A DNA stretch of 64,000 nt, taken from assembly GCF_054482525.1 (NCBI RefSeq), contig NZ_CM137006.1; one strand, given 5' to 3'. Below the pieces are notes generated by a model. It ran no database searches. It was not told the origin of the DNA and saw only the letters and a program-made list of their open reading frames with translations. The position numbers and the translations under genes were made by a program. This document shows, piece by piece, positions 1 through 64,000 of the stretch. Numbering within the stretch: the first letter of the stretch is position 1; each line of letters opens with the position of its first letter.

Positions 1-2
1 AG

Positions 3-230
3 TTTGACGTCATCGCCGCGGTCGTGGTTGGCGGTACGGCGCTTTCCGGTGGTCGCGGCTCGTTGTTCGGTACGCTGCTTGGCGTACTGGTGATTACGCT
101 AATCGGTAACGGTCTGGTGCTGCTCGGGATTAACTCCTTTTTCCAGCAGGTGGTGCGCGGCGTCATCATCGTGGTGGCGGTGCTGGCGAATATCTTGCTG
201 ACTCAGCGAAGCAGTAAAGCGAAACGCTAA
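3..230 (+). CDS. yphD: ABC sugar transporter permease, C-terminal fragment (gene begins upstream of window)
   Basis: Open frame from window edge; hydrophobic RbsC-like C-terminus (…GGTALSGGRGSLFGTLLGVL…); position upstream of yphC. Confidence 0.6.
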   Translation, partial: FDVIAAVVVGGTALSGGRGSLFGTLLGVLVITLIGNGLVLLGINSFFQQVVRGVIIVVAVLANILLTQRSSKAKR

Positions 231-295
231 ACCTAAACGCCCCTGGCGCGGGTGCGGCAGGGATGAAAATTAATCGTATTGTTAATGAGGGATTT

Positions 296-1357
296 ATGAA
301 AACGATGCTGGCAGCTTATTTACCAGGAAATTCGACCGTCGATCTGCGGGAAGTTGCGGTGCCGACGCCGGGGATTAACCAGGTACTGATCAAAATGAAA
401 TCATCCGGAATTTGCGGAAGCGATGTCCACTATATCTACCACCAGCACCGTGCTACGGCGGCGGCACCCGATAAACCGTTATACCAGGGATTTATCAACG
501 GTCATGAACCGTGCGGGCAAATTGTGGCGATGGGGCAAGGCTGCCGCCATTTTAAAGAGGGCGACCGTGTGCTGGTGTATCATATTTCTGGCTGTGGTTT
601 TTGCCCGAACTGCCGCCGCGGCTTTCCTATCTCTTGTACTGGCAAAGGAAAAGCGGCTTACGGCTGGCAGCGTGACGGCGGTCATGCCGAATATCTGCTG
701 GCGGAAGAAAAAGATCTGATCCTCCTGCCGGATGCGCTGAGCTACGAAGATGGTGCGTTTATCAGTTGCGGCGTTGGCACGGCCTATGAAGGGATTTTGC
801 GCGGCGAAGTTTCCGGCAGCGATAACGTGCTGGTGGTCGGTCTGGGGCCGGTCGGCATGATGGCGATGATGCTGGCGAAAGGTCGCGGTGCAAAACGGAT
901 CATCGGCGTTGATATGCTGCCGGAACGTCTGGCGATGGCAAAACAGTTAGGGGTGATGGATCACGGCTATTTAGCAACGACCGAAGGTCTGTCGCAGATT
1001 ATCGCCGAACTCACCCACGGCGGCGCGGATGTTGCGCTCGATTGTTCCGGTAATGCCGCAGGTCGCTTGCTGGCACTGCAATCCACTGCTGACTGGGGAC
1101 GGGTGGTTTACATCGGGGAAACCGGAAAAGTGGAATTCGAGGTTAGCGCTGATCTGATGCATCATCAACGGCGGATTATTGGCTCCTGGGTGACCAGTCT
1201 ATTCCATATGGAAAAATGCGCCCACGATTTAACGGACTGGAAACTGTGGCCGCGTAATGCCATTACCCATCGCTTCTCACTGGAACAGGCAGGAGATGCC
1301 TATGCGCTGATGGCGAGCGGTAAATGCGGGAAAGTTGTGATTAACTTCCCGGATTAA
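296..1357 (+). CDS. yphC: Zn-dependent alcohol/threonine dehydrogenase family oxidoreductase
   Basis: ORF 263..1357; likely start at MKTMLAAY (296); GHEPCG zinc motif and GLGPVG Rossmann motif. Confidence 0.8.
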   Translation: MKTMLAAYLPGNSTVDLREVAVPTPGINQVLIKMKSSGICGSDVHYIYHQHRATAAAPDKPLYQGFINGHEPCGQIVAMGQGCRHFKEGDRVLVYHISGCGFCPNCRRGFPISCTGKGKAAYGWQRDGGHAEYLLAEEKDLILLPDALSYEDGAFISCGVGTAYEGILRGEVSGSDNVLVVGLGPVGMMAMMLAKGRGAKRIIGVDMLPERLAMAKQLGVMDHGYLATTEGLSQIIAELTHGGADVALDCSGNAAGRLLALQSTADWGRVVYIGETGKVEFEVSADLMHHQRRIIGSWVTSLFHMEKCAHDLTDWKLWPRNAITHRFSLEQAGDAYALMASGKCGKVVINFPD

Positions 1358-1368
1358 GGAGTCAGCGG

Positions 1369-2241
1369 ATGACCATCTATACCTTATCTCACGGGCCGCT
1401 AAAGCTGGACGTTTCTGACCGGGGCGGCGTCATCGAAGGCTTCTGGCGTGACGCGACGCCGCTCTTACGTCCCGGTAAAAAAAGCGGTGTGGCAACCGAT
1501 GCCTCTTGTTTTCCGCTGGTGCCGTTTGCAAACCGGGTGAGCGGCAATCGTTTTGTCTGGCAGGGGCGTGAGTATCAACTGCAACCGAATGTTGAGTGGG
1601 ATGCGCACTATCTGCACGGCGACGGCTGGCTGGGGCAGTGGCAATGTGTCTCGCGCAGCGAAGATAGCTTGTGTCTGGTGTATGAACATCGCAGCGGTGT
1701 TTATCACTATCGGGTAAGTCAGGCGTTTCATTTAACGGCAGATACGCTGACGGTGACGCTCTCTGTCACCAATCAAGGGGCAGAGACGCTGCCATTTGGT
1801 ACCGGCTGGCATCCTTATTTTCCGTTGTCACCACAAACGCGGATTCAGGCGCAGGCGAGCGGTTACTGGCTGGAGCGGGAGCAGTGGCTGGCGGGTGAGT
1901 TTTGCGAGCAGCTACCGCAAGAGCTGGATTTCAACCAGCTCGCGCCGTTGCCGTGCCAGTGGGTAAACAATGGCTTTGCCGGATGGAATGGTCAGGCCCG
2001 CATCGAGCAGCCGCAGGAGGGTTATGCCATCATCATGGAAACGACGCCACCTGCACCATGTTATTTCATCTTTGTTTCCGACCCGGCGTTTGATAAAGGA
2101 TATGCGTTTGATTTCTTCTGTCTGGAACCGATGAGCCATGCGCCGGATGACCATCATCGCCCGGAAGGGGGTGATCTCATTGCGCTTGCACCAGGGGAAT
2201 CAACAACTTCAGAGATGTCGTTGCGGGTTGCGTTACTGTAA
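1369..2241 (+). CDS. yphB: Aldose 1-epimerase family protein
   Basis: 290-aa ORF, RBS GGAG upstream, conserved neighbourhood. Confidence 0.75.
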   Translation: MTIYTLSHGPLKLDVSDRGGVIEGFWRDATPLLRPGKKSGVATDASCFPLVPFANRVSGNRFVWQGREYQLQPNVEWDAHYLHGDGWLGQWQCVSRSEDSLCLVYEHRSGVYHYRVSQAFHLTADTLTVTLSVTNQGAETLPFGTGWHPYFPLSPQTRIQAQASGYWLEREQWLAGEFCEQLPQELDFNQLAPLPCQWVNNGFAGWNGQARIEQPQEGYAIIMETTPPAPCYFIFVSDPAFDKGYAFDFFCLEPMSHAPDDHHRPEGGDLIALAPGESTTSEMSLRVALL

Positions 2242-2244
2242 TTT

Positions 2245-2290
2245 ATAAAATGCCGGATAAGGCGTTCACGCCGCATCCGGCATCTTTCCT
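2245..2290. repeat. REP (repetitive extragenic palindrome) unit
   Basis: gccggataaggcgttcacgccgcatccggc palindrome between convergent yphB and yphA. Confidence 0.7.
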
Positions 2291-2711
2291 AACGCCGATC
2301 GAGAGAAATTGCCCCCGGCCCGGTAATTGCCAACAGCAGGAATGCGCCAGCGATACTGACATTCTTCCAGAAATTAATCATATTTGGCCCAATCGCATCG
2401 CCGGTCATATCCCAGTAATGGTGACCAATTACCGCTGTACCCAGCGTGTAGAAAATAAACAGCACCGCCAGCGGACGGGTGAAAAAGCCAAGCACGATTA
2501 ATATTGCGGCGGGCACTTCCATAACTACCGCAATAATCGCTGCCAGCATTGGCATTGGCGCGCCCAGCGAGGCCATATATTGGACCGTACCGTCAAAGCC
2601 CATCATTTTGGGAAAACCAAAAATAATGAAAATCAAGACCACGGCGATACGGGCAATTAATAACAAAACGGGGCGTGCAGCACCAAAATCAAAATAACGT
2701 AGTGAGTTCAT
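2289..2711 (-). CDS. yphA: DoxX-family inner membrane protein
   Basis: ORF 2289..2756; likely start at MNSLRYF; multi-pass hydrophobic sequence. Confidence 0.7.
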
Positions 2712-2807
2712 AACCAATCCCTTTGCAAGATAATGTGATTTAAACGTAATACACACTCTGGTACCTCGCCACGCCCCAGGCGTTGAGATATTCGCTAATT
2801 ATCCTGG

Positions 2808-4019
<1,212 letters not shown>

Positions 4020-4832
4020 TTAAAGATCCAGCCCAGCCGCTACGTGGCGAATGCCGCGAATCGCTAAACCCGCATCAGCGTTGATCATCACACCGCTTAA
4101 TGCGCGATTATTGCGCCGCGATGCCAACATCACATACGGACCCGTAAAATCCGCCGGTTGCGGGAAAAATTGCAGCGGTAAAATGGCGGCAATTTTCTCC
4201 GGCGTCAGAGACTGCATTATCGAGGTTTCACTTTGCCCGAGCGCCTGTGGGCCGCGCAGGTCGCTGGCCATACCACACGGGCCGACGCCATTCACCCGCA
4301 CTTTCGGTGCCAGTTCATAAGCCAGTTGGCGAATAAGTCCGGTTGCGGCATGTTTACTGGCGGTGTACAGCGGGCCACCGCCGCCGGGATACCAGGCGGC
4401 GTTTGACAGTGTGAAAATCATGCTGCCTTCACTGGCGATTAACGCCGGAGCGCAGGCTTTTGCGCCCAGCAGGTAACCGAGTACGTTGACATTAAACAGC
4501 TCGTGGAAGCCGGTTTCGAGCGTCTCTGCGGGAGTGTTAACCAGTGAGGCATTGTGATCCCAGATGCCCGCATTGCCGATAAAACAATCCAGCTTGCCAG
4601 AACGAGTCAGGATCTGATTAACCGCGCGTTGATAATCGGCATAGCAGGTCACGTTACCTTCCACCGCCAGAATATGTTCGCCAAATCGCTGACGCAGACT
4701 GGCGACTTTTGCCGCCGACAGTTCCAGCGTGGCAACCTGCGCGCCTTCTTCGATAAATCGCTCGGCCAGCGCCAGGCCTAATCCCGATCCGCCGCCGGTA
4801 ATAAAGATGGACTCGTTATGCAGATCGCTCAT
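4020..4832 (-). CDS. hcaB: cis-dihydrodiol dehydrogenase (short-chain dehydrogenase)
   Basis: 270 aa; SDR N-terminus [10 protein letters not shown]; overlaps hcaC stop. Confidence 0.85.
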
Positions 4833-5148
4833 GGCTGCGCCTCCGGTAAGTCGATGAAGATGTCACCACCTTCAACGTGTACTGGATAAGTGGTTAGCGG
4901 ATCGGTGGCGGGCAGGCATAATGCTTTCCCCGTTTTCAGGCAAAAACTGGCGGCGTGCAGCGGGCACTCCACCGTGGCGTCATCTTCCAGATACCCTTCT
5001 GACATCGACGCATTACCATGGCTGCAACGATCGTTAATGGCATAAAACTCGCCGCCCACGTTGAACAAGGCGATGACGGGCGAGGTATCGATCCGGAGAG
5101 CCTCACCCTCCGGCACATCCGCAACGGGACACGCATAAATTCGATTCA

Positions 5149-5149
<1 letters not shown>
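4829..5149 (-). CDS. hcaC: Rieske ferredoxin of 3-phenylpropionate dioxygenase
   Basis: 106 aa; Rieske CxH…CxxH motifs (CSHG…CPLH). Confidence 0.85.
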
Positions 5150-7160
<2,011 letters not shown>

Positions 7161-8051
7161 ATGGAACTACGGCATTTACGCTATTTCGTCGCAGTGGCGC
7201 AGGCACTGAACTTTACCCGTGCGGCGGAAAAACTGCATACCTCACAGCCTTCGTTAAGCAGCCAGATCCGCGATCTTGAAAACTGTGTCGGTGTTCCGTT
7301 GCTGGTGAGGGATAAGCGCAAAGTCGCGTTGACGGCGGCGGGAGAATGTTTTCTCCAGGACGCGCTGGCAATCCTCGAACAAGCGGAAAATGCCAAATTA
7401 CGGGCGCGGAAAATTGTTCAGGAAGACAGACAATTAACCATTGGCTTTGTGCCATCGGCGGAAGTGAATTTACTGCCAAAAGTATTACCGATGTTTCGTC
7501 TCAGACAGCCAGACACCTTAATTGAGCTGGTGAGTTTAATCACCACGGAACAGGAAGAAAAAATTCGCCGTGGTGAACTCGACGTCGGCTTAATGCGCCA
7601 TCCTGTTTATAGCCCGGAGATTGATTATCTGGAGCTTTTTGACGAACCATTAGTGGTGGTGTTACCGGTTGATCACCCTTTAGCACATGAAAAAGAGATC
7701 ACTGCCGCGCAACTGGATGGCGTGAATTTCGTCAGTACTGATCCAGCGTATTCCGGTTCGCTTGCGCCGATCGTTAAAGCGTGGTTTGCGCAAGAAAACA
7801 GCCAGCCAAATATCGTCCAGGTGGCAACGAATATTCTGGTGACCATGAATCTGGTGGGGATGGGGCTGGGCGTCACTTTGATACCCGGTTATATGAATAA
7901 TTTTAATACCGGCCAGGTGGTATTTCGACCCATTGCCGGAAATGTGCCTTCTATTGCTTTACTGATGGCGTGGAAGAAAGGGGAGATGAAGCCGGCATTA
8001 CGCGATTTCATCGCCATTGTGCAGGAACGTTTGGCAAGCGTAACGGCATAA
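7161..8051 (+). CDS. hcaR: LysR-type transcriptional activator of hca operon
   Basis: ORF 7068..8051; start chosen at MELRHLRYFVAV (canonical LysR HTH N-terminus). Confidence 0.85.
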   Translation: MELRHLRYFVAVAQALNFTRAAEKLHTSQPSLSSQIRDLENCVGVPLLVRDKRKVALTAAGECFLQDALAILEQAENAKLRARKIVQEDRQLTIGFVPSAEVNLLPKVLPMFRLRQPDTLIELVSLITTEQEEKIRRGELDVGLMRHPVYSPEIDYLELFDEPLVVVLPVDHPLAHEKEITAAQLDGVNFVSTDPAYSGSLAPIVKAWFAQENSQPNIVQVATNILVTMNLVGMGLGVTLIPGYMNNFNTGQVVFRPIAGNVPSIALLMAWKKGEMKPALRDFIAIVQERLASVTA

Positions 8052-8210
8052 TTACGCATTATTTTTGCAACATGCGTCGCGGATCGCAGTTTTTTAGTGC
8101 TTGTGAACTGGTGTTACAGACATCGGGAAGCAGGCTCGAATATTCTTATTTTTCAACTTGCACCAACATTCGATTAACCCCAGACTAACGCCTCCTGACG
8201 GGAGGGACTC

Positions 8211-9350
8211 ATGGTTTTGCAATCCACGCGCTGGTTGGCGCTCGGCTATTTCACATACTTTTTTAGTTACGGCATTTTTCTACCTTTCTGGAGCGTTTGG
8301 CTTAAGGGGATTGGTTTAACGCCAGAAACCATCGGCCTGTTATTGGGGGCAGGTCTGGTTGCCCGTTTTCTCGGGAGCTTGCTCATCGCGCCCCGCGTCA
8401 GCGATCCTTCTCGCCTGATTTCCGCCTTGCGCGTGCTGGCACTGCTGACACTTCTCTTTGCTGTCGCCTTCTGGGCGGGGGCGCACGTAGCGTGGCTGAT
8501 GCTGGTGATGATTGGCTTTAACCTCTTTTTCTCACCGCTGGTACCGTTGACCGATGCACTGGCGAATACGTGGCAAAAGCAGTTCCCGCTTGATTACGGC
8601 AAAGTGCGATTGTGGGGCTCGGTAGCGTTTGTCATTGGCTCGGCGCTGACGGGCAAACTGGTCAGTATGTTTGATTATCGGGTGATCCTCGCGCTGTTGA
8701 CGTTGGGCGTGGCATCCATGCTGCTCGGCTTTCTCATCCGTCCGACGATTCAGCCACAAGGGGCAAGCCGCCAGCAGGAGAGCACCGGTTGGTCTGCGTG
8801 GTTGGCGTTGGTTCGCCAGAACTGGCGCTTTCTGGCCTGCGTTTGTTTATTGCAGGGGGCGCATGCGGCCTATTACGGTTTTAGCGCCATTTACTGGCAG
8901 GCTGCTGGCTACTCGGCCTCGGCGGTGGGCTATTTGTGGTCGCTGGGCGTGGTGGCGGAAGTCATTATCTTTGCGCTGAGTAATAAACTTTTCCGCCGTT
9001 GTAGTGCACGCGATATGCTGTTGATCTCAGCGATTTGCGGCGTAGTGCGCTGGGGCATTATGGGAGCAACTACGGCGTTGCCGTGGTTGATAGTGGTGCA
9101 AATTCTGCATTGTGGCACCTTCACGGTCTGCCACCTGGCCGCCATGCGCTATATTGCCGCTCGCCAGGGTAGCGAAGTCATCCGTTTACAGGCGGTTTAC
9201 TCTGCCGTCGCGATGGGCGGCAGTATTGCGATCATGACCGTTTTCGCCGGTTTCCTGTATCAATATCTGGGCCACGGCGTGTTCTGGGTGATGGCGCTGG
9301 TGGCGCTTCCGGCAATGTTTTTGCGCCCGAAAGTTGTTCCCTCATGCTGA
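8211..9350 (+). CDS. hcaT: MFS transporter (probable 3-phenylpropionate permease)
   Basis: 379 aa, highly hydrophobic. Confidence 0.8.
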   Translation: MVLQSTRWLALGYFTYFFSYGIFLPFWSVWLKGIGLTPETIGLLLGAGLVARFLGSLLIAPRVSDPSRLISALRVLALLTLLFAVAFWAGAHVAWLMLVMIGFNLFFSPLVPLTDALANTWQKQFPLDYGKVRLWGSVAFVIGSALTGKLVSMFDYRVILALLTLGVASMLLGFLIRPTIQPQGASRQQESTGWSAWLALVRQNWRFLACVCLLQGAHAAYYGFSAIYWQAAGYSASAVGYLWSLGVVAEVIIFALSNKLFRRCSARDMLLISAICGVVRWGIMGATTALPWLIVVQILHCGTFTVCHLAAMRYIAARQGSEVIRLQAVYSAVAMGGSIAIMTVFAGFLYQYLGHGVFWVMALVALPAMFLRPKVVPSC

Positions 9351-10622
9351 TTCGAGCATTTTGCGGATCTGCTCCTGTTGATGTGTTGTCAACGTCAGGT
9401 CCGTATAGATCAGCGGTGGTGAAAAGAGCGGTAACGGCATGGTATAAGGAGCAATAATCAGTGCCGCGCTGCGCGGAGCGCCTGTCTGCAAAAATACCTT
9501 TACCGACATATGTTTAATGTTGAGCGGCAGTAACGTTAGTTCGCGTAGCTGCTGCTCAATCTGCGCTTCTCGCTCGCTATCATTCCCGGTCAGTAGAATA
9601 ATCTGTTTCTCATGCAGGTCGTTTTCCTGCATTAGCCAGGCACCAAAAATCACCGCGACCAGACCGCTTTCCTCATCAGAAAGATGGACGCCGTATTCAC
9701 TTTCAAATCCGGTCAGCGCCGCGCGGGTGGTGCGCACCAGGCGTGGGTACAGGCGGGCGAACTCTTCCGGCAGGGTGTTATCAATACCGATGGCAAACAA
9801 ACTGCGATTTAACGCCTGGGCGAGGTGGGTATAAAGCTGATCGCATAACCCCTGTTCATCATAAAAACGAACATTTCCCAGCTCACGAAAATGGTTTACC
9901 AGACGTTTGATAGACTTACGCAGTTGTCTGTCCCGCTGATGCGCATCCCGCAGTGGATCGGGAACCCGCAACATGGAAAAAAGTAATGCCATAAACAGTG
10001 GCTCATCAGGCGGTACAGGCTGGAGCGCCCGACGCTGCCAGTGGCGTCCAATTTCCTGCGCTACCTGAAATTCAAGGCAGGATTCCGCCCAGCGACGTTG
10101 GAGCGGATTAAACTGAGGCGTAATTCCAGCGTGGTGTTGCAGCAAACAATATTGCAGATACAGACACAGGAAATGAATATCGCGCGTTTCAAAGCGTTTT
10201 TGCAGCCGTCGGGAGCAGAGATTCACTAACGCTTGTAGATTGGTATCGTCGTAAAAGTTACGCGCAATTCCGCGCCGCTTCAGTTCACTCTTCAGGGCGG
10301 GGGTGAAATGGCTGGTAATAAATGACGGACACAGACGGAAACCACGTCGTAGCCAGTGAAATAAACACAAACGTTGGTTAAGCACTGTACCTTCAACCCG
10401 GTAGCTACCGTCATAACCAGTAGTCAGTGTGAGTTGATGATAGCGCAGGATCTCCCGTCCTGTTTCGCTGATATCAAGACTGGCAATATCATCATCCACA
10501 CCATTAAGCTCGCTGAAAGTTGCCGTGGTGGCGGTCAACCCCGGCTGAAAGAGTGTCAGCAAGATCTGGCAGCGGCGCTGGGGAGCCGAAAGGACAGATG
10601 GTGGAGCAAGCGTAGGCATCAT
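9342..10622 (-). CDS. csiE: Stationary-phase inducible protein CsiE (PRD-domain regulator-like)
   Basis: ORF 9342..10643; start at MMPTLAPP assumed; conserved neighbourhood. Confidence 0.7.
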   Translation of the reverse strand: MMPTLAPPSVLSAPQRRCQILLTLFQPGLTATTATFSELNGVDDDIASLDISETGREILRYHQLTLTTGYDGSYRVEGTVLNQRLCLFHWLRRGFRLCPSFITSHFTPALKSELKRRGIARNFYDDTNLQALVNLCSRRLQKRFETRDIHFLCLYLQYCLLQHHAGITPQFNPLQRRWAESCLEFQVAQEIGRHWQRRALQPVPPDEPLFMALLFSMLRVPDPLRDAHQRDRQLRKSIKRLVNHFRELGNVRFYDEQGLCDQLYTHLAQALNRSLFAIGIDNTLPEEFARLYPRLVRTTRAALTGFESEYGVHLSDEESGLVAVIFGAWLMQENDLHEKQIILLTGNDSEREAQIEQQLRELTLLPLNIKHMSVKVFLQTGAPRSAALIIAPYTMPLPLFSPPLIYTDLTLTTHQQEQIRKMLESA

Positions 10623-10812
10623 CTGTAGATCTCCCATAAGCATAATTGATAAGAATAGCTAAAGTTTGCTCAGGGAAATGGCGAAGGGAATGCTAATCAT
10701 CAGAAATGTTGGCAAGCGTCACAGAATTTTTCTCATCTTAAACTGTTCTGACCAGTGGATTAGCATGTCTTAAGGTAGTTTTGTGAATGATTATCGTGCT
10801 AGCGATCATGGG

Positions 10813-11667
10813 TTAGTTCTGCGGATTCAACGCGCTAAGGATAAAATCCACTATCTGTTCGCGATAAACATCGCCGTGACGATCGGAAAAAGCATCAATG
10901 TGTTCGCCATCTGGGATTAGGATCAACCGTTTTGGCTCTTTTGCCAGGCTATACAACTTTTCGCTGTGCTGCCATGGGATAACGTGATCAGCTTTACCGT
11001 GAATCAGTAAAAGCGGGATCGGGCTGACGCTGGCGATGTAATTTTCGCCGCTGTAACTCTCATCAAGTAAGTAGCCACTGCCGGGGATCATCTGGTTGGC
11101 GATGGTCGCATAAGAGGCAAATGTGGAGTCGAGGATCACCGCACGTATGCCTTCACGATCACCCTGACCAATAACATCCAGAATATTCGCCCCGCCAATA
11201 CTCTGCCCGAACAGCACCAGCCGTTGTGGGTTTACATCACTGCGATGGCGCACCACATTGATGGCACTTTGCGTATCGTCCAGCAATCCGGCCTGGGACG
11301 GCGTGCCTTTTGATTTACCAAACCCGCGATAATCAAACATAAAAACGTTGAAATTACGCTCGGGTAACCAACTGACCAGCGGCCAGTGGGCGGACATATT
11401 TCCGGCATTGCCGTGAGCATGAATAATGGTAGCAATGGCGTTATCAGCAGGGCCCGTCGAAGAAGGGATAAACCAGCCTTGCAGATGAGTACCGTCCTTA
11501 GCCGTAAATTCGACGGATTCCGCCGACCAGGGTTCGGGACCGTAAATTTTGTCGTCAGGGTAATAGAAAAAATTGATGGCGATGCGCGGTATTAAATAAA
11601 TGCAGAAGGCAACAACAAAGAGAATAAACAGAATTTTGAGAACGCGTTTGTGCACTGGCAGCGCCAT
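10813..11667 (-). CDS. yfhR: Alpha/beta-hydrolase (S9 peptidase-like) membrane-anchored protein
   Basis: ORF 10813..11694; N-terminal TM helix; GQSIGG nucleophile elbow; start may be 11694 or 11667. Confidence 0.7.
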   Translation of the reverse strand: MALPVHKRVLKILFILFVVAFCIYLIPRIAINFFYYPDDKIYGPEPWSAESVEFTAKDGTHLQGWFIPSSTGPADNAIATIIHAHGNAGNMSAHWPLVSWLPERNFNVFMFDYRGFGKSKGTPSQAGLLDDTQSAINVVRHRSDVNPQRLVLFGQSIGGANILDVIGQGDREGIRAVILDSTFASYATIANQMIPGSGYLLDESYSGENYIASVSPIPLLLIHGKADHVIPWQHSEKLYSLAKEPKRLILIPDGEHIDAFSDRHGDVYREQIVDFILSALNPQN

Positions 11668-11811
11668 AACCTTTCCTTGCGACTTCTTTATCATCCATTA
11701 ATCGGGGAAAGATGGTGGGAGAGTGGCGAAAGAAAGTAAAGCGGTGAGGAAGTATTTCGGAATAGCGCCTGAAAGGCGAGGGCGGGTGAGTGACATCACC
11801 CGCCAGAGTCA

Positions 11812-12615
11812 TTAACGCTTCAGGGCGTCGCTTAACTCGTCACGCATGTTCGCCAGCATGGCTTTAACAACGCGCGGGTTACCAGCAACGATGTTACCGG
11901 TCAGCATGTAGTTATGACCACCGGTGAAGTCGCTGACGATGCCGCCCGCTTCACGAACCAGCAGCTCGCCTGCGGCGAAATCCCACGGACGCAGACCGAT
12001 TTCAAAGAAACCGTCAACGCGACCCGCAGCAACGTAAGCCAGATCCAGCGCCGCAGAACCGGTACGACGGAAGTCAGCGCATTCGTTGAACAGTTTGCCG
12101 ACGATGTTGATGTAGGTGGTGGCGTACTGTTTTGCTTTGAACGGGAAGCCGGTCGCCAGAATAGTACCGTCGAGATCGCGAGCGGTGCTGCCGCGCAGAC
12201 GGTAGCCGTTCAGCTGTGCGCCCTGACCGCGAGTGGCGGTGAACAGTTCGTTACGCATAGGATCGTAAACCACAGCAACTTCAGTGCGGCCTTTGATACG
12301 AACGGCGATAGATACCGCGAAGTGCGGCAGACGTTTGATAAAGTTGGTAGTGCCATCCAGTGGATCGATAACCCATTGAACATCCTGATCAGTACCTTCA
12401 AGTTCACCGCTTTCTTCGGTGATGATGGTGTGCTGTGGGTAAGATTTACGAATCGTGTCGATAATCACCGCTTCGGCAGCTTTATCTACGTTGGTCACGA
12501 AGTCGTTACTGCCTTTCTGGCTCGCTTCTACAGCGTCCGGGGTTTCATAGTTTTTGGCAATTAAATTACCCGCCTTGCGCGCTGCGCGCACGGCGATGTT
12601 CAGCATCGGATGCAT
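11812..12615 (-). CDS. suhB: Inositol monophosphatase
   Basis: 267 aa; IMPase motifs DPLDGT and WDFAAG. Confidence 0.9.
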   Translation of the reverse strand: MHPMLNIAVRAARKAGNLIAKNYETPDAVEASQKGSNDFVTNVDKAAEAVIIDTIRKSYPQHTIITEESGELEGTDQDVQWVIDPLDGTTNFIKRLPHFAVSIAVRIKGRTEVAVVYDPMRNELFTATRGQGAQLNGYRLRGSTARDLDGTILATGFPFKAKQYATTYINIVGKLFNECADFRRTGSAALDLAYVAAGRVDGFFEIGLRPWDFAAGELLVREAGGIVSDFTGGHNYMLTGNIVAGNPRVVKAMLANMRDELSDALKR

Positions 12616-12733
12616 CGGTCTCTCTCACTGGATGTTAAAGAACGGGAAAACGGCGCAGAGTATAGCAGCGAGATCGGCATCTGTCTTCGTTTTATGATAA
12701 GATGCGCGAATAATCTTTAGACGAAGAAAGACA

Positions 12734-13474
12734 ATGCTGCAAAATATTCGAATTGTGCTGGTGGAGACGTCACACACCGGCAATATGGGTTCTGTTGCCC
12801 GTGCCATGAAAACAATGGGATTAACCAATCTGTGGCTGGTTAATCCACTGGTGAAACCTGACTCCCAGGCGATTGCCCTGGCAGCAGGGGCCAGCGATGT
12901 GATTGGTAATGCTCATATCGTCGATACGCTCGACGAAGCGTTAGCCGGTTGTAGCCTGGTGGTGGGCACCAGCGCACGCTCCCGCACGCTGCCGTGGCCG
13001 ATGCTCGACCCGCGCGAATGCGGTCTGAAAAGCGTCGCTGAAGCGGCAAATACCCCGGTGGCGCTGGTTTTTGGTCGCGAGCGCGTCGGCTTGACCAATG
13101 AAGAGTTGCAGAAATGCCATTATCATGTCGCGATTGCCGCTAACCCGGAATACAGTTCGCTGAACCTGGCGATGGCGGTTCAGGTTATTGCCTATGAAGT
13201 GCGCATGGCCTGGCTTGCAACTCAGGAAAATGGTGAGCAGGTCGAGCATGAAGAGACGCCGTATCCGCTGGTCGATGATCTGGAGCGTTTTTATGGTCAT
13301 CTGGAACAAACGCTGCTGGCAACCGGTTTTATCCGTGAAAACCATCCGGGGCAGGTGATGAATAAATTGCGTCGTCTGTTTACCCGTGCGCGCCCGGAAA
13401 GCCAGGAATTGAATATCCTGCGCGGGATTCTGGCTTCTATAGAGCAGCAGAATAAAGGTAATAAGGCCGAATAA
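12734..13474 (+). CDS. trmJ: tRNA (cytidine/uridine-2'-O)-methyltransferase (SpoU family)
   Basis: 246 aa; SpoU-type sequence. Confidence 0.85.
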
Positions 13475-13477
13475 TAG

Positions 13478-13572
13478 TGGTTGCCTGATGCGACGCTTAA
13501 CGCGTCTTATCAGGCCTGCAGTGCACAGAGCCTCAGGTCGGATAAGGCGTTCACGTCGCATCCGACAACAGG
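13478..13572. repeat. REP/BIME repeat cluster
   Basis: Tandem imperfect palindromes gcctgatgcgacgc…gcgtcttatcaggcc and cggataaggcgttcacgtcgcatccg. Confidence 0.7.
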
Positions 13573-13619
13573 TACAAACGCCACGATAAAAAAATGGCAC
13601 TGAAGGTTAAATACCCGAC

Positions 13620-13743
13620 TAAATCAGTCAAGTAAATAGTTGACCAATTTACTCGGGAATGTCAGACTTGACCCTGCTATGCAATACCCCCACTTTTACA
13701 ATAAAAAACCCCGGGCAGGGGCGAGTTTGAGGTGAAGTAAGAC
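13620..13743 (+). promoter_or_regulatory. iscR promoter with IscR autoregulatory binding sites
   Basis: aaatagttgaccaatttactcgggaatg… resembles known IscR type-1 sites upstream of iscR. Confidence 0.55.
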
Positions 13744-14232
13744 ATGAGACTGACATCTAAAGGGCGCTATGCCGTGACCGCAATGCTTGACGTTGCGCTC
13801 AACTCTGAAGCGGGCCCGGTACCGTTGGCTGATATTTCCGAACGTCAGGGAATTTCCCTTTCTTATCTGGAACAACTGTTTTCCCGTCTGCGTAAAAATG
13901 GTCTGGTTTCCAGCGTACGTGGACCAGGCGGTGGTTATCTGTTAGGCAAAGATGCCAGCAGCATCGCCGTTGGCGAAGTGATTAGCGCCGTTGACGAATC
14001 TGTAGATGCCACCCGTTGTCAGGGTAAAGGCGGCTGCCAGGGCGGCGATAAATGCCTGACCCACGCGCTGTGGCGTGATTTGAGCGACCGTCTCACCGGT
14101 TTTCTCAACAACATTACTTTAGGCGAACTGGTTAATAACCAGGAAGTGCTGGATGTGTCTGGTCGTCAGCATACTCACGACGCGCCACGCACCCGCACAC
14201 AAGACGCGATCGATGTTAAGTTACGCGCTTAA
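13744..14232 (+). CDS. iscR: Fe-S cluster regulator IscR (Rrf2 family)
   Basis: 162 aa; Rrf2 HTH; Cys cluster C..C…C. Confidence 0.9.
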
Positions 14233-14244
14233 TTTAACCGTCCT

Positions 14245-14375
14245 GTTTCGTGTTGCATCTGCGTTGACTGCACATACTCACTCCGGTCACTTACTTATGT
14301 AAGCTCCCGGAGATTCGTAAGTTTGTCAACTTGCTGAAACCCGAAACAGTTAGGTTAAAGATAACAAGATATTAG
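14245..14375. repeat. ERIC/IRU-like intergenic repeat
   Basis: Reverse complement of cactccggtcacttacttatgtaagctcccggagattc closely matches the ERIC core (…GGAGCTTACATAAGTAAGTGAC…) as I recall it. Confidence 0.55.
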
Positions 14376-14472
14376 AATCAGGCCGGAGTGTTTAGCGCTC
14401 CGTAAACACGGTCGTACATCCAGCCGGTAGCCTGGTTCCTTGCATTGAGTGATGTACGGAGTTTATAGAGCA

Positions 14473-15687
14473 ATGAAATTACCGATTTATCTCGACTACT
14501 CCGCAACCACGCCGGTGGACCCGCGTGTTGCCGAGAAAATGATGCAGTTTATGACGATGGACGGAACCTTTGGTAACCCGGCCTCCCGTTCTCACCGTTT
14601 CGGCTGGCAGGCTGAAGAAGCGGTTGATATCGCCCGTAATCAGATTGCAGATCTGGTCGGCGCTGACCCGCGTGAAATCGTCTTTACCTCTGGTGCAACC
14701 GAATCTGACAACTTGGCGATCAAAGGTGCAGCCAACTTTTATCAGAAAAAAGGCAAGCACATTATCACCAGTAAAACCGAACACAAAGCGGTACTGGATA
14801 CCTGCCGTCAGCTGGAGCGCGAAGGTTTCGAAGTCACCTACCTGGCACCGCAGCGTAACGGCATTATCGACCTGAAAGAACTTGAAGCAGCGATGCGTGA
14901 CGACACCATCCTCGTTTCTATCATGCACGTGAACAACGAAATCGGCGTGGTGCAGGATATCGCGGCTATCGGCGAAATGTGCCGTGCTCGCGGCATTATC
15001 TATCACGTTGATGCAACCCAGAGCGTGGGCAAACTGCCTATCGACCTGAGCCAGTTGAAAGTTGACCTGATGTCATTCTCCGGTCACAAAATCTATGGCC
15101 CGAAAGGTATCGGTGCGCTGTATGTGCGCCGTAAACCGCGCGTACGCATCGAAGCGCAAATGCACGGCGGCGGTCACGAGCGCGGTATGCGTTCCGGCAC
15201 TCTGCCTGTTCACCAGATCGTCGGTATGGGCGAAGCCTATCGCATCGCAAAAGAAGAGATGGCGACCGAGATGGAACGTCTGCGCGGCCTGCGTAACCGT
15301 CTGTGGAACGGCATCAAAGATATCGAAGAAGTTTACCTGAACGGTGACCTGGAACACGGTGCGCCGAACATTCTCAACGTCAGCTTCAACTACGTTGAAG
15401 GTGAGTCGCTGATTATGGCGCTGAAAGACCTCGCGGTTTCTTCAGGTTCCGCCTGTACGTCAGCAAGCCTCGAACCGTCCTACGTGCTGCGCGCGCTGGG
15501 GCTGAACGACGAGCTGGCACATAGCTCTATCCGTTTCTCTTTAGGTCGTTTTACTACTGAAGAAGAGATCGACTACACCATCGAGTTAGTTCGTAAATCC
15601 ATCGGTCGTCTGCGTGACCTTTCTCCGCTGTGGGAAATGTACAAGCAGGGCGTGGATCTGAACAGCATCGAATGGGCTCATCATTAA
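14473..15687 (+). CDS. iscS: Cysteine desulfurase
   Basis: ORF 14449..15687; start at [14 protein letters not shown]; PLP-lysine motif [12 protein letters not shown]. Confidence 0.9.
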
Positions 15688-15714
15688 TCGGTATCGGAAT
15701 CAGGAGAATTTATA

Positions 15715-16101
15715 ATGGCTTACAGCGAAAAAGTTATCGACCATTACGAGAATCCGCGTAACGTGGGTTCCTTTGACAACAACGACGAGAACGTCGGCAG
15801 CGGCATGGTGGGTGCACCGGCTTGTGGCGACGTGATGAAGTTGCAGATTAAAGTCAACGATGAAGGTATCATTGAAGACGCGCGTTTTAAAACTTACGGC
15901 TGCGGTTCTGCTATCGCTTCCAGCTCCCTGGTCACCGAATGGGTGAAAGGGAAGTCTCTCGACGAAGCTCAGGCGATCAAAAACACCGATATTGCTGAAG
16001 AACTTGAACTGCCGCCGGTGAAAATTCACTGTTCTATTCTGGCAGAAGACGCGATCAAAGCCGCCATTGCGGACTATAAAAGCAAACGTGAAGCAAAATA
16101 A
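15715..16101 (+). CDS. iscU: Fe-S cluster scaffold protein
   Basis: 128 aa; conserved Cys (GAPACGD, YGCGSA) and LPPVK motif. Confidence 0.9.
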   Translation: MAYSEKVIDHYENPRNVGSFDNNDENVGSGMVGAPACGDVMKLQIKVNDEGIIEDARFKTYGCGSAIASSSLVTEWVKGKSLDEAQAIKNTDIAEELELPPVKIHCSILAEDAIKAAIADYKSKREAK

Positions 16102-16117
16102 GAGTTGAGGTTTGGTT

Positions 16118-16441
16118 ATGTCGATTACACTGAGCGACAGTGCAGCAGCGCGAGTAAATACCTTTCTGGCTAACCGCGGCAAAGGGTTTGGCCTGCGTCT
16201 GGGCGTGAGAACCTCCGGATGTTCAGGTATGGCTTATGTACTGGAATTTGTTGACGAACCGACGCCGGAAGACATCGTGTTTGAAGACAAAGGCGTGAAA
16301 GTCGTGGTCGATGGCAAAAGCCTGCAATTTCTGGACGGTACGCAACTGGACTTCGTAAAAGAAGGCCTGAACGAAGGGTTTAAATTCACCAACCCGAACG
16401 TCAAAGATGAGTGTGGTTGCGGCGAAAGCTTCCACGTCTAA
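16118..16441 (+). CDS. iscA: Fe-S cluster A-type carrier
   Basis: ORF 16112..16441; C-terminal CGCGESF motif. Confidence 0.9.
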
Positions 16442-16536
16442 TGCGCATACCGATAACCCCACCGTGGTCGCCTGCGCGTGGGGTTTGTTTTACCTGATTC
16501 GCCGTTATCGCGGCGGATCGCAGCCCTGAGAATGTT

Positions 16537-17052
16537 ATGGATTACTTCACCCTCTTTGGCTTGCCTGCCCGTTATCAACTCGATACCCAGGCGCTGAGCC
16601 TGCGTTTTCAGGATCTACAACGTCAGTATCATCCTGATAAATTCGCCAGCGGAAGCCAGGCGGAACAACTCGCCGCCGTACAGCAATCTGCAACCATTAA
16701 CCAGGCCTGGCAAACGCTGCGTCATCCGTTAATGCGCGCGGAATATTTGCTTTCTTTGCACGGTTTTGATCTCGCCAGCGAGCAGCATACTGTGCGCGAC
16801 ACCGCGTTCCTGATGGAACAGCTGGAACTGCGCGAAGAACTGGACGAGATCGAACAGGCGAAAGATGAAGCGCGGCTGGAAAGCTTTATCAAACGTGTGA
16901 AAAAGATGTTTGATACCCGCCATCAGTTGATGGTTGAACAGTTAGACAACGAGACGTGGGACGCGGCGGCGGATACCGTGCGTAAGCTGCGTTTTCTCGA
17001 TAAACTGCGAAGCAGTGCCGAACAACTCGAAGAAAAACTGCTCGATTTTTAA
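16537..17052 (+). CDS. hscB: J-domain co-chaperone HscB
   Basis: 171 aa; HPD motif (YHPDKF). Confidence 0.9.
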
Positions 17053-17068
17053 TTTCTGGAAGCTAAAC

Positions 17069-18919
17069 ATGGCCTTATTACAAATTAGTGAACCTGGTTT
17101 GAGTGCTGCGCCGCATCAGCGTCGTCTGGCGGCCGGTATTGACCTGGGCACAACCAACTCGCTGGTGGCGACAGTGCGCAGCGGTCAGGCCGAAACGTTA
17201 GCCGACCATGAAGGCCGTCACCTGCTGCCGTCTGTTGTTCACTATCAACAGCAAGGGCATTCGGTGGGTTATGACGCGCGTACTAACGCAGCGCTTGATA
17301 CCGCCAACACCATTAGTTCTGTTAAACGCCTGATGGGGCGCTCGCTGGCTGATATCCAGCAACGCTATCCACATCTGCCTTATCAATTCCAGGCCAGCGA
17401 AAACGGCCTGCCGATGATTGAAACGGCGGCGGGGCTGCTGAACCCGGTGCGCGTTTCTGCGGACATCCTCAAAGCACTGGCGGCGCGGGCAACTGAAGCC
17501 CTGGCAGGCGAGCTGGATGGTGTCGTTATCACCGTTCCGGCGTACTTTGACGATGCCCAGCGTCAGGGCACCAAAGACGCGGCGCGTCTGGCGGGGTTGC
17601 ATGTTCTGCGCTTACTTAACGAACCGACCGCTGCGGCTATCGCCTACGGGCTGGATTCCGGTCAGGAAGGCGTGATCGCCGTTTATGACCTCGGCGGCGG
17701 GACGTTTGATATTTCCATTCTGCGCTTAAGTCGCGGCGTGTTTGAAGTGCTGGCGACCGGCGGTGATTCCGCGCTCGGCGGCGATGATTTCGACCATCTG
17801 CTGGCGGATTACATTCGCGAGCAGGCGGGCATTCCTGATCGTAGCGATAACCGCGTTCAGCGTGAACTGCTGGATGCCGCCATTGCAGCCAAAATCGCGC
17901 TGAGCGATGCGGACTCCGTGACCGTTAACGTTGCGGGCTGGCAGGGCGAAATCAGCCGTGAACAATTCAATGAACTGATCGCGCCACTGGTAAAACGAAC
18001 CTTACTGGCTTGTCGTCGCGCGCTGAAAGACGCTGGCGTAGAAGCTGATGAAGTGCTGGAAGTGGTGATGGTTGGCGGTTCTACTCGCGTGCCGCTGGTG
18101 CGTGAACGAGTAGGCGAATTTTTCGGTCGTCCACCGCTGACTTCTATCGACCCGGATAAAGTCGTCGCTATTGGCGCGGCGATTCAGGCGGATATTCTGG
18201 TGGGTAACAAGCCGGACAGCGAAATGCTGTTGCTTGATGTGATCCCACTGTCGCTGGGCCTCGAAACGATGGGCGGCCTGGTGGAGAAAGTGATTCCGCG
18301 TAATACCACTATTCCTGTGGCCCGCGCTCAGGATTTCACCACCTTTAAAGATGGTCAGACGGCGATGTCTATCCATGTAATGCAGGGTGAGCGCGAACTG
18401 GTGCAGGACTGCCGCTCACTGGCGCGTTTTGCGCTGCGTGGTATTCCGGCGCTACCGGCTGGCGGTGCGCATATTCGCGTGACGTTCCAGGTCGATGCCG
18501 ACGGTCTTTTGAGCGTGACGGCGATGGAGAAATCCACCGGCGTTGAGGCGTCTATTCAGGTCAAACCGTCTTATGGTCTGACCGACAGCGAAATCGCCTC
18601 GATGATCAAAGACTCAATGAGCTATGCCGAGCAGGACGTAAAAGCCCGTATGCTGGCAGAACAAAAAGTAGAAGCGGCGCGTGTGCTGGAAAGTTTGCAC
18701 GGCGCGCTGGCTGCTGATGCCGCGCTGTTAAGCACCGCAGAGCGTCAGGTCATTGACGATGCTGCCGCTCACCTGAGTGAAGTGGCGCAGGGCGATGATG
18801 TTGACGCCATCGAACAAGCGATTAAAAACGTAGACAAACAAACCCAGGATTTCGCCGCTCGCCGCATGGACCAGTCGGTTCGTCGTGCGCTGAAAGGCCA
18901 TTCCGTGGACGAGGTTTAA
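17069..18919 (+). CDS. hscA: Hsp70-family chaperone HscA
   Basis: ORF 17015..18919; start at MALLQISEP; Hsp70 motifs [15 protein letters not shown]. Confidence 0.9.
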
Positions 18920-18920
18920 T

Positions 18921-19256
18921 ATGCCAAAGATTGTTATTTTGCCTCATCAGGATCTCTGCCCTGATGGCGCTGTTCTGGAAGCGAATAGTGGTGAAACCAT
19001 TCTCGACGTTGCGCTGCGTAACGGTATCGAGATTGAACACGCCTGTGAAAAATCCTGTGCTTGCACCACCTGCCACTGCATCGTTCGCGAAGGTTTTGAC
19101 TCGCTGCCGGAAAGCTCAGAGCAGGAAGACGACATGCTGGACAAAGCCTGGGGACTGGAGCCGGAAAGCCGTTTAAGCTGCCAGGCGCGCGTTACCGACG
19201 AAGATTTAGTGGTCGAAATCCCGCGTTACACTATCAACCATGCGCGTGAGCATTAA
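18921..19256 (+). CDS. fdx: [2Fe-2S] ferredoxin
   Basis: 111 aa; Cys ligands C-x5-C-x2-C…C. Confidence 0.9.
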
Positions 19257-19267
19257 CAGAGGTTAGT

Positions 19268-19468
19268 ATGGGACTTAAGTGGACCGATAGCCGCGAAATT
19301 GGCGAAGCACTGTACGATGCGTATCCCGATCTTGATCCGAAAACGGTTCGATTCACCGATATGCATCAGTGGATTTGCGATCTGGAAGATTTCGACGACG
19401 ACCCGCAGGCATCTAACGAAAAAATCCTCGAAGCGATTTTGTTAGTCTGGCTTGACGAAGCCGAGTGA
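19268..19468 (+). CDS. iscX: Fe-S assembly protein IscX
   Basis: 66 aa acidic protein immediately after fdx. Confidence 0.85.
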
Positions 19469-19712
19469 TTTCCGCGTCATGCTTCACGCCGCAGATGCGT
19501 TGGCTGCGCTCGTTCACCCCAGTCACATAGTTATCTATGCTCCTGGGGCTTCACTCACTTGCCGCGTGATTCGGCCTTTTGGCCTCACCCCTCCGGGGCC
19601 AGCGCAAGCGCTGTTCAAAACGCAATGCGTTTTGTCCTGCAACGCGAATCATTTAGCGGAAAAATCCTGGGGCTGCCAACTGGCGGCCCTTTTACAAAGA
19701 AGGATAACTAGA

Positions 19713-20996
19713 ATGACAGAAGCGATGAAGATTACCCTCTCTACCCAACCTGCCGACGCGCGCTGGGGAGAAAAAGCGACTTACAGCATTAATAATGATG
19801 GCATTACCCTGCATTTGAACGGGACAGACGATCTGGGGCTGATCCAGCGTGCGGCGCGCAAGATTGACGGTCTGGGCATCAAGCATGTTCAGTTAAGCGG
19901 TGAAGACTGGGATGCGGATCGCTGCTGGGCATTCTGGCAAGGTTACAAAGCCCCGAAAGGCACACGTAAAGTGGAGTGGCCGGATCTGGACGATGCCCAG
20001 CGCCAGGAACTGGATAACCGCCTGATGATCATCGACTGGGTGCGTGACACCATTAACGCACCGGCGGAAGAGTTGGGGCCATCGCAACTGGCACAGCGTG
20101 CTGTTGATCTGATCAGCAACGTCGCAGGCGATCGTGTGACTTATCGGATCACCAAAGGTGAAGATCTGCGTGATCAAGGTTATATGGGGCTGCACACGGT
20201 CGGGCGCGGTTCAGAACGTTCCCCGGTATTGCTGGCGCTGGATTACAACCCAACAGGCGATAAAGAAGCGCCAGTGTACGCGTGCCTGGTTGGTAAAGGC
20301 ATCACCTTTGATTCCGGCGGCTACAGTATCAAACAGACCGCATTTATGGACTCGATGAAGTCGGACATGGGCGGCGCGGCAACGGTTACCGGAGCGCTGG
20401 CGTTTGCCATTACGCGCGGACTGAACAAGCGCGTGAAGCTGTTCCTCTGCTGTGCGGATAACCTGATCAGCGGCAACGCGTTCAAACTGGGCGATATTAT
20501 TACCTATCGCAACGGTAAAAAAGTTGAAGTGATGAACACTGATGCGGAAGGGCGTCTGGTGCTGGCCGATGGCCTGATTGATGCCAGTGCGCAGAAACCG
20601 GAACTGATCATTGATGCGGCGACCCTCACCGGGGCGGCGAAAACTGCGCTGGGTAATGATTATCACGCGCTGTTCAGTTTTGACGATGCGCTTGCCGGTC
20701 GCTTGCTGGCGAGTGCCGCGCAGGAGAATGAACCGTTCTGGCGTCTGCCGCTGGCGGAGTTCCACCGCAGCCAGCTGCCGTCTAACTTTGCCGAACTGAA
20801 CAATACCGGAAGCGCGGCGTACCCGGCAGGTGCGAGCACGGCGGCGGGCTTCCTGTCGCACTTTGTTGAGAACTATCAGCAAGGCTGGCTGCATATCGAC
20901 TGCTCGGCGACTTACCGTAAAGCGCCGGTTGAACAGTGGTCTGCGGGTGCTACGGGACTTGGTGTGCGCACGATTGCTAATCTGTTAACGGCGTAA
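19713..20996 (+). CDS. pepB: Peptidase B (M17 leucyl aminopeptidase family)
   Basis: ORF 19452..20996; start at MTEAMKITL (427 aa); M17 motif NTDAEGRL. Confidence 0.85.
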
Positions 20997-20999
20997 ACT

Positions 21000-21105
<106 letters not shown>

Positions 21106-21137
21106 GTGCCCCGAACGTTGAATGAATTGTGGTTCTT

Positions 21138-21914
21138 ATGTCCGAAACAAAAAACGAACTTGAAGATCTGCTGGAAAAAGCAGCAACCGAACCGGCGCAC
21201 CGCCCGGCCTTTTTCCGTACGCTACTGGAATCCACCGTCTGGGTGCCTGGTACGGCGGCGCAGGGCGAGGCTGTGGTTGAAGATAGCGCGCTTGATTTAC
21301 AGCACTGGGAAAAAGAAGATGGCACCAGCGTCATTCCTTTTTTCACCTCGTTAGAAGCACTTCAACAGGCGGTTGAAGACGAACAGGCATTTGTCGTAAT
21401 GCCCGTTCGCACATTGTTTGAGATGACCCTTGGCGAAACGCTCTTCCTTAATGCCAAACTGCCAACCGGTAAAGAATTTATGCCGCGTGAAATCAGTTTG
21501 TTGATTGGTGAAGAAGGAAATCCGCTGAGCAGCCAGGAAGTACTGGAGGGCGGTGAATCGCTGATATTATCGGAAGTCGCAGAGCCACCAGCACAAATGA
21601 TTGATTCACTCACCACCTTATTTAAAACTATTAAGCCGGTGAAGCGTGCTTTTATTTGTTCAATTAAAGAGAACGAAGAGGCACAGCCTAATTTACTTAT
21701 TGGCATTGAAGCCGATGGTGATATCGAAGAAATTATTCAGGCGGCGGGAAGTGTAGCGACCGATACATTACCTGGCGATGAACCCATCGATATTTGTCAG
21801 GTGAAAAAAGGGGAAAAAGGAATTAGCCACTTTATTACCGAACATATTGCGCCATTCTATGAACGTCGCTGGGGTGGCTTTTTGCGTGACTTTAAACAGA
21901 ACCGGATAATCTAA
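21138..21914 (+). CDS. sseB: Enhanced serine sensitivity protein SseB
   Basis: ORF 21129..21914; start at MSETKNEL; conserved neighbourhood. Confidence 0.8.
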   Translation: MSETKNELEDLLEKAATEPAHRPAFFRTLLESTVWVPGTAAQGEAVVEDSALDLQHWEKEDGTSVIPFFTSLEALQQAVEDEQAFVVMPVRTLFEMTLGETLFLNAKLPTGKEFMPREISLLIGEEGNPLSSQEVLEGGESLILSEVAEPPAQMIDSLTTLFKTIKPVKRAFICSIKENEEAQPNLLIGIEADGDIEEIIQAAGSVATDTLPGDEPIDICQVKKGEKGISHFITEHIAPFYERRWGGFLRDFKQNRII

Positions 21915-21945
21915 AATATGCCGCCCCAAAGGGCGGCATTCGGGC
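21915..21945. terminator. Bidirectional rho-independent terminator (sseB and convergent small-ORF transcript)
   Basis: Hairpin gccgccccaaagggcggc flanked by A-run on one side and T-rich on the other. Confidence 0.6.
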
Positions 21946-22083
21946 TTACTTGCTGCTCTGAAGTTTGTTAACCACCAGTAAATTGTTACCGGAGAGACTC
22001 CGGTTATTATTTACCTCGGTTAACAGCGCACCAGAAACAATAAGTACGATACAAAAGCACCGTATCTTCATTGTGCGGTCCAT
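21946..22083 (-). CDS. Small hydrophobic peptide (candidate type I toxin, TimP-like) inside RyfA-like transcript
   Basis: Minus-strand ORF MDRTMKIRCFCIVLIVSGALLTEVNNNRSLSGNNLLVVNKLQSSK; hydrophobic core; followed by terminator hairpin; absent from supplied ORF track (below length cut-off). Confidence 0.4.
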   Translation of the reverse strand: MDRTMKIRCFCIVLIVSGALLTEVNNNRSLSGNNLLVVNKLQSSK

Positions 22084-22665
22084 GCGAAGACCGCATCACG
22101 ACAGCACCACTGGCGATATTGCCGCGATAGCAAGCGCTGAGACGCGCTTGCCCTAACGGTCGCGGAACATCCTTTCCTTGAGCCAGCGCCCGCTTGCGAG
22201 ACGGCGGAAAGGGCCGGTGTCGATAATACGCTAAATAAACAATGATTACTCTCTTTCGCTTGACAAAAAGAGAGTTACTGGCGAGTATTGTGTCCGCTGA
22301 GACGCGCTTGCATTACTACGGTAATACAATCTGCTGGAAAGGCCGCGAACCAAACCAGCAACAAATAACCGCCTGATTTTGGCGGTTTTTTGTTGCTTAA
22401 AGAAAGTGAATTTACATGTTTAAGTAATATCTTTTACCGGTTAGTATTTTTAATATTGAGCGGGATTTGTTTATATTTGTCTGAATTCGGACTGATAAGC
22501 CAAATGAATTCAAAATCTATCCTTTTTTATCTACTTGACATCGTTGATGCATAAAGCGAGTATTGAGTAGACGAGATACACTTGCAGTAATACAATCTGC
22601 TGGAAAGGCCGCGAACCAGACCAGCAATAAAAAACCGCCAAATTCGGCGGTTTTTTATTGCCTGT
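22084..22665. ncRNA. ryfA: RyfA-family small RNA locus with repeated sRNA-like units and terminator hairpins
   Basis: No long ORF; three related units sharing gctgagacgcgcttgc / aatacaatctgctggaaaggccgcgaacca; hairpin+U-run terminators at 22363-22392 and 22630-22662. Confidence 0.5.
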
Positions 22666-22672
22666 AAAAAGC

Positions 22673-23518
22673 TTATTTTACGGGCTCAACCGGTAAATCT
22701 GCTCGTGCGCCCCATTCACTCCATGCGCCGTCGTACAGTTTCACGTTTGGCACATCCAGCGTCGCGAGTGCCAACAAAACCACGGCTGCCGTTACACCAG
22801 AGCCGCAGCTGACGATAATCGGTTTGTCATAGCTGACGCCGCGACTAAAAAATATCGCATCCAGTTCATCGGTCGTTTTTAGTTCGCCTTCGCGCACCAG
22901 TTCCGTCCACGGAACGTTCAATGCACCGGGAATATGTCCGCGACGTAAACCTGGGCGAGGTTCATCAACTTCTGCGTTAAAACGTGCAGCCGGGCGGGCA
23001 TCAATAATTTGCGCCGTATTTTCATGGCTTGCCAATAACACATCGGTGACTTTCACCACGGCTTCAGGATTAAACTTGGCGTTAAACTCTCCTTCCGGCA
23101 GCTCTACTGCACCTTCTTCTAACAGCAGATCATCGCGCTGCCAGCCTGCAAGTCCACCCCCCAGAATCGACACTTTCTCTACACCAAAGGTGCGCAGCAT
23201 CCACCATGCTCGTGGGGCTGAGAAAAGATTACCTTCGTCATAGACAATCAGGTGCTTATCCTGGTTAACGCCTAACTCACGCATCGCCACGGCGAACGTT
23301 TCCGGGCGCGGCAGCATGTGCGGAAGCGGGGAAGTGTGATCAGAAAGCGCTTCGATATCAAAAAACACTGCGCCGGGAATATGTCCATTCAGATACTCCT
23401 GAGCAACGTTACGATCTTCCTGTCCAGGCGACGCCATGCGGGCATCGATAATCTGAATTTCCGGGTCATCAATATGTTCGGCGAGCCAGTCGGCTCCTAC
23501 AAACCATGTCGTGGACAT
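22673..23518 (-). CDS. sseA: 3-mercaptopyruvate sulfurtransferase (tandem rhodanese)
   Basis: ORF 22673..23677; start at MSTTWFVGADWL (281 aa); active-site CGSGVTA. Confidence 0.85.
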   Translation of the reverse strand: MSTTWFVGADWLAEHIDDPEIQIIDARMASPGQEDRNVAQEYLNGHIPGAVFFDIEALSDHTSPLPHMLPRPETFAVAMRELGVNQDKHLIVYDEGNLFSAPRAWWMLRTFGVEKVSILGGGLAGWQRDDLLLEEGAVELPEGEFNAKFNPEAVVKVTDVLLASHENTAQIIDARPAARFNAEVDEPRPGLRRGHIPGALNVPWTELVREGELKTTDELDAIFFSRGVSYDKPIIVSCGSGVTAAVVLLALATLDVPNVKLYDGAWSEWGARADLPVEPVK

Positions 23519-23724
23519 AGGCATCTCCATTTTTGCCGGGGTTAGGCTAAATTGTCGGATGTTTAGTGAAATGCGACAAGCAAAAGAGGCTGATTTGGCT
23601 GTCTGAGCCACAATTCTCACTAAAATTCGGATTGTATGGGCGTGATACTGAATTACATAACGTAAATTCTCACGCATAATAATTATTCGACGTTGCTAAC
23701 GGGCCATTGTGGCAGGGATGAAAA

Positions 23725-26700
23725 ATGAAAAAGTTACGCGTAGCCGCCTGCATGCTAATGCTGGCGCTGGCAGGGTGCGACAACAACGATAACGCGCCAA
23801 CAGCGGTGAAAAAAGATGCGCCTTCTGAAGTTACTAAAGCGGCCTCTTCAGAAAACGTGAGTTCAGCAAAACTTTCCGCGCCGGAGCGACAAAAACTGGC
23901 CCAACAGAGTGCCGGTAAGGCGCTGACATTGCTGGATCTCTCTGAAGTTCAACTTGATGGCGCAGCCGCGCTGGTGCTGACGTTCTCCATTCCTCTCGAC
24001 CCGGATCAGGATTTCTCACGCGTTATCCATGTCGTCGATAAGAAAAGCGGCAAAGTGGATGGTGCCTGGGAGCTGTCAGATAATCTTAAAGAGTTGCGTT
24101 TACGCCACCTCGAACCGAAACGTGATTTGATCGTCACTATTGGCAAGGAGGTCAAAGCACTCAACAACGCAACCTTCAGTAAAGATTACGAAAAAACTAT
24201 AACTACCCGCGATATCCAACCCAGCGTCGGTTTTGCCAGCCGTGGTTCGTTGTTACCTGGTAAAGTTATTGAAGGGCTGCCGGTAATGGCGCTCAACGTT
24301 AACAATGTTGATGTTAACTTCTTCCGTGTGAAGCCCGAATCTCTGCCTGCATTCATTAGCCAATGGGAATACCGCAATTCGCTGGCGAACTGGCAGTCTG
24401 AAAAACTGCTGCAGATGGCGGATCTGGTTTATACCGGACGGTTTGATCTCAATCCTGCGCGTAACACCCGTGAAAAATTATTGCTGCCGCTGGGTGATAT
24501 CAAACCGCTTCAGCAGGCAGGCGTGTATCTGGCTGTGATGAATCAGGCTGGACGTTACGATTACAGTAATCCCGCGACGCTGTTTACGTTAAGTGATATC
24601 GGCGTTTCAGCTCACCGTTATCACAATCGTCTGGATATCTTTACCCAAAGTCTGGAAAACGGCGCGGCCCAGCAAGGAATAGAAGTCTCTTTATTAAATG
24701 AGAAAGGGCAGACTCTGACTCAGGCAACCAGTGATGCTCAGGGGCATGTGCAGCTGGAAAATGATAAAAACGCGGCATTACTGCTGGCGCGTAAAGACGG
24801 TCAGACAACGCTACTCGATTTAAAACTTCCGGCGCTGGACTTAGCAGAATTTAACATTGCTGGCGCGCCAGGCTATAGCAAACAGTTTTTCATGTTTGGC
24901 CCGCGCGATCTTTATCGCCCTGGTGAAACAGTCATCCTCAATGGTTTATTGCGTGATGCAGATGGTAAAGCATTGCCCGATCAACCCATCAAGTTAGACG
25001 TGATTAAACCCGACGGGCAGGTACTCAGGAGCGTCGTTAGTCAGCCGGAGAATGGCCTCTACCACTTTACCTGGCCACTCGATAGCAATGCGGCAACCGG
25101 TATGTGGCATATTCGCGCTAACACGGGCGATAACCAGTACCGGATGTGGGATTTCCACGTCGAAGATTTTATGCCAGAGCGCATGGCGCTGAATCTGACC
25201 GGTGAGAAAACCCCGCTAACGCCGAAAGATGAAGTGAAATTCTTCGTGGTGGGGTACTACCTGTATGGTGCGCCTGCTAATGGTAATACTTTGCAAGGGC
25301 AACTTTTCCTGCGCCCACTGCGTGAAGCTGTGTCAGCCTTACCTGGTTTCGAATTCGGCGATATAGCTGCCGAAAATCTTTCCCGCACGCTGGATGAAGT
25401 TCAGTTGACGCTGGATGATAAAGGGCGTGGCGAAGTTTCTACAGAAAGCCAGTGGAAGGAAACGCATTCCCCATTGCAGGTTATTTTCCAGGGTAGTTTG
25501 CTGGAATCGGGCGGTCGCCCGGTGACGCGCCGCGCTGAGCAGGCTATCTGGCCTGCCGATGCATTGCCGGGGATCCGTCCGCAGTTCGCCTCGAAATCGG
25601 TTTACGATTATCGCACTGACAGCACGGTGAAACAGCCCATTGTTGATGAAGACAGTAACGCCGCTTTTGACATCGTTTATAGCGATGCGCAAGGCGTGAA
25701 AAAAGCCGTGTCGGGCTTGCAGGTGCGCCTGATTCGCGAACGCCGCGATTACTACTGGAACTGGTCAGAAGATGAAGGCTGGCAATCACAGTTTGATCAA
25801 AAAGATCTGATTGAAAATGAACAAACTCTGGATCTGAAAGCGGACGAAACCGGCAAGGTCAGTTTCCCGGTAGAGTGGGGCGCTTATCGTCTGGAAGTCA
25901 AAGCGCCGAATGAAGCGGTCAGTAGTGTGCGTTTCTGGGCTGGCTATAGCTGGCAGGACAACAGCGACGGGAGCGGTGCCGTGCGACCCGACCGTGTCAC
26001 GCTGAAACTGGATAAAGCCAGTTATCGCCCTGGCGATACCATTAAGTTGCATATTGCCGCGCCAACGGCGGGTAAAGGTTATGCGATGGTCGAGTCCAGT
26101 GAAGGGCCGCTGTGGTGGCAAGAGATTGATGTTTCGGCTCAAGGGCTGGATCTGACGATTCCGGTCGATAAAACCTGGAATCGTCATGATCTGTATTTAA
26201 GTACGCTGGTGGTACGTCCTGGCGATAAATCTCGCTCCGCGACGCCAAAACGCGCGGTTGGGGTGTTGCATCTGCCGCTTGGTGATGAAAACCGTCGCCT
26301 CGATCTGGCGCTGGAAACCCCCACCCAAATGCGCCCCAATCAGCCATTAACCGTGAAAATTAAAGCCAGCAATAAAAACGGTGAGATGCCAAAACAGGTG
26401 AATGTGCTGGTGTCTGCCGTTGATAGCGGTGTGCTGAATATTACTGATTACGTTACCCCCGATCCGTGGCAGGCGTTCTTTGGTCAGAAACGCTATGGTG
26501 CAGACATTTACGATATTTACGGTCAGGTCATTGAAGGTCAGGGGCGTCTGGCAGCTCTGCGTTTTGGTGGCGATGGTGATGAGCTGAAACGTGGTGGTAA
26601 ACCGCCGGTCAATCACGTCAAAATTGTCGCGCAGCAGGCGCTGCCGGTAACGCTCAACGAACAGGGTGAAGGCTCGGTTACACTGCCGATTGGTGATTTT

Positions 26701-28686
26701 AACGGTGAATTGCGCGTCATGGCGCAAGCCTGGACGGCAGATGACTTCGGTAGCAACGAAAGCAAAGTGATAGTTGCCGCACCGGTGATTGCTGAACTGA
26801 ACATGCCGCGCTTTATGGCGAGTGGCGATACCTCGCGTCTGACGCTGGATATCACTAATCTTACCGATAAACCGCAAAAACTGAACGTTGCCCTGACCGC
26901 CAGTGGTTTGCTTGAACTGGTTAGCAACTCTCCCGCACCTGTTGAATTAGCGCCAGGTGTGCGTACTACGCTGTTTATCCCGGTGCGAGCATTGCAAGGT
27001 TATGGCGATGGAGAAATTCAGGCCACCATTAGCGGGTTAGCGTTACCGGGTGAAACCGTTGCCGATCAGCATAAGCAGTGGAAAATCGGCGTCCGTCCGG
27101 CGTTCCCGGCACAAACGGTTAATTACGGTACGGCGATACAGCCTGGTGAGACATGGGCGATTCCGGCGGATGGATTGCAAAACTTCTCACCTGTTACGCT
27201 GGAAGGGCAATTGTTGTTGAGCGGCAAACCACCGCTGAACATCGCACGTTATATCAAAGAGTTAAAAGCGTATCCGTACGGCTGTCTTGAGCAAACCGCC
27301 AGCGGCCTGTTCCCGTCACTTTATACCGACGCAGCCCAACTGCAGGCGTTGGGCATCAAAGGCGACAGTGATGAGAAACGCCGTGCATCGGTCGATATCG
27401 GCATTTCCCGTTTGCTGCAAATGCAACGTGATAACGGCGGCTTTGCGCTGTGGGATAAAAACGGTGACGAAGAGTACTGGCTGACGGCTTACGTGTTGGA
27501 TTTCCTGGTCCGCGCAGGCGAACAGGGTTACAGCGTGCCGACAGACGCCATTAACCGGGGTAATGAGCGTCTGCTGCGCTATTTACAAGATCCGGGCATG
27601 ATGTCGATCCCGTACGCGGATAATCTCAAAGCCAGTAAATTCGCCGTACAGTCTTACGCTGCGCTGGTGCTGGCCCGTCAGCAAAAAGCTCCACTGGGTG
27701 CGCTGCGTGAAATCTGGGAGCATCGTGCAGATGCCGCTTCTGGTTTACCGCTGCTGCAACTTGGCGTTGCGCTGAAAACCATGGGTGATGCGACGCGTGG
27801 TGAAGAAGCAATTGCGTTGGCGCTGAAAACGCCGCGTAATAGTGATGAGCGGATATGGCTGGGTGATTACGGTAGTCCACTGCGCGACAACGCGTTAATG
27901 CTCTCCTTGCTGGAAGAAAATAAACAGCTACCCGATGAGCAGTACACTTTGCTGAACACACTTTCGCAGCAGGCGTTTGGTGAACGCTGGCTATCGACGC
28001 AGGAAAGTAACGCGTTGTTCCTGGCTGCCCGTACGATTCAGGATTTACCGGGTAAATGGCAGGCGCAAACCTCTTTCTCAGCTGAGCCGCTGACAGGCGA
28101 GAAAGCGCAAAACAGTAATCTGAATAGCGATCAACTTGCTACCTTACAGGTGACCAACAGTGGCGATCAGCCGTTATGGCTGCGTGTGGATGCCAGCGGT
28201 TATCCGCAATCCGCACCTTTACCGGCGAACAATGTGCTGCAAATCGAGCGTCATATTCTTGGTACTGATGGTAAGAGCAAATCGCTGGACTCGTTACGTA
28301 GCGGCGATCTGGTGCTGGTGTGGTTGCAGGTAAAAGCCAGCAACAGCGTGCCGGATGCGTTAGTCGTTGATTTACTGCCAGCGGGTCTGGAACTGGAAAA
28401 CCAGAATCTGGCGAACGGTAGCGCCAGCCTGGAGCAAAGTGGTGGCGAAGTGCAGAACTTACTGAACCAGATGCAGCAGGCGAGTATTAAGCACATTGAG
28501 TTCCGTGACGATCGCTTTGTGGCGGCGGTTGCCGTTGATGAATACCAACCGGTAACGCTGGTGTATCTGGCGCGGGCGGTGACGCCGGGAACGTATCAGG
28601 TGCCGCAGCCTATGGTGGAATCGATGTATGTTCCCCAATGGCGGGCGACCGGCGCGGCTGAAGATTTGCTGATTGTCAGACCGTAA
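23725..28686 (+). CDS. yfhM: Alpha-2-macroglobulin family lipoprotein
   Basis: 1653 aa; lipobox LALAGC; thioester motif CLEQ; A2M architecture. Confidence 0.9.
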   Translation: MKKLRVAACMLMLALAGCDNNDNAPTAVKKDAPSEVTKAASSENVSSAKLSAPERQKLAQQSAGKALTLLDLSEVQLDGAAALVLTFSIPLDPDQDFSRVIHVVDKKSGKVDGAWELSDNLKELRLRHLEPKRDLIVTIGKEVKALNNATFSKDYEKTITTRDIQPSVGFASRGSLLPGKVIEGLPVMALNVNNVDVNFFRVKPESLPAFISQWEYRNSLANWQSEKLLQMADLVYTGRFDLNPARNTREKLLLPLGDIKPLQQAGVYLAVMNQAGRYDYSNPATLFTLSDIGVSAHRYHNRLDIFTQSLENGAAQQGIEVSLLNEKGQTLTQATSDAQGHVQLENDKNAALLLARKDGQTTLLDLKLPALDLAEFNIAGAPGYSKQFFMFGPRDLYRPGETVILNGLLRDADGKALPDQPIKLDVIKPDGQVLRSVVSQPENGLYHFTWPLDSNAATGMWHIRANTGDNQYRMWDFHVEDFMPERMALNLTGEKTPLTPKDEVKFFVVGYYLYGAPANGNTLQGQLFLRPLREAVSALPGFEFGDIAAENLSRTLDEVQLTLDDKGRGEVSTESQWKETHSPLQVIFQGSLLESGGRPVTRRAEQAIWPADALPGIRPQFASKSVYDYRTDSTVKQPIVDEDSNAAFDIVYSDAQGVKKAVSGLQVRLIRERRDYYWNWSEDEGWQSQFDQKDLIENEQTLDLKADETGKVSFPVEWGAYRLEVKAPNEAVSSVRFWAGYSWQDNSDGSGAVRPDRVTLKLDKASYRPGDTIKLHIAAPTAGKGYAMVESSEGPLWWQEIDVSAQGLDLTIPVDKTWNRHDLYLSTLVVRPGDKSRSATPKRAVGVLHLPLGDENRRLDLALETPTQMRPNQPLTVKIKASNKNGEMPKQVNVLVSAVDSGVLNITDYVTPDPWQAFFGQKRYGADIYDIYGQVIEGQGRLAALRFGGDGDELKRGGKPPVNHVKIVAQQALPVTLNEQGEGSVTLPIGDFNGELRVMAQAWTADDFGSNESKVIVAAPVIAELNMPRFMASGDTSRLTLDITNLTDKPQKLNVALTASGLLELVSNSPAPVELAPGVRTTLFIPVRALQGYGDGEIQATISGLALPGETVADQHKQWKIGVRPAFPAQTVNYGTAIQPGETWAIPADGLQNFSPVTLEGQLLLSGKPPLNIARYIKELKAYPYGCLEQTASGLFPSLYTDAAQLQALGIKGDSDEKRRASVDIGISRLLQMQRDNGGFALWDKNGDEEYWLTAYVLDFLVRAGEQGYSVPTDAINRGNERLLRYLQDPGMMSIPYADNLKASKFAVQSYAALVLARQQKAPLGALREIWEHRADAASGLPLLQLGVALKTMGDATRGEEAIALALKTPRNSDERIWLGDYGSPLRDNALMLSLLEENKQLPDEQYTLLNTLSQQAFGERWLSTQESNALFLAARTIQDLPGKWQAQTSFSAEPLTGEKAQNSNLNSDQLATLQVTNSGDQPLWLRVDASGYPQSAPLPANNVLQIERHILGTDGKSKSLDSLRSGDLVLVWLQVKASNSVPDALVVDLLPAGLELENQNLANGSASLEQSGGEVQNLLNQMQQASIKHIEFRDDRFVAAVAVDEYQPVTLVYLARAVTPGTYQVPQPMVESMYVPQWRATGAAEDLLIVRP

Positions 28687-30999
28687 ATGCCTCGCCAGTT
28701 AACAAAACGCGGCTGCTGGATAATGCTGGCAGCTGCGCCCTTTCTCCTTTTTCTTGCAGCGTGGGGAGCTGATAAACTCTGGCCTCTACCGCTGCATGAA
28801 GTCAATCCCGCACGAGTGGTCGTGGCGCAGGATGGTACGCCGCTCTGGCGTTTCGCCGATGCTGAGGGCATCTGGCGTTATCCGGTAACAATCGAAGATG
28901 TTTCTCCACGTTACCTTGAAGCGCTGATCAATTATGAAGATCGCTGGTTCTGGAAGCATCCGGGGGTGAATCCATTCTCGGTGGCGCGCGCAGCATGGCA
29001 AGATCTTGCTTCGGGACGGGTTATTTCCGGTGGCAGCACGCTCACTATGCAGGTTGCTCGTTTGCTTGATCCTCACCCCAAAACATTTGGCGGCAAAATT
29101 CGCCAACTCTGGCGCGCGTTGCAACTGGAGTGGCATCTGTCTAAGCGTGAAATTCTGACCTTGTATCTAAACCGCGCTCCGTTTGGCGGTACGTTGCAGG
29201 GGATCGGTGCGGCAAGTTGGGCTTATCTCGGAAAATCGCCTGCGAATTTAAGCTATTCCGAGGCGGCAATGCTGGCGGTGTTGCCGCAAGCGCCCAGCCG
29301 ACTACGCCCGGATCGCTGGCCGGAACGTGCCGAAGCCGCGCGTAATAAAGTTCTCGAACGGATGGCCGTGCAAGGTGTGTGGTCCCGTGAGCAGGTAAAA
29401 GAGTCAAGGGAAGAACCCATCTGGCTGGCACCCCGACAAATGCCGCAATTGGCACCGCTGTTTTCGCGCATGATGCTCGGTAAAAGCAAAAGCGACAAAA
29501 TCGTTACTACGCTGGATGCCGGTCTTCAACGACGTCTGGAAGAACTGGCGCAAAACTGGAAAGGACGATTACCACCGCGCAGCTCACTGGCGATGATCGT
29601 GGTTGACCATACCGATATGCGTGTTCGCGGTTGGGTGGGATCGGTTGATCTCAACGATGATTCACGCTTTGGTCATGTTGATATGGTCAATGCGATCCGA
29701 TCGCCAGGATCGGTGCTCAAACCGTTTGTTTATGGTCTGGCGTTGGGTGAAGGTTTGATCCACCCGGCATCACTGCTGCAAGACGTCCCCCGGCGCACCG
29801 GTGATTATCGACCTGGCAACTTTGACAGCGGTTTTCATGGCCCGATCAGCATGAGTGAGGCGCTGGTGCGCTCGCTGAACTTACCTGCTGTGCAGGTGCT
29901 GGAAGCCTATGGACCGAAACGGTTTGCGGCAAAGTTACGCAATGTTGGATTGCCGTTATATTTGCCCAACGGTGCTGCACCGAATCTTTCGCTCATTCTC
30001 GGCGGCGCTGGTGCAAAACTGGAAGATATGGCGGCAGCGTATACCGCGTTTGCTCGCCACGGCAAGGCAGGCAAATTGCGCTTACAGCCTGACGATCCGC
30101 TGCTTGAACGGCCTTTAATGTCGTCGGGGGCGGCGTGGATCATTCGCCGGATTATGGCTGATGAAGCGCAACCCTTACCGGATAGTGCCTTGCCGCGCGT
30201 CGCCCCACTGGCATGGAAAACGGGCACCAGCTATGGCTATCGTGATGCCTGGGCGATTGGGGTTAACGCTCGCTATGTTATTGGGATCTGGACTGGCAGA
30301 CCGGACGGCACGCCCGTTGTTGGTCAGTTTGGCTTTGCCAGCGCCGTACCATTGTTGAATCAGGTCAATAATATCTTACTGTCGCGCAGTGCGAATCTGC
30401 CGGAAGACCCACGTCCTGACTCTGTAAGTCGTGGCGTTATCTGCTGGCCGGGCGGACAGTCTTTGCCGGAAGGTGACGGTAACTGCCGCCGCCGCCTGGC
30501 AACCTGGCTGCTGGACGGGAGTCAGCCGCCAACTCTATTACTGCCGGAGCAGGAAGGCATTAATGGCATTCGTTTCCCCATCTGGCTGGATGAAAACGGC
30601 AAACGTGTTGCCGCTGATTGCCCTCAGGCGCGACAAGAAATGATAAATGTCTGGCCGCTACCGCTGGAACCCTGGTTGCCCGCATCAGAACGCCGCGCTG
30701 TGCGCTTACCACCAGCCTCGACAATTTGCCCGCCATACGGTCACGATGCACAACTCCCGCTGCAGCTGACAGGCGTGCGCGATGGCGCGATTATTAAACG
30801 CTTACCGGGGGCAGCGGAAGCGACTTTGCCGTTGCAATCAAGTGGAGGGGCAGGTGAACGCTGGTGGTTTCTGAATGGCGAACCGCTAACTGAACGCGGG
30901 CGCAACGTGACCCTGCATTTGACGGACAAAGGCGATTATCAATTGCTGGTGATGGATGAGGTGGGGCAAATAGCAGCAGTGAAATTTGTCATGCAATAG
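28687..30999 (+). CDS. pbpC: Penicillin-binding protein 1C (glycosyltransferase/transpeptidase)
   Basis: 770 aa; glycosyltransferase motifs (EDRWFWKHPGVN, GGSTLTMQ) and transpeptidase SxxK; adjacent to yfhM. Confidence 0.9.
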   Translation: MPRQLTKRGCWIMLAAAPFLLFLAAWGADKLWPLPLHEVNPARVVVAQDGTPLWRFADAEGIWRYPVTIEDVSPRYLEALINYEDRWFWKHPGVNPFSVARAAWQDLASGRVISGGSTLTMQVARLLDPHPKTFGGKIRQLWRALQLEWHLSKREILTLYLNRAPFGGTLQGIGAASWAYLGKSPANLSYSEAAMLAVLPQAPSRLRPDRWPERAEAARNKVLERMAVQGVWSREQVKESREEPIWLAPRQMPQLAPLFSRMMLGKSKSDKIVTTLDAGLQRRLEELAQNWKGRLPPRSSLAMIVVDHTDMRVRGWVGSVDLNDDSRFGHVDMVNAIRSPGSVLKPFVYGLALGEGLIHPASLLQDVPRRTGDYRPGNFDSGFHGPISMSEALVRSLNLPAVQVLEAYGPKRFAAKLRNVGLPLYLPNGAAPNLSLILGGAGAKLEDMAAAYTAFARHGKAGKLRLQPDDPLLERPLMSSGAAWIIRRIMADEAQPLPDSALPRVAPLAWKTGTSYGYRDAWAIGVNARYVIGIWTGRPDGTPVVGQFGFASAVPLLNQVNNILLSRSANLPEDPRPDSVSRGVICWPGGQSLPEGDGNCRRRLATWLLDGSQPPTLLLPEQEGINGIRFPIWLDENGKRVAADCPQARQEMINVWPLPLEPWLPASERRAVRLPPASTICPPYGHDAQLPLQLTGVRDGAIIKRLPGAAEATLPLQSSGGAGERWWFLNGEPLTERGRNVTLHLTDKGDYQLLVMDEVGQIAAVKFVMQ

Positions 31000-31147
31000 T
31001 CTGTTTTGTCCCTGATTGTTGCTTAAACTGGGTTTATTTTAAAAAAATGTTACCTTCATCAATAGTCAACGGCCTTGTTGCTCATTATAATCCGCGCCAT
31101 CTCGTACGCTGGTACAGACAACAACAGAACAATTTACAGAGGTAAAA

Positions 31148-31579
31148 ATGGCTATTGAACGTACTTTTTCCATCATCAAACCGAACGCGGTAGCAAAAAA
31201 CGTCATAGGTAATATCTTTGCGCGCTTTGAAGCTGCAGGGTTCAAAATTGTCGGCACCAAAATGCTGCACCTGACCGTTGAACAGGCTCGTGGCTTTTAT
31301 GCTGAACACGATGGAAAACCGTTCTTTGATGGTCTGGTTGAATTCATGACTTCTGGCCCGATCGTTGTTTCCGTGCTGGAAGGTGAAAATGCTGTTCAGC
31401 GTCACCGCGATCTGCTGGGCGCGACCAATCCGGCAAATGCACTGGCCGGTACTCTGCGTGCTGATTACGCTGACAGCCTGACCGAAAATGGTACCCACGG
31501 TTCTGATTCCGTCGAATCTGCCGCTCGCGAAATCGCTTTTTTCTTCGGCGAAGGCGAAGTGTGCCCGCGCACCCGTTAA
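31148..31579 (+). CDS. ndk: Nucleoside diphosphate kinase
   Basis: 143 aa; NGTHGSDS active-site His motif. Confidence 0.95.
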
Positions 31580-31640
31580 TAATTTCGTAAATGCCGCGTG
31601 CAAACGTGGCATCCGTGCGCCAGAATTTGTACAATGCAGC

Positions 31641-31682
31641 GCCCCCGGACGAGCAGCCGCTCACCGGGGCGTTTCTTTTTTC
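31641..31682 (+). terminator. Putative rho-independent terminator after ndk
   Basis: GC hairpin gcccccgg…ccggggc followed by tttctttttt. Confidence 0.45.
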
Positions 31683-31728
31683 AACCCTCCAGGGGCCATA
31701 ACGTGTAATAACGAGGCCGGAATAGCAT

Positions 31729-32883
31729 ATGTCTGAACAATTAGTCACACCTGAAAACGTCACCACGAAAGATGGAAAAATCAACCTGCTGGATCTCAAC
31801 CGTCAGCAGATGCGGGAGTTTTTTAAAGATTTAGGTGAAAAACCCTTCCGCGCCGATCAGGTGATGAAGTGGATGTATCACTATTGCTGCGACAACTTTG
31901 ATGAGATGACCGACATCAACAAAGTGTTGCGCGGCAAGCTGAAAGAGGTGGCGGAAATCCGCGCACCGGAAGTGGTTGAAGAACAGCGTTCATCTGACGG
32001 CACCATTAAATGGGCGATCGCCGTTGGCGATCAGCGCGTTGAAACGGTGTATATCCCGGAAGACGACCGTGCCACGCTCTGCGTCTCTTCGCAGGTGGGG
32101 TGTGCGCTGGAGTGTAAATTCTGTTCCACCGCCCAGCAGGGCTTTAACCGCAACCTGCGGGTATCGGAAATTATCGGCCAGGTGTGGCGTGCGGCGAAAA
32201 TTGTCGGCGCAGCAAAAGTCACCGGTCAGCGTCCAATCACTAACGTAGTGATGATGGGTATGGGCGAGCCGCTGCTCAACCTGAACAACGTCGTTCCGGC
32301 GATGGAAATCATGCTTGATGATTTCGGTTTTGGCCTGTCAAAACGTCGCGTCACGCTTTCCACTTCCGGTGTGGTTCCGGCGCTGGATAAACTGGGCGAT
32401 ATGATCGACGTTGCGCTGGCTATCTCCCTGCACGCGCCGAACGACGAAATTCGTGACGAAATTGTGCCGATCAACAAAAAGTACAATATCGAAACGTTCC
32501 TTGCGGCGGTGCGCCGTTATCTGGAGAAATCCAACGCCAATCAGGGCCGAGTCACTATTGAATACGTGATGCTTGACCACGTTAACGACGGCACTGAACA
32601 CGCGCACCAACTGGCGGAACTGCTGAAAGATACGCCGTGTAAGATCAACCTGATCCCGTGGAATCCCTTCCCGGGCGCGCCGTATGGACGCAGCTCGAAC
32701 AGCCGTATCGACCGTTTCTCAAAAGTGCTGATGAGCTACGGTTTCACCACTATTGTGCGTAAAACCCGTGGTGATGATATTGATGCTGCCTGTGGTCAGT
32801 TGGCGGGCGATGTTATCGACCGTACGAAACGTACCCTGCGTAAACGGATGCAGGGTGAAGCCATCGACATTAAAGCGGTCTGA
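31729..32883 (+). CDS. rlmN: 23S rRNA/tRNA m2A methyltransferase (radical SAM)
   Basis: 384 aa; radical-SAM CxxxCxxC (CALECKFC). Confidence 0.9.
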
Positions 32884-33167
32884 TAGCCATTACGCCACGG
32901 TTACTTTATGTACCGTGGCGTAATCTTTTATGAATGAAGTATTAAGTTGCAATTGTCTGGTCAATATTAACGGTGCGTTTTTGCTGACTTTAAGGCAGTA
33001 TGTAACGATGCAACAGTAAGTTAGCCTTAGTGAATGTGGGCTTTGTCACGAGCACACAGACGGTCTTATACTGTATGATAACGGTTAACTTAACGGATGT
33101 TTCGCGGTGTGGGTGAGCATGATGGTTCACCGGCATCTCAATTCTCATTTAAACGTACCTGCAGCGA

Positions 33168-34181
33168 ATGAATACTGAAGCCACGCACGACCAAAATGAA
33201 GCACTTACTACCGGCGCTCGCCTGCGTAATGCTCGCGAACAACTAGGACTTAGTCAGCAGGCCGTTGCCGAGCGACTTTGCCTGAAGGTTTCCACGGTAC
33301 GCGACATTGAAGAAGATAAGGCACCCGCCGATCTTGCTTCAACATTCCTGCGCGGATATATCCGCTCTTATGCGCGTCTGGTACATATTCCAGAAGAAGA
33401 ACTGCTGCCAGGGCTGGAAAAGCAGGCTCCACTACGGGCTGCAAAAGTTGCGCCGATGCAGAGTTTTTCCCTTGGTAAACGCCGCAAAAAACGTGACGGC
33501 TGGCTGATGACCTTCACCTGGCTGGTGTTGTTTGTGGTTATCGGCCTGAGCGGTGCCTGGTGGTGGCAAGACCACAAAGCTCAGCAGGAAGAGATCACCA
33601 CTATGGCCGATCAATCTTCGGCGGAATTGAGCAGTAATAGCGAGCAGGGGCAGAGTGTTCCGTTAAATACGTCGACAACTACAGACCCGGCTACAACGTC
33701 CACGCCGCCAGCGTCTGTGGATACTACCGCAACCAACACGCAAACACCTGCCGTAACTGCGCCAGCACCAGCTGTTGATCCGCAACAGAATGCGGTTGTT
33801 TCGCCTTCGCAGGCAAATGTTGATACCGCCGCGACCCCGGCACCAACGGCAACAACAACGCCAGATGGTGCTGCGCCGTTGCCAACCGATCAGGCTGGCG
33901 TGACCACGCCGGTGGCTGATCCGAATGCGCTGGTGATGAACTTTACTGCCGATTGCTGGCTGGAGGTCACTGATGCTACCGGTAAAAAATTGTTTAGCGG
34001 TATGCAGCGTAAAGACGGTAATTTGAACTTAACCGGCCAGGCACCGTACAAACTGAAAATTGGTGCGCCAGCCGCAGTACAGATCCAGTATCAAGGGAAA
34101 CCTGTCGATCTGAGTCGTTTTATCAGAACTAACCAGGTTGCGCGTCTGACCCTCAATGCCGAACAATCACCGGCGCAGTAA
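33168..34181 (+). CDS. rodZ: Cytoskeleton protein RodZ
   Basis: 337 aa; N-terminal XRE HTH, single TM helix, Pro/Thr-rich linker. Confidence 0.85.
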
Positions 34182-34207
34182 CAGACGGGTAACGCGGGAG
34201 ATTTTTC

Positions 34208-35326
34208 ATGCATAACCAGGCTCCAATTCAACGTAGAAAATCAACACGTATTTACGTTGGGAATGTGCCGATTGGCGATGGTGCTCCCATCGCCGTACAG
34301 TCCATGACCAATACGCGCACGACAGACGTCGAAGCAACGGTCAATCAAATCAAGGCGTTGGAACGTGTTGGCGCTGATATCGTCCGTGTCTCCGTACCGA
34401 CGATGGACGCGGCAGAAGCGTTCAAACTCATCAAACAGCAGGTTAACGTGCCGCTGGTGGCTGACATCCATTTCGACTATCGCATTGCGCTGAAAGTAGC
34501 GGAATACGGCGTCGATTGTCTGCGTATTAACCCTGGCAATATCGGTAATGAAGAGCGTATTCGCATGGTGGTTGACTGTGCGCGCGATAAAAACATTCCG
34601 ATCCGTATTGGCGTTAACGCCGGATCGCTGGAAAAAGATCTGCAAGAAAAGTATGGCGAACCGACGCCGCAGGCATTGCTGGAATCCGCCATGCGCCATG
34701 TTGATCATCTTGATCGCCTGAACTTCGATCAGTTCAAAGTCAGCGTGAAAGCGTCAGACGTCTTCCTCGCTGTTGAGTCTTATCGTTTGCTGGCAAAACA
34801 GATCGATCAGCCGCTGCATCTGGGGATCACCGAAGCGGGTGGCGCGCGCAGCGGGGCGGTTAAATCCGCCATTGGTTTAGGTCTGCTGCTGTCTGAAGGC
34901 ATCGGCGACACGCTGCGCGTATCGCTGGCGGCCGATCCGGTTGAAGAGATCAAAGTCGGTTTCGATATTTTGAAATCGCTGCGTATCCGTTCGCGAGGGA
35001 TCAACTTCATCGCCTGCCCGACCTGTTCGCGTCAGGAATTTGATGTTATCGGTACGGTTAACGCGCTGGAGCAACGCCTGGAAGATATCATCACTCCGAT
35101 GGACGTTTCGATTATCGGCTGCGTGGTGAATGGCCCAGGTGAGGCGCTGGTTTCTACACTCGGCGTCACCGGCGGCAACAAGAAAAGCGGCCTCTATGAA
35201 GATGGCGTGCGCAAAGACCGTCTGGACAACAACGATATGATCGACCAGCTGGAAGCACGCATTCGTGCGAAAGCCAGTCAGCTGGACGAAGCGCGTCGAA
35301 TTGACGTTCAGCAGGTTGAAAAATAA
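34208..35326 (+). CDS. ispG: 4-hydroxy-3-methylbut-2-enyl diphosphate synthase
   Basis: 372 aa; Cys ligands CPTCSR…GCVVNGPGE. Confidence 0.9.
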
Positions 35327-35436
35327 TAACGTGATGGGAAGCGCCTCGCTTCCCGTGTATGATTGAACCCGCATGGCTCCCGAAACATTGAGGGAAGCGT
35401 TGAGGGTTCATTTTTATATTCAGAAAGAGAATAAAC

Positions 35437-36711
35437 GTGGCAAAAAACATTCAAGCCATTCGCGGCATGAACGATTACCTGCCTGGCGAAACGGCCATCT
35501 GGCAGCGCATTGAAGGCACACTGAAAAACGTGCTCGGCAGCTACGGTTACAGTGAAATCCGCTTGCCGATTGTAGAGCAGACCCCGCTATTCAAACGTGC
35601 GATTGGTGAAGTCACCGACGTGGTTGAAAAAGAGATGTACACCTTTGAGGATCGCAATGGCGACAGCCTGACTCTGCGCCCTGAAGGGACGGCGGGCTGT
35701 GTACGCGCCGGCATCGAGCATGGTCTTCTGTACAATCAGGAACAGCGTCTGTGGTATATCGGGCCGATGTTCCGTCACGAGCGTCCTCAGAAAGGGCGTT
35801 ATCGTCAGTTCCATCAGTTGGGCTGCGAAGTTTTCGGTCTGCAAGGCCCGGATATCGACGCTGAACTGATTATGCTCACCGCCCGCTGGTGGCGCGCGCT
35901 GGGTATCTCCGAGCACGTAACTCTTGAGCTGAACTCTATCGGTTCGCTGGAAGCACGAGCCAATTACCGCGATGCGCTGGTGGCATTCCTTGAGCAGCAT
36001 AAAGAAAAGCTGGACGAAGACTGCAAACGCCGCATGTACACTAACCCGCTGCGCGTGCTGGATTCAAAAAATCCGGAAGTGCAGGCGCTTCTCAACGACG
36101 CTCCGGCATTAGGCGATTATCTGGACGAGGAATCTCGTGAGCATTTTGCCGGTCTGTGCAAACTGCTGGAGAGCGCGGGGATCGCTTACACCGTCAACCA
36201 GCGTCTGGTGCGTGGTCTGGATTACTATAACCGTACCGTTTTCGAGTGGGTGACTAACAGTCTCGGCTCCCAGGGCACCGTGTGTGCAGGCGGTCGTTAT
36301 GACGGTCTGGTGGAACAACTGGGCGGTCGTGCAACACCGGCTGTCGGTTTTGCGATGGGCCTCGAACGTCTTGTATTGTTAGTACAGGCCGTTAATCCGG
36401 AATTTAAAGCCGATCCTGTTGTCGATATATACCTGGTGGCTTCAGGTGCTGATACACAATCTGCGGCTATGGCATTAGCTGAGCGTCTGCGTGATGAATT
36501 ACCGGGCGTGAAATTGATGACCAACCACGGCGGCGGCAACTTTAAGAAACAGTTTGCCCGTGCTGATAAATGGGGTGCCCGCGTTGCTGTGGTGCTGGGT
36601 GAGTCTGAAGTGGCTAACGGCACAGCAGTAGTGAAGGATTTGCGCTCTGGTGAGCAAACGGCAGTTGCGCAGGATAGCGTAGCCGCGCATTTGCGCACGT
36701 TACTGGGTTAA
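35437..36711 (+). CDS. hisS: Histidyl-tRNA synthetase
   Basis: 424 aa; class II aaRS motifs ([17 protein letters not shown]). Confidence 0.9.
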
Positions 36712-36728
36712 GGAAGGAGAAGGACAGC

Positions 36729-37349
36729 GTGGAAATTTACGAGAACGAAAACGACCAGGTAGAAGCGGTTAAACGCTTTTTTGCTGAAAATGGCAAAGCA
36801 CTGGCTGTTGGGGTGATTTTGGGCGTTGGTGCACTGATTGGCTGGCGCTACTGGAACAGCCATCAGGTTGATTCTGCACGCTCCGCTTCTCTTGCCTATC
36901 AAAATGCGGTTACCGCAGTGAGCGAAGGCAAACCGGATAGCATTCCGGCGGCGGAAAAATTTGCTGCTGAAAATAAAAATACTTATGGTGCGCTGGCTTC
37001 TTTGGAACTTGCGCAGCAATTTGTTGACAAAAATGAACTAGAGAAAGCTGCCGCCCAGTTACAACAGGGGCTGGCAGACACGAGCGATGAAAATCTCAAA
37101 GCCGTGATAAATCTGCGTCTTGCTCGCGTTCAGGTTCAGCTCAAGCAGGCTGATGCCGCGCTGAAAACCCTTGATGCCATCAAAGGTGAAGGGTGGGCTG
37201 CCATTGTTGCCGACCTGCGTGGTGAAGCATTGCTGAGCAAAGGTGATAAGCAAGGTGCGCGTAGTGCATGGGAAGCAGGCGTGAAAAGCGATGTTACCCC
37301 GGCACTGAGCGAAATGATGCAGATGAAAATTAATAATTTGTCCATCTGA
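36729..37349 (+). CDS. yfgM: TPR-like membrane-anchored protein YfgM
   Basis: 206 aa; conserved position between hisS and bamB. Confidence 0.8.
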   Translation: MEIYENENDQVEAVKRFFAENGKALAVGVILGVGALIGWRYWNSHQVDSARSASLAYQNAVTAVSEGKPDSIPAAEKFAAENKNTYGALASLELAQQFVDKNELEKAAAQLQQGLADTSDENLKAVINLRLARVQVQLKQADAALKTLDAIKGEGWAAIVADLRGEALLSKGDKQGARSAWEAGVKSDVTPALSEMMQMKINNLSI

Positions 37350-37359
37350 GAGGGACCCG

Positions 37360-38538
37360 ATGCAATTGCGTAAATTACTGCTGCCAGGACTGCTTTCCGT
37401 TACCCTTTTAAGCGGCTGTTCGCTGTTTAACAGCGAAGAAGATGTGGTAAAGATGTCCCCATTGCCGACCGTTGAAAACCAGTTTACGCCGACCACGGCG
37501 TGGAGCACTTCCGTTGGTAGCGGCATTGGCAACTTCTATTCCAATCTTCATCCGGCACTGGCGGACAACGTTGTCTATGCAGCGGACCGCGCTGGTTTAG
37601 TAAAAGCGCTGAATGCGGATGATGGCAAAGAAATCTGGTCTGTCAGCCTGGCCGAGAAAGATGGCTGGTTCTCTAAAGAGCCTGCATTACTTTCTGGCGG
37701 TGTGACCGTGTCTGGTGGGCATGTCTACATTGGCAGCGAAAAGGCGCAGGTTTACGCGCTGAATACCAGCGATGGTACTGTGGCATGGCAAACTAAAGTC
37801 GCGGGTGAAGCACTTTCGCGTCCGGTGGTCAGCGACGGTCTGGTGTTAATCCACACCAGTAACGGTCAGTTACAAGCGCTGAACGAAGCTGACGGCGCTG
37901 TCAAATGGACAGTTAACCTCGATATGCCTTCGCTCTCTTTGCGTGGCGAGTCTGCGCCGGCAACGGCTTTTGGTGCGGCCGTCGTGGGTGGCGATAATGG
38001 TCGCGTCAGCGCAGTGCTGATGGAACAGGGCCAGATGATTTGGCAGCAGCGTATTTCCCAGGCGACCGGTTCTACCGAAATTGACCGTCTGAGCGATGTT
38101 GACACGACTCCCGTCGTTGTTAACGGTGTTGTTTTCGCGCTGGCCTATAATGGTAACCTGACGGCGCTTGATCTGCGCAGTGGTCAGATTATGTGGAAAC
38201 GCGAACTGGGTTCGGTGAATGATTTCATCGTCGACGGCAATCGCATCTATCTGGTCGATCAAAATGACCGGGTGATGGCGTTGACCATTGATGGCGGCGT
38301 TACGCTGTGGACACAAAGCGATCTGTTGCATCGCCTGCTGACTTCTCCGGTGCTGTATAATGGCAACCTGGTGGTAGGTGACAGCGAAGGTTATCTGCAC
38401 TGGATTAACGTCGAAGATGGTCGTTTCGTTGCCCAGCAAAAAGTTGATAGTTCCGGTTTCCAGACTGAACCGGTTGCCGCTGATGGCAAACTGCTGATCC
38501 AGGCAAAAGACGGAACCGTGTACTCTATTACACGTTAA
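37360..38538 (+). CDS. bamB: Outer-membrane assembly lipoprotein BamB (beta-propeller)
   Basis: 392 aa; lipobox LLSGCS; repeated propeller blades. Confidence 0.9.
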   Translation: MQLRKLLLPGLLSVTLLSGCSLFNSEEDVVKMSPLPTVENQFTPTTAWSTSVGSGIGNFYSNLHPALADNVVYAADRAGLVKALNADDGKEIWSVSLAEKDGWFSKEPALLSGGVTVSGGHVYIGSEKAQVYALNTSDGTVAWQTKVAGEALSRPVVSDGLVLIHTSNGQLQALNEADGAVKWTVNLDMPSLSLRGESAPATAFGAAVVGGDNGRVSAVLMEQGQMIWQQRISQATGSTEIDRLSDVDTTPVVVNGVVFALAYNGNLTALDLRSGQIMWKRELGSVNDFIVDGNRIYLVDQNDRVMALTIDGGVTLWTQSDLLHRLLTSPVLYNGNLVVGDSEGYLHWINVEDGRFVAQQKVDSSGFQTEPVAADGKLLIQAKDGTVYSITR

Positions 38539-38559
38539 TCGTCTCTGTCGTTCACTTTG

Positions 38560-38597
38560 AAAACGGCTCCTGGACAGGGGCCGTTTTCCTGTTTTTA
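38560..38597 (+). terminator. Rho-independent terminator after bamB
   Basis: aacggctcctggacaggggccgtt hairpin followed by ttcctgttttt. Confidence 0.55.
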
Positions 38598-38655
38598 ACA
38601 ACGACACGAATATAGCGTGCGTTGTCTGATGATGTATAAAAATGAGGCTTTAAAC

Positions 38656-40128
38656 ATGGTACCTGTGGTCGCGCTTGTCGGGCGCCCTAACGTAGGAAAA
38701 TCCACGTTATTTAACCGTCTAACTCGCACCCGAGATGCGCTGGTTGCGGATTTCCCGGGTCTGACTCGTGACCGTAAGTACGGTCGTGCAGAAATTGAAG
38801 GCCGTGAGTTTATCTGCATTGATACCGGCGGGATTGATGGTACAGAAGACGGTGTAGAAACCCGTATGGCGGAACAGTCGCTGCTGGCGATTGAAGAAGC
38901 GGACGTCGTACTGTTTATGGTGGATGCGCGCGCGGGCCTGATGCCGGCGGATGAAGCGATTGCCAAACATCTGCGCTCCCGTGAAAAACCGACCTTCCTG
39001 GTGGCAAACAAAACTGACGGGCTGGATCCCGATCAGGCGGTGGTTGATTTCTACTCGCTTGGTTTAGGGGAAATCTACCCGATCGCCGCGTCTCACGGTC
39101 GTGGCGTATTAAGTCTGCTGGAGCACGTGCTGCTGCCGTGGATGGAAGATCTCGCACCACAAGAAGAAGTGGATGAAGACGCTGAATACTGGGCGCAATT
39201 TGAAGCAGAAGAAAACGGCGAAGAAGAAGAGGAAGATGACTTCGACCCGCAAAGTCTGCCGATCAAACTGGCGATTGTGGGTCGTCCGAACGTAGGTAAG
39301 TCTACACTCACTAACCGTATTCTTGGTGAAGAGCGCGTTGTTGTTTACGACATGCCTGGCACCACGCGTGACAGTATCTACATTCCAATGGAACGCGACG
39401 GACGTGAGTATGTGCTCATTGACACCGCTGGCGTACGTAAACGCGGCAAAATCACCGATGCTGTAGAGAAGTTCTCGGTAATCAAAACGTTGCAGGCCAT
39501 TGAAGATGCCAACGTGGTGATGTTGGTGATTGATGCGCGCGAAGGTATTTCCGATCAGGATCTCTCCCTGCTGGGCTTTATTCTCAATAGTGGGCGCTCA
39601 CTTGTCATTGTGGTGAATAAGTGGGATGGCCTGAGCCAGGAAGTGAAAGAGCAGGTGAAAGAAACGCTGGACTTCCGTCTGGGCTTTATCGATTTTGCTC
39701 GTGTGCACTTTATCTCAGCCTTGCACGGCAGTGGTGTTGGTAATCTGTTTGAATCAGTACGTGAAGCGTATGACAGCTCCACCCGTCGTGTGGGGACCTC
39801 TATGCTGACGCGCATCATGACGATGGCTGTTGAAGATCACCAGCCGCCGCTGGTACGTGGTCGTCGTGTGAAGCTGAAATATGCCCACGCCGGTGGTTAT
39901 AACCCGCCGATTGTGGTGATTCACGGTAATCAGGTGAAAGACCTGCCTGATTCCTACAAGCGTTACTTGATGAACTACTTCCGCAAATCGCTGGACGTAA
40001 TGGGATCGCCGATTCGTATTCAGTTCAAAGAAGGGGAAAACCCGTATGCGAACAAGCGTAACACCCTGACGCCAACCCAGATGCGTAAACGTAAGCGTCT
40101 GATGAAGCACATCAAGAAAAATAAATAA
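38656..40128 (+). CDS. der: Ribosome-associated GTPase Der/EngA (double GTPase domain)
   Basis: ORF 38617..40128; start at [16 protein letters not shown]; two P-loops (GRPNVGKS twice). Confidence 0.9.
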
Positions 40129-40196
40129 TTATCCGTAAGTATTTTATCTGCCATTCCCTCTATAAATGTAGAGGGATGGCTACTGGAGGAATTCAT

Positions 40197-41809
<1,613 letters not shown>

Positions 41810-41849
41810 TTATTCAGTCGATAGTAACCCGCCCTTCGGGGATAGCAAG

Positions 41850-41940
41850 CATTTTTTGCAAAAAGGGGTAGATGCAATCGGTTACGCTCTGTATAATGCC
41901 GCGGCAATATTTATTAACCACTCTGGTCGAGATATTGCCC
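41850..41940 (+). promoter_or_regulatory. guaBA promoter region
   Basis: tataat -10 hexamer at 41892-41897, AT-rich upstream; the -35 is weak. Confidence 0.4.
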
Positions 41941-43407
41941 ATGCTACGTATCGCTAAAGAAGCTCTGACGTTTGACGACGTTCTCCTCGTTCCTGCTCAT
42001 TCTACCGTTCTGCCGAATACTGCTGACCTCAGCACCCAGCTGACGAAAACTATTCGTCTGAATATCCCTATGCTTTCCGCAGCAATGGATACCGTAACGG
42101 AAGCGCGCCTGGCTATTGCTCTGGCTCAGGAAGGCGGTATCGGCTTTATCCACAAAAACATGTCCATTGAACGCCAGGCAGAAGAAGTTCGCCGTGTGAA
42201 AAAACACGAATCTGGCGTGGTAACTGATCCGCAGACTGTTCTGCCAACCACGACGCTGCGCGAAGTGAAAGAACTGACCGAGCGTAACGGTTTTGCGGGC
42301 TATCCGGTCGTTACCGAAGAAAACGAACTGGTGGGTATTATCACCGGTCGTGACGTACGTTTTGTTACCGACCTGAGCCAGCCGGTTAGCGTTTACATGA
42401 CGCCGAAAGAACGTCTGGTCACCGTGCGTGAAGGTGAAGCCCGTGAAGTTGTGCTGGCAAAAATGCACGAAAAACGCGTTGAAAAAGCGCTGGTGGTTGA
42501 TGACGAATTCCACCTGATCGGCATGATCACCGTCAAAGACTTCCAGAAAGCGGAACGTAAACCGAACGCCTGTAAAGACGAGCAAGGCCGTCTGCGTGTT
42601 GGTGCAGCGGTTGGCGCGGGTGCGGGTAACGAAGAGCGTGTTGACGCGCTGGTTGCCGCAGGCGTTGACGTTCTGCTGATCGACTCCTCTCACGGTCACT
42701 CAGAAGGCGTTCTGCAACGTATCCGTGAAACCCGTGCTAAATATCCTGATCTGCAAATCATCGGCGGCAACGTGGCAACAGCTGCAGGTGCACGCGCTCT
42801 GGCAGAAGCTGGTTGCAGCGCGGTTAAAGTCGGTATCGGCCCAGGCTCTATCTGTACGACTCGTATCGTGACTGGCGTCGGTGTTCCACAGATCACCGCC
42901 GTTGCTGATGCAGTAGAAGCCCTGGAAGGCACCGGTATTCCGGTTATCGCTGACGGCGGTATCCGTTTCTCAGGCGATATCGCCAAAGCTATCGCCGCAG
43001 GCGCAAGCGCGGTGATGGTGGGTTCCATGCTGGCGGGTACTGAAGAATCTCCGGGTGAAATCGAACTCTACCAGGGCCGTTCTTACAAATCTTACCGTGG
43101 GATGGGCTCTCTGGGTGCGATGTCCAAAGGTTCTTCTGACCGTTACTTCCAGAGTGACAACGCTGCCGACAAACTGGTGCCGGAAGGTATCGAAGGTCGC
43201 GTGGCCTATAAAGGTCGCCTGAAAGAGATCATTCACCAGCAGATGGGCGGCCTGCGCTCCTGTATGGGCCTGACCGGCTGTGGTACTATCGACGAACTGC
43301 GTACTAAAGCGGAGTTTGTACGTATCAGCGGTGCGGGCATTCAGGAAAGCCACGTTCACGACGTGACCATTACTAAAGAGTCCCCGAACTACCGTCTGGG
43401 CTCCTGA
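41941..43407 (+). CDS. guaB: IMP dehydrogenase
   Basis: ORF 41872..43407; start at [14 protein letters not shown] (488 aa); CBS pair and catalytic [11 protein letters not shown] loop. Confidence 0.95.
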
Positions 43408-43475
43408 TTCTCTTCGCCCGACTTCATGTCGGGCGATTTATATTATCTGTTTCACTTGCCTCGGAATAAGCGTCA

Positions 43476-45053
43476 ATGACGGAAAACATTCATAAGCATC
43501 GCATCCTCATTCTGGACTTCGGTTCTCAGTACACTCAACTGGTTGCGCGCCGCGTGCGTGAACTGGGTGTTTACTGCGAACTGTGGGCGTGGGATGTGAC
43601 AGAAGCACAAATTCGTGACTTCAACCCAAGCGGCATTATTCTTTCCGGCGGCCCGGAAAGCACCACCGAAGAAAACAGCCCGCGCGCGCCGCAGTATGTC
43701 TTTGAAGCAGGCGTACCGGTATTCGGCGTTTGCTATGGCATGCAGACCATGGCAATGCAGTTGGGCGGTCACGTTGAAGCCTCTAACGAACGTGAATTTG
43801 GCTACGCGCAGGTTGAAGTCGTAAACGACAGCGCACTGGTTCGCGGTATCGAAGATGCGCTGACCGCAGACGGTAAACCGCTGCTCGATGTCTGGATGAG
43901 CCACGGCGATAAAGTTACCGCTATCCCGTCCGACTTCGTCACCGTAGCCAGCACCGAAAGCTGCCCGTTTGCCATTATGGCTAACGAAGAAAAACGCTTC
44001 TATGGCGTACAGTTCCACCCGGAAGTGACTCACACCCGCCAGGGTATGCGCATGCTGGAGCGTTTTGTGCGTGATATCTGCCAGTGTGAAGCCCTGTGGA
44101 CGCCAGCGAAAATTATCGACGATGCTGTAGCTCGCATCCGCGAGCAGGTAGGCGACGATAAAGTCATCCTCGGCCTCTCTGGTGGTGTGGATTCCTCCGT
44201 AACCGCAATGCTGCTGCACCGCGCTATCGGTAAAAACCTGACTTGCGTATTCGTCGACAACGGCCTGCTGCGTCTCAACGAAGCAGAGCAGGTTCTGGAT
44301 ATGTTTGGCGATCACTTTGGTCTGAACATTGTTCACGTTCCGGCAGAAGCTCGCTTCCTGTCAGCGTTGGCCGGCGAAAACGATCCGGAAGCAAAACGTA
44401 AAATCATCGGGCGCGTTTTCGTTGAAGTATTCGATGAAGAAGCACTGAAACTGGAAGACGTGAAGTGGCTGGCGCAGGGCACTATCTACCCTGACGTTAT
44501 TGAATCTGCCGCATCTGCAACCGGTAAAGCACACGTCATCAAATCTCACCACAACGTGGGCGGCCTGCCGAAAGAGATGAAGATGGGGCTGGTTGAACCG
44601 CTGAAAGAGCTGTTCAAAGACGAAGTGCGTAAGATTGGTCTGGAGCTGGGCCTGCCGTACGACATGCTGTACCGTCACCCGTTCCCGGGACCAGGCCTCG
44701 GCGTTCGTGTACTGGGCGAAGTGAAGAAAGAGTACTGCGACCTGCTGCGCCGTGCTGACGCCATCTTCATTGAAGAACTGCGTAAAGCGGACCTGTACGA
44801 CAAAGTCAGCCAGGCATTCACCGTCTTCCTGCCGGTACGTTCCGTTGGCGTAATGGGCGATGGTCGTAAGTATGACTGGGTTGTCTCTCTGCGTGCTGTC
44901 GAAACCATCGACTTTATGACCGCACACTGGGCGCACCTGCCGTATGACTTCCTCGGTCGCGTTTCCAACCGCATTATCAATGAAGTGAACGGTATTTCCC
45001 GCGTGGTGTATGACATCAGCGGCAAGCCACCAGCGACTATTGAGTGGGAATGA
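43476..45053 (+). CDS. guaA: GMP synthase (glutamine-hydrolysing)
   Basis: 525 aa; GATase active site CYGMQ; ATP-PPase SGGVDSS; C-terminus …KPPATIEWE appears intact. Confidence 0.95.
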
Positions 45054-45099
45054 TTAACAGCTAACTCATAGCAACTCATTTCTATTCAGATATTAACTC

Positions 45100-45131
45100 A
45101 ACCCTCTGTTTTTACAGAGGGTTTTTGTTTT
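45100..45131 (+). terminator. Rho-independent terminator after guaA
   Basis: accctctgtttttacagagggt hairpin followed by ttttgttttt. Confidence 0.7.
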
Positions 45132-45245
45132 TATGTATTCATCTCTATTCACTCTACACCATATTTTTCGGCGGTACAGGTGACGGTATTACCCTAAAGG
45201 TATACTCTCATACCGTCATGAAAATGGTTTCTATACGGGTGAATT

Positions 45246-46496
45246 GTGCTTACCGATACAAAATTAAAAAACCTCAAGCCGCAGGACAAACTGTACAAGG
45301 TCTCCGATCGTGACGGGCTGTATGTAGCTGTGCTTACGTCAGGCACGGTCTCGTTTCGCTATGACTACCGTATCAACGGTCGTCGCGAAACACTGGTAAT
45401 CGGGCAGTATGGGCGTGACGGTATCAGCCTGGCAGAAGCGCGAGAAGAACTGATTGCTGCAAAGAAGCTGCTTAAAGCAGGCCAGTCGCCGGCTGCGGCT
45501 AAACGTGACGGTATCAAAAAGATTCGTGGTGCCGAGACGTTTGCGGTACATACCGACAGTTATATGAAACACGTCATCCTGGCTGACAGTACCCGCGCAA
45601 TGAAGCAGGCGGTGATTGACCGTGACATACTTCCGGTTCTTGGTAACAAAATGATGGCTGAAATTACCACATCGATGGTTCGTGATTTGTGTGACCGGAT
45701 TGTCGAACGCGGTGGTCGGGCAACAGCAGTACAGGCCAGGGAGATCATCAGCAGCGTATACCGTCACGCCAATGACCGTGGTCATGGTTTGTTTAATCCT
45801 GCGGCTGACATTAAACCTTCGTCTATCGCCATATTTAAACCACGAGAGCGAACACTGACACCAGAAGAAATTGGCCTGTTCTTCCGCACGCTGGATGCCA
45901 TTGGTGCTATGGGCACTATGAAAATGGCTTTAAAGCTGGTGCTTATCACTATGGTTCGTAAAGGCGAATTCACCAACGCAACGTGGGATGAAATAGATTT
46001 TAAAAAATGGACATGGACAATTCCTTCAGACCGCATGAAGGGAAGCCGGGCGCACGTTATTTACCTGCCTAAACAGGCTCAGGATATATTGGTCGGGTTG
46101 CAGATGTGCGCTGGTGGAAGTGAATATCTGGTTCCTGGTCGTTACAATTTCCGGAAGCCATTATCTAATGCCGCGCTGAACTCTCTGATCGACAGAACGG
46201 TGAAAATAATAAATGAAGATGGTGAGCATATTCAGGGCTTCACCGTACACGATATGCGCCGTACAGCCAGTACGTTGTTGCATGAGGCTGGTTATCCTTC
46301 AGACTGGATTGAAAAGGCTCTGGCACATGAGCAGAAAGGTGTGCGCGCCGTATATAACAAAGCGGAATACGCCAGACAGCGCGCCTACATGTTGCAGCAG
46401 TGGGCCGATATGATTGATTCCTGGATTAACGGGGAGCATACGGATCTGATTCCGTTCTCCCCGTCGAAGTTTGAGAAGTGGATGGCGGGGGAATAA
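45246..46496 (+). CDS. int: Phage tyrosine integrase (P4/CP4-57-like, N-terminal arm-binding domain)
   Basis: 416 aa; C-terminal catalytic region with HDMRRTASTLL and conserved R/H/Y context; first gene after guaA. Confidence 0.9.
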   Translation: MLTDTKLKNLKPQDKLYKVSDRDGLYVAVLTSGTVSFRYDYRINGRRETLVIGQYGRDGISLAEAREELIAAKKLLKAGQSPAAAKRDGIKKIRGAETFAVHTDSYMKHVILADSTRAMKQAVIDRDILPVLGNKMMAEITTSMVRDLCDRIVERGGRATAVQAREIISSVYRHANDRGHGLFNPAADIKPSSIAIFKPRERTLTPEEIGLFFRTLDAIGAMGTMKMALKLVLITMVRKGEFTNATWDEIDFKKWTWTIPSDRMKGSRAHVIYLPKQAQDILVGLQMCAGGSEYLVPGRYNFRKPLSNAALNSLIDRTVKIINEDGEHIQGFTVHDMRRTASTLLHEAGYPSDWIEKALAHEQKGVRAVYNKAEYARQRAYMLQQWADMIDSWINGEHTDLIPFSPSKFEKWMAGE

Positions 46497-46499
46497 CGT

Positions 46500-46694
46500 T
46501 TAATAGTTCTGCTGATTTTCTTCCATCTCTGCTTCTGCTGCCAGTGATTCAATTTTGTTTTCGAATATTGCTGACAGTGTTGCAAATTCAGCATCAGTGA
46601 CAGCGGGAATTGGAACAAACCTGATCCCGCTGTGTGCAAGCATGTTTGCAGTTTCAAGGCATTTTCTTAAATCTGCTGGTGATGCCCTGTTCAT
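46500..46694 (-). CDS. Hypothetical small phage protein (start uncertain)
   Basis: ORF 46500..46814 overlaps methyltransferase 3' end in another frame; internal Met at 46694 would abut the methyltransferase stop. Confidence 0.3.
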   Translation of the reverse strand: MNRASPADLRKCLETANMLAHSGIRFVPIPAVTDAEFATLSAIFENKIESLAAEAEMEENQQNY

Positions 46695-47353
46695 GCAGCA
46701 CGCTCCCGCCCCTGGTTGTCTGTTGGTGACATCGGAGAATTGCTGAATGCATTTGTTAATCCGCCAATATCCAACGCGTATCCTGGGTGTAGTTGCACTG
46801 CCGGGCCTTCGCACTGGTTACCCCAAACATCGAAGCCATGAGACGTCTGGCGGGCGAACAGTTCAATGCGAGAAACATCGCCTAACAATTGCACAAGTTT
46901 TTCACGAACGACATCTGGTTTTCTTGAATGCTCAAGCCGCGGTGCGGTAAATGACTGAACGATACCTGCATTAATGCGCGGAGGTAGTTTTCCCTTTACT
47001 GCAAACAGGCAATCTTCACTATTGGCGCGAGTCATGTGTCCCATACCCATAACCAGTTTATCTGGTTGTCGACTACCACATTTTATCCACGTGAAGCCCT
47101 TCATGGTCATCAGACGGAATCCCCAGGCTTCAACAACTTTTAGTGCTTCGAGTGGTTGTGTTGGCACCCACCACATGGCCAACAGACAGTTTTCATCGGC
47201 CAAATCCCACACAGGAAGGCGGCAGATATCCAGCACACTCATAACAGGATATTTAAAACCGGCACCGCGATTACCATCTGCGGCTTTGTCCCGGTATACC
47301 CAGGGTGGATCTGCATAGATTAGTGTGTATTTCTTAGTCATAAACCACCCCAC
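46691..47353 (-). CDS. MT-A70 family DNA N6-adenine methyltransferase (orphan, phage-encoded)
   Basis: DPPW catalytic motif (LIYADPPWVY); no adjacent restriction endonuclease. Confidence 0.8.
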   Translation of the reverse strand: MGWFMTKKYTLIYADPPWVYRDKAADGNRGAGFKYPVMSVLDICRLPVWDLADENCLLAMWWVPTQPLEALKVVEAWGFRLMTMKGFTWIKCGSRQPDKLVMGMGHMTRANSEDCLFAVKGKLPPRINAGIVQSFTAPRLEHSRKPDVVREKLVQLLGDVSRIELFARQTSHGFDVWGNQCEGPAVQLHPGYALDIGGLTNAFSNSPMSPTDNQGRERAA

Positions 47354-47633
47354 AACATCCTATGCCGCTATAGTCGCCACGGCGAAGGCCGTTACCTTTT
47401 GTGATACATTGGTCCCTGCGAACCGCGATCCTTGCACGTTCAACATCACCAGAAGCAACATCCATACACTGAAGCCAAAGGTGAGCGGCAATGCGGAATT
47501 GCCCTTTTTTCTCTCTTTCAATCGCGCGTTTTTCGATCTCTATCGCCGCAGGAGTAACGGCGACAATCTTTGAAGGGCTGCGCATTGAAACCTTGTTCAT
47601 GTGATATTTTTCAAGTCGGCTTAACTTTCTCAC
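47334..47633 (-). CDS. Hypothetical phage protein
   Basis: 99-aa ORF between excisionase and methyltransferase; no recognisable motif. Confidence 0.4.
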   Translation of the reverse strand: MRKLSRLEKYHMNKVSMRSPSKIVAVTPAAIEIEKRAIEREKKGQFRIAAHLWLQCMDVASGDVERARIAVRRDQCITKGNGLRRGDYSGIGCCGVVYD

Positions 47634-47742
47634 TTAATCCAACCCTCTCTGAAAATTAATGCCAGCAGATAAAGCCATGCTGAAACAGAGGCCAGGAATA
47701 AGTACCATCCTGACCATTTGCTCCAGTGCCTTAGCAGCACAC

Positions 47743-47991
47743 TCATGCAGCGTTGCTCACAGGACGATATACACGTTGCTGAACAGGAGGCTTTTTACCC
47801 TGGAACTCTGCCGGGCTTGCTGCCTGACGTTCATCAAGCCAACGCTCAACTTCATCACGGTTCCATGCGCAGCGTTTATCGGTGATATACCAGCGTTTAG
47901 GAAATTCCCCTGCGCGCTCCATACGGTCGATAGTGCTCCATGACAGTGGCACCACCGCCAGGAGTTCCTTCTTACCTAATGCACCTTTCAT
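47743..47991 (-). CDS. AlpA-family excisionase/transcriptional regulator (MerR-like HTH)
   Basis: 82 aa; AlpA-like pattern (…LSWSTIDRMERAGEFPK…WNRDEVERWL). Confidence 0.75.
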   Translation of the reverse strand: MKGALGKKELLAVVPLSWSTIDRMERAGEFPKRWYITDKRCAWNRDEVERWLDERQAASPAEFQGKKPPVQQRVYRPVSNAA

Positions 47992-48040
47992 AAATACCTC
48001 TCTTGGTTGCAGTGCGGCGCGCGTGGCGCCGCGGTGGTGG

Positions 48041-48922
48041 TTACATAGATGTTTCGTTTAATTCTTCCCGACGAACGCTGTAAACGTCGGTGGCTTTTGC
48101 CAGCAGTTCGTCATCATCTGAAAGTTTTTGTGCAATGTATTTGTAAGCCTTATCCAGTTCGGAGACAGTGCTGTAATTCATCGCTGCGCTGGTAAAGGCC
48201 ATCAGCATTTCTTCTGGCTCACGGCTATCCGCTTTACGCGTTTGCTCATCAGGCTTTTTCACTGATTTAGCGTTGATCAGACTGTTCATTCCCGCAGCCG
48301 TAGTCATTTGCGGAGTAATGTCTCGCTCAACGCGCGGTGCCGTTTCCTGTAATTCGTCAGGGGTGTAAACACCGAGAAGTACATCAGGAGCGTGCAGGCG
48401 AGCCCATCGTTTCGTGCAAAGATAGGCAAGTTGCTGGCGCGGATCCTGTTCCCACAATGGAGAGTTACGCACTCCTGCTTGCGCCATACTGATGGTAAGC
48501 TCACGTGGTTCTGCTTCTCCTTTAAGAACTGCTGACACAGTTACCGTCAGATTCGGTGATTTATCTGTTTTGCCGTTAACATTCGACCAGTCACCGCTCC
48601 AGCGATAATTCAGGCGTGTCGCCAGCAGGCTGGAAGAGGATACGACCGCGTTTACCAACTGTGCTTCGTAGCCTAACGTTCCGTTTACCACATGCGTTTT
48701 CTGCGCCACGGCGAAAGGGTTCATTCCCCACTGTGCCGCCTGCATGGTCACCGCCAGGCAATCGGCAGGTTTGCCTTCAAGATGTTTCGGTACAGTCGCT
48801 TTGCTTTGTGACATCAACTCCGCGAAACGCACCAGTTGATTCATGCCCTCGGGGCTGAAGATTGCCGCAGCAGTGCCTACAGTTGCGCCTGGTTGTGATG
48901 TGATTGCGATATCATTGCTCAT
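48041..48922 (-). CDS. Bet/Red-beta family single-strand annealing recombinase
   Basis: 293 aa; alignable by eye to lambda Bet (…ERDITP… and W..P…L…ARL…Y..DE segments). Confidence 0.75.
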   Translation of the reverse strand: MSNDIAITSQPGATVGTAAAIFSPEGMNQLVRFAELMSQSKATVPKHLEGKPADCLAVTMQAAQWGMNPFAVAQKTHVVNGTLGYEAQLVNAVVSSSSLLATRLNYRWSGDWSNVNGKTDKSPNLTVTVSAVLKGEAEPRELTISMAQAGVRNSPLWEQDPRQQLAYLCTKRWARLHAPDVLLGVYTPDELQETAPRVERDITPQMTTAAGMNSLINAKSVKKPDEQTRKADSREPEEMLMAFTSAAMNYSTVSELDKAYKYIAQKLSDDDELLAKATDVYSVRREELNETSM

Positions 48923-49740
48923 ACGTACATATCCTGTTTACGTGCCCAGTCAGGGCGTTTAATAATTTCCACTCCGCCCCATTCATCGTTGATGCGGCAT
49001 TCGTGATAGGTATTCAGATCCCGGCGGAACAGAGCGTGCCCGGCATCGACATCCGGCGCATCCAGCTCGAACACGCGTACCGGATACCGACCACAATCAA
49101 TGCTTTCGCTCACGGCAAGAAAGAAAAAACCATGTGGCTGACCAGTAACCCTCATTGCGCCTTCGCGGTACATTGCGTCCTGCACGTGGTAGCGGAACTC
49201 CTCGATGTGGCGTGCAAAACGGTCCATATCTGTAACCTTTTTCACGTCGACGATCACGTTGTGCTCTTTCAGCCATTTGTCTGGACGAATGCGGCACAAC
49301 TCACCAGTCTCTTCATCGTTCCAGTACATTGATGCTTCGCAGTAACCAGGTGCTTCCAGCATCCAGCGTGCCGCCGGGTGAGCCATTGCGCTATCACGCA
49401 TCAGCTCCAGTTTCCGCCACTGCTCGGCATCAAGTACCGTAATCCCCATATCCGCCACATCACGAAGAAATGCCTCTTCGTCAGCTTTACCTTGTTTCGT
49501 CCGACGATCGAATTTCGGCGAAACAATGAAGCGTTTGTCGAACTCTCCAGGCTCCAGAAGCAGACAGTGCAATGCGGTTCCCATATCCAGTGCAGACTTT
49601 TTCTCTTCGTCTTCTGGTGCTGCCTGAACCCATTTAAGAAGCGCCGGATTCTTGGCAACCATGTCCAGTTGCGACTTACTCACGCCGTCCCCGGCGTGGT
49701 AGTCTTCGTTGCTGATGTCGAAATAAATTCCCGGCTTCAT
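48919..49740 (-). CDS. RecE-like / exodeoxyribonuclease VIII-family PD-(D/E)XK exonuclease
   Basis: 273 aa; N-terminus YHAG…SKSQLD typical of prophage exodeoxyribonuclease VIII-like proteins; translationally coupled to Bet gene. Confidence 0.7.
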   Translation of the reverse strand: MKPGIYFDISNEDYHAGDGVSKSQLDMVAKNPALLKWVQAAPEDEEKKSALDMGTALHCLLLEPGEFDKRFIVSPKFDRRTKQGKADEEAFLRDVADMGITVLDAEQWRKLELMRDSAMAHPAARWMLEAPGYCEASMYWNDEETGELCRIRPDKWLKEHNVIVDVKKVTDMDRFARHIEEFRYHVQDAMYREGAMRVTGQPHGFFFLAVSESIDCGRYPVRVFELDAPDVDAGHALFRRDLNTYHECRINDEWGGVEIIKRPDWARKQDMYV

Positions 49741-50051
49741 GCCGCGTCCCTCTGCCCATCAAGCTGATCAGCCAGATCCCAGCGGGCGATAATTGCCATT
49801 GCCTCGCGCCGGTAGGAATCCATCAGTTCTTCGAACTCAGGGCTGTCTTTAGCTGCTTCCAGCACTTCCTGGCGAACTCCTTTGCCTGTTACAACGTCGA
49901 AAGTTGAGGCCAGTTGATGAAGCCGGATGCTCTCAATCAGTTCAACTTGTCGGTCATATAGCTGTTCTGACAGGCGGTAGTCCTTGTCGAATGCCAGCAT
50001 GATTTTTTGAAGATTTTTCTGCTGATTAACGTTCATTATCAGCCCTCCCAT
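49737..50051 (-). CDS. Hypothetical early-left operon protein (Gam/Kil position)
   Basis: 104-aa ORF (likely start MNVNQQ at 50036) directly upstream of exo. Confidence 0.45.
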   Translation of the reverse strand: MGGLIMNVNQQKNLQKIMLAFDKDYRLSEQLYDRQVELIESIRLHQLASTFDVVTGKGVRQEVLEAAKDSPEFEELMDSYRREAMAIIARWDLADQLDGQRDAA

Positions 50052-50190
50052 ATCTCGTTATCGTTGGCCACATCGCGAGCTTCTTTGCTGACGAAAGCCC
50101 ACTTAATACCTTCCTGTAAGGTGCGGAACTTCCAGCTCATGAATCCGCATGCAGTAACGCAGTACCAACCGTTGATGATTTTCCACTGCA
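50041..50190 (-). CDS. Small protein, possibly CIII-like
   Basis: 49-aa ORF MQWKIINGWYCVTACGF… with GAGG RBS; weak resemblance to lambda CIII N-terminus (MQYAIAGWPVAGC); not in ORF track (under 60 aa). Confidence 0.35.
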
Positions 50191-50297
50191 TAACTTGTTA
50201 CCTCGGTTTGTTACCGTTGAGGTAATGATTATGCGTATTTGGTTTGGTGTCAATAGATATGAGTTAAAAAAATTACCCACAAGGTAATCTTGCTGGC

Positions 50298-50325
50298 AAT
50301 AAAAAAGCCGCCATGAGGCGGCTTA
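50298..50325 (-). terminator. Rho-independent terminator after repressor gene
   Basis: On minus strand: aagccgcctcatggcggctt hairpin followed by ttttttatt. Confidence 0.65.
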
Positions 50326-50344
50326 CTTGCTGAAAACTATAGTT

Positions 50345-50929
50345 TTATTGTTTGCTTTTTTCGTTCTGGTTGATGACAAATTCAATGTAACTTTCGATCT
50401 TTGCTTTCTCGGTTTCGGGTAACAATGCGTAGCGCGAGCGGTCATAGTTGATAGTCGCAGGGTCGTGCGGGTGAATCAGTAATTCATAGCCGTGACGCCC
50501 GAATGCGGATGCAACATTCTCCAGGGTGGAAATGGAAACGCTGACCTCATTGTTTAACAGGCGGCTGATTGTCACCTGGGCGACGCCGGATGCGCGGTGA
50601 AGTTTTCCCTGTGTTGAAAGGTCGCGGCTTTCGCTCATCCAGCGTTCCAGGTTGTGAGCCGCCAGCTGACCAATGTCGCTTGGGCCGACAGGCTGAAAAC
50701 CTTCCTGAGAAAGCGAGCGATCGATATCAAGCCAGTTACGGGGTTTATTGGCGGCAGCTTCAATTTTTCGCGCAACCTGGTCGCCGATAACCTTCTTACC
50801 AAGAGCCCAGCGGTTTACCAGATTTGCCTGAGTTCCAAGTTTTTCTGCCATCCGCGTCTGAACACCATTGAATTCACGGTCGATCAAGTCGTTGAGATTT
50901 TGCCTGCGGACGTCCTGGATACTTTTCAT
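50345..50929 (-). CDS. CI-like prophage repressor with two HTH segments, no S24 peptidase domain
   Basis: 194 aa; HTH-like segments (TRMAEKLGTQANLVNRW and GVAQVTISRLLNNE); divergent from Cro-like gene; no Ala-Gly/Ser-Lys autocleavage motifs seen. Confidence 0.7.
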   Translation of the reverse strand: MKSIQDVRRQNLNDLIDREFNGVQTRMAEKLGTQANLVNRWALGKKVIGDQVARKIEAAANKPRNWLDIDRSLSQEGFQPVGPSDIGQLAAHNLERWMSESRDLSTQGKLHRASGVAQVTISRLLNNEVSVSISTLENVASAFGRHGYELLIHPHDPATINYDRSRYALLPETEKAKIESYIEFVINQNEKSKQ

Positions 50930-51083
50930 TTTCTGGAAAATCGCCTCATATATGAATCAGTAGATGATTCAATTTAAAGCAATATTACCCAACAGGTAAA
51001 TGCACCCCATAGGTAACTATCCTTGATTTTTGTTACCTTATGGGTGAATATTTATTATCTGAAATAAATATCAGGCAATAGCT
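50930..51083. promoter_or_regulatory. Immunity-region divergent promoter/operator (PRM/PR equivalent)
   Basis: Contains TTACCCAACAGGTAA (50985-50999) and near-copy TTACCTTATGGGTGA (51033-51047). Confidence 0.7.
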
Positions 51084-51314
51084 ATGAGCGATAACGGACA
51101 TTTCGATTTCAAAAAGCACTGGCTTGCACTTACTCCGGATGAGCGTGAAGCCTTCGCACAGGAAGCCGGAACGACGAGTCACTATATACAGACTCACTTA
51201 ACAGGTAAGCGCAAAATGCCAGGTAAGGTATTGATGAATGGGCTTTTTAAAGCCTGTAAAACAAGACAATGGCTGCGCTCAAAAGCAGAACTGGCATACT
51301 TCTTCTACTCATGA
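51084..51314 (+). CDS. Cro/CII-like HTH regulator
   Basis: 76-aa ORF divergent from repressor, followed by terminator. Confidence 0.55.
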   Translation: MSDNGHFDFKKHWLALTPDEREAFAQEAGTTSHYIQTHLTGKRKMPGKVLMNGLFKACKTRQWLRSKAELAYFFYS

Positions 51315-51336
51315 TATCCAGCCACAACCCTCTGTA

Positions 51337-51360
51337 GACCGCCACCCGGCGGTCTTTTCA
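51337..51360 (+). terminator. Rho-independent terminator (tR1-like) after cro-like gene
   Basis: gaccgccacccggcggtc hairpin followed by ttttca. Confidence 0.6.
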
Positions 51361-51462
51361 TATCTATTCGTACCTCAAAGGTAATAAAAAACCAAATCTG
51401 GTTGATCAAATTTTCCAATTGTGCAAAATAGCCAATATCAATAACAAAAAGGGGCGGAAAAA

Positions 51463-51675
51463 TTGAAGATAGTAACCAGAATGGAGGCCGCAAAAGCCGG
51501 GTTAAATCGCTATTTCACAGGAAAGCGGTGCCGTCACGGCCATCTCTCTGAAAGGTATGTTCTGAACGGAACATGTGTTGAATGTGCAATGAATAGCGCC
51601 AACCGCCATCGTAATGAATTTGCTTGTGCACTAAAGAGTGCAAGAGGGGAAACCTATGGCAAGCAGCTGGATTAA
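51463..51675 (+). CDS. Small Cys/His-rich (zinc-binding?) phage protein
   Basis: 70 aa; C-x-H-G-H…C-x2-C pattern; 3' end overlaps O-like gene. Confidence 0.45.
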   Translation: MKIVTRMEAAKAGLNRYFTGKRCRHGHLSERYVLNGTCVECAMNSANRHRNEFACALKSARGETYGKQLD

Positions 51676-52486
51676 GGTTGAAGTTATCACTCCTGATAAA
51701 CCTGAAATTTTTCAGATAGCAGAAATTCTGGGTATTGATCCAGATGCTGTTCTTGGAAAGCTGGTTCGTATATGGGCATGGGCTGACCAGCAAACAATAG
51801 ACGGTAACGCTGGCAGCGTTACAAAAGGAGTACTTGATAGACTCGCTTTTATTACAGGATTTGCTGACGCCCTCATTAGCGTCGGATGGCTTGCTTATCA
51901 TGACGGCAAACTAATTCTTCCAAACTTTGAGCGACACAATGGAGAATCATCGAAAAAACGTGCACTTACGAATAGAAGAGTGGCAGAGCATCGAAAACGA
52001 GTAACGCAAAAAGTAACGCCAACAGCGTTACAAAAGGAGTTACCAGAGGAAGAGGAAGAGGAAGATATATATAAAACCCCACACATAGCGCACGTGCGCG
52101 AGGGTGCTCCGACCAGTGAAGCGAACAGTACGCCGTTGCAGGTGGCAGAACCTGAATTTCTGGATGGCCTGAGTGAACCCATCGGGAAATTTCCGATGAC
52201 AGATGGCTGGCTACCGTCGCCAGATTTTCGGCGGCGTGCTGCGCTGTGGGGAACGGCCCTGCCGGAACCGGAATTTACACCTGCTGAACTTGCTGCATTC
52301 CGGGATTACTGGATGGCTGAGGGCAAAGTGTTCACGCAGGTTCAGTGGGAACAAAAATTCGCCAGGCACGTAAATCATATCAGGGGAAAATCAAAAAATG
52401 CCGGGAAAAGCGATGAGCTTGACTGGAATAACACTGACTGGATAGAAGGGGTGTGGGATGAAATCAACTCCAGAACTTCTCAATGA
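51656..52486 (+). CDS. Replication initiator (O-like) with DnaT-like C-terminal domain
   Basis: ORF 51638..52486 (start at MASSWIKVEV assumed); internal iterons; acidic EEEEEED linker; followed by P-like gene. Confidence 0.7.
   Translation: MASSWIKVEVITPDKPEIFQIAEILGIDPDAVLGKLVRIWAWADQQTIDGNAGSVTKGVLDRLAFITGFADALISVGWLAYHDGKLILPNFERHNGESSKKRALTNRRVAEHRKRVTQKVTPTALQKELPEEEEEEDIYKTPHIAHVREGAPTSEANSTPLQVAEPEFLDGLSEPIGKFPMTDGWLPSPDFRRRAALWGTALPEPEFTPAELAAFRDYWMAEGKVFTQVQWEQKFARHVNHIRGKSKNAGKSDELDWNNTDWIEGVWDEINSRTSQ
51800..52080. promoter_or_regulatory. Putative phage replication origin (iterons + AT-rich segment inside O-like gene)
   Basis: Repeated GTAACGC/GCGTTAC motifs; 17-bp exact repeat agcgttacaaaaggagt at ~51813 and ~52024; then gaagaggaagaggaagatatatataaaa. 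Confidence 0.55.
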
Positions 52487-53234
52487 GTACGATCGCTTAC
52501 GTGAGCATGGTGTTGCTGTGCATGAAGAGCGGCGTGACAGCAATGGCAAAAAGGAGCAGGTTGCTAGAATTTTCAATGAACTATTTGTCCAGTTACAGGC
52601 TGCATTTCCTGCAAGCGTTTCGACCATAAGGGAGCAGAACAAACTTAATGAATTCCGTAAGCAATGGATGCTTGCGTTTCTGGAGAATGGGATCACTACA
52701 ATGGAACAGGTTAACGCTGGTATGCGCCACGCCCGCGCCAGTGAATCTCCGTTCTGGCCGTCGCCAGGGCAATTCATCAAGTGGTGCAAAGACAGCAAGA
52801 TGGTTCTTGGCGTCACCATTGACGATGTGATGGCGGAGTTTCACCGGTACAGCAAGGAAAAAAGTTTATATCCTGGTGGTCCCGAAAGATTCCCGTGGCG
52901 ACATCCGGTTATGTACTGGGTCGTATGTGATACCCGCCGTGCAATGTATCAGCGCCAGCTTAGCGAGATTGAGGTTGAGAAACACGCGCGCAGGCTGCTC
53001 GATGATTGGGCGAAAAAGGTGGCTTCCGGACAGCAGATACCCGATCCGGTGATCAGCATACAGGCAAAGCCAGAACCCATGAGTACGCCTCCTGACACTG
53101 GGAGAGACGTTTACCATCCACCAGGGCGAAGTTTCGGGTGCATGCCTAACGCCGCCACCCTGGGGGGAATAACACCGGCGCAGTGGCTGATAGAGGAATA
53201 CAGGCGGGGAAAGGCGGCAGGATTTATCAAGTAA
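52458..53234 (+). CDS. Replication protein P-like helicase loader
   Basis: 258 aa; strong similarity to lambda P as I recall it (…FPASV…REQNKLNEFRKQWMLAFLENGITTMEQVNAGMR…). Confidence 0.85.
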   Translation: MKSTPELLNEYDRLREHGVAVHEERRDSNGKKEQVARIFNELFVQLQAAFPASVSTIREQNKLNEFRKQWMLAFLENGITTMEQVNAGMRHARASESPFWPSPGQFIKWCKDSKMVLGVTIDDVMAEFHRYSKEKSLYPGGPERFPWRHPVMYWVVCDTRRAMYQRQLSEIEVEKHARRLLDDWAKKVASGQQIPDPVISIQAKPEPMSTPPDTGRDVYHPPGRSFGCMPNAATLGGITPAQWLIEEYRRGKAAGFIK

Positions 53235-53351
53235 TACCAGCGCGATAGCGCATTTTTTTACGCCTACATGATTACCTGTTGGGTAATAAAATGTTCTAAT
53301 CTCTATTGATTTCATGTCTTATGTGGTTTTTAATTACCTAAGGGGTAAATC

Positions 53352-53696
53352 ATGAGAAAACAGATACAGGCTCTTGGTCGACTCAAAACAGGCCAAATGA
53401 ACAAAACAGAATCTGCGTATTGCCAGCACCTTGAGCTGCGTAAACGTGCAGGAGAAATCGTCTGGTATCGATTTGAGGGTATCAAGCTGCGGTTAGCTGA
53501 CAACACGTTCTATACGCCCGATTTTGCTGTGATGCTCGCCACCGGCGAGATGGAACTGCACGAAGTGAAAGGTTTCTGGACCGACGACGCCAGGGTGAAA
53601 ACCAAAGTCGCCGCAGATCAGTATCCGTTCCGAATCATCGGGGTAACGGTTAAACCAAAGAAAGCAGGTGGTGGCTGGAACATCGAAGAGTTCTGA
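53352..53696 (+). CDS. Small PD-(D/E)XK-motif protein (DUF1064-like)
   Basis: 114 aa; YTPDF … ELHEVKG resembles PD…(D/E)xK. Confidence 0.5.
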   Translation: MRKQIQALGRLKTGQMNKTESAYCQHLELRKRAGEIVWYRFEGIKLRLADNTFYTPDFAVMLATGEMELHEVKGFWTDDARVKTKVAADQYPFRIIGVTVKPKKAGGGWNIEEF

Positions 53697-53757
53697 AGCG
53701 ACGATCTTTTTAGTTATCAATGTAATCAATAAGTTATGTGGATAAGCGAGGGTAAAG

Positions 53758-54276
53758 ATGGAAAGTAATATCAAAGGGTTAGTTGCCGCCGGGCATGAGA
53801 TGGCTTCGGAACTGAAAGCAGAATGTGGTGCCGTTGATATGCGCAGTGTGGCAAAGCTGATCAGCGATTTGGCAACGCAACTGGAAGTGCAACTGGTGCG
53901 TGCTAATGCGCTGGCGGCGGAGAATGAGCTGGCTCGTAAGGCAGTTCAGGCATTCTGCGATGTTGTTGGCGACAACACCGAGGTTATCGCTGAGGTGGTT
54001 GGGCGAGATGGCGTTCTGGTTATTTTGGAGGCCATGAAGGCAACAGGAAATATGCCAGCCACCGATGCTTTCCTGGCTGAAGTGCGGGCGCAGGGCGTGG
54101 ATGCTGCTATAGAAGCTGCAAAAAATCTGGTGGCCCAAGAATATGAGTATAAGGATTTCAAAGCGGCGCAGAGTGATTGCTGTATGCACCCTGGTTCAGA
54201 TCTGGTAGGGAAGGTTGAAATGACTGAGTGGTTAGTTGACTTTGCTGCCCAGCTTCGCAAAGGAGGCAACCAGTGA
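53758..54276 (+). CDS. ead/Ea22-like phage protein
   Basis: 172-aa acidic coiled-coil-like ORF in nin-like region. Confidence 0.45.
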   Translation: MESNIKGLVAAGHEMASELKAECGAVDMRSVAKLISDLATQLEVQLVRANALAAENELARKAVQAFCDVVGDNTEVIAEVVGRDGVLVILEAMKATGNMPATDAFLAEVRAQGVDAAIEAAKNLVAQEYEYKDFKAAQSDCCMHPGSDLVGKVEMTEWLVDFAAQLRKGGNQ

Positions 54277-54761
54277 GCGAAATTAATTACCAGGCACTGC
54301 GTGAGGCGGCGGAACGTGCAATTCCAGCAATGGAACGCCTGTTAATGTTGCCAGCTGATGATGATTTGTTAAGTGAACAGGAACTTAAAGATTACGGTGT
54401 GGATATTGATGCGCTCAACGCCTTCAAATTTCTGGCCGGACCAGAAACCGTGCTGGCACTACTGGATGAACGGGAAAGGAACCAGCAATACATCAAATCC
54501 CGCGACCAGGAGAACGAGGATATTGCGCTAACGGTAGGGAAGTTGCGCGTTGAGCTTGAGGCAGAAAAACAGCGGGCAAAGGATCTGTTTATGGAAAATG
54601 CTCGGCTTAAGTCAGGTATAGCCGGTCTGATACACCTCGGTATTCGATATGCAGATGTTGATGTCATGAAAATTGCTGGAGATGCCCAGCTTTCTACCCC
54701 ATGCACTGACAGCATCATAAACAGCATTGCAACAGGCATTCGCATCAACGGAGGTGAGTAG
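54273..54761 (+). CDS. ead/Ea22-like phage protein
   Basis: 162 aa; MSEINYQALREAAE… N-terminus typical of Ea22-like proteins; overlaps previous gene stop. Confidence 0.5.
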   Translation: MSEINYQALREAAERAIPAMERLLMLPADDDLLSEQELKDYGVDIDALNAFKFLAGPETVLALLDERERNQQYIKSRDQENEDIALTVGKLRVELEAEKQRAKDLFMENARLKSGIAGLIHLGIRYADVDVMKIAGDAQLSTPCTDSIINSIATGIRINGGE

Positions 54762-54841
54762 TGCGTGTGGCATGTATTGGCTTGTTACCGTACCCGACTC
54801 GTTTTTGGGCTTCTGCGCTAATTGCAAAGCCACAGGTCCTG

Positions 54842-54937
54842 ATGGCTGACAACATCACCCCAGCACCAAAGCGCCGCCATACCGGTATTGCAGCGGCACG
54901 ACGAGCAGCAAAGAGACGCAGGAGAGCAAAGCGATGA
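54842..54937 (+). CDS. Arg-rich micro-ORF (A)
   Basis: MADNITPAPKRRHTGIAAARRAAKRRRRAKR; its TGA overlaps the next ATG (ATGA); start could be GTG at 54761. Confidence 0.35.
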   Translation: MADNITPAPKRRHTGIAAARRAAKRRRRAKR

Positions 54938-55110
54938 AAAACCGTAAGGCAAAACGACTTTTTTTACAGCGACCTGTGCGTGTGGTGGAGCTGGTTATTA
55001 GCAACCATAAGATAGCGGTACTCCATCCATTTGGTCAGGTGGCTTTTGCCGCAAAGCGTAAGCCTACTGCGTCACAGAACAGGCGGAAGAAAGGGTACGC
55101 AGTAAGATGA
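54934..55110 (+). CDS. Basic micro-protein (B), paralogous N-terminus MKNRKAK
   Basis: 58 aa; ATGA-coupled to next ORF. Confidence 0.4.
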   Translation: MKNRKAKRLFLQRPVRVVELVISNHKIAVLHPFGQVAFAAKRKPTASQNRRKKGYAVR

Positions 55111-55295
55111 AAAACCGTAAAGCAAAGATTCTGTTAGTTCGTAGAAACGCTCCTGGCGTCTGGCAGTGGGTGAGACTCAGCAACCGACGGATGGGGTTGA
55201 TGAAATATTACGGGATGATGGATTGTGGTTTTTGCAAAAAGCCCAGCGCGGCGCAAAACCGCTGGAAAAACCATTTGCGCACTAAAGGAGAGTGA
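55107..55295 (+). CDS. Basic micro-protein (C), paralogous N-terminus MKNRKAK, Cys pair
   Basis: 62-aa ORF in track; same MKNRKAK start as ORF B. Confidence 0.5.
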   Translation: MKNRKAKILLVRRNAPGVWQWVRLSNRRMGLMKYYGMMDCGFCKKPSAAQNRWKNHLRTKGE

Positions 55296-55296
55296 T

Positions 55297-55812
55297 ATGG
55301 CGTTAACACACCGCGAACTCTGTCAGATTGCGTACAAGTTCCTTAAGCGCAACGGGTTCAAGGTTTGTTTTCATGACCGCTTTATAGCTGTAACCAGTAC
55401 CGGAGAACAGCCAGATGCTATGGGGTTCAGAAATTCAGCATCATGCCTGATAGAGGCGAAGTGTTCTCGTGCTGATTTGTTGGCAGATAGAAAAAAGCGT
55501 TTTCGTAAAAATCCGTCTCTTGGAATGGGCGACTGGCGATTCTTTATTAGTGAGCCGGGAATTATTTCAATTGAGGATTTACCACCTGGCTGGGGATTAC
55601 TTCACGTTGTTAACGGAAGAGTACGGAAAGTACATGGGTGGCCCAAGGGTAATTGCTGTTGGGGTAACCCTGAAGATAAACCTTTTATTGGGAATAAGCA
55701 GGTTGAATGCGATTACATGTTATCTGCATTAAGGCGCATGGAGTTGAGAGGGCACCTTAATGAAATATATGACGGTGTAATTGTTAATAAGAAAGAAGGA
55801 AACGCGGCATGA
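55297..55812 (+). CDS. Hypothetical protein with PD-(D/E)XK-like motif
   Basis: ORF 55225..55812, start at MALTHREL assumed (RBS ggag); motif …QPDAMGF…CLIEAKCS…. Confidence 0.5.
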   Translation: MALTHRELCQIAYKFLKRNGFKVCFHDRFIAVTSTGEQPDAMGFRNSASCLIEAKCSRADLLADRKKRFRKNPSLGMGDWRFFISEPGIISIEDLPPGWGLLHVVNGRVRKVHGWPKGNCCWGNPEDKPFIGNKQVECDYMLSALRRMELRGHLNEIYDGVIVNKKEGNAA

Positions 55813-56204
55813 TCACTATTACCAATAAGAAACAGTATCCCAGCGAGCAATATCTTAATGAGCTGATCACCAACATAGAGTTTGCTGCAAGGGCACCAGT
55901 TGAAGTCGTGAGAGCAATGGCAGCAGAGCTACAGAAGCGGCGCGAAGCTGATAGCGCAGAACCAGTTGCTTATATTTTCAAACATCCGGCCGGGAAATTA
56001 TTCTGGGCTTTAACGGATGAAAGTAATAAAGAGCAAGCGGACGTTATTCCTGTTTATGCCGCCCCTCCAGTGCCAGTAGTACCTGAAGAAAAACCAATGC
56101 CTAACCCTCTTAAAATGTACGCGGTCGATGCTGTTGCCGCTATTGCAGAGGTGAGAGGCTGGAATGCCTGCCGCGCCGCCATGCTTCAGGGTAAAGGAGA
56201 GTGA
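55809..56204 (+). CDS. Hypothetical phage protein
   Basis: 131 aa, overlapping start/stop with neighbours. Confidence 0.45.
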   Translation: MITITNKKQYPSEQYLNELITNIEFAARAPVEVVRAMAAELQKRREADSAEPVAYIFKHPAGKLFWALTDESNKEQADVIPVYAAPPVPVVPEEKPMPNPLKMYAVDAVAAIAEVRGWNACRAAMLQGKGE

Positions 56205-56205
56205 T

Positions 56206-56415
56206 ATGGCTATTGCCGCAAGTTACACCATGCATCTCTATTGTGACTGCCGCCAGTGTACGGAAGGTGTATATCCAGTGCCAGACTTCGGTGAGTATAT
56301 CGGTACGTCATGGTCTGGTTGTGCAAAAGAGGCCCGTAAAGACGGGTGGCGAATAAGCGCCGACAAAACACGTGCTTTTGCGCCCGGGCATAAAGTTTTG
56401 AGGATTAACACATGA
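56206..56415 (+). CDS. Hypothetical Cys-rich small phage protein
   Basis: 69 aa from ATG at 56206 (ORF track 56164..56415); CDC…C…C pattern. Confidence 0.4.
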   Translation: MAIAASYTMHLYCDCRQCTEGVYPVPDFGEYIGTSWSGCAKEARKDGWRISADKTRAFAPGHKVLRINT

Positions 56416-57215
56416 CCACTATTACCAAAGAACGTATTGAATTGTTCATTAAAAATCCGCTTGAAAACGGGCTTACTCGTGGCGAACAAATGGAACTGGC
56501 ACGAATTGCACTGGCATCACTGGAACGCGAACAGATTCGCCACGAGCATGCCAAATGGTCTGACTCCACATTTGGCTGCGTTGGCCCCATTGGTCCACTG
56601 AAACACCTCTCAAAAGAGGCACTGGAAGCCGCAGCCGAACCAGACGATCTTAGCGAGTGGGCTGATATGCAGTTTCTGTTGTGGGATGCACAGCGCCGTG
56701 CTGGCATCAGCGATGCTGAAATTAACGTTGCTATGGAAGATAAATTGAAGATCAACATGGAGCGCCAGTGGCCTGAGCCAAAAGATGGTGAGCCTCGCTT
56801 GCACATTAAAGAACCCGGCAACTCTCCGGTAATTCCGGATGGTTTATCCACGGTATGCGCTGAGGCTTATCAGGTTGTAGGAGTTATGGCAGATGCGCTT
56901 GGTGTATTCGGTGATGCAGCAGTACAGAACGTTCTGGATAACCTGTCACAGCAAAAACTTGTTCACAGAGATGTGCTGCCGTTCTCGCTTCCGGCAACTC
57001 CGGATGGTTGGATAAGCTGTAGTGATCTAATGCCGGAAGACACCAAAATGTTACTGGCATTTAGTCAAGGTGAAATCGTGGCAGCATATTGGAACTGGGT
57101 TGTAAATCCAATTGATTACAAAAAATATAGAGCTTTCACGTATTTATCAGGAAATATCTTGGATGACGTAACCCACTGGATGCCGCTACCAGAACCGCCG
57201 CAGGAGGTGAAGTGA
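56412..57215 (+). CDS. DUF550/DUF551-like nin-region protein
   Basis: 267 aa; C-terminal …WISCSDLMPED…HWMPLPEPP typical of DUF551 as I recall it. Confidence 0.5.
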   Translation: MTTITKERIELFIKNPLENGLTRGEQMELARIALASLEREQIRHEHAKWSDSTFGCVGPIGPLKHLSKEALEAAAEPDDLSEWADMQFLLWDAQRRAGISDAEINVAMEDKLKINMERQWPEPKDGEPRLHIKEPGNSPVIPDGLSTVCAEAYQVVGVMADALGVFGDAAVQNVLDNLSQQKLVHRDVLPFSLPATPDGWISCSDLMPEDTKMLLAFSQGEIVAAYWNWVVNPIDYKKYRAFTYLSGNILDDVTHWMPLPEPPQEVK

Positions 57216-57565
57216 TGGACTATTCACAGTTAAGTGATTTTGAAATTAACAGAATGGTAGGAGACATAATTTTTAAAGGCCTTTGGGCGTGTAAACCGGA
57301 AACATCAGGGAATAACACCAACAAATGGTATTACGGAAATACTGATACAACTTTTGAGCCATTAAACCCTTTACCTGACTACTGCAATAATCCATCGGAT
57401 GCATGGCCTATTATTGTTGATAATAAAATCAGTCTAACCTGCCACCAATCTCGCGGTGAGTGGTCAGCTGTTTTTAATGTCGAGAACATTTGCTTTCATG
57501 CGAATAATCCACTCCGAGCCGCCATGATTGTATTTCTCATGATGCAGGAAAATCAGAATGGCTAA
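57212..57565 (+). CDS. NinX-like protein
   Basis: 117 aa; N-terminus MDYSQLSDFEIN resembles NinX/DUF2591 family. Confidence 0.5.
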   Translation: MMDYSQLSDFEINRMVGDIIFKGLWACKPETSGNNTNKWYYGNTDTTFEPLNPLPDYCNNPSDAWPIIVDNKISLTCHQSRGEWSAVFNVENICFHANNPLRAAMIVFLMMQENQNG

Positions 57566-57896
57566 ATCAGCAGCAGAGCGCAAAGCCGCTCAGAGAGCCA
57601 GACAAGCTGCATCTGGTGTGCGTAAGCTGGAGATTGTGCTTGATGCTCAGGAAATTGAAATGCTTGAGCGTAACTGTGCCGCACGTCGCCCCGGGCGTGC
57701 GCCTTACGAATTTGGTGAGTATATAGCGTTACTGATCCGCCAGGATGATGCACGCGTGCGCGGGCGTATAAAATCGATCAGTAGAAAACGTTGCGGTAAG
57801 TGCGGCGAGAGAGTTCCCGTTAATTCATGCCCGTGTAATGGTGACTCGCAATGCTGGGTGACTAAAGGCTGGTATGAAACGAAATTAATAGTGTGA
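57558..57896 (+). CDS. Small basic protein with C-terminal Cys cluster (possible regulator)
   Basis: 112 aa; CGKCGERVPVNSCPCNGDSQC zinc-ribbon-like; last gene before terminator and terminase. Confidence 0.45.
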   Translation: MAKSAAERKAAQRARQAASGVRKLEIVLDAQEIEMLERNCAARRPGRAPYEFGEYIALLIRQDDARVRGRIKSISRKRCGKCGERVPVNSCPCNGDSQCWVTKGWYETKLIV

Positions 57897-57945
57897 CATG
57901 TCACGAGTAGATTATGCATGATGAATTTGACGGGTTTTGAATACT

Positions 57946-57971
57946 GCCGCCAACTATGGCGGCTTTATTTT
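57946..57971 (+). terminator. Rho-independent terminator upstream of terminase small subunit
   Basis: gccgccaactatggcggc hairpin followed by tttatttt. Confidence 0.6.
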
Positions 57972-58014
57972 GCATGGTACTATTACCACAACGGTAACTA
58001 TTACCACGGTGGTT

Positions 58015-58611
58015 ATGATGCCTGCTGAACCTAAAACCTATAAACGCAAATCAACGCAATTTAAGCCACTAACAGCAATGCAGGAGGCTTATTGCCAGTC
58101 ATACATCAAAACGCCTGAAAACCAGACTCAGGCAGCGATTAACGCAGGATTCTCCCCAAATACAGCGGCAGTTAAAGCCAGTGTCATGATGCGCGATGAA
58201 CGCATTCAGAAACGGATTGCCGAGTTGATGGAGGAGCGCAACAAACGAATGCGCGTCAGTGCTGATTACGTTCTCATGCGCCTGGTGGAGATCGACCAGA
58301 TGGACGTTATCGACATCCTCAACGACGATGGGAGCCTTAAACCAATCCGTGAGTGGCCGAAAATCTGGCGCACTACGCTTAGTGGCTTTGATCTGTCATC
58401 GACCATCATGAACATGAACGAGGATTCGATAGAGACAATCCTCAAAAAAATTAAATGGCCTGACAAGGTGAAGAACCTTGAGCTGATTGGTAAGCATGTT
58501 GATGTCAATGCGTTCAAAGAACGTCTGGATGTTAATGTGAATGTGACAATTGCTGATCGCATAGCGGCAGCCAGGAAGAGACTGAAAGAACGTCAGGATG
58601 GCAATCAGTGA
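58015..58611 (+). CDS. Terminase small subunit
   Basis: ORF 57937..58611; start placed after terminator at MMPAEPK; sequence resembles small-terminase proteins; directly precedes large subunit. Confidence 0.7.
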   Translation: MMPAEPKTYKRKSTQFKPLTAMQEAYCQSYIKTPENQTQAAINAGFSPNTAAVKASVMMRDERIQKRIAELMEERNKRMRVSADYVLMRLVEIDQMDVIDILNDDGSLKPIREWPKIWRTTLSGFDLSSTIMNMNEDSIETILKKIKWPDKVKNLELIGKHVDVNAFKERLDVNVNVTIADRIAAARKRLKERQDGNQ

Positions 58612-60083
58612 CAGATACAGCGTTATCTCCTGAAGAGCAGTTAATTGAGGATATTGCAGGGTTCACTCACGATCCGCTTGGCTATGCCCTCTATGCGTTC
58701 CCGTGGGGGGAAGAGGGGACTGAACTGGCACATGCTACCGGCCCACGTCAGTGGCAGGCCGATGCGTTCCGAGAGATACGTGATCACCTGCAGAATCCAG
58801 AGACGCGTTATCAGCCGCTTATGCTGGCACGTGCTTCTGGTCACGGTATTGGTAAATCCGCATTCATCTCAATGCTCATCAACTGGGGCATGTCCACTTG
58901 CGAGGATTGTAAGGTCGTGGTGACCGCCAACACCGACAACCAGCTACGAACGAAGACCTGGCCGGAAATTATCAAGTGGTCGAACCTTGCTATCACGAAA
59001 GACTGGTTTACCTGTACCGCTACCGCGATGTACAGCAATGACCCTGGGCACGACAAGCGGTGGCGGGCTGACGCAATACCCTGGTCTGAGCACAACACTG
59101 AGGCATTCGCCGGACTACACAACGAGCGCAAACGCATCATCGTGGTGTTTGATGAAGCGTCGAACATTGCGGATCTGGTGTGGGAAGTTGCCGAGGGTGC
59201 GCTTACGGACGAAGACACTGAGATTATTTGGGTGGCGTTCGGAAACCCTACACGTAACACCGGGCGTTTTCGCGAATGTTTCCGCAAATATAAACACCGC
59301 TGGAAAACTGCGCAGATTGACAGCCGGACGGTGGAAGGCACTAACAAACAGCAGTTGCAGAAATGGGTTGATGACTACGGGGAAGACAGCGACTTCGTTA
59401 AAATCCGTGTGCGTGGCATATTCCCTGATGCATCTGAATTGCAGTTTATCCCTACCGGTCTTACTGACGAGGCAATGAAACGGGTGGTAACCGCTGCGCA
59501 GGTTGCACATGCTCCGGTGATAATCGGCGTTGACCCGGCATACTCCGGCGTTGATGACGCTGTGATATACCTGCGGCAGGGGCTACACAGTAAGGTGCTG
59601 TGGACTGGCAACAAGACTACCGACGATCTGATTATGGCGAAGCGTATCGCTGACTTTGAAGACCAGTATCAGGCTGACGCGGTGTTCATCGACTTCGGTT
59701 ACGGAACCGGTTTGAAGTCAATCGGTGACGGCTGGGGTCGTACATGGCAACTTGTTCCGTTCGGTGGCGCGTCTACTGACCCGCAGATGCTCAACAAGCG
59801 TGGGGAGATGTTCAACTCATGCAAGACATGGCTGAGGCTCGGTGGCATGCTGGATGACCAGGAAACAGCGGACGACCTGTCGGCAGCAGAGTACAAAGTT
59901 CGAGTGGACGGTAAAATCGTTATCGAACCGAAGGAAGATATCAAAGAGCGACTTGGGCGTTCTCCTGGTAAAGGCGATGCGCTACTGCTGACGTTTGCGT
60001 TCCCTGTGTCGAAGCGTCTGCGAATTCCCGGTCAGCAGAACCAGCAAGGCAAGGCCATCACAGATTACGATCCCTATGCTTAA
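58608..60083 (+). CDS. Terminase large subunit (ATPase + nuclease)
   Basis: 491 aa; Walker A-like GHGIGKS; overlaps small subunit stop. Confidence 0.85.
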   Translation: MTDTALSPEEQLIEDIAGFTHDPLGYALYAFPWGEEGTELAHATGPRQWQADAFREIRDHLQNPETRYQPLMLARASGHGIGKSAFISMLINWGMSTCEDCKVVVTANTDNQLRTKTWPEIIKWSNLAITKDWFTCTATAMYSNDPGHDKRWRADAIPWSEHNTEAFAGLHNERKRIIVVFDEASNIADLVWEVAEGALTDEDTEIIWVAFGNPTRNTGRFRECFRKYKHRWKTAQIDSRTVEGTNKQQLQKWVDDYGEDSDFVKIRVRGIFPDASELQFIPTGLTDEAMKRVVTAAQVAHAPVIIGVDPAYSGVDDAVIYLRQGLHSKVLWTGNKTTDDLIMAKRIADFEDQYQADAVFIDFGYGTGLKSIGDGWGRTWQLVPFGGASTDPQMLNKRGEMFNSCKTWLRLGGMLDDQETADDLSAAEYKVRVDGKIVIEPKEDIKERLGRSPGKGDALLLTFAFPVSKRLRIPGQQNQQGKAITDYDPYA

Positions 60084-60129
60084 TCCGCTGGTGGGGATAA
60101 TGTCGTTGATATCCTCTGGTGAGGATAAA

Positions 60130-60156
60130 ACAAAGCCAGCTCATAGGCTGGCTGTT
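60130..60156 (-). terminator. Terminator of reverse-strand moron transcript
   Basis: On minus strand: agccagcctatgagctggct hairpin followed by ttgtttt. Confidence 0.5.
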
Positions 60157-60173
60157 TGTGACATGTCACAGAG

Positions 60174-60596
60174 CTAGAAAATAATTTCATCAAATGCAGC
60201 ATTTATTGCCTTTGCTTCGCTAATGGCGCCTTGTTTATCGACAATAGCTTTTTTACCAAGCACCTCGGCAAGGCACTGTAGCTTCATGTTGTATAAGTGT
60301 TCGCTCATGTAATCATTATCACTTTTTGCTTTAGCGCAAACAGAGCGAGAAATATCAAACACATCGCCTTTTTCCATTTCAGAACGTTGTGCTGTTATCC
60401 AGTCATGGAACGTAACGCTAGTACCATGGTCTTCGCTAAGAGTTAACCCGGTCAGTCCCTCACTCTGAATTACTTCGTAATGCATTTCATTACCAGCAAA
60501 AACGCCATAAAAAACGCAGTCTTCAGCCTGAACGATACGAGAATATTTTAATGGCCATTCATTTAGATACTTAGCCAACATATCAATTGTTTTCAT
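60174..60596 (-). CDS. Hypothetical 140-aa protein (reverse-oriented moron)
   Basis: Opposite strand to flanking terminase and portal genes; no recognisable motif; own terminator. Confidence 0.55.
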   Translation of the reverse strand: MKTIDMLAKYLNEWPLKYSRIVQAEDCVFYGVFAGNEMHYEVIQSEGLTGLTLSEDHGTSVTFHDWITAQRSEMEKGDVFDISRSVCAKAKSDNDYMSEHLYNMKLQCLAEVLGKKAIVDKQGAISEAKAINAAFDEIIF

Positions 60597-60794
60597 GATC
60601 TCACCTTAAAAAAATGCCCGGCGAACCGGGCGAACTGGAAGCAATGAGTTATGCCTTCCGTGGCTGTACGGGTTTACAGCATGAAGTCATCGCAATGGCG
60701 TCCTGCTGTAAAAAGGGCGGTGATAGTCCTTCAAGGGAAACCATCACCGCCAAGCACCTGGAACTTCTGGCATCACGGTCCTTAGGCGTGATTC

Positions 60795-60871
60795 TGGCGC
60801 GGCATGCAGGATTCGAACCTGCGACCAACCGCTTAGAAGGCGGTTGCTCTGTCCAACTGAGCTAATGCCAC
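60795..60871 (-). tRNA. tRNA-Arg (anticodon UCU), phage-encoded
   Basis: Hand-folded cloverleaf: acceptor GUGGCAU/AUGCCGC, D-arm GCUCAGUUGGACAGAGC, anticodon stem ACCGC/GCGGU with loop CUUCUAA, T-arm CGCAGGUUCGAAUCCUGC, 3' GCCA encoded. Confidence 0.85.
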
Positions 60872-61298
60872 AACGCTGAGAGCACTTAGCCTGTTAAGGC
60901 GCCACACTTTGTCGCGGCTCCATAAATGCTCTCATCGTTGTACCCTCGTCTCTTCCGAGGTGTCACACCGAATCGCCGGGATGGTGAATCCCCGTGCGCG
61001 GAATAAAACCGCTCGACTTGCACATTCCGGCTACCTGGTTCGTTTGCCCGAGCAAGGGAGGGTGCCCCTTAAACGTATCCAGACCGCTATCGGCGCATGT
61101 GCCATACGCCGTACTGCTCAAAATAAAAGCTCACCCCACCTGTTCAATTTAACGACAAGCCAGTCAGATTAGTAACTGGAGTGAATTCTTTGGTTACCTG
61201 AAAGGTAATAATTCGTGCGTTAAATGTCAACTGTCTACGATAAATAAATCATATGTGGTTAAATTGGTAATAATTTAATTGCGTACGGAGTCATTGAT
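60872..61298. promoter_or_regulatory. ~430-bp non-coding region upstream of portal; likely promoters for tRNA/moron (leftward) and portal operon (rightward)
   Basis: No credible ORF; contains TTACCTGAAAGGTAA at 61204-61218 and AT-rich -10-like sequences. Confidence 0.45.
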
Positions 61299-61505
61299 AT
61301 GTGCATGGGTAGCTCACCATCAGTGCCTGCAACACCAGAAGTTCAGGCAGCACCACAGGAGCAGGATGCCGCCGTTGTTGATGCCCGCGACGAAGAAACT
61401 CGTCGCCGTCGCGCTGCTGCTGGTCGTAGTTCTACGCTGCTTACCGGTTCTCAGGGCGACACATCAACCGCTAATACCAGCGGTAAAACGCTGCTTGGTC
61501 AGTAA
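61299..61505 (+). CDS. Small Ala/Gln/Arg-rich protein preceding portal
   Basis: 68 aa; RBS context ggagtcattga-ATG nearly identical to that of portal gene. Confidence 0.5.
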   Translation: MCMGSSPSVPATPEVQAAPQEQDAAVVDARDEETRRRRAAAGRSSTLLTGSQGDTSTANTSGKTLLGQ

Positions 61506-61519
61506 CCGGAGTCATTGAA

Positions 61520-63199
61520 ATGGCGGAAACAACTAAAGAGCGATTGAACAAACAGTTCGCACAACTTGAAAGCGAGCGTCAGTCGTTCGAGCCGCACTGG
61601 CGCGAGTTGAGTGATTACATCAACCCGCGTGGTTCCCGCTTTCTGACTTCTGAGGTCAACCGTAACGATCGGCGCAATACACGCATTATTGATTCGACCG
61701 GGACTATGGCGGCGCGCACTCTCGCCAGCGGCATGATGTCAGGCATCACAAGCCCCGCGCGTCCGTGGTTTCGCCTGGCTACGCCAGATCCTGAAATGAT
61801 GGATTATGGCCCTGTTAAGTTGTGGCTTGAGGCAGTTCAGAACCGCATGAACGATATGTTCAATAAGTCGAATCTCTACCAGTCTCTTCCGCAGTTATAC
61901 GGAAGCCTCGGCACATACAGCACTGGTGCAATGGCAGTGCTGGAGGATGACGAGGACATCATTCGCACAATGCCATTCCCGATAGGCAGTTACTACCTGG
62001 CTAACTCACCTCGTGGCAGTGTTGACACCTGTTTTCGCAAGTTCTCTATGACTGTTCGTCAGCTTGTTCAGGAGTTCGGGCTAAATAACGTCAGCGAATC
62101 CGTAAAAAGCATGTGGGAAAGCGGCACCTACGAGAAGTGGATCGAAGTGATGCATTCGGTTTACCCGAACATTGACCGCGATACATCGAAGCTGGATAGC
62201 AAGAACAAGCCATTCAAATCGGTTTATTACGAGGTTGGTGGAGATAACGACAAGTTGTTGCGTGAGTCCGGATTCGATGAGTTTCCAATTATGGCTCCGC
62301 GCTGGGAAGTTAACGGCGAAGATGTTTATGGATCATCATGCCCGGGTATGCTGGCGCTTGGACCTGTTAAGGCATTGCAGCTTCTCCAGAAGCGCAAGTC
62401 GCAGTTGATTGATAAAGCCACCAATCCGCCGATGGTTGCTCCGACTTCCCTCAAGAATCAGCGCGCCTCCCTTCTTCCTGGCGACATCACGTATATCGAT
62501 CAGATTACTGGTCAGGATGGCTTCAGGCCTGCTTATCTGGTTAACCCCAGTACAGCAGATTTGGTGGCAGACATTCAGGACACTCGTCAAATCATTAACA
62601 GCGCCTACTTTGTCGATCTGTTCATGATGTTGCAGAACATCAATACCCGCTCGATGCCTGTTGAAGCGGTGATCGAAATGAAAGAAGAAAAACTTCTGAT
62701 GTTGGGGCCGGTTCTGGAGCGTCTGAACGACGAATGTCTTAATCCTCTCATTGACCGCGCTTTCTCGATGATGGTGCGCAAAAACATGCTGCCGCCACCG
62801 CCTGACGCGATGGAAGGCATGCCCCTGAAGGTCGAATACATTTCCGTCATGGCTCAGGCGCAGAAGTCTATCGGCCTGTCCAGTCTGGCGTCCACGGTTA
62901 ACTTCATTGGTCAACTTGCGCAAGCGAAACCAGAAGCTCTCGACAAACTCAACGTTGATCAGGCGATCGATGCATTCGCTGATATGTCCGGAGTGTCTCC
63001 AACCGTCATTGTTCCGCAGGAACAGGTTGAGCAGGCTCGCCAGCAACGGGCACAGCAACAACAGCAGCAACAAATGATGGCGATGGGGATGGCGGCGGCA
63101 CAGGGGGCCAAGACGCTAAGCGAAGCTAAAACTTCGGATCCGAGTGTGTTGTCAGCTATGGCGAATGCAGTTAGTGGTCAGGGTGGGCAATCACAATGA
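61520..63199 (+). CDS. Portal protein
   Basis: 559 aa; follows terminase large subunit; C-terminal Gln/Ala-rich tail; portal-like size and position. Confidence 0.75.
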   Translation: MAETTKERLNKQFAQLESERQSFEPHWRELSDYINPRGSRFLTSEVNRNDRRNTRIIDSTGTMAARTLASGMMSGITSPARPWFRLATPDPEMMDYGPVKLWLEAVQNRMNDMFNKSNLYQSLPQLYGSLGTYSTGAMAVLEDDEDIIRTMPFPIGSYYLANSPRGSVDTCFRKFSMTVRQLVQEFGLNNVSESVKSMWESGTYEKWIEVMHSVYPNIDRDTSKLDSKNKPFKSVYYEVGGDNDKLLRESGFDEFPIMAPRWEVNGEDVYGSSCPGMLALGPVKALQLLQKRKSQLIDKATNPPMVAPTSLKNQRASLLPGDITYIDQITGQDGFRPAYLVNPSTADLVADIQDTRQIINSAYFVDLFMMLQNINTRSMPVEAVIEMKEEKLLMLGPVLERLNDECLNPLIDRAFSMMVRKNMLPPPPDAMEGMPLKVEYISVMAQAQKSIGLSSLASTVNFIGQLAQAKPEALDKLNVDQAIDAFADMSGVSPTVIVPQEQVEQARQQRAQQQQQQQMMAMGMAAAQGAKTLSEAKTSDPSVLSAMANAVSGQGGQSQ

Positions 63200-63492
63200 C
63201 AGATTACGAAGACGATCAACTGAAAGAAGAAAACGCCCGTAAGCAACGTGACATGGCGCAGCGTGAAATTGATGACATTCGCTTTGTCATGAGCAGTGAA
63301 CAGGGGCGTCGCGTTGTCTGGTCGGTGCTGGAGAAAGGCCGTGTGTTTTCCGCTATCTCACCGATGGACGCTATGGCAATGGCATTTAATGAGGGGCAAC
63401 GCAATCTGGCGCTGGAACTGTTTCAGCGCGTTATGGCGCATTGCCCTGAACAGTATTTGAAGATGGCCAAAGAGGCCAGTGAACAGGAGTGA
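63196..63492 (+). CDS. Hypothetical head-morphogenesis protein
   Basis: 98 aa, overlapping portal stop. Confidence 0.45.
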   Translation: MTDYEDDQLKEENARKQRDMAQREIDDIRFVMSSEQGRRVVWSVLEKGRVFSAISPMDAMAMAFNEGQRNLALELFQRVMAHCPEQYLKMAKEASEQE

Positions 63493-63495
63493 TCA

Positions 63496-64000
63496 TGAAT
63501 TTATTTGAGCGTTTGCTGTATCGCCGTCTTTGCAATGAGCAACCAGTCGATGGTGGAGCAGCTCCGGCTGCGTCAGAACCGTCAGCGCCTGCAGGTGATA
63601 ACCATGCTCCAGTTGGTGATCCATCACAACCGGAAGGTGATAAGTCACAACCTGTTGCTGATGGCGATAAACCTGCTGATGACAAAAATCCTGAAAACGA
63701 TAAGCAGGATGAAAAAAAGGACGGCGATAAACCAGAGGGTGCGCCTGAGAAGTACGAGTTTCAGGCTGCCGAAGGCGTAGAGCTGGATACAGAAGCGTTG
63801 AAGGAATTCGAGCCGGTGGCGCGAGAACTAAACCTGACCAACGAGCAAGCGCAAAAGCTGGTTGATGCTTATCCGAAGATTCTGGCAGGTGTTCAGCAGC
63901 GCCAGGTAGAAGCCTGGCAGAAAACAACCGAGCAGTGGGCTGCGGATGTAAAAGCTGACAAAGAAATCGGTGGCGACAAGTTGATTTCTAACCTTAGCGC
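63496..64000 (+). CDS. Putative scaffolding protein, N-terminal part (runs off window end)
   Basis: Open frame from ATG 63496 (MNLFERLL…) to window end; acidic Lys/Asp/Pro-rich low-complexity sequence; not in ORF track because no stop in window. Confidence 0.5.

What the first reader, a model, noticed from the sequence alone, without database searches (positions are those of the whole stretch)
57558..58015. No Q antiterminator or lysis genes between replication and packaging modules; candidate late regulator instead
From the P-like gene to the terminase small subunit there are only small unknown nin-like ORFs. The last one before the terminase (57558-57896) has a basic N-terminus and a C-terminal Cys cluster (CGKCGERVPVNSCPCNGDSQC) and is followed by a strong terminator 40 bp before the terminase start. 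Late transcription must either read through this terminator (antitermination) or start in a very short gap. The Zn-ribbon protein is the positional candidate for a late-gene regulator.
Basis: inference. Interest (0 to 1): 0.4.

Follow-up and report, generated by a model that had tools for sequence, protein, structure and literature searches.

The report
Phage DNA-binding protein with linked palindrome
The small zinc-cluster gene before the phage packaging genes encodes an uncharacterised DNA-binding protein, but the packaging genes most likely have their own promoter in the short gap, shut off directly by the prophage repressor, so no lambda-style late regulator is needed.

Summary
The window holds an epsilon15/phiV10-like (Uetakevirus) prophage at guaA. 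ORF 57558-57896 is real, and a strong terminator lies 40-45 nt before the terminase gene. No Q-like or lysis gene lies between the replication and packaging genes; in relatives the lysis cassette sits at the far end of the prophage.

The "late regulator" reading is only weakly supported. The gap holds an extended -10 promoter element (TGnTAnnAT, 57975-57983). It is present in all 25 distinct upstream variants, including those that lack the terminator. It abuts two TTACC-N5-GGTAA palindromes, the same motif that flanks the repressor gene. The epsilon15 GenBank record annotates these sites as repressor-binding, including the one before its terminase gene. Homologues of the ORF coexist with Q-like antiterminators in N15, ZF40 and AH07.

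The protein itself (PHROG 536) folds as a ribbon-helix-helix (RHH) domain plus a four-cysteine zinc ribbon. One thing appears to be new: a 12-bp palindrome, GTGACATGTCAC, overlaps its stop codon. It keeps that position in the Uetakevirus and N15 clades and lies within a few bases of the stop in ZF40, AH07 and an Aeromonas phage. It recurs beside terminators at other operon ends. It is probably the protein's binding site; what binding achieves is unknown.

The parts
57558..57896 (+). Gene for a 112-aa protein of PHROG 536. It has an N-terminal basic helix (residues 5-19), a ribbon-helix-helix core (strand 22-28, helices 30-42 and 52-74), a four-Cys zinc ribbon (C79, C82, C91, C99) and a C-terminal helix (100-108).
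57893..57904 (.). Perfect 12-bp palindrome GTGACATGTCAC that contains the ORF's TGA stop codon. Probable binding site of the RHH protein.
   Evidence: Two exact copies in the window. GTGAC-NN-GTCAC lies at the same offset (-1 from the stop) in 45 distinct Uetakevirus and N15-type contexts. It lies at or near the stop in ZF40, AH07 and an Aeromonas phage. About 15 of 80 IMG/VR stretches holding the exact 14-mer have it within 25 nt of a family gene's stop.
57946..57972 (+). Intrinsic terminator closing the early-right (nin) transcription unit: stem 57946-57963, T-run 57964-57972.
   Evidence: Conserved in most relatives but absent in those with a UmuD-like insert. Annotated in epsilon15.
57975..57983 (+). 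Extended -10 promoter element TGgTACTAT of the packaging operon (P_terS). No -35 element. The inferred start site is near 57990.
   Evidence: TGnTAnnAT is present at -40 to -42 from the ATG in all 25 distinct upstream variants from 80 loci. Its geometry relative to the operator matches PL and P_nin, as read from the sequences shown.
57983..57997 (.). Repressor operator TTACCACAACGGTAA. It starts at the last T of the -10 element.
   Evidence: The motif is found 13 times against 1.1 expected, clustered at regulatory gaps. The homologous site is annotated 'protein_bind: repressor' in epsilon15 at 12-27.
58001..58015 (.). Second operator TTACCACGGTGGTTA (one mismatch). It overlaps the Shine-Dalgarno sequence GGTGG (58008-58012).
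58018..58611 (+). Terminase small subunit gene. The conserved start is ATG 58018.
   Evidence: Pfam Terminase_2, E=1e-29. Start-codon conservation.
60158..60169 (.). Second exact copy of GTGACATGTCAC. It lies between the stop of the minus-strand ORF 60174-60596 and that ORF's terminator.
   Evidence: The same position holds a copy in epsilon15, SPN1S and Tyrion.
60134..60153 (-). Minus-strand intrinsic terminator 4 nt from the second palindrome.
50345..50929 (-). Prophage repressor (Rep), a homologue of the Salmonella phage SPC32H repressor.
   Evidence: PDB 5d50, E=3.5e-42. 43% identical to the epsilon15 repressor. HTH_3 domain.
50211..50287 (.). Two operators 62 bp apart (50211-50225 and 50273-50287) around the leftward promoter PL.
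50985..51047 (.). Operators in the rep/cro intergenic region (50985-50999 and 51033-51047) overlapping PR.
53272..53348 (.). Two operators 62 bp apart (53272-53286 and 53334-53348) around a TTGATT-17-TTTAAT promoter, which heads the nin unit that ends with the RHH gene.
   Evidence: Promoter read from the sequence.
61194..61208 (.). Operator between the tRNA/moron unit and the portal operon.
   Evidence: The homologous site is annotated as a repressor site in epsilon15 at 2931-2947.

Best explanation
The prophage is a Uetakevirus (epsilon15/phiV10 type). Its genome is cut into short transcription units, each with its own sigma-70 promoter overlapped by the operator TTACC-N5-GGTAA of the SPC32H-type repressor Rep.

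**Packaging operon.** I infer that it is transcribed from an extended -10 promoter (57975-57983) in the 45-nt gap after the terminator. Two operators cover its start site and ribosome-binding site. The late genes would then switch on when Rep is inactivated. The phage would need neither Q nor read-through of the terminator. The terminator simply ends the preceding nin unit.

**ORF 57558-57896.** It is the last gene of that nin unit. It encodes a dimeric ribbon-helix-helix protein with a C-terminal zinc ribbon. I infer that it binds the 12-bp palindrome GTGACATGTCAC, which overlaps its own stop codon and recurs beside terminators at other operon ends. The most likely effect is local control of RNA polymerase passage or of a weak promoter at these junctions, that is, an accessory regulator rather than the master late switch.

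**Shown versus inferred.**
- Shown: motif positions and their conservation, the predicted fold, and the linkage of gene and palindrome.
- Inferred: promoter activity, Rep binding in this phage, binding of the protein to the palindrome, and the consequence of that binding.
For: **Identity of the prophage.** 96.8-99.6% DNA identity to TL-2011b, HEMP4 and ZX5. Lysis genes lie at the far end in TL-2011b, epsilon15, SPN1S and Tyrion.

**Operator motif.**
- 13 copies against 1.1 expected, clustered at the gaps beside rep, before the nin unit, before terS and before the portal operon.
- The same layout in four other genomes.
- Epsilon15's record labels these sites as repressor-binding, including 12-27 before its terS.
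- Rep is a homologue of SPC32H Rep, which binds palindromic sites as a tetramer (PMC9638917).
- Rep overexpression in ZX5 lowers holin and endolysin mRNA by more than 99.9% (PMC9782041).

**Promoter in the gap.** TGnTAnnAT is invariant in 25 of 25 upstream variants, even where the terminator is replaced by an inserted gene.

**The protein.**
- PHROG 536; AF2 pLDDT 92.
- Strands form only in the linked-dimer model.

**Palindrome linkage.** In L222 two copies lie 28 bp apart just upstream of a gene that shares only the basic helix and beta-strand with this protein.

**Homologues with Q.** Homologues coexist with Q-like genes in N15, ZF40 and AH07.
Against: - No transcript or binding data exist for this phage.
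- The consensus promoter scan did not list the extended -10 site, because it has no -35 element.
- If every promoter answers only to Rep, the source of early/late timing is unexplained, so a further regulator may still exist.
- The papers on Rep operators (Kim & Ryu 2013; Kropinski 2007) could not be read. The repressor-site label therefore rests on a GenBank annotation whose experimental basis I could not check.
- More distant family members (P0138, P0143) show no palindrome at the stop codon.
- 58 of the 80 palindrome-bearing stretches hold no family gene within the DNA held.
- The dimer model has only moderate confidence (pLDDT 70).
Confidence: 0.6

Rival explanations
1. The RHH/zinc protein is the late-gene switch. 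Once made from the early operon, it acts at the palindrome next to the terminator and lets polymerase read through into terS, and similarly at other terminators. This would be functionally like Q or N.
For: - The gene lies directly before terS in 78 of the 80 related IMG/VR loci examined.
- There is no Q in the phage.
- All 12 exact palindromes in five genomes lie beside G+C-rich terminator-type hairpins at operon ends.
- The palindrome overlaps a weak promoter-like site, GTGACA-18-CATGAT, followed about 25 nt later by the terminator. This layout recalls lambda PR'-tR'.
- The N-terminal helix is arginine-rich.
Against: - Homologues coexist with Q-like proteins and lie far from late promoters in N15, ZF40 and AH07.
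- The terminator is absent in relatives with a UmuD-like insert, yet the palindrome and the terS promoter/operators persist.
- The spacing between palindrome and terminator varies from 1 to about 40 nt, and inserted genes can separate them.
- An RHH fold indicates DNA binding rather than RNA binding.
- The operator-covered promoter offers a simpler route.
Confidence: 0.12
2. The palindrome is not the protein's binding site. It is a module-boundary sequence, a recombination hot spot where accessory genes are inserted, or a site for a host protein. Its position at the gene's stop codon would then be hitch-hiking.
For: - Inserted genes (a 186-nt small ORF; an SOS-box plus UmuD-like gene) always begin directly after it.
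- The other copies lie at junctions between conserved modules and variable minus-strand genes.
- 58 of 80 palindrome-bearing stretches show no family gene in the DNA held.
Against: - The offset of -1 from the stop is identical in Uetakevirus and N15-type phages, whose proteins are only about 33% identical and whose neighbouring genes are unrelated.
- ZF40, AH07 and an Aeromonas phage also keep it at or near the stop.
- L222 has two copies in operator position before a gene that shares only the DNA-binding N-terminus.
- It is not the N15 SopB centromere, which is GTGCGACC-NN-GGTCGCAC (PMC7205306).
Confidence: 0.2
3. Another phage protein is the late activator. The candidate is the PerC-like protein in the early-left operon (47334-47633, minus strand), and the RHH protein has an unrelated role.
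For: - Pfam PerC, E=6e-7, and PHROG 868 'transcriptional activator', E=5.7e-62.
- The gene is conserved in TL-2011b, SPN1S and Tyrion.
- The terS promoter lacks a -35 element, which is common for activator-dependent promoters.
Against: - No conserved sequence that could serve as an activator site exists upstream of the -10 element; that region is the terminator in some relatives and an inserted gene in others.
- An extended -10 element can work without a -35 element or an activator (established knowledge of sigma-70 promoters).
Confidence: 0.08

Closest known systems
Epsilon15 gp49, phiV10 and TL-2011b F365_gp20 (orthologues), and N15 gp46 / phiKO2 gp45 (PHROG 536)
   Same: Same family, with 77-97% identity within Uetakevirus and about 33-37% to N15 gp46 and phiKO2 gp45. 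In the podoviruses it holds the same position as the last gene before terS.
   Different: None of these has a tested function. 'Transcriptional regulator' is an automated label. In N15 the gene lies in the middle of the early region, downstream of Q.
Ribbon-helix-helix regulators (Arc/Mnt of P22, CopG, AmrZ, TacA and ParD antitoxins)
   Same: The predicted beta-alpha-alpha core, a strand that forms only in the dimer model, and a short palindromic candidate site.
   Different: - It carries an extra N-terminal basic helix and a C-terminal four-Cys zinc ribbon.
- It has no significant sequence match to any RHH family in Pfam or NCBIfam, nor to any PDB chain; the only hit is a sub-threshold one to the LexA-regulated protein family.
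- The candidate site lies at the 3' end of the gene, not in its promoter.
Lambda Q with the PR'-tR' late switch
   Same: A small zinc-containing DNA-binding protein made late in the early operon, with a nearby promoter-like site followed closely by a terminator before the late genes.
   Different: - No match to Q families.
- Homologues coexist with real Q-like proteins.
- The terminator is dispensable in relatives.
SPC32H Rep/Ant switch and the repressor sites annotated in epsilon15
   Same: The window's repressor is a Rep homologue. The operator motif and its positions, including the one before terS, match the epsilon15 annotation. TL-2011b also carries Ant.
   Different: The operator motif is unchanged although this repressor is only 43% identical to that of epsilon15. 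Binding has not been tested for this phage.
Mycobacteriophage L5 gp71 'stoperators' (from my own knowledge, not checked here)
   Same: One repressor with many sites spread along the genome, including the late region.
   Different: L5 sites are asymmetric and block elongation. Here the sites are palindromes placed on promoters.

Membership tests
PHROG 536 ('transcriptional regulator') | Full-length match to the family profile | tested here: met
   E=1.2e-53, residues 1-111 against profile positions 2-114 of 115.
Ribbon-helix-helix (CopG/Arc/MetJ) superfamily | Beta-alpha-alpha fold | tested here: met
Ribbon-helix-helix (CopG/Arc/MetJ) superfamily | Dimer with a two-stranded antiparallel ribbon formed by the N-terminal strands | tested here: inconclusive
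   Residues 22-28 are strands in both copies of a linked-dimer model but not in the monomer model. The dimer model has pLDDT 70, and the strand pairing itself could not be inspected.
Ribbon-helix-helix (CopG/Arc/MetJ) superfamily | Sequence match to a curated RHH family | tested here: not met
   No Pfam hit at E<0.1 except an irrelevant DUF4457. NCBIfam gives only a sub-threshold hit to 'LexA regulated protein' (14 bits against a cut-off of 62). No PDB sequence hit.
Ribbon-helix-helix (CopG/Arc/MetJ) superfamily | Sequence-specific binding to repeated or palindromic DNA | not testable with these tools
   The candidate site GTGACATGTCAC is inferred only from linkage to the gene.
Lambda-type Q antiterminators | Membership of a Q protein family | tested here: not met
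   No Q or antiterminator family hit for this ORF or any other tested ORF of the early regions.
Lambda-type Q antiterminators | A constitutive late promoter with a Q-binding element, followed by a terminator that Q overrides | tested here: inconclusive
   The promoter-like site GTGACA-18-CATGAT overlaps the palindrome and precedes the terminator. However, the spacing and the terminator are not conserved.
P2 Ogr / P4 Delta zinc-finger late activators | Ogr_Delta protein family, with a TGT-N12-ACA element near -55 of late promoters | tested here: not met
   No Pfam hit. Reading 57897-58014 directly shows no TGT-N12-ACA.
RepB-like replication regulatory proteins (the label used for the AH07 homologue) | Match to Pfam RepB-RCR_reg | tested here: not met
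   No such hit at E<0.1.
Uetakevirus Rep-controlled promoters | A TTACC-N5-GGTAA operator overlapping a promoter, as annotated in epsilon15 | tested here: met
   Sites at 57983 and 58001 abut the -10 element. The homologous epsilon15 site is annotated as a repressor site.
Uetakevirus Rep-controlled promoters | Binding of Rep to the site and repression of terS transcription | not testable with these tools
   Only indirect evidence: Rep overexpression lowers holin and endolysin mRNA in ZX5.

The most novel reading that the evidence does not exclude
PHROG 536 proteins and the palindrome GTGAC-NN-GTCAC form a previously undescribed regulatory module, spread across unrelated temperate phages: Uetakevirus, N15-like, ZF40, AH07, and P2-like Yersinia phages. 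In this module an RHH/zinc-ribbon protein binds a site hard-wired to its own stop codon and to other operon ends beside intrinsic terminators. There it controls whether polymerase passes from one module to the next. In Q-less Uetakeviruses this could set the early-to-late timing.
Probability: 0.15. Interest if true: 0.7.

Novelty: new variant of a known kind. Interest (0 to 1): 0.42.

Why it matters
**How common it is.** This prophage type is in 635 of 5,426 complete E. coli genomes, and its gene before terS is everywhere labelled hypothetical.

**What is already explained.** The missing Q and lysis genes are the normal architecture of this phage group. They are accounted for by many repressor-covered promoters, so that part of the finding needs no further follow-up.

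**What is worth an experiment.** The linkage between gene and palindrome gives a specific binding prediction for an uncharacterised family that spans several phage lineages. The palindrome's position beside terminators hints at a way of controlling transcription at module junctions that has not been described. If confirmed, it would help explain how temperate phages without N or Q order their gene expression.

Tried and rejected
- **Sequence searches on the protein.** Pfam, NCBIfam and PDB sequence searches gave nothing usable.
- **Fold searches.** Foldseek against PDB was weak; the best hit was TTHA0139 at E=0.75. BFVD returned only a fragment of the same family. The AFDB library was unavailable.
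- **N15 centromere idea.** I considered that the N15-type palindrome might be the SopB centromere. It is not: the N15 IR1-4 sites are GTGCGACC-NN-GGTCGCAC.
- **CRP, LexA or Ogr site.** I considered each for the palindrome. The half-site spacing (4 bp, not 6) and the sequence do not fit. This is read from the sequence and my own knowledge.
- **HNH-like nuclease finger.** I considered this for the zinc ribbon. No conserved His or Asn is present.
- **RNA element.** As a hairpin the palindrome is no better than shuffled sequence (-2.9 kcal/mol, z = -0.18). Rfam finds only the tRNA.
- **Literature.** Kropinski 2007 and Kim & Ryu 2013 are not held. No held paper contains the palindrome sequence.
- **Extra homologue loci.** A search for Aeromonas-type homologue loci in IMG/VR found none.
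- **More distant family members.** P0138, P0143 and P0146 show no palindrome within 45 nt of the stop. P0146 has GTGACGCGTCAC 138 nt downstream, and P0180 has a one-mismatch copy at +19.
Full report
**1. What the window holds**

guaA ends at 45053. An integrase gene follows at 45246, and from there to the end of the window runs a prophage. Its DNA is 99.6% identical to phage HEMP4, 98.1% to vB_EcoP_ZX5 and 96.8% to TL-2011b, with long matches to phiV10. These are Uetakeviruses, the epsilon15 group. ZX5 is reported to integrate at the 3' end of guaA (PMC9782041).

The gene order on the window is as follows:
- integrase;
- a leftward early operon with a methyltransferase, a PerC-like protein, an AlpA-like protein, RecT and an exonuclease;
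- the repressor (50345-50929, minus strand);
- a cro-like gene (51084);
- DnaT-like and lambda-P-like replication genes;
- a nin-like region;
- terS, then terL;
- a minus-strand unit with an ORF and tRNA-Arg;
- the portal gene.

**2.

- The terminator folds at -14.5 kcal/mol, z = -3.55.
- None of the 19 ORFs tested in the early regions matches a Q, N or lysis family in Pfam or PHROGs.
- The absence of lysis genes here is the normal layout of this phage group. In TL-2011b, epsilon15, SPN1S and Tyrion the holin, endolysin and Rz genes follow the tailspike region, at the other end of the prophage, outside this window.
- One correction: the conserved terS start is ATG 58018. The ATG at 58015 is mutated in several relatives.

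**3. Where late transcription most likely starts**

I collected 80 related loci from IMG/VR and compared the DNA between the ORF and terS. The spacer length varies: 103-121 nt in most, 307 nt where a small ORF is inserted, and 410-663 nt in five loci with larger inserts, four of which carry an SOS-box plus a UmuD-like gene. In those four the terminator is gone. Two things never change:

- **An extended -10 element.** TGnTAnnAT lies 40-42 nt before the ATG in all 25 distinct variants. On the window it is TGgTACTAT at 57975-57983. There is no -35 element; the terminator stem occupies that position.
- **Two palindromes.** Two copies of TTACC-N5-GGTAA follow directly, at 57983-57997 and 58001-58015. 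The second covers the Shine-Dalgarno sequence.

The motif TTACC-N5-GGTAA occurs 13 times in the window at up to one mismatch, against 1.1 expected by chance. Ten of the 13 lie in regulatory gaps of the prophage:
- two on the leftward side of the repressor gene;
- two between the repressor and cro;
- one after the cro terminator;
- two before the nin unit;
- two before terS;
- one before the portal operon.

An eleventh, with one mismatch, lies just upstream of the integrase gene.

TL-2011b, epsilon15, SPN1S and Tyrion show the same layout, with further copies before the tailspike gene and, in the last three, before the lysis cassette.

The geometry repeats at PL, at the nin promoter (TTGATT-17-TTTAAT) and at terS. 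In each case the last T of the -10 hexamer is the first T of the operator (read from the sequences).

The epsilon15 GenBank record already annotates these sites as 'protein_bind: repressor', including 12-27 just before its terS. It also annotates the terminator after gp49. The window's repressor is a homologue of SPC32H Rep (PDB 5d50, E=3.5e-42). SPC32H Rep is reported to bind palindromic sites as a tetramer (PMC9638917). In ZX5, Rep overexpression lowers holin and endolysin mRNA by more than 99.9%.

The simplest reading is this: every module, including packaging, has its own Rep-covered promoter, and terminators insulate the modules from one another. Neither Q nor read-through is required. 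Promoter activity and Rep binding on this DNA are inferred, not shown.

**4. What the ORF encodes**

- It matches PHROG 536 but no Pfam, NCBIfam or PDB sequence family.
- A profile search of 1.84 billion representatives found only 231 clusters, so the family is small.
- An AlphaFold model built from 84 diverse members has pLDDT 92.4. Its elements are helix 5-19, an extended segment 20-29, helices 30-42 and 52-74, a zinc-ribbon-like hairpin 76-99 and helix 100-108.
- When two copies are joined by a linker and modelled, residues 22-28 become strands in both copies, as expected for an RHH ribbon. Confidence is moderate, pLDDT 70.
- C79 and C82 are invariant, C99 is 98% conserved, and the fourth ligand is C91 here. 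No His or Asn is conserved that would suggest a nuclease finger.

The protein is therefore best described as a dimeric RHH DNA-binding protein with an added basic N-terminal helix and a C-terminal zinc ribbon.

**5. Is it the late regulator?**

The comparative evidence argues against it:
- N15 has the homologue gp46 and also the Q-like late activator gp40, with its own late promoter and terminator annotated elsewhere.
- ZF40 has gp22 (66% identical over the aligned region) and a Q-like gp25.
- Pantoea phage AH07 carries the homologue in the leftward operon beside xis, and an antitermination gene before the lysis genes.
- In P2-like Yersinia phages it follows the replication gene A.

The family is thus an accessory early gene in phages whose late switch is provided by something else. 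Its place directly before terS is specific to the podoviruses.

A rival candidate for an activator, a PerC-like protein, lies in the left operon. However, no conserved activator site exists upstream of the terS -10 element.

**6. A linked palindrome**

The stop codon of the ORF lies inside a perfect 12-bp palindrome, GTGACATGTCAC (57893-57904). A second exact copy lies at 60158-60169.

*Position relative to terminators.*
- Across the five Uetakevirus genomes, all 12 exact copies lie beside G+C-rich terminator-type hairpins at operon ends. The positions are after this ORF, after terL (between the stop and terminator of the minus-strand ORF), after the last structural gene, and after Ant in TL-2011b.
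- Inserted accessory genes always begin right after the first copy. In one relative (L066) an extra small ORF separates the family gene from the palindrome, which there overlaps that ORF's stop codon. So the palindrome is not merely the coding end of the family gene.

*Linkage to the gene in unrelated phages.*
- ZF40 has an exact copy 3 nt after the gp22 stop, and two more elsewhere.
- AH07 has GTGACAGGTCAC over the stop of gene 31.
- N15 has GTGACTGGTCAC over the stop of gene 46.
- An Aeromonas phage has a two-mismatch copy over the stop.
- Among all loci held, 45 distinct stop-codon contexts have GTGAC-NN-GTCAC. Every one listed (SPN1S and the N15-type contexts) has it at offset -1 from the stop.
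- The chance of one such match in a 60-nt window is about 5e-5 (my calculation from 10 specified bases).

*The reverse test.* I scanned IMG/VR for the exact 14-mer TGTGACATGTCACA and examined 80 stretches. Of these, 22 hold a family gene, and in about 15 the palindrome lies within 25 nt of that gene's stop. At least 19 of 77 distinct contexts have a terminator-like hairpin beside the palindrome, although some of these contexts are homologous to one another.

*L222.* In this locus two copies lie 28 bp apart just upstream of a gene whose product shares only the basic helix and strand (PAERKAAERARRRSQGLVLKQIW) with this protein.

*What the palindrome is not.*
- It is not the N15 SopB centromere.
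- It appears in no held paper.
- As RNA it folds no better than shuffled sequence.

I conclude that it is probably the protein's binding site.

What binding achieves is open. Possibilities are a roadblock or insulator at operon ends, control of the weak promoter-like site that overlaps the first copy (GTGACA-18-CATGAT), or modulation of termination. More distant family members lack the site at their stop codon, so the rule is not universal.

**7. Verdict**

- The missing Q and lysis genes are ordinary for this phage group, and the repressor site before terS is already annotated in epsilon15.
- The ORF is a likely DNA-binding regulator, but there is little support for it being the late switch.
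- The part that appears new is the module of RHH/zinc-ribbon gene plus stop-codon palindrome, and the palindrome's position beside terminators. This is a concrete, testable lead of moderate interest.

The prophage region is common: it occurs in 635 of 5,426 complete E. coli genomes, where the gene is annotated as hypothetical.

Noticed in passing
window 60174-60871 (minus strand): A minus-strand unit lies between terL and the portal gene. It holds an ORF of 140 aa (PHROG 4846, unknown function) and tRNA-Arg(TCT) at 60795-60871, with three minus-strand terminator-like hairpins. An operator at 61194-61208 lies at its upstream end.
   Followed up: partly
L066, L067, L068, L084 (IMG/VR relatives), between the palindrome and terS: Some relatives carry an inserted gene for a UmuD-like protein, preceded by TTGACT-17-TATACT and a LexA-type box (TACTGT-N8-ACAGTA). 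It replaces the terminator. Late genes in those phages might receive SOS-induced read-through.
   Followed up: partly
L009, L010, L013 and others (IMG/VR relatives): A 186-nt insertion encoding a small ORF of about 70 aa (MPKIRYDLEDMRDNSANFPKEV...) sits directly after the palindrome in about 15 loci.
   Followed up: no
window 54934-55295: Two adjacent, paralogous small basic ORFs both start MKNRKAK (58 and 62 aa; PHROG 1380/12350). A third small basic ORF lies at 54761-54937. In some phages the second is fused to the downstream PHROG 9263 protein.
   Followed up: partly
window 47334-47633 (minus strand): A PerC-like 'transcriptional activator' (Pfam PerC E=6e-7; PHROG 868 E=5.7e-62) lies in the early-left operon. 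It is conserved in TL-2011b, SPN1S and Tyrion, and its target is unknown.
   Followed up: partly
window 51336-51675: A terminator (51336-51355) lies directly after the cro-like gene, followed by an operator-like site (51370-51384). Next comes a 70-aa Cys-rich ORF (CRHGH...CVEC; PHROG 1081, unknown function). So PR transcripts may stop after cro unless a further promoter restarts transcription.
   Followed up: no
window 50211-50287 and 53272-53348; L087 32554-32631 and 35907-35983: Operator pairs at PL and at the nin promoter are exactly 62 bp apart centre to centre, in both the window and epsilon15. At terS the spacing is 18 bp. This may relate to the tetrameric binding reported for SPC32H Rep.
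   Followed up: no
window 50345-50929 versus L087 32690-33286: The repressors of this prophage and of epsilon15 are only 43% identical, yet both genomes use the same operator half-sites (TTACC/GGTAA). This raises the question of whether the two phages are really hetero-immune.
   Followed up: no
L222 3825-4278: A metagenomic viral contig has two GTGACATGTCAC palindromes 28 bp apart, upstream of a gene of about 130 aa. That gene shares only the N-terminal basic helix and strand with the PHROG 536 protein and has no zinc ribbon.
   Followed up: partly
window 45189-45203: An operator-like site with one mismatch (TTACCCTAAAGGTAT) lies just upstream of the integrase gene. It is conserved at the same place in TL-2011b, epsilon15, SPN1S and Tyrion.
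   Followed up: no

Follow-up and report, generated by a model that had tools for sequence, protein, structure and literature searches.

The ribbon-helix-helix (RHH) regulators of the Arc/Mnt type, known from P22 and from plasmids, act at a dyad site which is genetically linked to the regulator gene; they use one compound operator, and this operator lies over a promoter. MatP, likewise an RHH-type reader, recognizes matS, a 13-bp palindrome of the form GTGAC-RNY-GTCAC with a 3-bp spacer, which is dispersed in single copies away from promoters. MatP systems retain the 3-bp spacer though the half-sites change, as in Photorhabdus (GTTACNNNGTAAC), and in a survey of 500 prophages true matS was found to be avoided by prophages. 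The Q-type switch of phage lambda is a further system of comparison. In the SopB/sopC centromere repeats of N15 and the KorB operators of IncP plasmids identical palindromes are scattered in a mobile genome and are served by one element-encoded reader.

Here we compare with these systems a 12-bp palindrome from a 64-kb stretch of DNA (the window) which contains a phiV10/epsilon15-like (Uetakevirus) prophage. The relevant features are:

57558 to 57896, plus strand: gene of a 112-aa putative regulator of the phiV10 gp55/epsilon15 gp49/N15 gp46 family, the proposed palindrome binder.
57893 to 57904: palindrome copy A, GTGACATGTCAC; its positions 2-4 are the TGA stop codon (57894-57896) of the 112-aa gene.
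57914 to 57940, plus strand: mini-ORF (MHDEFDGF and stop), the deletion remnant of a 70-aa cassette ORF.
57946 to 57972, plus strand: intrinsic terminator, GCCGCCAACTATGGCGGC then TTTATTTT, 41 nt 3' of copy A and ahead of terS.
58015 to 60083, plus strand: terS (58015-58611, likely ATG start) and terL (58608-60083).
60134 to 60153: bidirectional terminator hairpin with a strong minus-strand T-run (TTGTTTTAT) and a weaker one on the plus strand (TGTTTGT).
60157 to 60170: palindrome copy B, TGTGACATGTCACA, core at 60158-60169, flanked by the terL terminator and by the stop codon of a cassette gene on the minus strand.
60174 to 60596, minus strand: this variable cassette gene, 140 aa, phrog_4846.

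Exact matches to GTGACATGTCAC occur at two places in the window, 57893-57904 and 60158-60169, and the 64 kb hold no further match at up to one mismatch. The palindromes stand where a sequence-only reading had located them, the first across the stop codon of the ORF before terS, the second beside a terminator, i.e., 4 bp past the hairpin and 74 bp past the terL stop (60083). Copy A is a perfect palindrome limited to 12 bp because its flanks, t...g, fail to extend it. Copy B is perfect over 14 bp, and both copies have 13 bp in common (TGTGACATGTCAC). The window contains 16 perfect 12-bp palindromes against 15.6 expected. In 1000 first-order Markov simulations some palindrome of this length recurred in 6.4% of the runs, and did so within 3 kb in 0.6%; a shuffle test of the motif gave 0.20 expected matches against the 2 observed. 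Judged inside the window alone, the repeat is only moderately unusual. Its real significance derives from exact triplicate copies in several complete genomes and from conservation across genera. Neither observation that would have refuted the sequence-only reading was made: elsewhere in the window the motif is not common, and relatives have it in the equivalent places.

Each complete relative from E. coli, Salmonella or Enterobacter contains the exact sequence three times, and the count in HEMP4, which shares 99.9% identity with the window, is exactly three. Beyond the window, about 17.6 kb further on, the third copy (site C) closes the structural operon and adjoins a terminator. phiV10, Tyrion (Enterobacter) and E15 (Salmonella) have the exact 12-mer at the same three positions, and Klebsiella phages have it at two positions; the terminators beside it have unrelated sequences in these phages. 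At site A of phiV10 the variant GTGACATGTTAC shows one mismatch. About 76 of 80 close relatives retain copy A, as do Tyrion, E15 and the Klebsiella phages. For phiV10, ZF40 and N15 alike, the Poisson P of three copies in one genome is about 1e-5. Sequence comparison indicates that the palindrome is under strong purifying selection. The sequence-only reading had considered the palindromes as brackets of the terminase gene pair. This bracketing is incidental because every complete relative has the third copy at the end of the structural operon, and the terminase framing fails again in other phage types, where the motif follows the gene of the 112-aa protein and is unconnected with terminase genes.

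Structure modeling predicts that the 112-aa protein is a DNA binder of RHH fold whose C-terminal domain is rich in Cys (pattern CxxC...C...C); a basic helix at the N-terminus is conserved. The DksA/TraR zinc-finger proteins (PF01258), in which a C4 finger comes behind a long helix, were considered as a further group for comparison. Pfam and PDB sequence searches with this protein returned no match, and a literature search for it found nothing. The search for the motif and five variants yielded unrelated primers only; the ZX5 paper mentions neither the palindrome nor the protein. The family is present in only 153 of 50,697 phage records. In Uetakevirus its gene closes the early-right operon, and then come the site, a strong terminator and terS; Tyrion and E15 share the arrangement of copy A, terminator and terS with the window. 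The palindrome itself, with a stem of at most 4-5 bp and no T-run, is not an intrinsic terminator; the terminators are separate hairpins in its neighborhood. Between the regulator gene and the terminator the sole promoter candidate is GTGACA-18-CATGAT (9 of 12 positions), which as a promoter is not conserved in other genera.

The motif GTGAC-NN-GTCAC is situated on or beside the stop codon of the 112-aa homologue in at least six lineages. In the Pectobacterium myovirus ZF40 TGTGACATGTCACA occurs three times, once 2 bp past the homologue's stop codon. N15-like linear-plasmid phages carry three copies of the motif, in N15 as GTGAC-TG-GTCAC with one of them on the gp46 stop codon, and KpLi5 and MStein-2023a share this stop-codon site. 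A P2-like Yersinia phage carries TTGTGACGCGTCACAA, and AH07 and L090 carry GTGAC-CT-GTCAC, each on the stop codon; integrase-adjacent variants likewise have the motif at the stop codon of the homologue. In Vibrio K303 GTGAC-AC-GTCAC occurs twice within 3 kb, with one copy 20 bp upstream of terS. An unbiased scan covered 80 non-Uetakevirus viral loci containing the 14-mer, with the homologue sought inside the retrieved fragment: 22 of the 80 encode it, and in 15 of these 22 the site is at most 15 bp from the gene end. Podo-, myo- and siphoviruses that infect Enterobacterales and Vibrio include carriers of the protein-site pair. Across lineages neither the half-sites nor the 2-bp spacing change, and Y...R flanks are found throughout; the central dinucleotide depends on the lineage. 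In parallel, the basic helix is conserved among homologues and the β-strand residues vary by lineage. A terminator lies beside the site in 16% of 96 distinct contexts compared with about 2.5% of random positions; the terminator-adjacent sites include eight placed solely 5' of the terminator and one placed solely 3' of it.

Because the motif travels with the 112-aa gene across unrelated temperate phages, it is most likely the docking site of the gene product and not a marker of the terminase module. Of the three roles proposed in the sequence-only reading, regulator binding, recombination boundary and packaging signal, the first is best supported, with the amendment that the likely binder is a phage protein, not host CRP/FNR. 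It is probable that the palindrome is the binding site of the protein encoded at 57558-57896. A dimer would sit on GTGAC-NN-GTCAC; the conserved basic helices would read the invariant GTGAC half-sites and the β-ribbon would lie over the variable center. Taken as a whole, the explanation that the palindrome is the operator of the RHH/Cys-rich protein at operon junctions has, in our judgment, slightly better than even prospects.

The predicted RHH fold and the dyad linked to the gene are shared with regulator/operator pairs of the Arc/Mnt/CopG type. However, Arc and Mnt lack the Cys-rich domain and the conserved N-terminal basic helix, and family membership of the 112-aa protein is not detectable by sequence in Pfam. 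Their operators cover promoters, whereas the sites described here are at operon 3' ends, on the regulator's own stop codon or within genes; promoter-like matches are weak and the palindromes do not overlap promoters. Further, the single compound operator of Arc/Mnt contrasts with three dispersed single sites per genome. In this latter respect the SopB and KorB systems are similar, yet their reader is of the ParB type, not RHH, and a partition ATPase partner is missing here. Uetakeviruses integrate and partition is not needed. In N15 sopC-type repeats and the GTGAC-TG-GTCAC system exist side by side.

What the bound protein would do is suggested by the location of the sites. Site A ends the early-right operon directly ahead of the terminator preceding terS, site B marks the convergent junction past terL and site C the end of the structural operon; on the terminated strand, each of the three lies 5' of an intrinsic terminator. 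A role in transcriptional control at these junctions, with the bound protein governing the passage of RNA polymerase, is a tentative proposal, somewhat less than an even bet. That this control specifically amounts to antitermination or late-gene switching is, on present indications, unlikely. Of the two directions, we prefer the one in which the protein opens a gate and could let transcription run past terminators A and C into the late genes because it is the last early product, placed where lambdoid phages have Q. The opposite direction, reinforcement of the boundaries, is nearly as likely.

The order of regulator gene (57558-57896), terminator (57946-57972) and terS (58015) is reminiscent of the lambda Q-type switch, and no other late regulator is annotated in Uetakeviruses. 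On the other hand, the 112-aa protein does not belong to a Q family (e.g., PF06323; it has no Pfam match), the site has no clear accompanying promoter, and true Q-family genes coexist with the homologue in N15, KpLi5, AH07, L092 and L094. One may speculate about a previously undescribed, site-specific terminator gate in which a last early RHH/Zn protein docks 5' of terminators and permits late read-through; we regard this as a long shot. In epsilon15/phiV10-like phages such a gate would take the place of the Q-type switch, and N15-, P2- and ZF40-like phages would have adopted it anew at other operon ends. Even less likely than this is a phage counterpart of, or interference with, host MatP/matS, an idea prompted by the identical half-sites. 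A role as activator site of late promoters (in P1 late promoters a palindrome is located near -22) was rejected as a general one: site C abuts a terminator and a -10 element conserved at a fixed distance is absent in either direction.

We found no description of late-gene control in epsilon15/phiV10-type phages, which serve as typing and reporter phages for O157 and Salmonella; a candidate regulator is now tied to three precise DNA sites. Binding shown for one member would annotate a family of several hundred proteins, including that of the well-studied N15. The sites also mark the comings and goings of accessory-gene cassettes, which is of use in phage engineering and in reading prophage mosaicism. 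Further, the one-base difference from host matS prompts two questions, namely what enables RHH proteins to tell spacings apart and whether MatP is avoided or exploited by phages.

Alternatively, the palindrome may operate as RNA, i.e., a transcribed hairpin GUGA-CNNG-UCAC may affect the terminator, the stability of the mRNA 3' end or translation, with or without binding of the RNA by the 112-aa protein. Several observations are in line with this: the site is 5' of terminators on the transcribed strand, in several contigs the ATG at its center serves as a start codon preceded by GAGGT as Shine-Dalgarno sequence, the arms are extended in some lineages (GCCGTGAC..GTCACGGC; TTGTGAC..GTCACAA), and the phiV10 variant retains a G-U pair on the plus strand. 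Yet the stem displays no covariation and is invariant across 31-100% protein divergence, an indication that a specific sequence is read rather than structure alone. The core stem has just 4 bp, the flanks are Y...R even if they are non-complementary (t...g, c...a), the protein is predicted to have a DNA-binding RHH fold, and site B would require action on the strand opposite to that of A and C. Accordingly, we consider an RNA element improbable.

Slightly less probable still is a boundary of recombination or cassette exchange, with the palindrome as a hotspot or target for the insertion, deletion or swapping of morons. Homology ends at 60169 for 48 of 80 close relatives and at 57906 for 21 of 80, and beyond both points small gene cassettes are alternative, absent or inserted. 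In about 23 relatives the 70-aa cassette ORF occupies the place of the mini-ORF, and in place of the 140-aa gene relatives have divergent alleles, unrelated genes or nothing. In L039 terminator and palindrome are duplicated around an insert of roughly 350 bp, and the cassettes of sites A and B have a segment of about 24 nt in common, in opposite orientation. Thus, the sequence-only reading was right that mosaic breakpoints coincide with both palindromes, but not in the notion of module exchange: the cassettes beside each palindrome vary while terS-terL is a conserved block between them and is not the exchanged unit. Moreover, any strongly selected island should have breakpoints at its edge, and their coincidence is therefore no proof of a mechanism. 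A recombinase or nuclease which co-varies with the site was not seen, the ZF40 and N15 copies within coding regions are not at mosaic joints, and some of the alternatives at site B are diverged alleles of a single gene family.

Might near-matS copies recruit or titrate the host's Ter-macrodomain protein MatP? The GTGAC/GTCAC half-sites are identical, the reader would be of RHH type in both cases, and single palindromes are dispersed away from promoters here too. However, all copies in all lineages are 12 bp long with a 2-bp instead of a 3-bp spacer, and the linkage to the regulator's stop codon would be left unexplained. A MatP site is very unlikely.

Packaging signals, pac or TerS-binding sites flanking the terminase genes, are hardly credible. 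Copies A and B do flank terS-terL and one Vibrio K303 copy is close to terS, but the third copy is 17.6 kb away at the structural operon end, the sites in ZF40, N15 and AH07 are far from terminase genes, and N15, a cos phage, has its defined ends elsewhere. The start of the phiV10 record inside a site was considered as a physical genome end and dismissed; the record was merely cut behind the stop codon of the last gene, and this site A is mismatched. A host CRP/FNR-family site or a chance repeat is the least plausible of all: the pentamers TGTGA and TCACA are present and the in-window statistics by themselves are modest, but the pentamers are 4 bp and not 6 bp apart, the conserved core is GTGAC-N2-GTCAC with Y...R flanks and not the CRP-like half-sites named in the sequence-only reading, since neither their first T nor their last A is conserved (N15 and AH07 have CGTGAC), FNR half-sites (TTGAT) are absent with the 4-bp spacing as the only match to TTGAT-N4-ATCAA, and chance is excluded because the motif is conserved across genera and phage families.

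Other repeated palindromes were encountered in two of the loci and were set aside as separate systems; they were not used as evidence of covariation. L092 has five copies of GGGACCNNGGTCCC, which presumably resemble sopC-type sites, and L094 has tandem pairs of TGTGCGCACA which resemble promoter-proximal operators.

A phiV10/epsilon15-like (Uetakevirus) prophage, 99.9% identical to phage HEMP4, fills the window from about 45 kb to its end. The sequence-only reading had reported two palindromes here, and its description is borne out: GTGACATGTCAC is present at 57893-57904 (copy A) and 60158-60169 (copy B), and at up to one mismatch no further match exists in the 64-kb window, i.e., the motif is not common elsewhere in it. 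The local gene order is NinX-like gene, 112-aa "transcriptional regulator" (phrog_536), copy A, strong terminator, terS, terL, terminator, copy B, minus-strand cassette gene, tRNA-Arg, and portal.

57558-57896, plus strand: ORF of the 112-aa regulator
57893-57904: copy A, a perfect palindrome of 12 bp; the TGA stop codon of the regulator ORF falls on its bases 2-4
57946-57972: strong terminator between copy A and terS
60157-60170: copy B, a perfect palindrome of 14 bp, 74 bp past terL and 4 bp past a hairpin acting as bidirectional terminator
60795-60871, minus strand: tRNA-Arg (anticodon tct), between the copy B cassette and the portal-side genes; annotated in several relatives too

Within the window taken by itself, the repeat stands out only moderately. 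The window has 16 perfect palindromes of 12 bp; a repeated palindrome arises in 6.4% of simulated sequences, and a repeat within 3 kb in 0.6%. One other perfect 12-bp palindrome, TTTTTGCAAAAA, occurs twice (41853-41864 and 55229-55240). A near-copy, GTGACATGGCGC, lies in coding sequence of the gene after portal (63248-63259); phiV10 (5306) and over half of 80 close relatives have the one-mismatch form GTGACATGGCAC at this spot.

The start of terS deserves a comment. TTG 57937 is the mechanical ORF start and the annotated phiV10 start, and would put the terminator within terS; ATG 58015, behind GGTGG, is more plausible. Between terminator and terS start are tandem inverted repeats, GGTACTATTACC (57976-57987) and GGTAACTATTACC (57993-58005), which could serve as an activator-dependent late promoter or as a TerS/pac element. 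They are kept upstream of terS in Tyrion and Klebsiella phage ST11-OXA245phi3.2, even with a moron separating copy A from terS. The phiV10 GenBank record starts inside copy A because it was cut after the stop codon of the last gene.

Copies A and B are both found, at matching positions, in nearly all of the 80 close relatives. The exact 12-mer recurs at the corresponding sites of Enterobacter phage Tyrion, Salmonella phage E15, and Klebsiella phages, whose terminase DNA matches the window at only about 80% identity and whose neighbouring terminators are unrelated in sequence. In every complete genome a third copy (C), again exact, comes immediately downstream of the final structural-operon gene, and an intrinsic terminator starts 1-3 nt later (phiV10 19493; Tyrion 20377; E15 19727; HEMP4 32792). 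By comparison with these genomes, copy C of the present prophage is expected about 17.6 kb past copy B, beyond the end of the window. Because of this third copy the bracketing of the terminase pair, correctly described as to position, is incidental.

Homologues of the 112-aa protein are known well outside Uetakevirus. In the Pectobacterium myovirus ZF40 (67% identity) TGTGACATGTCACA is present in three exact copies, one of them 2 bp past the homologue's stop codon. N15 (35% identity) has GTGAC-TG-GTCAC exactly three times, one on the gp46 stop codon, and lacks one-mismatch forms of it; KpLi5 and MStein-2023a possess the same stop-codon site. The stop codon carries TTGTGAC-GC-GTCACAA in a P2-like Yersinia phage and GTGAC-CT-GTCAC in AH07 and the locus L090, with the gene beside xis/int. 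Vibrio K303 has GTGAC-AC-GTCAC twice within 3 kb, once 20 bp upstream of terS. Three GTGAC-NN-GTCAC sites in a genome of 40-48 kb have a P of ~1e-5. In an unbiased scan viral contigs were searched for the 14-mer and 80 loci were fetched, none of which (0/80) contains a Uetakevirus terL. The homologue, a family found in only 0.3% of phage records, is encoded within the fragment in 22 of them, and in 15 of these 22 the site is no more than 15 bp from the gene's end. Four homologue-bearing loci have no site in the visible 3-5 kb on either side.

In lineages whose regulator gene adjoins integrase, a conserved CCTGNTGCAGCAGG element comes next after the palindrome, and then the Shine-Dalgarno of a xis-like gene (loci L090 ~5370-5385; L096, i.e., AH07, ~22790-22810; L131, L164, L168, L130). 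In several non-Uetakevirus contigs the palindrome can overlap a translation start: its central ATG is apparently the start codon, behind a GAGGT Shine-Dalgarno, of proteins beginning MSH... or MSQ... (L114 5082; L115 8174; L118 2629; L119 419; L127 1440; L160 6058; L165 206).

Invariant across lineages are the GTGAC/GTCAC half-sites, the 2-bp spacing, and the Y...R flanks. The centre is AT, CT, TG, GC, or AC according to lineage, usually uniform inside one genome. The protein keeps its basic helix (ERK-AQR-R), with R8 and R13 nearly invariant, and predicted β-strand residues differ between lineages with different site centres. This fits a ribbon-helix-helix (RHH) dimer which, by its inferred geometry, would place the ribbon over the centre and read the half-sites with its basic helices. 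The palindrome is probably an operator, bound by the RHH protein encoded next to it, which has a putative Zn domain. A host MatP site would share the half-sites, and the palindrome equals the E. coli consensus matS, GTGACATTGTCAC, less one base; yet MatP systems hold a 3-bp spacer even where half-sites change, prophages avoid true matS, and the linkage to the regulator gene is left unexplained. Compensatory changes in the palindrome arms are wholly absent across lineages, which favours recognition of the specific sequence over a hairpin that acts through structure only; a role at the RNA level appears quite improbable.

Phage RHH regulators with palindromic sites are a known type. The proposed operator system considered here differs from the usual ones by the added putative Zn domain, a site on the regulator's own stop codon, dispersed operon-end sites in three copies, and matS-like half-sites. 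A literature search for the motif and five variants yielded nothing relevant, and a paper on a close relative mentions neither site nor protein.

Only tentatively do we propose that the operator acts on transcription across operon junctions in this phage. A gate-opening role is slightly favoured, since the protein comes last among the early products and occupies the spot of Q in lambdoid phages, ahead of terminator and late genes; at the operon-end sites it would open the way for transcription past the terminator into the late genes. Every Uetakevirus copy is followed, on the strand that is terminated, by an intrinsic terminator (A and C plus, B minus). A strict terminator is within 60 nt in 16% of 96 distinct contexts, against about 2.5% of random positions, and eight sites lie only on the 5' side of the terminator and one only on its 3' side, figures which only about six independent contexts underlie. 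The majority of sites have no terminator nearby; some are within genes, some contain a start codon. Against gate-opening count the true Q genes which share a phage with the homologue in N15, KpLi5, AH07, and the loci L092 and L094, and the fact that RHH proteins are typically repressors or architectural factors.

Breakpoints were read from an alignment of the 80 relatives to the window. Homology is lost in 48 loci right at the final base of copy B (60169) and comes back near 60592. The intervening stretch holds divergent alleles or unrelated genes, or is empty, with ~25 bp left (L015, L020, L021). In 21 loci homology stops at 57906, 2 bp past copy A, and an additional ~200 bp encode a 70-aa ORF, of which the window retains a remnant, MHDEFDGF* (57914-57940). 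In L039 terminator and palindrome are duplicated around an insert. Mosaic breakpoints coincide with the palindromes, as had been predicted; the variable units are small cassettes beside each copy instead of the terminase block. We give little credence to the palindrome being a recombination hotspot. A packaging role is unlikely in view of the distant third copy and the site positions in N15, ZF40, and AH07. The suspected CRP/FNR site is ruled out by wrong spacing and non-conserved outer bases.

In relatives, the 70-aa ORF of the cassette at copy A (L005 ~3120-3330) ends in YDEFDG(L/F), and ~24 nt for a near-identical tail, MK(Y/D)EFD(G/R)F, end the minus-strand gene or remnant beside copy B in E15 and 'empty' loci (L089 2340-2365). 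This shared tail suggests that sites A and B may once have exchanged material in opposite orientation. In L086 (ST11-OXA245phi3.2) a LexA-box-like TACTGTTTAAATATACAGTA (~1600-1650) precedes a umuD-like moron inserted right after copy A, which would be an SOS-controlled cassette at this junction.

Separate families of dispersed palindromes, GCGACC-NN-GGTCGC in N15 (33481, 35932, 41126, 45563) and GGGACC-NN-GGTCCC in L092 (65, 336, 2804, 7151, 8481), are independent of GTGAC-NN-GTCAC; they look like the SopB/sopC-type centromere repeats that N15-like plasmid prophages carry. The lambdoid contig L094 has tandem TGTGCGCACA pairs, 24-25 bp apart, upstream of three genes, one a holin (1589/1613; 2530/2555; 7062/7086), which look like a separate operator system.

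Follow-up and report, generated by a model that had tools for sequence, protein, structure and literature searches.

Our analysis indicates that the reverse-strand unit lying between the terminase large subunit and portal genes of an epsilon15/phiV10-like prophage contains a pseudoknotted RNA of about 250 nt in addition to a tRNA gene and an orphan reading frame. We propose, with moderate confidence, that the unit represents a repressor-controlled early RNA operon, composed of the structured RNA and an AGA-decoding tRNA, followed by an accessory-gene slot that would depend on read-through. On the minus strand, the elements follow one another as a promoter-like site over an operator, a leader of about 80 nt, the RNA, the tRNA, a terminator (T1), a spacer, a second terminator (T2), an open reading frame (ORF) of 140 aa, and a third terminator (T3). 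All coordinates refer to the window, which is the whole stretch of 64,000 nucleotides that was analyzed.

The prophage belongs to the epsilon15/phiV10-like phages (Uetakevirus). The region is 99.9% identical to phage HEMP4 and 94-98% identical to phiV10, TL-2011b, and PAS61, and the assignment is supported by both the synteny and the identity of the terS-terL-gp3-portal-protease block. The unit is bounded by terL (58608-60083, phrog_2) and by a T7-type portal/head-tail adaptor gene (61520-63199, phrog_332). The integrase gene directly follows a 525-aa ORF, which is putatively guaA by its length and position, in agreement with published work placing the attB site of relatives at guaA (PMC9782041). 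A preliminary description of this DNA considered the unit an insert peculiar to the locus and proposed searching for relatives in which terminase and portal are adjacent. We found none, as every Uetakevirus relative examined carries the reverse-strand unit between terL and gp3/portal. Taken at face value, as a tRNA and an orphan gene in the terminase/portal gap, the locus is an ordinary genus-wide accessory slot of the epsilon15-like phages.

A consensus scan combined with reading of the sequence identified a candidate sigma-70 promoter on the minus strand, with TTGACA as the -35 element (61230->61225), a 17-nt spacer, and TACCTT as the -10 element (61207->61202); an overlapping alternative, TAGACA-18-AATTAT, is predicted on the same strand at 61237->61208. 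The TTACC-N5-GGTAA palindrome already noted upstream of the unit (TTACCTGAAAGGTAA, 61194-61208) overlaps the -10 element of one predicted promoter and abuts that of the other, and the same TTGACA-17-TACCTT/operator arrangement recurs at locus L116. With up to one mismatch allowed, the motif occurs 13 times in the window, where 1.1 occurrences would be expected (0/100 shuffles); copies flank a cI-like repressor gene (50348-50929), and the epsilon15 record annotates the equivalent site as “repressor, lysogeny.” Because the only promoter-like sites overlap or abut this operator, expression of the unit in the lysogen appears doubtful, to the extent that the predicted promoter/operator overlap is correct. 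The single operator could instead serve a divergent gp3-portal promoter.

The 430 bp initially described as non-coding contain, in addition to this promoter-like site, a conserved structured RNA. The 5' leader (61116-61193, minus strand), which includes a small hairpin (61179->61160), shows no conservation outside Uetakevirus. The RNA itself (60868-61115, minus strand) is fused to the tRNA: the last four nucleotides of its hairpin H6 are the first four of the tRNA (GUGG). Its core (60942-61115, minus strand) is composed of hairpin H1, helix H2, and hairpins H4 and H5, with a CACC/GGUG pseudoknot in H4 and the loop GAAGAGA in H5, and includes a near-invariant 19-mer, GGUAGCCGGAAUGUGCAAG, at 61020-61038. 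The long 3' hairpin H6 (CAACGAUGAGAGCAUU...AGUGCUCUCAGCGUUGUGG; 60868-60941, minus strand) has arms that covary among loci, as in GAUGAUGGC/GUCAUCUUC and CCAAAAGAGC/GCUCUUUUUG, and its GUUGUGG end is also found in lambdoid copies without a tRNA.

Several lines of evidence support this structure. A model of the RNA, R1, recognizes a single copy in the window (143 bits, E 4e-46). In the alignment, 96.5% of cells are paired, compared with 26-48% in slid controls; changes on both sides affect 14 pairs and 77 cells, a result reached in 0/500 shuffles. RNAalifold independently recovers H2, H4, H5, and the GCACAU/AUGUGC helix. The many G-U pairs would be A-C mismatches on the opposite strand, which points to the minus strand as the one from which the RNA is read, and all 45 tRNAs located a few kb or less from the RNA share its strand. 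Covariation was also sought for the invariant GCACAU/AUGUGC pseudoknot; among members collected through an independent anchor, the only variant of this helix is a decayed copy, and the 19-mer is identical in 136 of 144. Such constancy suggests that the 19-mer may have a sequence-specific partner; it may also bear some resemblance to the 690-loop of 16S rRNA and to 4.5S RNA.

The RNA is apparently undescribed, being outside Rfam and unannotated in every record examined. Rfam searches of 58-64 kb, and then permissively of 60597-61298, returned the tRNA plus matches at chance level, Rfam 15 gave nothing at E<=10 over 60868-61115, and literature searches by sequence string and keywords found nothing on the RNA. 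The prophage small RNAs AgvB, AsxR, Pas, STnc100, and DicF were considered and discarded, since they are Rfam families and none of them matches; Pas RNAs, moreover, lie in late regions. In several of the records examined, spurious ORFs overlie the RNA or the tRNA, and the GenBank “hypothetical proteins” assigned there to the incorrect strand probably reflect mis-annotation. Structured RNAs that adjoin tRNAs in phage genomes have precedents: in T4, the tRNA cluster gives rise to stable RNAs without a known function (species 1 and 2), and the large structured RNAs ROOL and GOLLD lie beside tRNAs in prophages. The RNA studied here shares this arrangement but matches neither ROOL, GOLLD, nor any other Rfam family, is smaller, and occurs in different hosts (Enterobacterales).

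Its distribution extends well beyond Uetakevirus. The RNA is present in 1829 of 5426 complete E. coli genomes (34%), and R1 yields full-length matches of 108-165 bits in the genomes of 24 species. A recurrent setting is the start of the early-left operon in lambdoid phages, Stx phages included, that lack N according to the annotation of each record. In 56 of 122 loci, the RNA is preceded by a cI-type repressor gene whose end lies about 200 nt away, and the loci read in detail present a terminator, a promoter with operators (both predicted), and then the RNA. For instance, mEp460, WGPS2, 1720a-02, and PhiR55_1 carry cI, the RNA, and yfdP/yfdQ-like genes, with N not annotated. In P1, the RNA lies between trnI and ban, within the C1-controlled ban operon, with tRNA-Ile 14 nt on its 5' side. 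The content downstream of the RNA is highly variable between loci.

ARAGORN and Rfam agree with the early identification of a reverse-strand tRNA-Arg between terL and portal. This is the only tRNA that ARAGORN reports in the window (60795-60871, minus strand; anticodon UCU, CCA encoded), and the Rfam tRNA model scores it at 69.4 bits (E 4e-14; gathering threshold 29). Many phages encode similar tRNA-Arg(UCU) genes, with the same standard cloverleaf and decoding of the rare AGA codon; the present one differs in its fusion with a structured RNA, whose 3' hairpin it overlaps by 4 nt, and in lying under an operator-overlapped candidate promoter. The phage uses AGA about five times as often as do the host genes found in the window: the frequency is 7.3 per 1000 codons in HEMP4, which is nearly identical to the prophage, versus 1.5 per 1000 in the host part. 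The 140-aa ORF contains no AGA or AGG codon, and the tRNA therefore does not serve it.

Between the tRNA and the ORF lie two intrinsic terminators on the minus strand. T1 (60707-60751; called at 60751-60716) has a 14-bp stem followed by CUUUUUACA, and T2 (60608-60631; called at 60631-60616) consists of GCCCGG-UUCG-CCGGGC followed by A and U7; its end is separated from the start codon of the ORF by 11 nt, and the epsilon15 record annotates the equivalent stem-loop as a rho-independent terminator. The segment between T1 and T2 (60632-60706, minus strand) is conserved at about 82% identity in epsilon15, Tyrion, SPN9TCW, and a Klebsiella phage. Speculatively, together with T2 it could make a small RNA; its weak RyhB-like Rfam match (E 1.2) is far under the gathering score. 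The terminator first reported behind the ORF corresponds to T3 (60153-60134), a minus-strand call at 60134-60153 that is shared tail-to-tail with terL and that the phiV10 record annotates as a plus-strand terminator.

At 68 of 122 loci, some of them lambdoid, a T1-like module formed by a covarying stem and the conserved CTTTTTACA stands 3' of the RNA, and terminators downstream of the RNA show a positional peak at +300 to +400 nt. Given the high antisense background of the relaxed terminator scan (78/111), only this peak and the conserved T1 motif were used. In P1, the stretch from the RNA to ban has no evident terminator, and at L119, L106, and P1 an ORF or gene starts directly after the RNA core without a terminator.

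The ORF (60596->60174, minus strand, stop included) starts with ATG behind the ribosome-binding site AAGGTGAG (60607->60600, minus strand). With 80 homologues and dN/dS of 0.18-0.40, it is a real gene under purifying selection, although its family is very small, with only 32 cluster representatives in a set of 1.84 billion proteins. That it has no recognisable domain was borne out by Pfam, in which neither the protein nor any of 26 family members has a match, and by NCBIfam, PADLOC, and PDB profile searches, which were likewise empty; only PHROG 4846, “unknown function,” was recovered. The profile and structure searches first recommended thus provided homologues but neither a domain nor an informative fold, as the AlphaFold model (pLDDT 81) gave no informative match in a fold search. 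Similarity to anti-defence proteins was found neither by sequence nor by fold.

Comparison with syntenic relatives reveals that the ORF occupies an interchangeable cargo slot between T3 and T2, in which at least seven unrelated PHROG families are found. Homology to relatives stops at about 60170 and at 60596-60608, only a few bases from either end of the ORF, and the GC content of the ORF (0.40-0.42) deviates from that of its flanks (0.52-0.58). Homologues with 41% identity occupy the same slot, in that case together with two further cargo genes, and a 201-aa variant is found in it as well. A close known parallel is the epsilon15 gp50/phiV10 gp03 locus (NC_004775, NC_007804), which has the same position and strand, a terminator directly upstream of the ORF, a terminator shared with terL, and the repressor palindrome upstream of gp3. 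The proteins, in contrast, are unrelated (PHROG 4846 here, PF13876, that is, N4 gp49/Sf6 gp66, there), and no homology of the 140-aa ORF to phiV10 gp03 was found. Unlike the present unit, that of epsilon15 carries a deletion of the tRNA together with half of the RNA, the 3' one; T2 and a cargo gene are retained, and the phage is viable.

In Klebsiella phage ST512-KPC3phi13.3, the cargo matches PDB chains of Tad2 and AcrIIA7 (E 4e-16 to 8e-13) and is a homologue of these anti-defence proteins (DUF2829), which the 140-aa protein resembles neither in sequence nor in fold. Our findings support the view that the ORF behaves as accessory cargo, and its product is probably an early accessory protein for counter-defence or host takeover, it being position alone that points to an anti-defence role.

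According to the reading we favor, the prophage repressor would shut the unit off, and the unit would fire early upon induction or infection. The tRNA would then supply the AGA decoder over-used by phage late genes, and the ORF, for which neither the consensus scan nor reading from the tRNA to the ORF found a promoter of its own, would be expressed solely through transcription that continues beyond T1 and T2. Most likely, the structured RNA would act in cis on the transcribing RNA polymerase, in the manner of HK022 put, or would otherwise set the read-through fraction. In the N-less lambdoids, it would hold the position of N/nutL directly downstream of PL.

The put sequences of HK022 are RNA-only processive antiterminators of about 70 nt with two stems, and their type is defined by an RNA polymerase made terminator-resistant via the beta' zinc-binding domain (PMC9378689). 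The RNA described here is put-like in being encoded in cis just downstream of an early, predictedly repressor-controlled promoter, in N-less lambdoids, with terminators downstream. It differs from put in having a core of about 170 nt plus a hairpin and at least two pseudoknots, and in occurring also in a podovirus and in P1. Homology to HK022 put was rejected: R1 finds nothing in the HK022 genome, and the architecture differs. Each genome has one copy, compared with the two of put; no second or PR-side copy was found in the window, in the whole HEMP4 genome, or in 19 kb around the immunity region of mEp460, and the absence of a counterpart to the putL/putR pair speaks against a put-type reading. 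The lack of an evident terminator between the RNA and ban in P1 and the viability of the epsilon15 deletion also count against our favored explanation. The scan of mEp460 from the RNA to the first lambdoid gene revealed no promoter at its stringency, which leaves room for one.

A possible but less probable explanation is that the structured RNA is a stable, trans-acting early RNA in its own right, serving, for example, as a regulator, or as a sponge or decoy that engages a host factor or a defence system. It would be co-transcribed with the tRNA, freed by tRNA-processing nucleases, and ended by T1, with the ORF receiving incidental read-through. T1 accompanies the RNA in lambdoid phages as well as in Uetakevirus, which would be at least as natural for a stand-alone RNA gene as for an antiterminator. 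The same explanation is favored by the single copy per genome, by the constancy of the 19-mer, by tRNAs that abut on either side (tRNA-Arg 3' here, tRNA-Ile 5' in P1), and by the precedent of the stable T4 RNAs. However, it leaves unexplained both the N/nutL-like position in N-less lambdoids and the promoterless cargo behind two strong terminators, and it does not account for the loci without a terminator after the core.

The preliminary description attributed to the unit the architecture of a moron, in which tRNA and ORF would form an independently expressed cassette. Under this explanation, the cassette would be active in the lysogen and serve lysogenic conversion or superinfection exclusion. 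The morons of the lambdoid phages HK97 and HK022 are promoter-gene-terminator cassettes, and the resemblance holds in three respects: the gene is not constant among syntenic relatives, its GC content deviates, and a terminator follows it. In addition, repression by a single operator may be weak, and the membrane or lipoprotein-like proteins among the slot cargo might act in exclusion. The resemblance fails for the promoter: none was found from T2 to the ORF, and transcription from the promoter-like sites at the operator would have to cross two terminators before reaching the gene. Nor do the tRNA and the ORF form the self-contained unit first envisaged. The module of RNA, tRNA, and terminator occurs without this ORF in relatives, and since tRNA and RNA stay conserved where the ORF is exchanged, the three do not make up a single cassette; the codon content of the ORF further separates the two. 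We therefore consider a classical moron unlikely.

Still more improbable, in our view, is a leader that senses a ligand or factor, similar to a riboswitch or attenuator, and chooses between stopping at T1/T2 and proceeding into the cargo or the early-left operon. Such a role would suit a pseudoknotted core with highly conserved joining nucleotides, placed 5' of a conserved terminator and heading operons important for the lysis-lysogeny decision and excision. The terminator, however, stands 150-330 nt past the core, with a tRNA or ORF between them, no alternative pairing between core and T1 was established, and the downstream content is variable. Finally, we give almost no credence to the ORF as a conserved head-assembly or packaging accessory, a notion suggested by position only and contradicted by its replacement with unrelated families even in close relatives that show 95-98% identity in terL and portal, by its location on the opposite strand behind terminators, and by the small size of its family.

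These results have implications for both parts of the unit. The precise exchange of cargo between conserved terminators, together with the single Tad2/AcrIIA7 homologue, makes the 140-aa orphan and its slot-mates candidate counter-defence genes, and they constitute a short, testable list. Regarding the RNA, which has escaped annotation in P1, a model phage, as well as in roughly one in three complete E. coli genomes, we suggest only tentatively that it represents a new class of phage regulatory RNA, either an RNA-only processive antiterminator, the second after put and structurally unrelated to it, or an effector directed against a host factor. If it controls elongation, it would explain how early terminators are passed in N-less phages; and if it is an antiterminator, it would replace N in a large group of lambdoid phages, Stx-converting ones included, and would gate accessory and anti-defence cargo in the epsilon15-like phages.

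The 45.2-64 kb part of the window is an epsilon15/phiV10-like (Uetakevirus) prophage, whose integrase gene (45246-46496) directly follows a 525-aa ORF at 43476-45053 that is a putative guaA by length and position; the 3' end of guaA is the integration site of related phages (PMC9782041). The segment 60084-61519 shares 99.9% identity with phage HEMP4 and 92-98% identity with PAS61, phiV10, TL-2011b and others. Here terS, terL, a 68-aa gp3-like ORF and a T7-type portal gene all occupy the plus strand, and the tRNA and 140-aa ORF form a reverse-strand unit between terL and portal, as the preliminary description had stated. The gp3-like ORF (61299-61505, plus strand; PHROG 831, “unknown function”) lies directly 5' of the portal gene in all relatives examined.

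Comparison shows that the reverse-strand unit is not special to the present phage. One to three reverse-strand genes are found between terL and gp3 in every relative named for the comparison, which included epsilon15, phiV10, TL-2011b, EC.W1-9, PAS61, SPN9TCW, Tyrion, a Klebsiella phage and Enterobacter prophages. The occupant is not universal: at least seven unrelated PHROG families replace the ORF in this slot. For instance, PF13876 is the cargo of phiV10 and epsilon15, and the C-terminal domain of the Klebsiella phage cargo matches Tad2 (“Prophage anti-Thoeris 2”) and AcrIIA7 structures (E 4e-16 to 8e-13). Homology between the window and phiV10 ends at 60169 and restarts at 60596, no more than 5 nt from the ORF ends, and the flanks match at 96-98% identity, predicted terminators T3 and T2 included. 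These exchanges at the ORF ends, together with the variety of cargo families and a GC content of 0.40 against 0.52-0.58 in the surroundings, mark the ORF as accessory cargo that can be exchanged. Judged from sequence, an ancestral slot between terL and gp3 holds the ORF as a cassette. Two Enterobacter prophage loci (L137/L138, 5001-6208) hold a tandem trio composed of a 134-aa ORF homologue, a PF13876 gene and an 82-aa gene, which implies that cassettes can accumulate as well as replace each other.

The ORF itself (60174-60596, minus strand) has a good ribosome-binding site and a dN/dS of 0.18-0.40, which identifies it as a real gene. Its 80 homologues all come from Enterobacteriaceae, and the family (PHROG 4846, “unknown function”) is very small, accounting for 32 representatives in a set of 1.84 billion clusters. 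Profile searches of Pfam, NCBIfam, PADLOC and PDB gave no match for the ORF or for any of 26 aligned family members, bearing out the earlier remark that it has no recognisable domain. The family is mosaic, with three alternative C-terminal tails, and the last 50 residues, a helical module, recur after an unrelated N-terminus in phage Tyrion (L007, 2566-2934); this module of about 50 residues is also present in several database proteins. The position of the gene points to a possible counter-defence role for the 140-aa protein.

A single tRNA-Arg(UCU), at 60795-60871 (minus strand), was called by both ARAGORN and Rfam, as previously described; tRNAs of this kind are common in phages. AGA is used at 7.3 per 1000 codons in the phage, mostly in tail genes, versus 1.5 per 1000 among the window's host genes; the 140-aa ORF contains no AGA or AGG codon, so the tRNA appears to serve the phage at large and not the ORF. 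Antisense to the tRNA and to terminators T1 and T2 lies an 83-aa ORF (60614-60865, plus strand), which is almost certainly spurious, as are its equivalents deposited as “hypothetical protein” in phiV10 (PhiV10p04), TL-2011b (gp24) and EC.W1-9.

Three intrinsic terminators are predicted on the minus strand: T1 (60751-60716), T2 (60631-60616), whose U7 run stops 11 nt 5' of the ORF ATG, and T3 (60153-60134), the terminator already noted behind the ORF. Since a promoter scan and reading of the sequence revealed no promoter-like site from the tRNA to the ORF, translation of the ORF would depend on transcripts that pass T1 and T2. The moron interpretation therefore holds for the ORF alone, which is exchangeable, AT-rich and followed by T3, and fails for the tRNA and ORF as a self-contained unit, given that T1 and T2 part them and the ORF has no promoter-like site. 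The T1-T2 segment (60608-60715, minus strand) is about 82% conserved in epsilon15, Tyrion, SPN9TCW and the Klebsiella phage and ends in a strong terminator; its sole Rfam match is RyhB-like and at chance level, and it could be a small RNA.

The only promoter-like sites of the unit lie at its head. A scan identified TAGACA-18-AATTAT (61237-61208, in the direction of the unit), whose -10 stops where the palindrome TTACC-N5-GGTAA begins, and an overlapping TTGACA-17-TACCTT, read from the sequence, has its -10 inside the palindrome. The palindrome, correctly reported upstream of the unit, is at 61194-61208; the window has 13 matches to this motif where 1.1 would be expected. Palindromes lie on both sides of a cI-like repressor gene (50348-50929), in the way that OL and OR do around lambda cI, and equivalent sites are annotated as repressor-binding in the epsilon15 record. 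From this arrangement we infer that the unit would be repressed in the lysogen and fire early. Two further palindromes, one exact and one with 1 mismatch, occur at the 5' end of the terS frame (57983-58015), where the epsilon15 record has the same operator annotation; the terminase operon may be under direct repressor control.

The upstream stretch, previously called non-coding, holds a structured RNA of about 250 nt (60868-61115, minus strand; core 60942-61115) supported by covariation. In distant BLAST searches the spacer matched unannotated DNA of three phage groups: lambdoid phages (cdtI, mEp460, and Stx2c and Stx2a converting phages), P1, P7, D6 and SJ46, and other enterobacterial phages. 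Single-stranded stretches are invariant in these alignments, stems carry compensatory changes, and length differences occur at hairpin tips only. The proposed structure comprises helices H1, H2, H4 and H5 (with loop GAAGAGA) and an invariant GCACAU/AUGUGC helix. In this model H4 forms a pseudoknot from its loop to downstream, CACC/GGUG covarying to AACC/GGUU. On a MAFFT alignment of 35 representatives, the basis of the covariation test, 96.5% of cells are paired, versus 26-48% when partners are slid by 1-3 columns; both-side changes affect 14 pairs and 77 cells, and 0 of 500 shuffles reached the observed values. RNAalifold independently recovered H2, H4, H5 and the invariant helix. Frequent G-U pairs assign the RNA to the minus strand of the window, and all tRNAs within a few kb of RNA members (45/45) are on the strand of the RNA. 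The core is followed by H6, a long 3' hairpin whose arms covary and whose end is GUUGUGG; the last four of these bases are the 5' end of the tRNA-Arg in the window.

A search with the exact 19-mer GGTAGCCGGAATGTGCAAG brought up more than 120 IMG/VR contigs, and the motif is unchanged in 136 of 144 members chosen through an independent anchor. A covariance model scored the window copy at 143 bits and found no second copy in the window. Rfam 15 gave no match even at E<=10, and literature searches by sequence string and keywords did not find the element in the papers covered. Of 5426 complete E. coli genomes, 1829 contain it, in up to 4 places per genome; the rows listed show no annotated feature over it. 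Among species-representative genomes it occurs in 24 stretches, all full-length model matches and all from Enterobacterales except two short MAG contigs. These two (1.7-3 kb, labelled Bacillota and Lachnospiraceae) carry full-length copies and are probably mis-binned enterobacterial phage DNA. One Phytobacter ursingii genome carries three copies, spread over three contigs; Kosakonia quasisacchari, Citrobacter braakii and Pseudescherichia vulneris have two apiece. The annotated gp37 of mEp460 overlaps the RNA on the wrong strand.

Of 122 loci, 56 have a cI-type (S24) repressor gene on the same strand as the RNA that stops roughly 200 nt before it. In the lambdoid loci read in detail, the cI stop is followed by a terminator, a predicted promoter with operators and then the RNA, which begins about 5-55 nt from the predicted transcription start. 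In mEp460, WGPS2, 1720a-02 and PhiR55_1 the order is cI, RNA and yfdP/yfdQ-like early-left genes; no N gene is annotated in these records, which places the RNA at the N/nutL position of N-less lambdoid phages. A terminator module (covarying stem and conserved tail CTTTTTACA; T1 in the window) lies 3' of the RNA in 68 of 122 loci, and the first sense-strand terminator after the RNA peaks at +300 to +400 nt. H6-like hairpins (ACAAC..GAGAGC(G)C...G(C)GCUCUC..GUUGUGG) are repeated several times downstream of the core in the same early transcripts at six loci (L018, L043, L106, L110, L116, L119). They bracket tRNAs, small ORFs and terminators in a way that resembles punctuation, and may mark sites of processing.

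We favour a reading in which the RNA would act in cis on transcription elongation, in the manner of HK022 put, because it is the first element transcribed from early promoters, replaces N positionally and precedes terminators that downstream genes must pass. Several facts argue instead for a stand-alone stable RNA with a function in trans: T1 is co-inherited with the RNA, which directly adjoins tRNAs, and in P1, where the RNA lies 14 nt past trnI and about 100 nt ahead of ban in the C1-controlled ban operon, no terminator was seen from the RNA to ban. Moreover, epsilon15 remains viable although a deletion of some 330 bp (L002 2600-2800 against window 60745-61077) has broken its copy; the tRNA, H6 and the core's 3' half are gone, the remnant scores only 37 bits, and T2 and the cargo gene are retained. 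Membership of the put family is ruled out: put has two stems and spans some 70 nt, whereas the RNA described here has no homology to it, a differing architecture and a single copy.

The insert first noticed is real, yet at face value it is an ordinary genus-wide accessory slot; the unexpected outcome is an unannotated structured RNA at the head of the unit. Taken together, the evidence best supports an early RNA operon under repressor control, consisting of the structured RNA and the tRNA, followed by a cargo slot that would depend on read-through.
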